A stretch of DNA of 32,000 bases from Aliivibrio fischeri ES114. Lineage in GTDB: Bacteria; Pseudomonadota; Gammaproteobacteria; Enterobacterales; Vibrionaceae. Of this stretch, positions 1 through 32,000 are shown piece by piece. Position 1 is the first letter of the stretch. Each line of letters starts with the position of its first letter. The notes beneath the pieces are model-generated. The model was not told where the DNA came from and did no database searches. It saw only the letters and a program-made list of their open reading frames with translations. Location of the stretch: assembly GCF_000011805.1 (NCBI RefSeq), contig NC_006841.2. One strand, written 5' to 3'. Both the position numbers and the translations under genes were made by a program.

Positions 1-981
1 TCTGTCTTTCATCATATCTTGTAATGCAACCATACCAAGCGTTGCACAAACACCAATAAAGAAACCATTCAGTATTTGAGCTATTAACATTGAAGTAAAG
101 CTGGTGCTTGAAAGCATAACAAGAAAGAACATAGCGCCAGATATAACACCAAGGGTCATTACTCTGGTTGTACCCATTTTCTCAGCCATTTTTCCTGCTC
201 CAAGCATCACAGGGATCTCGCATGCTGCAGCCACACCAAACATCAGTCCTAACCAACTAACATCCACTTGTAACTCTTGTGAAAGATACAAAGGCATACT
301 TGTAATGTACAAATTGTTAGCTGAAAAGGCACAGACGATAATGAAACAATAGAGGATTACTATGCGTCCGAGAGGCTTATGTTCAGTAATTGCGGCTGTT
401 TTTTCTTCTTTTGTTACGACGTTATCAGGAATAAATTTAGCAATGATCAGTATTGCTACTGATACTGTTATAGCAGAGACAGCAAATGCTGCACTGAATC
501 CAAATTGTGCTTTAAGCATGAATGCTGCTGGTGGGCCAAATACCCAAGCTATGGCAAGACCCGCTCGCATTGTTGCTAAAAAACTGGTGCTGTTGGTAAC
601 GTGTCTGTCACCATATTCACGACCTAAAGCAAACAGTTGACCAAAAGAAGCACCACTTACGCTCCCAAATACGACCGCCATGGTAATCGCTAACCAATAA
701 TCACGAATAACAGTAAAACTGGCGACTAAAATTAAGTAGCTTGCTAGTGATATCATCAGAATGGTTTTACGATTCCAATGCGTGTCTGAGCGTTTAGCAA
801 TAAATTGAGATACGATCACTGAACTGCTGACTGCAAGTGTCATATATAGACTCAGCATCATTGGTGAAGCATCTAGCTCTTCAACAATGAATAGGCTTGA
901 TAGTGGATAAAAAAATGCACTGCAAAGCCCCGTTATAAAAGCGGTAAAAATAAATAGTAAAGAGGTTTTATCTTTATACAT
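1..981 (-). CDS. MFS transporter, Set/SotB-like sugar-efflux family (partial; 3' end runs off the window)
   Basis: Absent from the ORF track because it has no stop codon inside the window. The reverse complement of 979-981 is ATG, and the frame stays open for 327 codons down to position 1 (MYKDKTSLLFIFTAFITGLCSAFFYPLSSLFIVEELDASP...GPPAAFMLKAQFGFSAAF...LQDMMKDR). It has a multi-TM hydrophobic pattern and resembles SetA/SetB-type MFS exporters from memory. The + strand ORFs at 104-352 and 362-640 are its antisense shadows. Confidence 0.75.
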   Translation of the reverse strand, partial: MYKDKTSLLFIFTAFITGLCSAFFYPLSSLFIVEELDASPMMLSLYMTLAVSSSVIVSQFIAKRSDTHWNRKTILMISLASYLILVASFTVIRDYWLAITMAVVFGSVSGASFGQLFALGREYGDRHVTNSTSFLATMRAGLAIAWVFGPPAAFMLKAQFGFSAAFAVSAITVSVAILIIAKFIPDNVVTKEEKTAAITEHKPLGRIVILYCFIIVCAFSANNLYITSMPLYLSQELQVDVSWLGLMFGVAAACEIPVMLGAGKMAEKMGTTRVMTLGVISGAMFFLVMLSSTSFTSMLIAQILNGFFIGVCATLGMVALQDMMKDR

Positions 982-1172
982 AACTCAATTCCAGTATACG
1001 AAATGTGGTTTAAGTGATCATTTGGTTTTACGGGTAGTCTACTTAATGATGAGCCTATTAATTGATGTTATTCGAGCTAGATCTAATACTATTCATTCAT
1101 CTTGTTATGCTTCTTTGACAGAAAATTATCACCATACTATTCTGAAACGGAAAGGAATCGATTGGAGTAGCA

Positions 1173-2060
1173 ATGAAGCTGTTTAAAGAGCATGTACTGA
1201 ATTTACCTAATTTTGACTGGATCGTAAGAGAGTTTCATTGTCGAGTTGAAGATAATGAGTTTGCGTGCTCTTGGCATTATCATTCTGAGTATGAATTGGT
1301 GTTGTATCTTGATCCTGATGGGGCATTTCAAGGTAGCTATTTTGCAGGTGATGCAATTGGTGATATTCACCATAATTCTTTATTTCTTTATGGCCCTGGT
1401 TTACCTCATATGGTGGCAGGAAGAAGTGTGAAGGTAGAACAGTCAAAGCACCACACTTTAATTATCTGGTTTGCTCATCATTGGGTTGAACGCTTAATTG
1501 CACTTATTCCTGAAGCAAGAAACTTAAAACGTTTATTGGATAATTCGGCTTATGGACTGTCGTTTAGCGTAGAGGTAGCACTGAAGGTATCGGAATTATT
1601 AAAACAAGCAACATCATTAGATCGCCACCAACAAGCTGTAAAAGTTATTGAGATAGTAGTGAGCCTTGCTGATGATATTGAAGCAAAGAAATTATCAACA
1701 ACACCTTATCGAATTAAACCTCTTTCGGACGATTCAGAATTTAATCACCGCATTGAACGAGCGACGAGATACATAGAAAAACACTATGGTGATGCGATAA
1801 AGATTGCTGATTTATGCAAACGACTTCATATGAGTGAGAGCTCGGCTTATCGTATGTTTGAAAAACATTATGGGATGAGTTTTTCTGATCATATAAAGCA
1901 ATACCGCATTGGTAAAGCTTGTGAATTGTTAGCGAGTACTAACTTACCTGTTTCGCTTGTTGCTGAGAAAACAGGGTTTAAAAATATATCTAATTTTAAT
2001 CGTCAGTTTAAGGAGTTAAAAACCATGACGCCGAGTGATTTTCGACGTCGATTTAATTAG
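1173..2060 (+). CDS. AraC/XylS-family transcriptional regulator
   Basis: 295-aa ORF with GGAG 5 nt upstream of the ATG. The C-terminus has the double HTH typical of the family (IKIADLCKRLHMSESSAYRMFEKHYGMSF...ISNFNRQFKELKTMTPSDFRR). The N-terminal half looks like a cupin-type sensor. It is transcribed divergently from the MFS gene. Confidence 0.9.
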   Translation: MKLFKEHVLNLPNFDWIVREFHCRVEDNEFACSWHYHSEYELVLYLDPDGAFQGSYFAGDAIGDIHHNSLFLYGPGLPHMVAGRSVKVEQSKHHTLIIWFAHHWVERLIALIPEARNLKRLLDNSAYGLSFSVEVALKVSELLKQATSLDRHQQAVKVIEIVVSLADDIEAKKLSTTPYRIKPLSDDSEFNHRIERATRYIEKHYGDAIKIADLCKRLHMSESSAYRMFEKHYGMSFSDHIKQYRIGKACELLASTNLPVSLVAEKTGFKNISNFNRQFKELKTMTPSDFRRRFN

Positions 2061-2130
2061 AACAGAACTTTGGTTACAGCTGATAAATTACGTTATTATT
2101 TATTACCTTCTAAATTTGGTTGATGTTCTT

Positions 2131-3033
2131 ATGCCTATCACCTCTTTTTCACTGATCCCTGTAGGGGTTAGATTTATGTTTCTTTCAGCGCTTGGATTCG
2201 CGCTTATGTCTGCGTGTGTAAAATACGTGAGTAATTACGGTATTCCAGTATTTGAAATTGTGGCAGCAAGGGCGCTCGTTTCTTTAATAATTAGCTATGC
2301 TGATGTGAAACGAAAAGGCATTTCGATATGGGGAAATAATAAGCCATTACTTCTTGCTCGTGGGGCAGTAGGTACAACGGCTCTTATGTGTGTTTACTAT
2401 GCAGTGACGACTCTACCTTTGGCTGAAGCTACGATCTTACAATATGTACATCCTATTTTTACTGCATTGCTCGGCGTTCTATTTCTTAAAGAACACATTC
2501 AAAAATCAACCATGATCTGCATTGCGTTCTGTCTTGCTGGATTGTTTGTCATGGTTCAGCCAAGCATGGACAGTGGAAGCACGAGTGAACTGCCAATTTT
2601 TAGTATCGCTGTTGCTTTGTGTGGTGCGTTAGGGAGCTCTATTGCTTATGTGATAGTTAGAAAACTCAGCCAGACAGAAGACAGCTCCGTTATTATCTTT
2701 TATTTCCCATTAGTGGCATTACCTATCTCAACTGTACTGATTTGGAATGACTTTGTATGGCCAAGTTTGTTCCTTACGATGATCTTGATTTTAATCGGCA
2801 TCTTCACACAAATTGGGCAATACGGACTGACCAAAGCTATGCAAACCCAAGCCGCGGGTAAAGCGTCTGCTTACTCTTATGTACAGATTGTCTTTTCAGC
2901 GTTATTAGGTGTTTGGATATTTAATGAAATTCCATCCATTTGGACATATTTAGGTGGTGGCTTGATTGTGACTGGTGCACTAATTAACGTATTTGGTAAG
3001 CAGTCGGTTTCTACTCTCAAGAAAAGTAGTTAG
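2131..3033 (+). CDS. EamA/DMT-superfamily transporter (10-TM permease)
   Basis: The ORF is open from 2035, but the first 32 codons overlap the AraC gene end and are not membrane-like. ATG at 2131 (MPITSFSLIPVGVRFMFLSALGFALMSACVKYV) gives a typical EamA N-terminus. Two EamA-like hydrophobic repeats run through the protein. Confidence 0.85.
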   Translation: MPITSFSLIPVGVRFMFLSALGFALMSACVKYVSNYGIPVFEIVAARALVSLIISYADVKRKGISIWGNNKPLLLARGAVGTTALMCVYYAVTTLPLAEATILQYVHPIFTALLGVLFLKEHIQKSTMICIAFCLAGLFVMVQPSMDSGSTSELPIFSIAVALCGALGSSIAYVIVRKLSQTEDSSVIIFYFPLVALPISTVLIWNDFVWPSLFLTMILILIGIFTQIGQYGLTKAMQTQAAGKASAYSYVQIVFSALLGVWIFNEIPSIWTYLGGGLIVTGALINVFGKQSVSTLKKSS

Positions 3034-3048
3034 ACATAAAATCAATGA

Positions 3049-3076
3049 AAGCGCTAATTTACTTAAGTTAGCGCTT
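3049..3076. terminator. Hairpin between convergent genes (EamA transporter / LysR regulator)
   Basis: AAGCGCTAA (3049-3057) pairs perfectly with TTAGCGCTT (3068-3076) around a 10-nt loop. Moderately T-rich sequence follows on both strands. Confidence 0.5.
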
Positions 3077-3114
3077 ACTCTCTTTGATAAGTTAGGTATG
3101 ATTAGAAGAAGTTA

Positions 3115-3999
3115 TTACTCAGACAGCTTTTGTTTTAAAAAATCAATAAAACAGCGCACTTTGAGTGGCGTATAACGACGTTGTGGGTAGATGGCATTGA
3201 TAGGTAACTGTTGACCTGAATACTTTGTCATTATCTGGCGTAAATGTCCCGATGTTAAGTGCGCTTTAGCCATCCAAATAGGTAAAGAAACAATGCCCAC
3301 TCCTGTAAGCGCCACATCTAACAATACATCGCCATTATCGCTTTGAAAATTTCCCTTTACAGGCACTGAATATTCTTTTTCTCCATGATTAAAATTCCAT
3401 ATATGCGCATCTTGTAGGCCTGAATAAATTAAGCAGTTATGTGTGGAGAGTTCGTTCGGATGTTTAGGCTCACCATATTGTTCTAAGTAATCAGGTGACG
3501 CGAATAAGTACATAGGATTATCCAAAAGATGACGGGCAACTAAAGAGGAATCTTCGAGATTTTTTGCTCTAATAGCGACATCAATACCTTCACTAATTAA
3601 ATTCACGTGCTTATCATTGAGAAGTAAATCAATTTTAATATCAGGATAATGTTGGAAGAATTCAGCAACGATAGGAGCAAGAAGAAAGCGACCAAAAGCA
3701 ACGGGTGCGGTGATTCTTATACTTCCTTGAGGCAGTGTTGCTTTAGAGCGGACCTTGGCTTCTACTTCATCAAGTTCACTTAGAATATTAACGCAGGTCT
3801 GATAATAATCACTTCCGGCAGGAGTTAACGAATGATCTCTGCTGCTTCGAGTTAACAGTTTTACGCCTATTTGATTTTCAAGCGCCGCGACTTTTTTACT
3901 TATGGTGGTTTGAGAGGTATTCATCTCTTTACCTGTAGCTGAAAAGCTGCCTGTTTCGACGACTCGAACAAAGGCTCTCATTGCACTTAACTGATCCAT
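3115..3999 (-). CDS. LysR-family transcriptional regulator
   Basis: 294 aa. N-terminal winged HTH (MDQLSAMRAFVRVVETGSFSATGKEMNTSQTTISKKVAALENQIGVKLLTRSSR) followed by a LysR substrate-binding domain. Divergent from the peroxiredoxin-like gene. Confidence 0.9.
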   Translation of the reverse strand: MDQLSAMRAFVRVVETGSFSATGKEMNTSQTTISKKVAALENQIGVKLLTRSSRDHSLTPAGSDYYQTCVNILSELDEVEAKVRSKATLPQGSIRITAPVAFGRFLLAPIVAEFFQHYPDIKIDLLLNDKHVNLISEGIDVAIRAKNLEDSSLVARHLLDNPMYLFASPDYLEQYGEPKHPNELSTHNCLIYSGLQDAHIWNFNHGEKEYSVPVKGNFQSDNGDVLLDVALTGVGIVSLPIWMAKAHLTSGHLRQIMTKYSGQQLPINAIYPQRRYTPLKVRCFIDFLKQKLSE

Positions 4000-4162
4000 A
4001 GGTTACTCAATTATTCCAAAAACGCATACTTGGTAGTCATTTTAGCATGGTTCTAGTCTAATTTGTTTATGTCTATACTCTCTTTCAAGCAATAAATACT
4101 TATCTATTTACATTAATTGTGAGTAATTATTCTAAAAGAGAATAGTGCTCAAGGAGCGAACC

Positions 4163-4696
4163 ATGACAACACATAAATTTATCGCTGGTGATGTATTTCC
4201 TACAATCCAACTTCCTACGTTAGATAACAATCTTATTAATCTTTCGGAACCACAAAATGGGGCAGATTGGAAATTGGTAGTGGTATATCGTGGTAAGCAT
4301 TGCCCATTGTGTACTCGTTACCTAAATGAGTTAGAAACATTAAAAAGTCGTTTTCTTGCTCTGGGAGTGGATATTGTTGCAGTATCGGCTGACAGTGAAG
4401 CTCAATTGACTTCTCATATGGCACAATTATCAGTGAGTTTTCCGATAGCTTATGGTTTGACGATAGAGCAGATGCAAATGTTGGGATTGTATATTTCAGA
4501 GCCTCGTTCTGAGCAAGAAACGGATCATATCTTTGCAGAACCAGGTCTTTTTGTAATCAATGAGAAAGGGCAAGTACAGGTCATTGATATTTCAAATGGG
4601 CCTTTTGTTCGTCCTGATTTGAATGTATTACTCTCTGGTCTTGAGTTTATCCGTAATCCAGAAAACAATTACCCTATCCGTGGTATGTATAATTAA
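4163..4696 (+). CDS. Peroxiredoxin-like / AhpC-TSA (redoxin) family thiol oxidoreductase
   Basis: The track ORF starts at GTG 4145, but ATG 4163 has AAGGAG (4151-4156) 6 nt upstream. Thioredoxin-fold signature: WKLVVVYRGKHCPLCTRYLNEL with a CPLC motif. Confidence 0.8.
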   Translation: MTTHKFIAGDVFPTIQLPTLDNNLINLSEPQNGADWKLVVVYRGKHCPLCTRYLNELETLKSRFLALGVDIVAVSADSEAQLTSHMAQLSVSFPIAYGLTIEQMQMLGLYISEPRSEQETDHIFAEPGLFVINEKGQVQVIDISNGPFVRPDLNVLLSGLEFIRNPENNYPIRGMYN

Positions 4697-4722
4697 GCGT
4701 AACTAATTGTATTAATTGATTG

Positions 4723-4760
4723 AAAAGGGGCCAACAATTCTACTTTGTTAGCCCCTTAAA
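4723..4760 (-). terminator. Rho-independent terminator downstream of the 123-aa gene
   Basis: AAGGGGC (4725-4731) pairs with GCCCCTT (4751-4757), and inner AACAA (4733-4737) pairs with TTGTT (4745-4749). There is one C/A mismatch and a 7-nt loop. On the minus strand the stem is followed by TTTTCAATC. On the plus strand the tail is A-rich, so it probably acts only weakly for the upstream + gene. Confidence 0.6.
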
Positions 4761-4785
4761 ATGCATAATGCTATGTATGTGAGTG

Positions 4786-5157
4786 TTACTCAACGTCGCA
4801 ATTAGTGCAGCTTTGTAGTGCGATTTCGTGTTCAAAAACTAATGCATCATTTTCAGCCAGAAGTTCTGCAATTTCATCTGCTACTTCTTTCTCATCATCA
4901 GCTTCAATTTGACCTTCTAGCTCTTCTTCTGAATAACCGTAGAAGTTCAGTAATAAGTAATCACGAGCTTCTGCTTTAGTACAAGTTACGTTTACTGAAA
5001 GATCAGCTTCAACGTTGCCTTGTTCGATAATTGCAGCCAGTTGCGCTTGAACATCTTCTTTCATTGTTGCGGTTAACCAACCAAGGTCAGTATTCACTTT
5101 GGTTTTTTTACAGTTAAAACAAGGCAGTTCGTGAAAGTAGTATTGAAAATTAGTCAT
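4786..5157 (-). CDS. Hypothetical acidic protein with terminal Cys pairs (family not recognised)
   Basis: 123-aa ORF. CFNC near the N-terminus and CTNC four residues from the C-terminus. Highly acidic C-terminal half (EEELEGQIEADDEKEVADEIAELLAEND). A terminator lies downstream. Confidence 0.6.
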   Translation of the reverse strand: MTNFQYYFHELPCFNCKKTKVNTDLGWLTATMKEDVQAQLAAIIEQGNVEADLSVNVTCTKAEARDYLLLNFYGYSEEELEGQIEADDEKEVADEIAELLAENDALVFEHEIALQSCTNCDVE

Positions 5158-5232
5158 AGGTCATTTCTCTTTTGAGTGTTGTATCGCAAGATTATGCGCG
5201 TTTTTGAGGAAAATACTATATTAATAGAGTTA

Positions 5233-6129
5233 TTAGCCTGAAAAGTAGGACTTTATTTTTTCTCGCAACCACATATTTGCCGGTCTTTGTCGCTCTCGAT
5301 TATGGGTTAATAAACGATACTTAACTGGTTTAGATGTAAATGGGCAATCTAACATTTGTATATCCAGTTTATCAGCAAATGCGGTTGCGATACTTTCGGT
5401 CACCATCGCAATGCAATCACTTGTCGCGACCATCGACATTAATGACACAAGAGAGGTGCACTCTGCGGCTACTTGTCGTTCGCTTAGTCGTTCCTCGGTA
5501 AAATAATCTGCCATGTAGGTATCTTCACGACGTAACTTTAACGTAATGTGTTTCTCGGCATAAAACTGCTCACGAGTAACGCCACCTGTCAATCTTGGAT
5601 GCTTTTTCCTAGCAATGAGCCGGAGCTGATCATCAAATAAATGTTCGGTAAAAAATGAGCCTGTTGAATAGTTGGATATTTCAATAGCGAGATCAGCTTG
5701 ATGTTGATTGAGTGCTTGAATTAGCGCTTCTTCATTAGAGTGCGTCGGGTGCAACTCAATAGTGACATTACCCAAGCTTCTGTCTGCTTCCAACTTCGGT
5801 AGCAGCATTAACATTACAGGCTCTGAGGTATATATAACGAACTTGCGTGGATACTGGGTCGAAAAGCCCTCTAACCCTTCTAATGCGTTGTTGATTTGAG
5901 CTAATGCAGGCTCAACATGACGAATTAATTCTTGAGCATGCTGTGTTGGAATAATCCCTCGTCCTGAACGAATAAACAGCTGACTTCCCACCTGTTGTTG
6001 TAAACGCTTAAGTAAACCGCTTACTCCCGGTTGCGTTAATCCCATTTCTTCTGCGGCTAAAGTAATCGACTGGTGGCGATAAACCACCACAAACACTTTT
6101 AATAAGTTTAGATCTATATTTGAAACCAT
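5233..6129 (-). CDS. LysR-family transcriptional regulator
   Basis: The ORF is open to 6198, but ATG at 6129 (MVSNIDLNLLKVFVVVYRHQSITLAAEEMGLTQPGVSGLLKRLQQQVG) gives the canonical LysR HTH start and is preceded by GAGGGAAAGG. Divergent from the alkyl sulfatase gene. Confidence 0.85.
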   Translation of the reverse strand: MVSNIDLNLLKVFVVVYRHQSITLAAEEMGLTQPGVSGLLKRLQQQVGSQLFIRSGRGIIPTQHAQELIRHVEPALAQINNALEGLEGFSTQYPRKFVIYTSEPVMLMLLPKLEADRSLGNVTIELHPTHSNEEALIQALNQHQADLAIEISNYSTGSFFTEHLFDDQLRLIARKKHPRLTGGVTREQFYAEKHITLKLRREDTYMADYFTEERLSERQVAAECTSLVSLMSMVATSDCIAMVTESIATAFADKLDIQMLDCPFTSKPVKYRLLTHNRERQRPANMWLREKIKSYFSG

Positions 6130-6246
6130 CCTTTCCCTCAAACATAACATTTCGTGATGTGTTAAATACAGTTTCATGCATGTATCGCTATGTGTCAATG
6201 CGCTAAATTAGCTCCATACCAATACGAATTCCCAAAGAGGCTACTT

Positions 6247-8268
6247 ATGAAAACTCGTTTTACTCTTTCAGTTCTTTCACTCTCTGTTATAGTTTCATTT
6301 GGTGCAGCAGCCAATGATTATGCATCTATTGATACGTACGAGGGAAAAGCGGCATCTAAGTTCACCGAAAATGCCAATACCGCAGTGGCAAAGAGCCTTC
6401 CTTGGGAAGATACGTCCGCGTTTAAACGTACTACCCGTGGCCTTATTGCCGAGTTTGGTACGCATGAAGCAGGCGAGCTTAAAAATCGTTTTGAATACAT
6501 GGCGGATATGTCTGTTGAAGACTTACCACCTTCAGTAAACCCATCAATTTGGCGTCAAGGAATGCTAAATTACGCTGCCGGTGGTCTGTACGAAGTGACG
6601 GATGGAGTATATCAAATTCGTGGTGCTGACTTATCAAACATGACTATCTACCGCACAGATAATGGCTATGTGATTCACGATCCACTTCTGTCTCGTCAAG
6701 CTGCGGCAGCTTCTTGGGAATTCGCAAAACAGCATCTACCTGCGATTAATGGTGAGCACAAAATTACCGGTATGATCTACTCACATATGCACGCCGATCA
6801 CTTTGGTGGTTCACGTGGTGTCTATGAATCAGGTGATTTTGCTAAAGATGCTGAAATCTACGCACCAAAAGACTTTATCAAAGAGCTGGCTGATGAGAAT
6901 GTCATAGCAGGCACCGCAATGGGGCGTCGTGCAAACTACCAGTATGGAACTACATTGGATAACAACGCGAAAGGTATTGTTGATAACGCTCTTGGCTTAG
7001 GCACGTCACGTGGTGAAGTAACACTTGTTGCACCGACAATTGAGATTCAAGAGCGCGAAAAAGTCATTAATATTGATGGACTCGATTTCCACGCAATCAA
7101 CATGCCGGGTGCTGAAGCGCCTGCTGAGATTGTATTATACGTACCAGAATACCGTTCACTGAATACCGCAGAGCTCACTTATGATGGTATGCATAACATT
7201 TATACTTTCCGTGGCGCCAAAGTTCGTGATTCATTGGTGTGGACTAAATACCTAACGGAGCTAAAGATGCGTTTTGTTGATAATGGGTTGGTAGACAATA
7301 TTCATGCGGCACATTCGGCACCTGTATGGAATGATACTAGTACTAACGTAAACGAAATTTCTGAGTACATGACGTTACAGCGTGATAACTATGGTTTCAT
7401 TCATAATCAGTCTATGCGCTTAGCCAATCACGGTGTGACGATTCATGATGTGGGTCGTCAAATTGAAGAGATCGTTCCACAGTCTCAAATCGATACTTGG
7501 CACACCAACGGTTATCACGGTTCATACAGCCATAATGCTCGTGCAGTGGTAAATCTGTACCTTGGATACCACGATATGAACCCAGTGAATACCAACCCAC
7601 TACAAACTAAAGATCAATCTTGTGTGTATGTGAATGCCGCAGGTGCCGACGTACTATATAAAGCGGGTATGGCTCACTTTAATGCTGGTGAATATCAAGA
7701 ATCATCTCAACTGTTTAATGACTTAGTACAATGTAACCCGAACAACATTGATTACCGTTTTGCACTCGCTGACAGCTTTGAACAGCAAGGTTACCAGTCT
7801 GAAACCATGGCGTGGCGTAACAGCTACTTGCAAGGTGCGGTTGAACTGCGTACTGGTGAGATCCAAGAGTCAATCAAACTCGCTTCACCTGATGTAATAG
7901 CAAACACTCCAACGGGCATGTTCTTAGACTTTATTGCTGTGAGTTTGAACGCACCAAAAGCAGAAGCCGCAGGTCTTGACTTTAACTTCGGTGTTTACCA
8001 CCCAGATCTTGGAGAGCGTTACTACGGTGAAGTGTCTAATGCGAATATGGCTAACATTGAAGTCGATAAGCTGCCAAAAGTTGATTTTGAATTAATCATC
8101 AACAAAGCAGATCTCACAAAAGTAGCTCTTGGTGAAACAACCTTAGATGCATTATTAAAATTTGGTCAAGCGGGTGTGAAAGGCGATGCATCACTGCTAG
8201 ATCAACTGGCGGGTTCACTAGATAAATTTGATGGCATGTTTGAAATTCTACCAATGCCAAGCAAATAA
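6247..8268 (+). CDS. Alkyl/aryl sulfatase, metallo-beta-lactamase fold (SdsA1/YjcS/BDS1-type), secreted
   Basis: ATG 6247 has AGAGG 6 nt upstream and yields a signal peptide (MKTRFTLSVLSLSVIVSFGAAANDY). MBL motif YSHMHADHFGG. The length and long C-terminal extension are typical of type III alkyl sulfatases (dimerisation plus SCP2-like domains). Confidence 0.85.
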   Translation: MKTRFTLSVLSLSVIVSFGAAANDYASIDTYEGKAASKFTENANTAVAKSLPWEDTSAFKRTTRGLIAEFGTHEAGELKNRFEYMADMSVEDLPPSVNPSIWRQGMLNYAAGGLYEVTDGVYQIRGADLSNMTIYRTDNGYVIHDPLLSRQAAAASWEFAKQHLPAINGEHKITGMIYSHMHADHFGGSRGVYESGDFAKDAEIYAPKDFIKELADENVIAGTAMGRRANYQYGTTLDNNAKGIVDNALGLGTSRGEVTLVAPTIEIQEREKVINIDGLDFHAINMPGAEAPAEIVLYVPEYRSLNTAELTYDGMHNIYTFRGAKVRDSLVWTKYLTELKMRFVDNGLVDNIHAAHSAPVWNDTSTNVNEISEYMTLQRDNYGFIHNQSMRLANHGVTIHDVGRQIEEIVPQSQIDTWHTNGYHGSYSHNARAVVNLYLGYHDMNPVNTNPLQTKDQSCVYVNAAGADVLYKAGMAHFNAGEYQESSQLFNDLVQCNPNNIDYRFALADSFEQQGYQSETMAWRNSYLQGAVELRTGEIQESIKLASPDVIANTPTGMFLDFIAVSLNAPKAEAAGLDFNFGVYHPDLGERYYGEVSNANMANIEVDKLPKVDFELIINKADLTKVALGETTLDALLKFGQAGVKGDASLLDQLAGSLDKFDGMFEILPMPSK

Positions 8269-8304
8269 CATTTAATGAAAAAAATGCCCTATTGTGGGCA
8301 ATGT

Positions 8305-8336
8305 AATGCCAGTCAGTTAAGTTGACTGGCATTTTT
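8305..8336 (+). terminator. Rho-independent terminator of the sulfatase gene
   Basis: AATGCCAGTCA (8305-8315) pairs perfectly with TGACTGGCATT (8323-8333) around a 7-nt loop, followed by a T-run to 8336. Confidence 0.75.
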
Positions 8337-8397
8337 AGTTTGGTGGAAAGGGGAGTTTATTGGTTGATATTAATGTATTGGTGTATGCGAGTTAAGT

Positions 8398-8412
8398 CAT
8401 TTGTTTATATTG
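8398..8412 (+). repeat. Left copy of a 15-bp perfect inverted repeat flanking the ATPase-HNH cassette
   Basis: CATTTGTTTATATTG at 8398-8412. The exact reverse complement occurs at 10636-10650. Confidence 0.6.
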
Positions 8413-8458
8413 GTTCACTCTAGCTGATGAGGGAGTGGGCTCAATAAAACAGTACGTA

Positions 8459-8487
8459 CTAACTCGTTTTGGATAATTTCGAGTTAG
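8459..8487 (-). terminator. Candidate terminator hairpin downstream of the HNH gene
   Basis: CTAACTCG (8459-8466) pairs perfectly with CGAGTTAG (8480-8487) around a 13-nt loop. On the minus strand a weak tail follows (TACGTACTGTTTT). Confidence 0.3.
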
Positions 8488-8542
8488 AGATATTTATGGT
8501 GAAATTATTACTTCAAGTATGGAAAGCTATTTTGTTCTTTAG

Positions 8543-9178
8543 TTACTTGCTCACCTCAGCTGCGTCTGCCTTACTTTTTTTAATTAACTCTACAGCATAG
8601 TCTAACATCTCCGGACTCTGATCATTCGCAGCTGCAAGAAGTGCCGCTTTCAGACCTAGATCGACTTTGTTCCTCCCTCCAGCCTTGTGGTAACGAAGAA
8701 GCCCACAAACCTCTATCGTGTTTCGCCCTTTCTCTGTTTGGAATAGATATACTGCGCCAGGAACAGCAACTTTAATGTGCTCATCATAATCATCAAAATG
8801 TGGATGAATAATGCGATAATTTGTACTTTTTCGAGGAAAATTCTTATATGTCTTTCCTTTTGTAGATGTTCTGGTGCCTTTAGCTCCATTGCAATCCTTA
8901 CATGAAACGCAGAGATTCAATGGTTCGAACATCCATTGCGGTGAGCTGTCTTTATCAATGATGTGTTCTGTGTCCCACACCATACCATGAGTTGTGTGCA
9001 TACTTACCTGACAATAGGCACAGGTTCTATCTTGTTCAGCTATGTAATGCTTCTTGATGTTCGACTTCATTGTCGTCACACGGCAGTCGTCCCACTTTTG
9101 CTGAGGGGAGAGAGTATCACCTTGGACATTCTTAACGATTTGGGACTCTTCTTCACTCAATTCATAGGGCTTCATCAT
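8543..9178 (-). CDS. HNH endonuclease, zinc-ribbon type (PtuB/TIGR02646-like; candidate defence nuclease)
   Basis: 211 aa. CAYC (aa 53-56), DTEHIIDK (His72), PLNLCVSCKDCNGAKG (aa 86-101), then IIHPHFDDYDEH. The start codon overlaps the upstream ATPase stop codon (ATGA at 9175-9178). Confidence 0.85.
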   Translation of the reverse strand: MMKPYELSEEESQIVKNVQGDTLSPQQKWDDCRVTTMKSNIKKHYIAEQDRTCAYCQVSMHTTHGMVWDTEHIIDKDSSPQWMFEPLNLCVSCKDCNGAKGTRTSTKGKTYKNFPRKSTNYRIIHPHFDDYDEHIKVAVPGAVYLFQTEKGRNTIEVCGLLRYHKAGGRNKVDLGLKAALLAAANDQSPEMLDYAVELIKKSKADAAEVSK

Positions 9179-10596
9179 TTGGAAAATACCTCTAATGTCT
9201 GATCTAAAATGGATAGCAAGCGTTTTACCTTATCTCCATCTGGCAAGCGAGGTTCATAACTTAATAACCAATGAGCCTTAGTTTTTGTCTCTGATGCAAT
9301 TTCCTTTGACTGACAAATGTCATCCAGCACCTCTATAACTTGGCTTAAGAGATACTCATTGTTGTTTCCAGGGTTGTGAAATAGCGTTGCCAGTTGATAG
9401 TCCGAGGAACGCTCACCATATGGCGTCGCATCGACCAGTGTATTTGTTGCCATATCGTACACACAGCAATTCTTTGCGCTTATGTCAGATACAATAAGTG
9501 GTGAGTGTGTTGCGATAAGGAAGTGACAGCCACGATAGCTTGAAAACGATTCACTTAATATATCAACGAAGCGTTCCTGCCATTGGGGATGGAGACTAAT
9601 TTCAGGTTCGTCAATGCAGATCAGCGCATTGTCTTCTATGGACGATATAATGCCCATAAACAGCAGAAACAAGCATTGTTCGCCAGAACTACGCTTTGAT
9701 AAAGACGAGATAGCGGAACTTTCGATATCTACAATAGATTGGTCGTTTATCAGCGATTTATCTTTCATTGTTTGTATGCTTGAAAGAGTAATCAATCCTG
9801 CTCTGAGCATTCTTGAAATGATGAGTTTAGAGAAAGGTTTTTGTTCAGAGTCCTTCAGATGGATAAGATTAAGGTTTTGATTACCTACGGTTAATGCAAA
9901 TGCAGGTGCCTCTACAATTCTTTCGCAATAACTCAGTAGCTCAACCAACTCCATTTCATCGTGTTCGATATAGGCATTTTTCAAAATTAATTGAGTTTCA
10001 GGCTCAGTTGATGACTGATTTTGGATATTCTTCAGATCTTCGTTAGGGAATGTGAGTTCGAATTTCAGGAGCAATTTTTGACCAAAATCGAACTTCGATA
10101 AAAATCCGACCAGAGCCTTGTGCTTACGTTTTTCGAAATACTCTGCCCCTAACAACTGTTGAATGGCTTTTGATGCAATACGCGTCGATGGAGACAACGA
10201 TGGCATATAAGGTTTAGATCCAATATATGCGTAGAAACCTGACGGCACTGCATCATTTCGAACGATCCAATTAGCTTTAAATTTTTCAAACTGGCTAGTG
10301 GAGGCTGCAATCAGTTTTCTAGGTAAACGGTGCCCATACTCACGCTCTACTGTTTTCCAATTGTGTGGTGAAAAGTCTTCTCTGAGATAGTGAACAGCAG
10401 ATGCTACATGGGTATCCTTTTCAAGTAAGGCACTAGTGTAATAACTGTGGTACTTGTTGCATGTATCAATCAAAAGCTCGGTTTTACCACAGCCATTATT
10501 TCCGATGATAACCGTAAACGCATTACGCTCATCATCTTCTTTATTCCAGAGAACGTGATCCCTTACTTTTTTAACTCTAAAACCCATGATTGCCAC
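9175..10596 (-). CDS. ABC/SMC-like ATPase (AAA_15/AAA_21 type, PtuA-like; candidate defence ATPase)
   Basis: 473 aa. Walker A GNNGCGKT (aa 32-39, nt 10480-10503). A ~260-aa insert follows. Then a signature-like SSGEQ (aa 303-307), Walker B LICIDEPE (aa 325-332, nt 9601-9624) and H-loop ATHSP (aa 362-366). No permease partner is present. It is translationally coupled to the HNH gene. Confidence 0.85.
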   Translation of the reverse strand: MAIMGFRVKKVRDHVLWNKEDDERNAFTVIIGNNGCGKTELLIDTCNKYHSYYTSALLEKDTHVASAVHYLREDFSPHNWKTVEREYGHRLPRKLIAASTSQFEKFKANWIVRNDAVPSGFYAYIGSKPYMPSLSPSTRIASKAIQQLLGAEYFEKRKHKALVGFLSKFDFGQKLLLKFELTFPNEDLKNIQNQSSTEPETQLILKNAYIEHDEMELVELLSYCERIVEAPAFALTVGNQNLNLIHLKDSEQKPFSKLIISRMLRAGLITLSSIQTMKDKSLINDQSIVDIESSAISSLSKRSSGEQCLFLLFMGIISSIEDNALICIDEPEISLHPQWQERFVDILSESFSSYRGCHFLIATHSPLIVSDISAKNCCVYDMATNTLVDATPYGERSSDYQLATLFHNPGNNNEYLLSQVIEVLDDICQSKEIASETKTKAHWLLSYEPRLPDGDKVKRLLSILDQTLEVFSK

Positions 10597-10635
10597 TAAA
10601 GTATCTGATTTAAAAGTTTATTTTACACTTGCTCT

Positions 10636-10650
10636 CAATATAAACAAATG
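10636..10650 (-). repeat. Right copy of the 15-bp perfect inverted repeat flanking the ATPase-HNH cassette
   Basis: CAATATAAACAAATG at 10636-10650 is the reverse complement of 8398-8412. It lies 40 bp upstream of the ATPase start and overlaps a plausible minus-strand promoter (TTGTTT, 16 nt spacer, TAAAAT). Confidence 0.6.
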
Positions 10651-10995
10651 CAATTAGATATATTTTTTATTGATAGTTTTTAGTGTGAGTAAACAAAACT
10701 GAATGACGATTTTTAAATACAGAAGGGAATAATTTTAGCAAGGAATGAGGCAATAACAAATCAGCTATTCCCCTTGAGCGTAATAGTGTTCTACACCTCT
10801 CCAGTCACCGCACATTGGCCTTCAATTACTACCTTCGGTTTCTTCTCTAATATCTCAAGCACAATCAACCTATCTGCAAAACTGCTCCTAAGCGATTTAA
10901 CATTCTTTGACAGATAGCGCTTACACGATTAGCCTGAGAGTCTCTTAGTGGAATAGCCTTTTGTTTGTCGTTTTAAAATGCAGTAGGGAAGCGGA

Positions 10996-11835
10996 ATGAA
11001 TTTAAATTTTATCAAACATTTTCTGGCAGTGTATGACTTTGGTAGCGTGACAAAAGCGGCGGATTATTTAAATATTACGCAGCCCTCAATGAGCAGTGCG
11101 ATCAAAAAATTTGAAGAGAGTTATGGGCAACCATTATTTCTAAAAGTAGGGCGCTCTCTTGAGCCAACCGATGCCGCCCATTCATTAGCTTATCAAGTTC
11201 GACCTATCATGGAGCAATTAGTCATGGCGTTGGAATCTCCACGTCGTTTGATAGTGAGTGCACCAGAAATCGTTTTGCAATCTCTGCCTGATATGGACGA
11301 TGCTTTGCTGACTGAAAGCCCAGCGGTTGAGTACCAAATGCTGGATAAAATTCGCTCTGGTGAAGTGGATATATTGATTGATGATATTACGGTAACGGAC
11401 TACACCTTTGTGACTGAAAGTTTAGGCAAAATGGATATCGCTTTTGCATGTCGAAATGATCATCCAACTATCCTTGGCTATTCATTAAGTTTAGAGCAAT
11501 TTAACCAAGCTGAGCATGTCATGCTTAAACTGAAAAATGAGAATGTGGGCGCGTTTGAAACTCGTCCTGATGAGATATTTGAGCGTAACATTGTTCGTGA
11601 AGTGAGTGGGCCATCTAACTTATTGTTGAGTGTGAGGAATACGGATGCGATCTGCATTGTGGCTGAAAGTATGTTTGGTTTAGCTCAAGAGCTCGGTTTA
11701 AAGGTATTAGAGTCTCCTTTTCCATTACAGCCTTATGAGATAAAGCTGATTTACCACCGTCGTAATATCACCAATAAAACGCATAAATACATACGTGAAC
11801 AGATCAAATCAAGGCTGAGTGAACTTCATCAATAA
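10996..11835 (+). CDS. LysR-family transcriptional regulator
   Basis: 279 aa. N-terminal HTH (MNLNFIKHFLAVYDFGSVTKAADYLNITQPSMSSAIKKFEESYGQPLFLKVGR). GGGAAGCGGA lies upstream of the ATG. Confidence 0.85.
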   Translation: MNLNFIKHFLAVYDFGSVTKAADYLNITQPSMSSAIKKFEESYGQPLFLKVGRSLEPTDAAHSLAYQVRPIMEQLVMALESPRRLIVSAPEIVLQSLPDMDDALLTESPAVEYQMLDKIRSGEVDILIDDITVTDYTFVTESLGKMDIAFACRNDHPTILGYSLSLEQFNQAEHVMLKLKNENVGAFETRPDEIFERNIVREVSGPSNLLLSVRNTDAICIVAESMFGLAQELGLKVLESPFPLQPYEIKLIYHRRNITNKTHKYIREQIKSRLSELHQ

Positions 11836-11983
11836 TTCATAGATAAAAACTATATATCGCATAGTTAATGGTCAATAGTTTATCGTTATCAATCATCATA
11901 GTATTACCTAATTGCAATCTAATTCATTAATCTTTAATGGAAAATTGAATTGATTTTAACGATAGGTAAACCGGAGTTATTTG

Positions 11984-12070
11984 ATGAAATTTGATAAAGA
12001 TGTTGTTATTCCTCGTACATTAATTGCCACTATTATCGCTGTTTTAATTATTGCCCCTAATGTAGGGTAA
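11984..12070 (+). CDS. Possible small membrane peptide (28 aa), unannotated small ORF
   Basis: ATG 11984 is preceded by GGAG (11973-11976) at 7-nt spacing. It encodes MKFDKDVVIPRTLIATIIAVLIIAPNVG, a single hydrophobic helix. It sits in an otherwise empty 273-bp gap. There is no other support. Confidence 0.25.
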   Translation: MKFDKDVVIPRTLIATIIAVLIIAPNVG

Positions 12071-12108
12071 GCGTTTCGTCTTCATATTTGAAATGAAAAT
12101 AACTGCTG

Positions 12109-13461
12109 TTATAAGCGTACTCTTGTTTCAATCGGTTTTTGAGGTGATTGAGCTTGTAAAAAGGGCAGAAGCAGTAACCCTATGACAGCAGCACAAGTCG
12201 AAATGGTGATAAAGAACCCTGTCCATCCATAGGTTTCTAAAATCACCGCTAATGGGTAGCCTGAAAGCGCTGCCCCCATATAAGCAAATAATCCAACAAA
12301 CCCTGTAGCGGCGCCTGCCGAGTCTTTGTGTGAGCATTCAGCCGCAGCCATACCAATTAACATTTGTGGTCCAAAAACAAAGAAACCAACAGAAAATAGC
12401 CCAGCAGCTTGAAACACAAAATTGGTTAACGGCATAAGCCATAACGCTGAAACGGAAAGAAAAATACCAATAGCGAACAAAATATTCATAGGTCCACGAT
12501 TGCCCCCAAAGAGCTTGTCAGAACCCCATCCAGCAACAAGAGAGCCCACAAAACCGCCAATTTCAAATAGGGATAATGCGGCATTTGCATTAATTAAGCT
12601 GTAGTTGTGTTCTTCTGTGAGATACAGGTTTCCCCAGTCATTGACTGCGGTTCTTACGATGTAAACCAATACATAGCTAAAAGCGAGTAACCAAATGTAC
12701 TTATTACTAAACACATAGGTTTTTAAAATCTCTCGATAGCTTAATCCTTGGCCATGGTTTTCTTGTGCGAGCTCTAGTGGATCATTACGCCATTTTCCTA
12801 CACTAGGTAAGCCCATGGTGGTGGGTTTATCACGTAGACGCCAACATACAATAAGTCCAATTGCGACACCAATAATACCCGGTAAGATAAAACCTTCTCG
12901 CCAACTGTAATGAAGGGTTAAATAGCCCACAAGAATAGGGATTAGCGCTCCACCGATGTTGTGTGCTGTGTTCCATATTGCCCAACGGAACCCTCTTTCA
13001 GATCGAGAGTACCAAGTGGTGAGGAGCTTTGAACATGAAGGCCAACCCCATCCTTGAAACCATGCATTAAGTACCCACAGAGAGATAAAAGCCGCTAATG
13101 AACTAGAGAAGCCAAAAGCAATATTAATCAGTCCGGTGGCAATTAATCCTAGCCCCATAAAATAACGAGGGTTAGAGCGATCAGAAATGGTGCCTGAAAG
13201 AAATTTTGATAAGCCGTACGAGATATAGAAAAGAGTGCCGATTAAACCGAGATCACCTTTATCAAGCCCTAAATCTGTGATCATAGCAGGAGCGGCATAG
13301 TTAAAGGTTTTACGAGTAAAGTAAAAACCAGCATAACCAATGTACATGCCGATCATGATATGTAAACGCCAATAGCGATAACTTTCGTTTACTTGAGTAT
13401 CACTAAGTGTGTTGTCATTTGATGTGGTTGAGCGTAAAAATCCAAACATAGTCATACTCAC
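12109..13461 (-). CDS. uhpC: UhpC, MFS-type glucose-6-phosphate sensor protein
   Basis: 450 aa with strong remembered similarity to E. coli UhpC (YRYWR...FYFTRK...SDRSNPRYFMGLGLIATG...GMAAAECSHKDSAGAATGFVGLFAY). It overlaps the uhpB stop by 4 nt and is the last gene of the uhpABC unit. Confidence 0.88.
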   Translation of the reverse strand: MSMTMFGFLRSTTSNDNTLSDTQVNESYRYWRLHIMIGMYIGYAGFYFTRKTFNYAAPAMITDLGLDKGDLGLIGTLFYISYGLSKFLSGTISDRSNPRYFMGLGLIATGLINIAFGFSSSLAAFISLWVLNAWFQGWGWPSCSKLLTTWYSRSERGFRWAIWNTAHNIGGALIPILVGYLTLHYSWREGFILPGIIGVAIGLIVCWRLRDKPTTMGLPSVGKWRNDPLELAQENHGQGLSYREILKTYVFSNKYIWLLAFSYVLVYIVRTAVNDWGNLYLTEEHNYSLINANAALSLFEIGGFVGSLVAGWGSDKLFGGNRGPMNILFAIGIFLSVSALWLMPLTNFVFQAAGLFSVGFFVFGPQMLIGMAAAECSHKDSAGAATGFVGLFAYMGAALSGYPLAVILETYGWTGFFITISTCAAVIGLLLLPFLQAQSPQKPIETRVRL

Positions 13462-14954
13462 ATTTTTGGTAGTGCAATGCTAATTTGAGTGCCAGGAATC
13501 GAGGTATTGGAATTGATGGCCATTTTCCCACCGAGTGCTTGAACTCGCTCTTGCATACCTCTTACTCCCATTCCATTCATTAAATCTTGGGTTTTAAATC
13601 CAATACCATTGTCGGTAATAAAAAGGCTCACTTGCTCATCAAGAGTAAGCTCGATTCTAATTTCACTGGCTTGTGCGTATTTATAAGCGTTATTGAGTGA
13701 CTCTTGGCATAAGCGGAAGATAGTGACTTTAAGCGTATCGCTTAAGCATGAATAATCACCTTGCCAGTTTAGTTGTATATCAACGCCGTGATCGGAAAAC
13801 TCCATTTCACGGATGAGTTGCTCAACGGATTCTTTTAAATCCAAATCATCCAACATTTTGGGTCTTAACTTGGTTAATAATCGCTTGGTTGTGTCATAAA
13901 CATTGAGTGAGAGTGTCTCGATAGTATCGGCGCAACGAACACTCATCTCAGCGGCATCAATGCGTTTAATTATGCTTGCTTGAGTACGGATAGCCGTGAT
14001 GTTTTGGCCTATTTCATCATGCAATTCACGTGCAATATCACGACGAACCGATTCCTCTGCTGTAATTAATTGGCGTGATAGATTTTGATTACGAGACAGT
14101 TCATTACGTAATTTTTGATTGAGATCTTTCTGCTTTTGAACCGCTAATCCAAGTAAAATACCCGTAATGGTTTGGGCTGAAAGCGATAAAAGTAAATCGG
14201 TAATTTCAAGTTTAGATACGCCACTGTGAGCTGCAATTAATGCCACACTATTAAATAATGTCGCTAATAACGCCCCTTGCCACCCGTATCGTACCGCAAG
14301 CAAAATAATCGGAATTGCCATACAAAAAGGAGCGAAGCGTCTTAACTCATCAGGTAAACTGGTTTGTATTAAAATGCTAGCAACCAACAATAGACTGTAT
14401 AAAGCGATATGACGTATTTTAAATTCAACAGCGGTATTGATTAGGTGGGAGCTCAGTGGTGCCCATTTATTTTGAAATAGATAGTTCCACACTAAATAGC
14501 ACATCGGAACCAGCATTAACCCGCCAGTAATGCTCACAAGCCATACCATGTAAATCGAAGGAACATGAGATCCCACGACCGCAATATTGATGAGTGCGGT
14601 GATCATAATGACGCTTGCCATGATGAGAAGATGACGGTTTTGATCGCCGTAGTAATACCGTTTTGCAAACCACGTAATGGGAATACTTAAGGCACTAGCA
14701 ATAAGAACGGTTAGCCATTGTGGTTCATCAAGTAGTAGAGCTAAAGCGATGGTTAGCCCCCATTCTGCAATGTAAATCGCAGGCCAATAGGAAGGGCGAG
14801 TGTGCAGAGTCATTCCTAAGCGTAGGGAGAAGGGAAATAACAAAATGGCAAGCTCAGGGTCATTAATAAAGTAATAAGCAATGACCCATAAGCAAAACCA
14901 AGCACAAGCGGCCATAAAAGCACCGCACAGTGATGTGGCTAAATAAGAGCGCAT
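13458..14954 (-). CDS. uhpB: UhpB, sensor histidine kinase (MASE1 membrane domain, HisKA_3, HATPase)
   Basis: 498 aa. The N-terminal half is polytopic membrane. H-box ARELHDEIGQNITAI, and a C-terminal ATPase domain (ITDNGIGF...GMGVRGMQERVQALGG). Position and size match E. coli UhpB. A TAATG junction links it to uhpA. Confidence 0.88.
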   Translation of the reverse strand: MRSYLATSLCGAFMAACAWFCLWVIAYYFINDPELAILLFPFSLRLGMTLHTRPSYWPAIYIAEWGLTIALALLLDEPQWLTVLIASALSIPITWFAKRYYYGDQNRHLLIMASVIMITALINIAVVGSHVPSIYMVWLVSITGGLMLVPMCYLVWNYLFQNKWAPLSSHLINTAVEFKIRHIALYSLLLVASILIQTSLPDELRRFAPFCMAIPIILLAVRYGWQGALLATLFNSVALIAAHSGVSKLEITDLLLSLSAQTITGILLGLAVQKQKDLNQKLRNELSRNQNLSRQLITAEESVRRDIARELHDEIGQNITAIRTQASIIKRIDAAEMSVRCADTIETLSLNVYDTTKRLLTKLRPKMLDDLDLKESVEQLIREMEFSDHGVDIQLNWQGDYSCLSDTLKVTIFRLCQESLNNAYKYAQASEIRIELTLDEQVSLFITDNGIGFKTQDLMNGMGVRGMQERVQALGGKMAINSNTSIPGTQISIALPKM

Positions 14955-15562
14955 TAGTATGAATCTTGAGTGAAGAGTTTAGCCAGCTCAACGTTATTTT
15001 TTACGTTAAGTTTATCCATTGCATTAGCGCGGTGAACATGGACGGTTTTATGGCTAAGGCCTAATTCAATGGCAATGGATTTTACGTCTAACCCAGTTGC
15101 AAGTAATTGACAAACTTCGTTTTCACGGCGAGTTAGATGATTTAATGCGGTTTTATTTTTAACAGGTGTGGCCAGTTTAATCGCAATATCTGGCGTAAGG
15201 TAACAACCGCCATTAGCACTGGTTCTTACCGCTTGAATGAGCTCATCAGGGCTGCAACGTTTACTTAGATAGCCTTTTGCTCCCAACTCTAGTGATTTCT
15301 CAACCATGGCTGGAGAGTCATGCACACTGAGCATGATGCTCGCAATACCAGATGGAATATCTTCTAACAGGCTCAATCCACTCTCATCTTGCATCGAAAT
15401 ATCTAAAATGACGACATCAGGATGACAACTTGGTAGTCCACGACGCGCTTCTGCTGCTGAGCTAAATTCCCCAACGACAGAGATATCTGATTCCAAACTA
15501 AGTAATTGAGCGAAACCAGAGCGGACAATGATGTGGTCATCAACAAGTGCAACATTAATCAT
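14954..15562 (-). CDS. uhpA: UhpA, NarL/FixJ-family response regulator
   Basis: 202 aa. Receiver domain ([10 protein letters not shown]...[13 protein letters not shown]) plus a LuxR-type HTH ([43 protein letters not shown]). Confidence 0.88.
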
Positions 15563-15674
15563 GATAAGTAACCAAAATTGGGAATGAAAAGCAAAATAGC
15601 CCCAATGGGAGCGACAAGAATATAAATATAAGGTGGGGTAATGATACTGAATTGAGAACGTTATTGGTATGATC

Positions 15675-15704
15675 TCGCGCGCTTTAGCTAGGTAAAGCGC
15701 GCGA
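15675..15704 (-). terminator. GC-rich perfect hairpin between uhpT and uhpA (terminator or insulator candidate)
   Basis: TCGCGCGCTTTA (15675-15686) pairs perfectly with TAAAGCGCGCGA (15693-15704) around a 6-nt loop. It begins 6 nt after the uhpT stop. No U-tract follows on the minus strand. Confidence 0.4.
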
Positions 15705-15709
15705 AAGTA

Positions 15710-17104
15710 TTACGCTTGTTTTGCAGCTAGGTGCATTTTTTTAGCGTGACGGATTTTCTTCTCTTCGGCGATAGCGACAAACACAAGTAAGAAAATACAG
15801 ATTGCAGCAGAAGTATCTAACGCCGCAAATGTGCCTTTCCAACCGGTTAAGCCAAAGATAGGAGTACCATCTGCAATCATACCAAGGCCTAGTTTTGCAA
15901 AGCTGTCACCAATTAAGTAAGCGAAAGTACCTTTCACACCATCGGCAACACTGATGGCTTTTTTGGGAACAAAACCAACCGCAGCAACACCAATTAATAA
16001 CTGAGGACCAAACACTAAGAAACCAAGTACAAACAGAGAAGCAAGATACATGAACTCACTGGTCGCGTGTTGGTAAAACTCTAGTGACACAATGATTAAG
16101 CCAAGAGAAACACAAGCAACCAAAGCACGACGACCGTTAGCAAGGTCAGATAAATAACCCCACATTAATGTGCCAACAAGAGCGCCGACTTCAAATAGAG
16201 TAAAGCCTGAAATAGCAGTTTCTTTTGATAGACCTAATTCTTGATAAGCGTAAACCGTAGACCATTGATCGATACCAATACGAACAATGTATAAGAAAAT
16301 ATTCGCAAAGCAGAGTAACCAGATCACTTTGTTTTTAAGTACATACTCAACAAAGATCTCTTTTTTCGTCATTTGATTTTCTTCAGCAGCAGTATCTTCT
16401 TCACTGATCTCTTCATCAAAAAGTTCTTCAACTTTACCTAGGCCATAAGCTTCTGGTGAGTCACTACCAAAACGCATACCAATAAAGCCAACAATGATTG
16501 CAATGATAGATGGGAATACGAACATACCGATAACGTTGCCATCAAATAGGTAGTTTGCACCAAATAGAGCAACACCAGCCGCACCAGCACCACCAACGTT
16601 GTGTGACATATTCCAAAGACCTAAATATGAACCACGTTTATTACGAGGCGTCCATTTAGTGATGGTTGAGTAACTTGAAGGACCACCTGTACTTTGGAAA
16701 AAACCACTTAACGCATAGAAAGCGACCATCATGAATAGACTCGCGCTGCCGCCACCCATACTGAAGCTAAAACCTAGCATAGCTAAACCAGAAAGAATCA
16801 GCATGAAAGGTAAGAATTGTTTGGTGTTTTTACCATCAGCATAGTAAGACACAACGGTTTTACCAATACCATAAGTAATTGAAAAGCCAAGACCAATCAG
16901 ACCTAAGTCAGTCATTGATAATCCGTAAGTTGAAATCATGTCGTTTTGTGCGACATTGAAGTTTTTACGGATCAGATACATGGTTAAATAACCAATAAAT
17001 ACAACTAGGTAAGATTGTAGGAAAGGCTTAAACCACATTTTTCTTCGTACTTCTACCGGAAGATCTAATGTTGGTTTTCTAACCTGATCTAAGAACTTTA
17101 ACAT
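15710..17104 (-). CDS. uhpT: UhpT, hexose-6-phosphate:phosphate antiporter (MFS, OPA family)
   Basis: 464 aa, near-collinear with remembered E. coli UhpT ([50 protein letters not shown]...[19 protein letters not shown]...). Confidence 0.92.
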
Positions 17105-17180
17105 TGTGAACTCTCTTATAATCTATAAGGATATGTACGGAGTCATGTGCTCCATACTCTCTTTGTTATTTGACAGGAGA

Positions 17181-17186
17181 ATAGTA
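17181..17186 (-). promoter_or_regulatory. Candidate uhpT -10 hexamer (TACTAT on the minus strand)
   Basis: ATAGTA on the + strand reads TACTAT on the minus strand, 77-82 nt upstream of the uhpT ATG. No good -35 is present, as expected for an activator-dependent promoter. This choice places the two upstream sites at -64 and -103.5. Confidence 0.5.
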
Positions 17187-17229
17187 AGGAGTCTAAAAAG
17201 CGACCGCATGAGAGAGGGTCTTAGAATAA

Positions 17230-17246
17230 CTAGGAAAAATTCCTAG
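17230..17246. promoter_or_regulatory. Candidate UhpA-binding palindrome upstream of uhpT
   Basis: CTAGGAA-AAA-TTCCTAG is a perfect 7-3-7 inverted repeat. Its centre (17238) is at -64 relative to the candidate -10, the position of the UhpA-dependent element in the E. coli uhpT promoter. Confidence 0.6.
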
Positions 17247-17269
17247 AAATTGATGAGGGATATAGAAAG

Positions 17270-17285
17270 CGTGAAAAAGCTCACA
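17270..17285. promoter_or_regulatory. Candidate CRP (cAMP receptor protein) site upstream of uhpT
   Basis: CGTGA-AAAAGC-TCACA matches TGTGA-N6-TCACA at 9 of 10 positions. Its centre (17277.5) is at -103.5 relative to the candidate -10, the same position I recall for the CAP site of E. coli uhpT. Confidence 0.6.
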
Positions 17286-17311
17286 TTGTGTATGGTTCTG
17301 TTGAGTGTTTT

Positions 17312-17344
17312 AAAGGATGGATAAATAGGAATTCTCCATCCTTT
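17312..17344 (-). terminator. Hairpin downstream of the TetR gene, separating it from the uhpT control region
   Basis: AAAGGATGGA (17312-17321) pairs perfectly with TCCATCCTTT (17335-17344) around a 13-nt loop. Only a short U-stretch follows on the minus strand. Confidence 0.4.
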
Positions 17345-17377
17345 AGAATATGGTTTTTTTATATATTAATTTATTGT

Positions 17378-18121
17378 TTATTCAATTAGTTCAGAGGACG
17401 TAATATCTTGTTCTAAGGGGCATTGAACGTCTATTAATAACTCATTAAGTTCTGTTGGACAAAGCATTTGCTCTTTTGTGATAGAAAATTTGGCCGCCAT
17501 AATTTGATTGAATAAGTTCCAATGTTGCAATAATAGTTTTTCTTGGTTATTTGCAAATTGCGGCCAGGTTTCAGACATCATTGGCGTTAAGCTAGAAGCC
17601 CCATGAGAAAAGATCAGCATTTGCCATTTTGTTTCCCATATATCGAGTTTACTTTCTGGATTTACTTGGTTGTATTCTTCAAATAAGTCTTTGAATATAG
17701 ATTCAAATTCACATTTTGTTTTTAAAAAATACTCAAGTAATGCGTTATCATCTTGTCGAATGGCATCGGCAATCATTTTGATTGGTTGTGGGTTCATTAA
17801 GGTGAATGCAGACAACTTAACAATGAATAAGTAGATACGATAACTCGGCGTTTTGTCTGTTGGCAGAGAAGCAATGATAGCGTGTAGATAGGTCTGCATA
17901 TGTTTATCACAAGCATCACAAATTGCTTTCCAAATCATATCTTTACTACCAAAATGGTGACGAATAAGACTATGAGAAACGCCCGCTTTTTCACTGATAT
18001 TACGCAGTGATACACGTTCGTAACCTAACTCACCAAACATCGTTGCCGCAACCATTAAGATTTGACATTTTGTTTGTTCAGCAGTTTCGGTACTTCTTTT
18101 TCCCTGCTTTTTCTCTGTCAT
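17378..18121 (-). CDS. TetR/AcrR-family transcriptional repressor (likely regulator of the adjacent RND pump)
   Basis: 247 aa. N-terminal TetR HTH (TKCQILMVAATMFGELGYERVSLRNISEKAGVSHSLIRHHFGSKDMIW). Divergent from the efflux operon. Confidence 0.9.
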   Translation of the reverse strand: MTEKKQGKRSTETAEQTKCQILMVAATMFGELGYERVSLRNISEKAGVSHSLIRHHFGSKDMIWKAICDACDKHMQTYLHAIIASLPTDKTPSYRIYLFIVKLSAFTLMNPQPIKMIADAIRQDDNALLEYFLKTKCEFESIFKDLFEEYNQVNPESKLDIWETKWQMLIFSHGASSLTPMMSETWPQFANNQEKLLLQHWNLFNQIMAAKFSITKEQMLCPTELNELLIDVQCPLEQDITSSELIE

Positions 18122-18296
18122 TACTCACCCTTAGCTTGTGCGTTAATTACCAATATATACGAATTAAGAGTTGCTAATAACTGTGATTTCTGAGCAGCTT
18201 AAGACGTATTGATGGCTTAAGCATATCAAGTTCAACGTCTAACGCGTACTTAAAAATGCACTTTTTAATTATTTTACTGCACGAGTGTAAAATATA

Positions 18297-18324
18297 TTGA
18301 TCTACTTCAAATTAAAACTATACT
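18297..18324 (+). promoter_or_regulatory. Candidate sigma-70 promoter of the RND efflux operon
   Basis: TTGATC (18297-18302), a 16-nt spacer, then TATACT (18319-18324), about 40 nt upstream of the first adaptor gene start. Confidence 0.5.
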
Positions 18325-18340
18325 GCACAGCTGTGTAGTA
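18321..18340. promoter_or_regulatory. Candidate TetR operator (20-bp near-perfect palindrome)
   Basis: TACTGCACAGCTGTGTAGTA has a perfect palindromic core CACAGCTGTG, with only one mismatched pair across all 20 bp. It overlaps the candidate -10. A related half-site pair (TACTGCAC..GTGTAAAA) lies at 18274-18292. Confidence 0.55.
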
Positions 18341-18363
18341 AATAATATTGAGTGGAGAACATT

Positions 18364-19437
18364 GTGCGAAAACAAAATATAAAACGCACATTCCTAGGTG
18401 CTGTAATAGCACTAAGTTTGTCAGGAATGCTTACTGGTTGTGAAAAAGCAGTATCAGAAACAACGGATCAAACGATTAAGCCAGTAAAACTGTTGTCAGT
18501 TAAAGATCTTGCTATGGCTGATTCTGATGCTTTTCTTGCGCGTATCGATGCGACGTATCGAGCGCAGTTATCATTCCAAGTAGGTGGTGAAGTTTCTGAC
18601 ATCAAAGTAAAGATGGGGCAAGCGGTAACGAAAGGTGAGTTATTGGCATCGCTAGATCCAAACGATCTGCAATTGGCATTAGATGCCGCTGACGCTCAGT
18701 TTTCATTAGCAAAAACACAATGGAACCGCGCTAAGAGTTTATACAGCAAGAAGCTAATCAGTACCAATGATTACGACCAGCGTGAAACGCAATATCAAGC
18801 GGCATTGGCAAACTATGAGCAAGCAAAAACAGATTTAAGTTATACCGAAATTCACGCACCGTTTTCAGGCATTATTTCTTACACCTATGTAAAACCACAT
18901 CAGATCGTAGGTGAAAAACAAGAGATCTTAAATCTTATTGATAATTCAACACTGGATGTATCAGTAACATTGCCAATTACTTATGTAGATTCTATTTCTA
19001 TTCCAGCGTTAATCAGCAGTGATATGTGGGTGACGATGGATAATGAACCTAACAATGAAATTAAAGGTAGATTTAAAGAGATCTCCACTCAACCCAATTT
19101 AGACACCAATAGTTATGAAGCCATAGTAACAATGACATTGCCACAAGGCCGTAATCTGTTAACTGGCATGACTGGCCAGGTTCATATACCTAAACAAAAA
19201 AGTTCTGATTATTTACAGTTACCACAGAGTGCGTGGGTAAATAAAGGCCTTAATCAAGGACAAGTATGGTTAATGAACCAAGAGACGAAAACAGTAACGA
19301 AAACAACGTTACCATTAAATGAGCAAGGATTAGTTATTTCTGGTTTACATGCAAATGATTACATCGTTATTGCGGGTGTTGATAGTCTTGTTGAAGGTCA
19401 AACGGTGAAAGCATGGCAGCGTGAGGAAGGTATTTAA
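18364..19437 (+). CDS. RND efflux periplasmic adaptor (membrane fusion protein) 1, lipoprotein
   Basis: The track ORF starts at GTG 18352. GTG 18364 has GGAG (18354-18357) 6 nt upstream and is preferred. Lipobox LSGMLTGC. HlyD/MFP-type hairpin and barrel regions are present. Confidence 0.85.
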   Translation: MRKQNIKRTFLGAVIALSLSGMLTGCEKAVSETTDQTIKPVKLLSVKDLAMADSDAFLARIDATYRAQLSFQVGGEVSDIKVKMGQAVTKGELLASLDPNDLQLALDAADAQFSLAKTQWNRAKSLYSKKLISTNDYDQRETQYQAALANYEQAKTDLSYTEIHAPFSGIISYTYVKPHQIVGEKQEILNLIDNSTLDVSVTLPITYVDSISIPALISSDMWVTMDNEPNNEIKGRFKEISTQPNLDTNSYEAIVTMTLPQGRNLLTGMTGQVHIPKQKSSDYLQLPQSAWVNKGLNQGQVWLMNQETKTVTKTTLPLNEQGLVISGLHANDYIVIAGVDSLVEGQTVKAWQREEGI

Positions 19438-20498
19438 TGAATCGTTCATTATATTCATTGCTTGTATTAACTTTGTTTATATTAACTGGTTGCCAAGAAG
19501 AAAATACAACAGAACAAAGTAAACCACTTTATATTTCAGGTTTTACTGTAAATGCGCCTGTGACTCAACAATTTCGTTCTTTCAAAGGGCAAGTTGTGCC
19601 TGCTGAGCAAACACCGATAGCATTTCGAGTAACGGGTGAAATCGAAGAAGTGTTGGTGAAAGCCGGAGATGTGGTTAAACAAGGACAACTGGTTGCAAAG
19701 CTAGAAGACAGTAAGGTAAAGCAAGCAGTTAATGATGCTAAGGCACAGTATTCGTTAGCGTCAAAACAGTACCTGCGTGGTAAAGAATTGAACCGTCGAG
19801 CTATGATTTCAAAAGCTGAACTTGATGAATTATTTGCGAATAGAGAGCTGGCTCAAGCGACGTATCGTGCGGCAAAAAATCAATTAGCTTATACCCATCT
19901 TGTTGCACCGTTTAACGGTAAAGTGCTTGATGTCTATAAAGAGCAGTTTGAACGAGCTGCAGCAGGCGAGCCGATTATGAATGTGTATCAAAACGATAAA
20001 GTGTACGTGCGTATTGATCTTTCAGATAACGTGTTAGCCATGATAAATCCTGAGACAAATCGAGATTCTTACCATCCGACGACAACGTTTGTTGGTTTAT
20101 CAGACTCTTACTCTATGAAGTATTTGGAGCACACAAGCGAGCCAAATGCTCAAACTCAGACGTATGAAATGTATCTATCTATGCCGCAACCTAATGTAGA
20201 GATCTTACCGGGAACCAGTGCAACAGTGAATGTTGATATGGTTGAAGCAGGGATCACTTCAATTGATGGTTATCAAGTGCCTGTGACAGCATTACAAGCA
20301 GGTCAAAAATCAGGTCTGTTCTATGTTTGGATCATACGTGATGGGCAAGCAACTAAAGTGCCTGTAACTATCCGCAAAATTAGTGGCGAAGGCGCGATTG
20401 TTTCTTCTGGTATCAAACAAAGTGATGTCTTAGCTAATTCAAATTTACGAAAGCTACGTGATGGTAAAAAAGTAATGCTAATGGAGAATCAACACTAA
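19437..20498 (+). CDS. RND efflux periplasmic adaptor (membrane fusion protein) 2, lipoprotein
   Basis: 353 aa. Its ATG overlaps the preceding stop (TAATG). Lipobox LFILTGC. MFP architecture, paralogous to the upstream adaptor. Confidence 0.85.
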   Translation: MNRSLYSLLVLTLFILTGCQEENTTEQSKPLYISGFTVNAPVTQQFRSFKGQVVPAEQTPIAFRVTGEIEEVLVKAGDVVKQGQLVAKLEDSKVKQAVNDAKAQYSLASKQYLRGKELNRRAMISKAELDELFANRELAQATYRAAKNQLAYTHLVAPFNGKVLDVYKEQFERAAAGEPIMNVYQNDKVYVRIDLSDNVLAMINPETNRDSYHPTTTFVGLSDSYSMKYLEHTSEPNAQTQTYEMYLSMPQPNVEILPGTSATVNVDMVEAGITSIDGYQVPVTALQAGQKSGLFYVWIIRDGQATKVPVTIRKISGEGAIVSSGIKQSDVLANSNLRKLRDGKKVMLMENQH

Positions 20499-23400
20499 TG
20501 AACATTGCTGAATATTCAATTAAAAATAAAGTCATTAGCTGGTTATTTATTACCATTTTAACGATTGGCGGTATTACTTCATTTCTTGATTTAGGACGCT
20601 TGGAGGACCCTGCATTTACGATTAAAGATGCAATGGTTGTTGCTACCTATCCAGGAGCAACGTCAAAAGAAGTGGAAGAAGAATTAACCTACCCGTTAGA
20701 AAAAGCGATCCGTAAATTACCTTATATTGATAAAATTACGTCGACCTCATCCAATGGCATGTCACAGATTATGGTGAGCATGAAAATGGACTATGGCCCA
20801 GATGAACTACCTCAAATCTGGGATGAAATGCGTAGAAAAATTAATGATTTAAAACCAACTCTGCCTCAAGGTATTCAATCTTTACAAATCATTGATGATT
20901 TTGGTGACGTGTTTGGTGTGATGATGATGCTTACTGGAGACGATTATAATTACGTTGAACTTAAGCGTTATGCTGACACATTAACTCGTGAATTAGAGCT
21001 TATTGATGGTGTTGGTAAGATCTCGATTGCGGGTGATCAACAAGAAATGCTGTTTGTAGAGATTTCGTTGGATCGCCTAGCTGCCCTTAATCTAGATATG
21101 AATACGGTTGCAGGCTTATTGAATCAACAAAACAATGTGGTTCAAGCGGGTGAAGTATTAGTGAATGGAGAAAGCTTAACGATTCGACCAAGTGGAACAT
21201 TAACTACTGTTGAATCGTTGGGGGACTTGATCATCCATGGCCGTGATACTGGTAATCTTATCCGTCTAAAGGATGTTGCAACGATCACTCGTGGTTTACA
21301 AGAAAAGCCGGGCAACATTATTCGATTTAATGGTAAAAATGCCTTAAATATCGGACTATCTTTTGCATCAGGTGTGAACGTGGTGGAAGTTGGTCAACGT
21401 GTCCAAGAAGAACTAACGTACTTAGAGTCGATAAAACCTGCAGGACTTGAGTTAAGCTATTTCTATAATCAAGCTCAAGAAGTTGATACATCTGTTCGTG
21501 ACTTTATTATTAGTTTAGCGGAAGCAGTAGCAATCGTTATTGTTGTTTTATTGTTTGCGATGGGGATGCGAAGCGGCCTAATTATTGGTGTGGTGTTACT
21601 ACTGACCGTGTTTGGTACGTTTATCTTAATGAGCTACAACAACATTGATCTTCACCGTATCTCATTAGGTGCGCTGATCATTGCGCTAGGGATGTTGGTT
21701 GATAATGCCATTGTAGTGGTTGAGGGGATTTTAGTTGGTCTCAAAAAAGGACGAACCAAAGTTCAAGCAGCTGCGGACATTGTAAAACAAACGCAATGGC
21801 CTTTATTGGGTGCAACAGTCATCGCAATTGCTGCGTTTGCTCCGATTGGTTTATCAGAAGATGCCACTGGCGAGTTCATGGGTGATTTGTATTGGGTGTT
21901 GTGTTATTCACTGTTTTTAAGTTGGGTAACGGCTATTACGATCACGCCATTCTTAGCTGACTTGTTATTAAAAGAAGAAGATAAAAACACAGGTGTAGAA
22001 GAAGACGCTTACAAAGGGTTCTTATTTACTGCATTTGGTTCATCGCTTAAGTTGGCATTACGTTTCCGTTGGTTAACAGTGGCATCGCTAGTGGGTTTAC
22101 TTGTTGTTGCGGTAATGGCGTTTGGTAATGTGAAGCAGCAATTCTTCCCAGCATCTAACACGCCAATGTTCTATGTGGATATGTGGATGCCAGAAGGTAC
22201 AGATATTCGTGAAACAATTAAGCAATCAGAAGCGGTTGAGAGTTACATTAATAAGCAAGACAACATTGAGTTTGTATCAGCGTCGATTGGTCAAGGTATG
22301 CAGCGTTTTGCGCTAACTTATCAACCAGAAAAAAGCTATGAAGCGTATGCACAATTTCAGATCCGAACCACAGATCGCGAATCAATGTTTAGCTTGTTAG
22401 AAAACCTAACCAATTCATTAGATCAACGCTTTGATAAGCCAACATTCCAATTCAAAATGATGGAGTTTGGCCCGTCTCCAGCATCAAAAATTGAAGTTCG
22501 AATTTCAGGACCAGATCCTCAAATCTTACGTAACTTAGCTACAAATGTTGAAGATATTATATTAACGGATCCAGGTTCGAGAAATATTCGACATGATTGG
22601 CGTGAGCGAACAAAGGAACTTACGCCAATATTTAATGAATCAAAAGCGCGTCGTTTAGGTATTTCAAAAGAAGACTTATCGAACACATTACAAATGGCGT
22701 TTGGTGGCTCTACGTTAGGTATGTTGCGTGATGGTACTCATACATTGCCGATCGTGACACGTTTACCAGAGTCAGAACGTGTGGATTTTGAATCTTTACA
22801 AAACGTAAAAATCTGGAGTCCATCGCTTCAAACTTATATTCCAGTAGATCAAGTAATTGATGGAGTAAATTTAGATTGGAGTGAACCATTGATTCAGCGT
22901 CGTGATAGAAAACGTACGATCACAGTAATGGCAGATCATGATTTATTAAGTGATGACACTCCAGCAAGCCTGCTAGCGCGTATTCAACCAAAAGTAATGG
23001 AATTACCATTGCCTGAAGGGTATGAGATTACGTGGGGTGGTGAATATGAATCGTCTAAAGATGCACAGGAGTCTTTATTTGGTTCATTACCAATGGGCTA
23101 CCTATTTATGTTTATTATCACCATGTTGCTATTTAACTCGGTTAAAAAACCATTAAAGGTGATTTGGTTTACGGTTCCACTGTCTATTATTGGTGTGGCT
23201 TTTGGTTTACTTGGTACAAACATGCCATTCAGCTTTACGGCATTTTTGGGACTATTGAGCTTAAGTGGAATGATTTTGAAAAATGGTATTGTTTTGCTTG
23301 ATCAAATCAACCTTGAATTGGCGTCAGGTAAAGATCCATACCTTGCTATCGTAGACAGTGCTATTAGTCGTGTTCGTCCCGTAAGTATGGCGGCATTGAC

Positions 23401-23563
23401 GACAATTTTGGGGCTTATCCCATTACTGTTTGATGCGTTCTTTAGCTCAATGGCGATCACCATCATGGCTGGTTTGGGTTTTGCTACCGTATTAACCTTA
23501 ATTGTGGTGCCTGTTATGTTCGCTATTTTATTTAAGATAAAGCCAGCAGCACAAACTATTTAA
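20498..23563 (+). CDS. RND-family inner-membrane efflux permease (AcrB/HAE1-type)
   Basis: 1021 aa. Its start overlaps the preceding stop. Typical N-terminus (MNIAEYSIKNKVISWLFITILTIGG), two large periplasmic loops and a 12-TM pattern. No outer-membrane factor gene is in the operon. Confidence 0.92.
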   Translation: MNIAEYSIKNKVISWLFITILTIGGITSFLDLGRLEDPAFTIKDAMVVATYPGATSKEVEEELTYPLEKAIRKLPYIDKITSTSSNGMSQIMVSMKMDYGPDELPQIWDEMRRKINDLKPTLPQGIQSLQIIDDFGDVFGVMMMLTGDDYNYVELKRYADTLTRELELIDGVGKISIAGDQQEMLFVEISLDRLAALNLDMNTVAGLLNQQNNVVQAGEVLVNGESLTIRPSGTLTTVESLGDLIIHGRDTGNLIRLKDVATITRGLQEKPGNIIRFNGKNALNIGLSFASGVNVVEVGQRVQEELTYLESIKPAGLELSYFYNQAQEVDTSVRDFIISLAEAVAIVIVVLLFAMGMRSGLIIGVVLLLTVFGTFILMSYNNIDLHRISLGALIIALGMLVDNAIVVVEGILVGLKKGRTKVQAAADIVKQTQWPLLGATVIAIAAFAPIGLSEDATGEFMGDLYWVLCYSLFLSWVTAITITPFLADLLLKEEDKNTGVEEDAYKGFLFTAFGSSLKLALRFRWLTVASLVGLLVVAVMAFGNVKQQFFPASNTPMFYVDMWMPEGTDIRETIKQSEAVESYINKQDNIEFVSASIGQGMQRFALTYQPEKSYEAYAQFQIRTTDRESMFSLLENLTNSLDQRFDKPTFQFKMMEFGPSPASKIEVRISGPDPQILRNLATNVEDIILTDPGSRNIRHDWRERTKELTPIFNESKARRLGISKEDLSNTLQMAFGGSTLGMLRDGTHTLPIVTRLPESERVDFESLQNVKIWSPSLQTYIPVDQVIDGVNLDWSEPLIQRRDRKRTITVMADHDLLSDDTPASLLARIQPKVMELPLPEGYEITWGGEYESSKDAQESLFGSLPMGYLFMFIITMLLFNSVKKPLKVIWFTVPLSIIGVAFGLLGTNMPFSFTAFLGLLSLSGMILKNGIVLLDQINLELASGKDPYLAIVDSAISRVRPVSMAALTTILGLIPLLFDAFFSSMAITIMAGLGFATVLTLIVVPVMFAILFKIKPAAQTI

Positions 23564-23590
23564 TTACTGCTATTTCAGATAACCTATCTG

Positions 23591-23632
23591 ACCAATCACT
23601 GTGTTGTATTATTCACAGTGATTGGTTTTTTG
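23591..23632 (+). terminator. Rho-independent terminator of the RND operon
   Basis: ACCAATCACTGTG (23591-23603) pairs perfectly with CACAGTGATTGGT (23614-23626), followed by TTTTTTG. Confidence 0.85.
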
Positions 23633-23661
23633 TTTAAAGTCCGCACTTAACCCTCCCTCTT

Positions 23662-24114
23662 TTAATGAAAAGCAAGACACTCAGATTTACCAGAACCTCG
23701 TAATGTTATGATGGTGTTGCCTATTGTTGGTTTATTAAATGCATCATCATTTAGATTTGCATTATTAAAGTCAGCACGATAAACATCAGCGCGATATAAA
23801 TCGACATTTGGCATTTGTGCATAACTGAAATCTGCATTACGTAAATCGGCGTCTCTAAAGCTTGCATTGTTGAGGTCGGCTTCTTTAAATATCGCATAAG
23901 TAATGTCAGCATCACTCATATCAGCGTCGCATAAGTTAGCGTTAGTGAAGTTAGTTCGAGTCAAATTTGCGCGATGAAGAACCGCGCCTTCAAGGTTAAG
24001 ATGACTTAAATCGGTATTATTTAAAACAGCACGTTCGCCTCCTTGATGTTGTAACCAAAGAGAGTGTTGTTGAAGAATATAATCAAGTTCAGTTTGAGTG
24101 AGTTTTTTCATCAT
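23662..24114 (-). CDS. Pentapeptide-repeat protein (150 aa)
   Basis: Tandem A(D/N)LXX-type repeats run through the protein (NLEGAVLHRANLTRTNFTNANLCDADMSDADITYAIFKEADLNNASFRDADLRNADFSYAQM...). It starts 5 nt after the ArsR gene stop. Confidence 0.85.
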   Translation of the reverse strand: MMKKLTQTELDYILQQHSLWLQHQGGERAVLNNTDLSHLNLEGAVLHRANLTRTNFTNANLCDADMSDADITYAIFKEADLNNASFRDADLRNADFSYAQMPNVDLYRADVYRADFNNANLNDDAFNKPTIGNTIITLRGSGKSECLAFH

Positions 24115-24119
24115 TGTGT

Positions 24120-24515
24120 CTACTCATTTAATTTTTTCTGCCATGTTTCTGTATCCGCTCCTAATATGCATTCACCATTTACTCGAAGTGACAATCGTAA
24201 TACACAACGTCTAGTTACCTCTTCAAATTCATCTTTTGGTAAAAATCGAACCGAATCTACCAATGCTTTACAGTGAGGAGCTGCTTGTTCTTTTAAAGTA
24301 TAAAATACCCATTTGCCTTTCTTTTGGTGGTTAAGAAGCCCTGCTCGATAAAGCATTTTCAGATTACGTGAAACGTTGTATTGAGTGTCACCAATGATAT
24401 CTAGTGCTTCAGCAACAGCGATACATTCATCGACATGAAGAAACAACCAAAACAAACGCAATCTATTGGGTTCTGACAGTGCTTTTAATGCGTCGATATA
24501 TTTTTCATCCATCAT
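24120..24515 (-). CDS. ArsR/SmtB-family transcriptional regulator with a C-terminal extension
   Basis: 131 aa. Winged HTH (LKALSEPNRLRLFWLFLHVDECIAVAEALDIIGDTQYNVSRNLKMLYRAGLLNHQKKGKWVFYTL). It lacks the classical ELCVCDL arsenite site. The ~45-aa tail carries 2 Cys residues. Confidence 0.85.
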   Translation of the reverse strand: MMDEKYIDALKALSEPNRLRLFWLFLHVDECIAVAEALDIIGDTQYNVSRNLKMLYRAGLLNHQKKGKWVFYTLKEQAAPHCKALVDSVRFLPKDEFEEVTRRCVLRLSLRVNGECILGADTETWQKKLNE

Positions 24516-24541
24516 GGGTGCTACCTTTTATGTTGATTATT

Positions 24542-24563
24542 GCGCCACTAACGGTAGTGGCGC
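24542..24563 (-). other. Perfect GC-rich intercistronic hairpin between the permease and ArsR genes
   Basis: GCGCCACTA (24542-24550) pairs perfectly with TAGTGGCGC (24555-24563) around a 4-nt loop. It lies 8 nt after the permease stop. No U-tract follows on the minus strand. Confidence 0.5.
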
Positions 24564-24570
24564 GATATGT

Positions 24571-25536
24571 TTATATTACGTATTGGAAGATGGCCCCACC
24601 GATAATCGCGGTAGTTAATACTATCCCCACAAAAGCGATGACCGCTTTTCTTTTTAGAACCGCTGATACTAGCGCAATTTCAGGCAAACTGGCACCAGTA
24701 CCACCAATAATTAATGCTAATGCAGCACCAAGTCCCATTCCTTTAGCTATCAATACATTAAGTAGAGGAATTGCCATTTCAATACGTAAGTAAAGTGGAA
24801 TACCAATCAGTGAAGCAATAACAATTGATTGGAACCCATCACCACCAACATATTTCTCGACTAAGTCTGCAGGTAAGTAAGCTGCAGAGAACCCACTAAT
24901 TGCTGCGCCTAGCAGAACGTATGGAATGATTCTTTTGAATAAAGAAAGCGCGCCATTCATTGCGTTTCGCATTCTTGATTTTGAAGATGGTGCAGCACCG
25001 CAAGTGTTGGGCTTATTTCCACTGCATCCTTTAGCTTTAGTATCTTCTAGTTCACCTCCTCGTTTAATCTCATTTCTCCAAGGTGATTTGGAAATTAAGA
25101 AACCACCAAGAACAGCGGCAGTGAATGTGACCAAAAAATAAACGATAGTGATCTTAAAACCAAATGCAGCATAAATCATGGCTAAAACAATGAAGTTACA
25201 CAATGGTGCTGAAATGATGAAGCTCATGACGGTACCAAGTGAAGCTCCCATTGATGCCATTGCCATCGTGACAGGTACAACAGCGGCACTGCAAAATGGA
25301 GTCAACATGCCGAATAAGGCGCCTAATAGACTTCCCCATCTATCATGTTTAGTTAACGTTTTCTGAAGCTTATCTTGAGGTATATATTCACGCATTAAGC
25401 CTGTTAGTACTGACACAATAGCAATAATAACGACTAAGCCTTTAGCAACATAAAAGAACTCGTTTAAAGCAATAGCTAGTTTCGCATCCAAAATTTGAAT
25501 CTCTAATAAGTAAAAGAAATGCAAATATAAGTACAT
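24571..25536 (-). CDS. COG0701/DUF318-type permease (ArsP-like family)
   Basis: 321 aa, polytopic. It has the family motif LTPFCSAAVVP. A central hydrophilic loop carries Cys residues (KGCSGNKPNTCGAAPSS). It is the first gene of a co-directional permease-arsR-pentapeptide string. Confidence 0.8.
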   Translation of the reverse strand: MYLYLHFFYLLEIQILDAKLAIALNEFFYVAKGLVVIIAIVSVLTGLMREYIPQDKLQKTLTKHDRWGSLLGALFGMLTPFCSAAVVPVTMAMASMGASLGTVMSFIISAPLCNFIVLAMIYAAFGFKITIVYFLVTFTAAVLGGFLISKSPWRNEIKRGGELEDTKAKGCSGNKPNTCGAAPSSKSRMRNAMNGALSLFKRIIPYVLLGAAISGFSAAYLPADLVEKYVGGDGFQSIVIASLIGIPLYLRIEMAIPLLNVLIAKGMGLGAALALIIGGTGASLPEIALVSAVLKRKAVIAFVGIVLTTAIIGGAIFQYVI

Positions 25537-25691
25537 ATGCGCATTTATGCAAGTGTTTTGTTTTTAAAAAATAGATAGGCAATACATGAGTTGATTTGTT
25601 TTCATGTGTTAATACTATATTTTGAGTGATAACTCTGTATAATTCGCCGCCTATTCACCCTGTTTGAACAACCGATACTTAGGAACTCGTT

Positions 25692-26108
25692 ATGATGACT
25701 GATGAAGAAAGAATTGAACTGCAACAAAACAACCCATTACACGGTCTTAAGTTAGAAACCTTGCTACAAGAGTTGGTTGATTTTTACGGTTGGGAAATTC
25801 TAGATACAGCAATGCGTTTGAACTGTTTTAATACGAACCCATCAGTTGCAAGTAGTGTTAAATACCTAAAGAAAACAGAATGGGCGAGAGAGAAGCTAGA
25901 AAACTTTTACCTGTACCGTTTTAAGCGTATGCCTCGTGCATCTAACCTTGAATATGACAAACCGCCACGTGCTCGTACATTCCCGCATGGTCTTGAACCA
26001 AAAGAGCCAATGGAACTGACGGTTGATTCGATTTTGAAATCACAAGCAAAAGCGGCATCAGCGCATAAAGCTCGTACTTCTAACCGCGGTGGTAACTACC
26101 GTCGCTAA
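25692..26108 (+). CDS. VF530/DUF2132-family putative DNA-binding protein with a basic C-terminal tail
   Basis: 138 aa. AGGAA lies 6 nt upstream of the ATG. The core NNPLHGLKLETLLQELVDFYGWEILDTAMRLNCFNTNPSVASSVKYLKKTEWAREKLENFYL matches the VF530 four-helix family as I remember it. Confidence 0.75.
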   Translation: MMTDEERIELQQNNPLHGLKLETLLQELVDFYGWEILDTAMRLNCFNTNPSVASSVKYLKKTEWAREKLENFYLYRFKRMPRASNLEYDKPPRARTFPHGLEPKEPMELTVDSILKSQAKAASAHKARTSNRGGNYRR

Positions 26109-26152
26109 GAGAATCGTCGTTAATTGAAGATGGTTTTTAACTAGATATAAAA

Positions 26153-26192
26153 TAAAAAAGCCAAACTGGGTTATCCAAGTTTGGCTTTTTTG
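26153..26192. terminator. Bidirectional rho-independent terminator between convergent genes
   Basis: GCCAAACT (26160-26167) pairs with AGTTTGGC (26178-26185). An A-run lies upstream and a T-run downstream (AAAAAAGCCAAACT...AGTTTGGCTTTTTT). Confidence 0.8.
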
Positions 26193-26236
26193 TGCTTATT
26201 ATTTAACGATGATTTCGCTAAGTAAGTTAGTACCTA

Positions 26237-26956
26237 CTATGGCTGCTGCTTAGTTGGAGCAAGAGCAATTTCACGAATACAAACGTTTTGAGGTTGTTGG
26301 TAAGCAAAAGATACTGCACGAGCAATGTCGTCAGCAGCTAGTACGCCACCCATGCTTTCTTTCCACTCACCGTAGCCATCTTTAATTTCTTGAGAAGACG
26401 TATGAGATAGAAGTTCAGTCTCAACCGCTCCCGGTGCAATTGTTGTTACACGAACGTTTGATAGCGCTACTTCTTCACGCACGTTTTCAGAGATTGCGTG
26501 AACCGCAAATTTAGTACCACAGTAAGCTGCATGGTTAGGGAACGTTTTCTTACCAGCAATAGAGCTGATGTTAATGATAGTACCGCTGTTACGCTCCATC
26601 ATAGGAGCAAGAACTGCTTGCATACCATTAAGAAGTCCAAGAACGTTAACATCAAACATGGTTTTCCACTCTTGTGCATCTTGAGTGTCAATTTGACCAA
26701 GAAGCATTGCGCCAGCGTTATTTACGATAGCATCTACAGGACCAAACTTTGCTTCGCCCTGAGCAATAGCCGCTTCAAAAGAGGCTTTGTCTGTTACGTC
26801 TACTTTTACTGATAAAGAGTTTGGTAGGTTAAGTGCTTCAAGGCGATCAATACGACGAGCAAGAAGAAGTAGAGGATGACCTTCATCGCTTAAACGACGA
26901 GCGATTGCTTCACCAATACCAGAACTTGCACCTGTAATAACAACTAATTTTTTCAT
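26237..26956 (-). CDS. Short-chain dehydrogenase/reductase (SDR) family oxidoreductase
   Basis: 239 aa. Cofactor motif VVITGASSGIGEAIARRL, then NNAG, and catalytic S...YCGTK (YxxxK). GAGGAA lies 7 nt upstream of the ATG. Confidence 0.92.
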   Translation of the reverse strand: MKKLVVITGASSGIGEAIARRLSDEGHPLLLLARRIDRLEALNLPNSLSVKVDVTDKASFEAAIAQGEAKFGPVDAIVNNAGAMLLGQIDTQDAQEWKTMFDVNVLGLLNGMQAVLAPMMERNSGTIINISSIAGKKTFPNHAAYCGTKFAVHAISENVREEVALSNVRVTTIAPGAVETELLSHTSSQEIKDGYGEWKESMGGVLAADDIARAVSFAYQQPQNVCIREIALAPTKQQP

Positions 26957-27071
26957 CTTCTATTTCCTCAATAAATTCAATAAGCAACGGGATTTAAAAC
27001 CCTGTTTCGTTGCGATGGATGTATATTACTGCGACTCTTATTGTTGATATATAGTCATTTACTTGAAACTC

Positions 27072-27089
27072 TGTTGCTGTACTGCAACA
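27072..27089. promoter_or_regulatory. Palindrome in the SDR / LysR divergent control region (possible LysR box)
   Basis: TGTTGC-TGTACT-GCAACA has perfect 6-bp arms. It lies 30-47 bp upstream of the LysR start at 27119. Confidence 0.3.
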
Positions 27090-27118
27090 ATAAGACGTCA
27101 ATTACTACAGAGTTCACT

Positions 27119-28021
27119 ATGATGATTAATCGCATTAACCTTACCGATATCCGCTCGTTTGTTCTTATTGCTCGCTTAGGGAATTTTACTAAGGCGGCGG
27201 AAACTCTCGACGTCTCTCGTTCCCATGTGTCACGCCAAATAAGTAGCCTAGAGAAACAAATGGGCGTGACGTTATTAATTCGTACAACTCGAACGCTACG
27301 TTTAACGGAAGCGGGTAAGCATTTTTATCATCAATGTGAACAAGCTCTTCATACTATAGATCAAGCTCTGCTTTCTGCTGTGGATGATGTTGAAAAGGTG
27401 CAAGGGGAGATAAAAATAAACTGTGTGGGTGGTTATTTAGGTGAAGTATTTCTGGCTGATATCGTTAATACCTTTATGCAGCAGTACCCAGATGTATCTA
27501 TCAGTTTAGATTTTAGTAGTAATCGAGTGGATTTAATTGAAGAAGAGTTTGATATTGCTTTTCGTATGGGCAGTCTTGAGGATTCCGGTTTTGTTGCGAA
27601 GAAATTACTTGATATTGAGATGGGAACATTAGCCAGTCCAAAGTATTTACAACAATATGGTCGTCCTTCACATCCTAAAGAATTGCAGCAACATCATTGT
27701 TTAACCGGCTCTGTTCGTAAGTGGCATTTCCAATCGTTAGTTAATAAAGAACATTATGATGTTTCGATTAAAGGAAATTTACAGTGTAAAAATGGACGAG
27801 TATTGGTTGCTGGTGCTATCGCAGGAAATGGAATTATTCGAGTTCCACTGATTTATTGTCAGCAAGAATTAGATGATAAAAAGCTTGTGCAAGTATTTGA
27901 AGAGTGGGGAATTCCAACCGTTGATTTTTCTGCGATTTATCACCGAGATCGTTATCAGCCTAAGAGAATAAGGACATTTATTGATTTTGTGAAACAGTAT
28001 TCAGATTCTTTATTTACTTAA
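27119..28021 (+). CDS. LysR-family transcriptional regulator
   Basis: The track ORF starts at TTG 27041. ATG 27119 (MMINRINLTDIRSFVLIARLGNFTKAAETLDVSRSHVSRQISSLEKQMGVTLLIRTTR) gives a canonical LysR N-terminus. Divergent from the SDR gene. Confidence 0.9.
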   Translation: MMINRINLTDIRSFVLIARLGNFTKAAETLDVSRSHVSRQISSLEKQMGVTLLIRTTRTLRLTEAGKHFYHQCEQALHTIDQALLSAVDDVEKVQGEIKINCVGGYLGEVFLADIVNTFMQQYPDVSISLDFSSNRVDLIEEEFDIAFRMGSLEDSGFVAKKLLDIEMGTLASPKYLQQYGRPSHPKELQQHHCLTGSVRKWHFQSLVNKEHYDVSIKGNLQCKNGRVLVAGAIAGNGIIRVPLIYCQQELDDKKLVQVFEEWGIPTVDFSAIYHRDRYQPKRIRTFIDFVKQYSDSLFT

Positions 28022-28034
28022 ACATAATTACAAT

Positions 28035-28070
28035 CGCCATGAAGCACACTTGAGTGAATCATGGCGTTTT
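28035..28070 (+). terminator. Rho-independent terminator after the LysR gene
   Basis: CGCCATGA (28035-28042) pairs perfectly with TCATGGCG (28059-28066), followed by TTTT. Confidence 0.6.
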
Positions 28071-28084
28071 ATTGTTGGATAGTC

Positions 28085-28294
28085 TTATTCTTCTGCTTGA
28101 TATTCTAAAATATCCGCAGGTTGGCATTCTAAATGTTTGCAAATGGCTTCTAAGGTTGAGAACTTTATTGCCTTTGCTCTGCTATTTTTTAGTACAGATA
28201 AATTCTGTTCCGTGATACCAATTAATTGAGCCAACTGATTTGAGCGCATTTTCCGCTTGGCTAGCATGATATCGAGATTTACAACGATAGGCAT
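28085..28294 (-). CDS. Small XRE/Cro-type HTH transcriptional regulator (YozG-like)
   Basis: 69 aa. MPIVVNLDIMLAKRKMRSNQLAQLIGITEQNLSVLKNSRAKAIKFSTLEAICKHLECQPADILEY is the typical short HTH_26-type protein found next to DUF2975 genes. Confidence 0.85.
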   Translation of the reverse strand: MPIVVNLDIMLAKRKMRSNQLAQLIGITEQNLSVLKNSRAKAIKFSTLEAICKHLECQPADILEYQAEE

Positions 28295-28305
28295 ATATAT
28301 TGTCT

Positions 28306-28848
28306 CTAGATTGTGAGTTCTTGTTCTTCACGAATAAGGCTTGCTTCTTCCATTACTTTTGCGATAACTCGTACGATTAAACCAATAACTAACATACTGA
28401 TTTCGCTGTCTGAAATGTTAAAGCCTCCTTCCACATTATCTTCAGTATAAGAGAGTGCGATACTAAGAAGTATATCGGATAACACTTGAACAAATGGCAT
28501 CATAATTAAGATGTTAGCGATTTTACGATATCTGATGGTGTTATCAAGGGTAAACACTTGCCCTTTTTTGTATAAACGAAATAAAAGAATTAACTGCCAT
28601 AGAATCGCACAGCTTAATAGTGTTGGTAGCATACTTGGCAGGTAACCTAACATAGAACGTGAAAAAGAGAGTGGAAGAGTAACTTCAACAGGAAAAGTAC
28701 TCTGGAATGATTGTGAGTTATAAAGAGTTGAAGCAAACCAAAGGACGGTATCCATTAATGGTAAAGCAACAAAAGCAAATCCAAAAACGATAAGCAGTTT
28801 TGAACTAAAAGATTGGATGTTATTTAAATTATTCATGTTATTTCTCAT
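28306..28848 (-). CDS. DUF2975-like integral membrane protein
   Basis: 180 aa with about 4 hydrophobic helices. It lies immediately upstream (11-nt gap) of the YozG-like HTH gene, a recurrent pairing. The family call rests on architecture and context. Confidence 0.65.
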   Translation of the reverse strand: MRNNMNNLNNIQSFSSKLLIVFGFAFVALPLMDTVLWFASTLYNSQSFQSTFPVEVTLPLSFSRSMLGYLPSMLPTLLSCAILWQLILLFRLYKKGQVFTLDNTIRYRKIANILIMMPFVQVLSDILLSIALSYTEDNVEGGFNISDSEISMLVIGLIVRVIAKVMEEASLIREEQELTI

Positions 28849-29061
28849 TCAGTGTGTGTGATGAGAATATATGCCTATCTAAAATAAATAACAATAATTA
28901 TTTACTGTTTTACGATAAGTTTTTATTGTTATTTACTTTGTAAACGTTGCAGCTTTAATTTTTCTGTTCTTAATTTCTTGATTGAATCACTCATTTTTTA
29001 AGTATTTATTAGTAATTTTATCAATAATTGTTAGTATACAACACAAAGGATTGTTAATTAT

Positions 29062-30378
29062 ATGTTTCGGTGTTGTATGAGTGTTCGATTAAAACTGATT
29101 TTATTTTTGTTGGTGTTGTTTTCTGTGGCTATTACGAGCTCAGCCTTGACATTTAAGCTTGAATCTTATGGAGAAGAGAAGCTTGCATGGGTGATTCATA
29201 CTCATAATGTGATTACAAAATCAGAGAAACTGTTGAGTAGTATGAAAGACGCAGAAACGGGTCAAAGAGGTTTTTTATTGACTCAAGAGATTAATTACTT
29301 GCAACCTTATTACACTGGGATAGCGGAATCGAAACAATTATTTTCTGCTTTGCAAGAGTTAACAAAAGATAACCAAAAGCAGCAACAAGCACTTAAACAT
29401 ATTGAAAAATCAATGAATCTTAAATTTGAAGAACTAGCTGCTACTATTGATTTTGTTCAACAAGATCAATTGCCTAAAGCATTATCTCTTGTCAAAGAAG
29501 ATAAGGGTAAAGCTTATATGGATGATTTAAGAGAAGATTTAAACCAATTTACTAATATTGAGTTATTGTTACTTGAGCAAAGAAAGGGTGACTTTAAAGA
29601 GAATCGCAGTCAACTTGTTACATTAATTAAGATGCAAATCCTCTTTTTAATCTTTTGGGCAATTGGTTCTTTTTTCTTTATGAAGCGTAATGTATTTGAC
29701 CCATTAAAATTATTGCTATTTAGTACGAAGAAAATGCAAAAAGGCCATAAGCTTGATATTGCGGATATCGTCGAGAAAAATGAAATGGGTAAGTTATTAT
29801 CAGCTTTCTATCAAATGAATGAAGTTGTTCATGAAAAAACGGAAGCGCTGACTTATAAAGCACATCATGACGAACTTACTGGGCTTAAAAACCGTAGTAT
29901 GGTTAATACTGAATTACAAGCAGCACTTCATCAAGCTGCAAAAACCAATACGAAAGTCGCTGTCTATTTTCTTGATTTAAATAAGTTTAAAGAGATTAAT
30001 GACACATTAGGTCATGATGTGGGTGACGAGGTTTTAAAGAAAACGGCTCAACTGTTAACTGAGACGGTGAGAAGTCGTGATAATGTATTCCGTCTTGGTG
30101 GTGATGAGTTTTTAGTTATTGGTCAAGGTATAGCTCAATGTTCAGGGGTGAAAAAGCTAACCTCGAAACTATTAGAGCAGTTTAAGTTTCCCGTAAATAT
30201 CGGCAGTGAATCTCTATCTATTTCCCCTAGTGTCGGTGTTGCTATTTATCCTGATGACAGCATTGATGGCGAAGAGCTTATAAAGTTTGCTGACATCGCC
30301 ATGTATGAGGCCAAAAAAGATAAAGGCAACTCATATAAAGAGTTTGCCCCTATTATGCTTAAACGAGAAACGGATTGA
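29062..30378 (+). CDS. Diguanylate cyclase with N-terminal CHASE3 sensor domain (CHASE3-TM-GGDEF)
   Basis: 438 aa. N-terminal TM helix. CHASE3 hallmark DAETGQRGFLLTQEINYLQPYY. A second TM helix. GGDEF domain with an intact active site (RLGGDEFLV) and an RxxD I-site at canonical spacing (RSRDNVFRLGGDEF). Confidence 0.88.
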   Translation: MFRCCMSVRLKLILFLLVLFSVAITSSALTFKLESYGEEKLAWVIHTHNVITKSEKLLSSMKDAETGQRGFLLTQEINYLQPYYTGIAESKQLFSALQELTKDNQKQQQALKHIEKSMNLKFEELAATIDFVQQDQLPKALSLVKEDKGKAYMDDLREDLNQFTNIELLLLEQRKGDFKENRSQLVTLIKMQILFLIFWAIGSFFFMKRNVFDPLKLLLFSTKKMQKGHKLDIADIVEKNEMGKLLSAFYQMNEVVHEKTEALTYKAHHDELTGLKNRSMVNTELQAALHQAAKTNTKVAVYFLDLNKFKEINDTLGHDVGDEVLKKTAQLLTETVRSRDNVFRLGGDEFLVIGQGIAQCSGVKKLTSKLLEQFKFPVNIGSESLSISPSVGVAIYPDDSIDGEELIKFADIAMYEAKKDKGNSYKEFAPIMLKRETD

Positions 30379-32000
30379 TTTCTTTTGCTATATGGTAACG
30401 ATTTTTTCCTGAAAGTTTAGCATGGTACATGGCCTTATCAGCTTTTTCTAAAGCCTCTTCTAATGGCGTCTGATCGTTACCAGACCAGTAGTATGCTCCA
30501 ATACTTGCTGATACATAAGGAATGGCTCCATTAATATGAATAGGGTAGCTAATTGCATTTAAGATACGCTGCAAAATAGCATTAATTTCTTGAGTCGCTA
30601 CCCTCGGATTTGTTAAGTACAAACCAAGTAAAAACTCATCGCCAGATAGACGAGCGACAAGATCGTTTTCAAAAACATTATTGGTCAAACGTTGTGAAAT
30701 GATTTTCAATAAATCGTCACCACATTGATGCCCATAAGTATCATTTACCGCTTTAAAACCATCTAAATCGAGGAAGATTAGATAAACGGATTTCTGTTTT
30801 TTATGTGCATTAAGTAGTTGTTTATAAGCATTTTGACGGTTAGCTAATTGTGTTAACCCATCATGGTTGGCTTCAAAGTTAAGGCGTTGAAGCTCTTTTA
30901 CTTGAGTTTGGTCATTAAGTGATATTACAAATGACTCTACTTTATTATCGCCATTTTTGATTAATTTAATGGTTAATAAACAAGGTAACCAATGTGATTT
31001 GTTACCGTGCTTTCTTGAAAAAAACTGACTTGTAACGTCTGTTTGAAGTTTTAAATAACCTACTTTTAGCACTTGTTTTAATACCGATGTATTGAGCTCG
31101 ATAGGCTGACGTAAATGCAGCTGATCTAGATTGGTGATGTTTCCAAATGTTTGAATAAAGGCATTATTTTTAGTCTCTATTACCATTTTTCTTGTTACAA
31201 CAATCACTGAACTTGGATTTTGGTCAAAAATCATTTCAGCCATTCGTTGACGTTGCTCAATGAGATAACGTTGACTGATATCTTCTATATGTACTAATGA
31301 ATTATTTTCACCAGCAATCGGGTAAGTCGATATTTGATATTGCTGTCCTGTACCTTGGTGGCGAAGGGTTGTTGGTTCTAATCGTTGATGGGTTTCGATG
31401 CATTCACGAAGTAGAGTTAATCGGTTGATTGGTTCAAAATCAGACAACAAATTTTCAATATGTTGCTGATTAAGAGAGGTCATTTCATCATTATTGAGCT
31501 GAATTTGAGGCAACAATAAACGAGCTGCTGGATTATGATAAATTACTTTTTTATTAGGTGAGACAACTAATAGCCCTTGATCAAGTGAATCTAGCACTTG
31601 ATTAATGTAATGAGTTTTATCTTCAAGTCTTTGAAATGCCAGTGTTAATTGAGAGTCACGTTGACTTAAGTTATCAAGCATTTCATTAAAGCAATGAGTG
31701 AGCTTTCCAATTTCGTCAGGATGAACAATATGCAGCCTTTGTTCTGTTACCCCTTTTTTGATAACTGTTTGCATTGAATTAAACATGGACAATAAAGGTG
31801 TGGCAATTAATCGGTGTACTCTGTGTGCAAAGAATAACGCTAAAAGTGAGAAGATAACCGTAGTAATTAAGAAAATGGTTAAAATCTGATTGCGTTGTTC
31901 AAACATGCTGTCTTTTGAGGCCCATACTGTCAGATTACCAAGGTGTTCATTATCTAATGTTATTGGGTGTGTAATTGCAAAAAAGACTGAGTGTGAACAT
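30359..32000 (-). CDS. Membrane sensor diguanylate cyclase (TM-HAMP-PAS-PAS-GGDEF, SGDEF variant); 5' end probably beyond the window
   Basis: The track ORF (515 aa) starts at ATG 31906, but the frame stays open upstream to the window edge (..ITLDNEHLGNLTVWASKDS-MFEQRNQILTIFLITTVIFSLLALFF). This looks like the end of a periplasmic domain running into TM2 and HAMP. PAS-like segments are LDSLDQGLLVVSPNKKVIYHNPAA and IFDQNPSSVIVVTRK. The GGDEF domain has RLSGDEFLL and no RxxD I-site. Confidence 0.8.
   Translation of the reverse strand, partial: CSHSVFFAITHPITLDNEHLGNLTVWASKDSMFEQRNQILTIFLITTVIFSLLALFFAHRVHRLIATPLLSMFNSMQTVIKKGVTEQRLHIVHPDEIGKLTHCFNEMLDNLSQRDSQLTLAFQRLEDKTHYINQVLDSLDQGLLVVSPNKKVIYHNPAARLLLPQIQLNNDEMTSLNQQHIENLLSDFEPINRLTLLRECIETHQRLEPTTLRHQGTGQQYQISTYPIAGENNSLVHIEDISQRYLIEQRQRMAEMIFDQNPSSVIVVTRKMVIETKNNAFIQTFGNITNLDQLHLRQPIELNTSVLKQVLKVGYLKLQTDVTSQFFSRKHGNKSHWLPCLLTIKLIKNGDNKVESFVISLNDQTQVKELQRLNFEANHDGLTQLANRQNAYKQLLNAHKKQKSVYLIFLDLDGFKAVNDTYGHQCGDDLLKIISQRLTNNVFENDLVARLSGDEFLLGLYLTNPRVATQEINAILQRILNAISYPIHINGAIPYVSASIGAYYWSGNDQTPLEEALEKADKAMYHAKLSGKNRYHIAKEINPFLV

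Follow-up and report, generated by a model that had tools for sequence, protein, structure and literature searches.

The closest described systems to the locus analysed here are the PtuAB pairs of Septu, in which the ATPase PtuA acts with the HNH nuclease PtuB. In Septu EcB88, the ATPase and HNH motifs are both essential, H75 and N91 of the nuclease being required, the phenotype is abortive infection (Abi)-like and tRNA-Tyr is cleaved (PMC13096335). For E. coli PtuAB, a 6:2 stoichiometry, a DNA nicking activity inhibited by ATP and the tail fibre as trigger are reported (PMC12819146, PMC12640716). [quoted passage not shown] Here, these systems are compared with two minus-strand genes in a stretch of 32,000 nucleotides of Aliivibrio fischeri ES114 (contig NC_006841.2), referred to as the window. 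According to our analysis, with a probability of about 0.9, this pair forms an anti-phage system of the standalone (type I) Septu kind, and the self-contained 2.2-kb cassette that carries it landed in an Aliivibrio defence hotspot.

An earlier note on this DNA had described two ORFs, of 211 aa at 8543-9178 and 473 aa at 9175-10596, with an ATGA overlap and flanked by spacers of 274 and 399 bp. Both ORFs, the overlap and the spacer lengths are as described, and every PtuA and PtuB motif lies at the coordinates given there (Table 1). For PtuA the 473-aa frame exists, but its real start is probably the ATG at 10587, giving 470 aa, because all close homologs have 470 aa and start with MGFRV, and because there is no protein-level conservation of the three codons that begin at the GTG. 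The ORF survey found no competing long ORFs overlapping either gene. In all homologous cassettes inspected, ptuA is followed by an adjacent ptuB on the same strand, and the 4-bp overlap is kept in every one examined (L001, L003, L084-86, L087 and L089; at least seven cassettes); the overlap indicates translational coupling, and the two genes are read as a co-transcribed pair. Also in line with the pairing, at least 25 PtuA and PtuB homologs come from contigs of equal length. The dN/dS values are 0.10-0.12 for ptuA and 0.10-0.21 for ptuB; both genes are under purifying selection, and the residues for ATP binding, ATP hydrolysis and HNH catalysis are all intact.

Table 1. Features of the ptuA-ptuB locus (positions in the window; GTG numbering for PtuA motifs unless indicated)
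Feature	Position	Strand	Description
ptuA	9175..10587	-	ABC/SMC-type ATPase, 470 aa from probable start ATG 10587; alternative GTG 10596, 473 aa
PtuA Walker A GNNGCGKT	10480..10503	-	aa 32-39; Lys is K38 (GTG numbering) or K35 (ATG numbering)
PtuA ABC signature-like motif SSGEQ	9676..9690	-	aa 303-307
PtuA Walker B LICIDEPE, then D-loop-like SLHP	9586..9624	-	LICIDEPE aa 325-332; D329/E330 encoded at nt 9607-9612
PtuA H-loop ATHSP	9499..9513	-	aa 362-366
PtuA C-terminal three-helix extension	9181..9357	-	aa 411-469 (ATG numbering), AF2 model; putative PtuB-docking element
ATGA stop/start overlap ptuA/ptuB	9175..9178	-	read directly from sequence
ptuB	8543..9178	-	predicted zinc-finger HNH (beta-beta-alpha-Me) nuclease, 211 aa
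PtuB HNH core	8876..9022	-	CxxC (C53/C56), D69-x-x-H72, N88, CxxC-N (C93/C96/N97)
PtuB second conserved motif IIHPHFDDYDEH	8777..8812	-	aa 123-134
PtuB C-terminal helical domain	8552..8659	-	aa 174-209, AF2 model; putatively PtuA-binding
Transferable cassette unit	8504..10708	-	121-bp 5' promoter/leader, ptuA, ptuB and 39 bp 3'
Putative cassette promoter	10620..10647	-	TTGTTT, 16-nt spacer, TAAAAT; weak match by eye
Variable slot (hotspot) holding the cassette	8378..10745	.	bounded by sequence conserved in Aliivibrio relatives
MFS scar	10789..10869	-	3'-terminal 81 bp of MFS transporter gene
MFS-AraC intergenic scar	10903..10941	.	39 bp; 92% identical to L004 12497-12535
Terminator-like hairpins, sulfatase-ptuB gap	8285..8333	.	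terminator scan: 13-bp stem 8305-8333 (+), site 8300-8285 (-)

A comparison of 32 PtuA homologs (ATG numbering) shows that G29, N31, G34 and K35 of the Walker A, D326, E327, P328, E329, L332, H333 and P334 of the Walker B and D-loop-like segment, and T360, H361, S362 and P363 of the H-loop are invariant. In the signature-like motif, S300, S301 and G302 are invariant and at least 90% of the homologs keep E303 and Q304. In PtuB, CAYC lies at aa 53-56, DTEH contains His72 and PLNLCVSCKDCNGAKG spans aa 86-101, all HNH-core residues, the zinc cysteines included, being invariant in 31 homologs. Across the same 31 homologs, the second motif IIHPHFDDYDEH has H125, H127 and D129 invariant and Y131 and H134 at least 90% conserved, and it lies beyond the stretch covered by sequence alignments to solved PtuBs.

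Regarding the family assignment, PADLOC model PDLC00283 (PtuA) aligns positions 1-447 of its 448 with residues 4-472 of PtuA (E=1.8e-153, 510 bits), and PDLC00345 (PtuB) aligns positions 2-219 of its 223 with residues 1-210 of PtuB (E=2.5e-90, 300 bits), with the next-best non-Septu PADLOC families reaching no more than 66-69 bits. PtuA also matches AAA_21 (70.4 bits, cutoff 27) and AAA_15 (60.2 bits, cutoff 32.1) from Pfam. As the earlier note had held, it would not be a transporter ATPase: ABC_tran scores 18.9 bits, below its cutoff of 25, no permease or substrate-binding gene is adjacent, and the genes on either side encode an alkyl sulfatase and a LysR regulator. On the other hand, the NCBIfam PtuA and PtuB models and TIGR02646 all score below their cutoffs and the Pfam HNH match to PtuB is below the gathering threshold; therefore, naming at the equivalog level is not supported. 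In particular, the "TIGR02646-type" HNH proposed previously holds as a significant similarity (40.5 bits, E=2.6e-10) but falls short of the NCBIfam trusted cutoff of 52.15 bits; relatives at ~60% identity carry the JGI label TIGR02646. Thus, the previous description of the pair as a Septu (PtuA/PtuB)-like accessory module devoid of a reverse transcriptase (RT) is borne out by the end-to-end PADLOC matches and the structure searches, whereas the suggestion of a divergent Septu subtype or a distinct system does not hold: both proteins are members of known Septu subfamilies for which PADLOC already has models.

The single-protein AlphaFold models (pLDDT 82.7 for PtuA and 84 for PtuB) have solved PtuA and PtuB structures exclusively as their top-ranked matches, those of the standalone E. 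coli Septu having a Foldseek probability of 1.0. The best 12 matches of PtuB in the PDB are all PtuB chains, followed by Cas9 HNH domains. These likenesses come with low global TM-scores, 0.25-0.35 against solved PtuAs and 0.4-0.5 against solved PtuBs, and with only 12-20% identity to every solved PtuA and PtuB. The models contain C-terminal helices (411-426, 432-442 and 453-469 in PtuA; 174-185 and 189-209 in PtuB) that match the published nine-helix clamp. The PtuA extension is the part best conserved with the 550-aa PtuAs whose PtuBs are ~60% identical to the one here, and variation within the cassette is greatest in the PtuB helical domain; by analogy, the first would dock PtuB and the second would bind PtuA.

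Given the relation of PtuA to other ABC ATPases, the pair could be another ATPase/nuclease defence system (PARIS-like AriA/AriB, Gabija-, OLD- or PDC-M01-like) that merely resembles Septu. The PtuA family profile matches PARIS AriA nearly over its full length in the PDB (E=2.6e-20), marginally better than any solved PtuA, and therefore the ATPase alone is not diagnostic. AriA, PDC-M01A and ATPase_I-A are also among the PADLOC matches, but at 54-69 bits and over the C-terminal ABC half only, and Foldseek places 36 PtuA chains, its best 36 matches, ahead of AriA. Moreover, the partner is an HNH protein at the PtuB score given above, and neither the Toprim/DUF4435 AriB that accompanies AriA in PARIS nor a GajB helicase. 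This leaves such a system a slim chance.

A second reading takes the pair as the orphaned effector of a type I-A retron (of the Retron-Eco7/Ec78 or Eco4/Ec83 type) that lost its RT and ncRNA and would be unregulated and toxic, or decaying. It is true that the best matches among solved structures include PtuA and PtuB of retrons Ec83 and Ec78, and that the retron Ec78 models top the NCBIfam list; however, their scores are far under the cutoffs (55.5 bits against 500 for NF041760 and 48.8 against 150 for NF041761). Also, the Walker A starts at residue 29, compared with about residue 88 in retron PtuAs, so that the 470-aa PtuA lacks the ~60-aa N-terminal extension with which those bind RT and ncRNA. 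In agreement with the earlier note, neither the flanks nor the rest of the window contain an RT ORF, the Rfam scan of the whole window at gathering thresholds gave zero matches, and therefore no retron msr (the msr/msd of a type I-A retron being likewise absent next to the pair) or other known RNA, and in the seven homologous cassettes inspected no RT gene lies next to the pair. Finally, purifying selection speaks against decay. We consider this origin very improbable.

Standalone Septu being the preferred reading, the next point is how the pair reached this site. At four unrelated loci, other Vibrio genomes carry the 2.1-2.2-kb unit listed in Table 1 with a nucleotide identity of 86-94%: 93.8% over exactly 8504-10708 in L084/85/86 (unclassified Vibrio), 91% over 8595-10708 in L001 (V. 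parahaemolyticus) and 86% over 8556-10692 in L003 (V. splendidus). These cassettes have the leader, the 4-bp overlap and the protein lengths in common with the one described here, and their chromosomal sites and neighbours are wholly different; their annotations go no further than "ATP-binding protein" or "hypothetical protein". Mosaicism is seen in the 3' half of ptuB, with a dS versus L001 of 0.88 in ptuB and 0.18 in ptuA. The V. parahaemolyticus cassette adjoins an S-type pyocin/immunity pair. No mobility gene stands alongside ptuA and ptuB. Searches of phages and plasmids gave no evidence that known ones carry this subfamily: the best phage match has 26% identity (Vibrio phage 10N.222.45.E8_PE002), full-length plasmid matches (at least 80% of the query) do not exceed 29%, and partial plasmid matches, restricted to the C-terminal ABC half, reach 38-46%.

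Within the leader, the TTGnTT-16-TAAAAT pattern is conserved upstream of ptuA in the window, L001 and L003, and the segment at 10620-10647 may be the cassette promoter, although the match is weak. A consensus promoter scan misses this segment as too weak and reports TTGTTA-16-TAAAAT at 10759-10732; it found two promoter-like sites against a mean of 8.2 in shuffles, and thus there is no statistical support for any promoter call. A structured regulatory RNA in the 121-nt conserved leader is likewise unsupported, its folding being no better than that of shuffles (z = -0.92; 31 of 200 equally good).

The slot that holds the cassette is delimited by comparison with Aliivibrio relatives (L004, L005, L062 and L082), where homology stops at 8353-8377 and restarts at 10746-10789. 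In relatives, the same slot contains PDC-M22, Upx, an Rpn/YhgA-like gene or small unknown ORFs, and the cassette is missing from this locus in 80 other species. Therefore, as had been proposed, the pair is accessory, being absent at the locus in 80 species and present at unrelated loci, and the slot downstream of the alkyl-sulfatase gene is a defence hotspot. The neighbour formerly called a sulfatase is more exactly an alkyl sulfatase of the MBL fold, with the domains Alkyl_sulf_dimr, Alkyl_sulf_C and Lactamase_B. As for the 399-bp spacer, its length is correct but it is not featureless, since it holds scars of an MFS gene and of the MFS-AraC intergenic region. The MFS gene is intact in relatives (401 aa), the scar being 91% identical to L004 11160-11240, and a 25-aa remnant, ...EILEKKPKVVIEGQCAVTGEV, matches the C-terminus of their MFS protein. 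LysR homology restarts at 10982-10987. The MFS-AraC neighbour pair, AraC gene included, has been lost from the window by deletion. Both terminator-like hairpins lie inside the resident flank common to relatives.

Around the cassette there is a perfect inverted repeat of 15 nt (8398-8412 and 10636-10650), which was considered as the terminal inverted repeat of a mobile element and set aside from the argument. Its left arm falls within a 126-bp stretch of orphan DNA that is not part of the unit common to the other cassettes, the right-arm sequence in L001 and L003 differs by an indel and substitutions, and none of the 83 loci searched contains the exact 15-mer. An iid estimate gives a chance of ~0.7%, while a shuffle test (125/2000) was swamped by short local palindromes and is an invalid null for a distant repeat. 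No convincing direct repeats or target-site duplications were found at the slot boundaries.

A primary role other than anti-phage defence, either in selfish addiction after the manner of toxin-antitoxin modules or against plasmids or competing bacteria, with persistence by horizontal spread, would suit a minimal mobile unit at unrelated loci, the pyocin/immunity pair beside one cassette and the toxicity of unrestrained retron-derived PtuAB, but it is hardly probable given that every tested Septu confers phage resistance, that other defence systems, PDC-M22 and Upx, occupy the slot in relatives and that there is no evidence for a separate antitoxin, and it is in any case compatible with defence, both roles overlapping in Abi systems.

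For the pair as a standalone Septu, a mechanism can be proposed by analogy. PtuA dimers would oligomerise through the ~260-aa helical insert between the Walker A and the signature motif, and their paired three-helix extensions would clamp the helical C-terminal domain of PtuB, giving a complex that may resemble that of E. coli with its 6:2 stoichiometry. Before infection, the HNH nuclease would be held silent by bound ATP, and infection, signalled by a phage structural protein (e.g. tail fibre), a drop in ATP, or both, would free or unmask PtuB. At the zinc-finger HNH site, H72 would be the general base, acting with N88 and N97, and Cys53, 56, 93 and 96 would hold the zinc. Then, the freed PtuB would cut nucleic acid, either by DNA nicking or by tRNA-Tyr cleavage, and phage production would stop, much as in abortive infection. 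For the oligomeric state, the trigger and the substrate, this scheme extrapolates from systems that already differ among themselves.

None of this would surprise a specialist, and the importance of the locus is modest: the pair is an ordinary yet intact member of the Septu family, from Aliivibrio/Vibrio and very distant in sequence from every PtuAB studied structurally or functionally. As such, it could be a comparison point for what Septu cuts (DNA or tRNA-Tyr) and senses, and the slot, where Aliivibrio strains swap defence cargo (Septu, PDC-M22, Upx, an Rpn-like gene), would be useful for mining systems. It is rather doubtful, though less so than any of the alternatives above, that the Vibrionaceae PtuAB subfamily differs in function from the studied E. 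coli and retron Septu, or that the cassette is unusually mobile, or both. The first idea comes from the 12-20% identity, the four-Cys zinc-finger HNH and the extra invariant HPHFD(x)Y(xx)H motif, and would mean that the subfamily responds to another trigger or acts on another substrate, or that the extra motif provides a second site for a metal or for nucleic acid. The second comes from a 2.2-kb unit that moves between hotspots without its own recombinase and from the 15-nt inverted repeat, and would mean a recognisable insertion or recombination signal as opposed to plain homologous exchange of flanks.

Regarding the known systems, AriA of PARIS (PDB codes: 8UX9, 8V45-49) is akin to the PtuA described here, both being AAA_15/21 ABC ATPases of similar size, and is its best profile-to-PDB match. 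However, the PADLOC AriA models give no more than 62-67 bits, against 510 for the PtuA model, and the PARIS effector AriB is a Toprim nuclease whereas the effector here is an HNH. PtuAB of Retron-Eco7/Ec78 and Retron-Eco4/Ec83 (PDB codes: 9KJX, 9NNB, 9E8Z, 9N69) give the best Foldseek E-values, and retron PtuAs come directly after AriA when the PtuA profile is searched. The type I-A retrons and the present pair have the same ATPase-HNH pairing and C-terminal clamp architecture. Nonetheless, retron PtuAs reach ~550 aa because they possess an N-terminal extension, a helical flap and basic loops that bind RT, ncRNA and msDNA, and are regulated by msDNA, whereas the pair described here has no RT, ncRNA or N-terminal extension.

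The standalone Septu from E. coli (PDB codes: 8EE4/8EE7/8EEA; Li et al. 2024, cited through PMC12819146 and PMC12640716) is likewise a two-gene ptuA-ptuB operon without an RT. In both, PtuA has ~465-470 aa and consists of a split ABC head extended by helices at the C-terminus, and PtuB has ~210-240 aa, an HNH fold and a helical C-terminal domain. The identity is ~13-16%, and for PtuA the similarity detected with a single sequence is confined to the Walker B/H-loop segment (E=3.8e-5). Also, E. coli PtuB has NLAASALD where the PtuB described here has the second zinc-binding CxxC, NLCVSCKDCN, and the 6:2 stoichiometry and ATP inhibition are those of the E. coli system. [quoted passage not shown] In EcB88 the Walker A Lys, the Walker B Asp and the HNH His and Asn are essential, and H72 and N88, separated by the same 16-residue spacing as H75 and N91 there, would be their counterparts. 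Then, an Abi-like behaviour such as that of EcB88 would be expected for the pair from A. fischeri.

ptuA and ptuB form a coupled operon; their products are an ABC ATPase and a zinc-finger HNH nuclease, both intact and both of the Septu family. An earlier note, made from the sequence only, had proposed such a pair; the ATGA overlap that it described between the two ORFs is seen at 9175-9178, and every motif lies where it had been placed, in residues and nucleotides, in both proteins. For the 473-residue PtuA of that note, an ORF starting with GTG is indeed present, but the start is more likely the ATG at 10587, giving 470 residues, since all close PtuA homologs have 470 residues with the N-terminus MGFRV and the three codons between the GTG and the ATG show no protein-level conservation. 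Profile searches, which the note had suggested along with a Foldseek comparison to PtuAB structures and a presence/absence survey in relatives, bear out the Septu identity with full-length matches to PADLOC Septu models, PtuA to PDLC00283 (E=1.8e-153; residues 4-472 on model positions 1-447 of 448) and PtuB to PDLC00345 (E=2.5e-90; residues 1-210 on model positions 2-219 of 223), after which dozens more PtuA/PtuB subfamily models rank. The subfamily is already spanned end to end by these models; the public annotations of its members read only "ATP-binding protein" or "hypothetical protein", and our literature search turned up no publication on any member from Vibrio or Aliivibrio.

Features of the ptuAB genes, related cassettes in other genomes, slot cargo in Aliivibrio relatives and gene remnants in the window
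Feature	Comparison locus	Position	Strand	Detail
ptuB		8543-9178	minus	211 aa
ptuA		9175-10596	minus	473 aa from GTG
PtuA Walker A		10480-10503	minus	GNNGCGKT
PtuA signature-like motif		aa 303-307 (GTG numbering)		SSGEQ
PtuA Walker B		9607-9612 (D329/E330, GTG numbering)	minus	LICIDEPE
PtuA H-loop		aa 362-366 (GTG numbering)		ATHSP
PtuB motifs				CAYC, DTEH (H72), PLNLCVSCKDCNGAKG, IIHPHFDDYDEH
Cassette, unclassified Vibrio	L084-86	window 8504-10708		93.8% nt identity; neighbours PIN_12, AAA_14, UvrD-like genes
Cassette, V. parahaemolyticus	L001	window 8595-10708		91% nt identity; neighbours S-pyocin/immunity pair
Cassette, V. splendidus	L003	window 8556-10692		86% nt identity; between DEAD/ResIII helicase gene and pheST
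Slot cargo, A. logei	L082	9013-11699		PDC-M22A/B candidate defence pair (E=4e-146 and 1e-204)
Slot cargo, Aliivibrio MAG	L062	12015-15788		Upx, 1257-aa defence protein (E=7.6e-240)
Slot cargo, A. finisterrensis LMG 23869	L004	10124-11050		YhgA/Rpn-like Transposase_31 gene
Slot cargo, A. finisterrensis A33	L005	10296-11034		two small unknown ORFs
MFS remnant		10789-10869		81-bp 3' end, 25-aa remnant ORF
MFS-AraC intergenic remnant		10903-10941		39 bp

The cassette occupies a variable slot (8378-10745), homology to Aliivibrio relatives ending at 8353-8377 and restarting at 10746-10789. The upstream neighbouring gene, first called a sulfatase, is one, more exactly an MBL-fold alkyl sulfatase. It is 97% identical to its Aliivibrio finisterrensis counterpart, which makes an Aliivibrio the most likely source of the window, and the slot downstream of it is a defence hotspot whose cargo differs among the relatives. 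The A. logei genome and both A. finisterrensis genomes have an intact pair of MFS (401 aa) and AraC (295 aa) genes separating the slot from the LysR gene; this pair is deleted in the window beside the slot, leaving two scars. The spacers flanking ptuAB have the reported lengths of 274 and 399 bp, the longer one holding these scars. Also, the alkyl-sulfatase gene of A. logei (L082 8025-8669) is truncated to its C-terminal 214 residues, so the hotspot region there would also have undergone a deletion on its other side. A 15-nt perfect inverted repeat (CATTTGTTTATATTG) is present at 8398-8412 and 10636-10650, on either side of the ptuAB cassette, its right arm overlapping the cassette promoter's putative -35 and its left arm lying within 126 bp of orphan DNA (8378-8503) common to no other cassette or Aliivibrio relative compared. 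The exact 15-mer occurs in none of the 83 comparison loci, and the repeat may be a product of chance or a local recombination footprint. Just past the LysR gene there is a Uhp-like module (12109-15562; MFS transporter, MASE1 histidine kinase and LuxR-type response regulator), and the remaining window holds regulators and transporters of ordinary kinds together with an RND efflux operon (18352-23563). The window showed no mobility genes, and a PADLOC scan of five of its ORFs outside the cassette matched no defence model.

The survey of relatives found PtuA/PtuB at the same locus in 0 of 80 species-representative loci anchored on the alkyl sulfatase, and the cassette is present at unrelated Vibrio loci. 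The cassettes have in common a unit of ~2.2 kb, made of both genes with a 121-bp leader before them and 39 bp after them on the 3' side, in which no mobility gene is found. Two different PtuAB cassettes of V. parahaemolyticus are adjoined by unannotated proteins of ~1100 residues (L001 3941-7255 and L089 8275-11577), one divergent from its cassette and the other convergent; they have no Pfam match on record, a PADLOC scan of the L001 protein gave none, and each could represent a further accessory or defence gene, or mark an island. Comparison with three other cassettes gives a dN/dS of 0.10-0.12 in ptuA and 0.10-0.21 in ptuB, and both ORFs have the full length of their PADLOC models, which indicates that the two genes are maintained by selection. 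A purely selfish module is an unlikely reading of the cassette, and such a module would not be distinct from Abi-type defence. Moreover, ptuB looks mosaic relative to ptuA: in the comparison with the L001 cassette, dS is 0.88 for ptuB and 0.18 for ptuA, and nucleotide identity falls from ~0.95 to 0.64-0.79 past ~8900, that is, in the 3' half of ptuB (8543-8900). This suggests recombination within the cassette, at the region coding for the PtuB C-terminal domain.

An orphaned retron effector would account for the best NCBIfam matches, which are the retron-Ec78 PtuA and PtuB equivalogs and TIGR02646. However, every one of these scores is below cutoff, so the two proteins are not retron-type orthologs, and size, architecture, context and selection all contradict this origin. 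As first noted, reverse transcriptase is missing: no RT-like ORF is present in the cassette flanks or the rest of the window, no RT gene is called next to any homologous cassette examined (L001, L003, L084-86, L087 and L089), the Rfam search gave no match, and a folding test of the conserved leader revealed no unusual structure.

PtuA is above the Pfam gathering thresholds for AAA_21 and AAA_15, and the Pfam HNH models match PtuB below threshold. Single-sequence searches of PDB sequences detect, for PtuA, retron PtuAs, AriA and E. coli PtuA over no more than the Walker B/H-loop region and, for PtuB, the PtuB chain 8EE7_C (E=1.4e-3). With a family profile, the PtuA matches improve to E-values of 1e-12 to 1e-20 and AriA, of PARIS, comes marginally above the solved PtuAs, so the ATPase by itself is not diagnostic; the PtuB profile matches one Cas9 HNH besides four PtuB entries. 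The HNH partner and the PADLOC score gap nonetheless contradict a PARIS- or OLD-like system, the non-Septu ATPase models AriA, PDC-M01A and ATPase_I-A reaching 54-69 bits, in the C-terminal ABC half only.

Alignments of 32 PtuA and 31 PtuB homologs, with identity down to ~27-32%, show as invariant in PtuA (ATG numbering) G29, N31, G34, K35, S300, S301, G302, D326, E327, P328, E329, L332, H333, P334 and T360-P363; the invariant PtuB residues are C53, C56, D69, H72, N88, C93, C96, N97, K100, H125, H127 and D129. The last three belong to an HPHFD motif (residues 123-134; 8777-8812) downstream of the HNH core, which also includes Y131 and H134, is kept down to 32% identity and lies outside the region alignable to solved PtuB sequences.

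The AlphaFold2 models are confident predictions (pLDDT 82.7 and pTM 0.77 for PtuA; 84.0 and 0.74 for PtuB), and in Foldseek searches of the PDB with these monomers, PtuA and PtuB chains rank first. For PtuA, the top 36 consecutive chains are PtuA, those of retrons Ec83, Ec78/Eco7 and "retron IA" and of the E. coli Septu 8EEA, followed by AriA; for PtuB, the top 12 are PtuB, followed by Cas9 HNH domains. [quoted passage not shown] Sequence comparison points the same way, as PtuB relatives at 57-61% identity are partnered by standalone PtuAs of ~550 residues that are like the PtuA of the window chiefly over the C-terminal third. [quoted passage not shown]

Septu EcB88 depends on every one of its Walker A/B and H-N-H residues and cleaves tRNA-Tyr in the variable loop (PMC13096335). 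For E. coli Septu, PMC12819146 and PMC12640716, citing Li et al. 2024, describe a 6:2 PtuA:PtuB "inflammasome-like" complex whose DNA nicking is inhibited by ATP and whose trigger is reportedly phage tail-fibre proteins; Septu substrate specificity has been called "context-dependent" (PMC12640716). Based on the findings in these two systems, an ATP-loaded PtuA oligomer would sequester PtuB and, upon infection, would release or activate it, and PtuB would then cut nucleic acid, either DNA or tRNA. Residual novelty could lie in the HPHFD motif, in another trigger or substrate, in the way the recombinase-less cassette moves or in the 15-nt inverted repeat, although these possibilities are improbable even when taken together. 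Finally, the position aligned to Walker A is at about residue 88 in retron PtuAs, whereas in the window PtuA the motif starts at residue 29, and therefore the N-terminal extension that contacts the RT and the ncRNA in the retron proteins is absent from this one.
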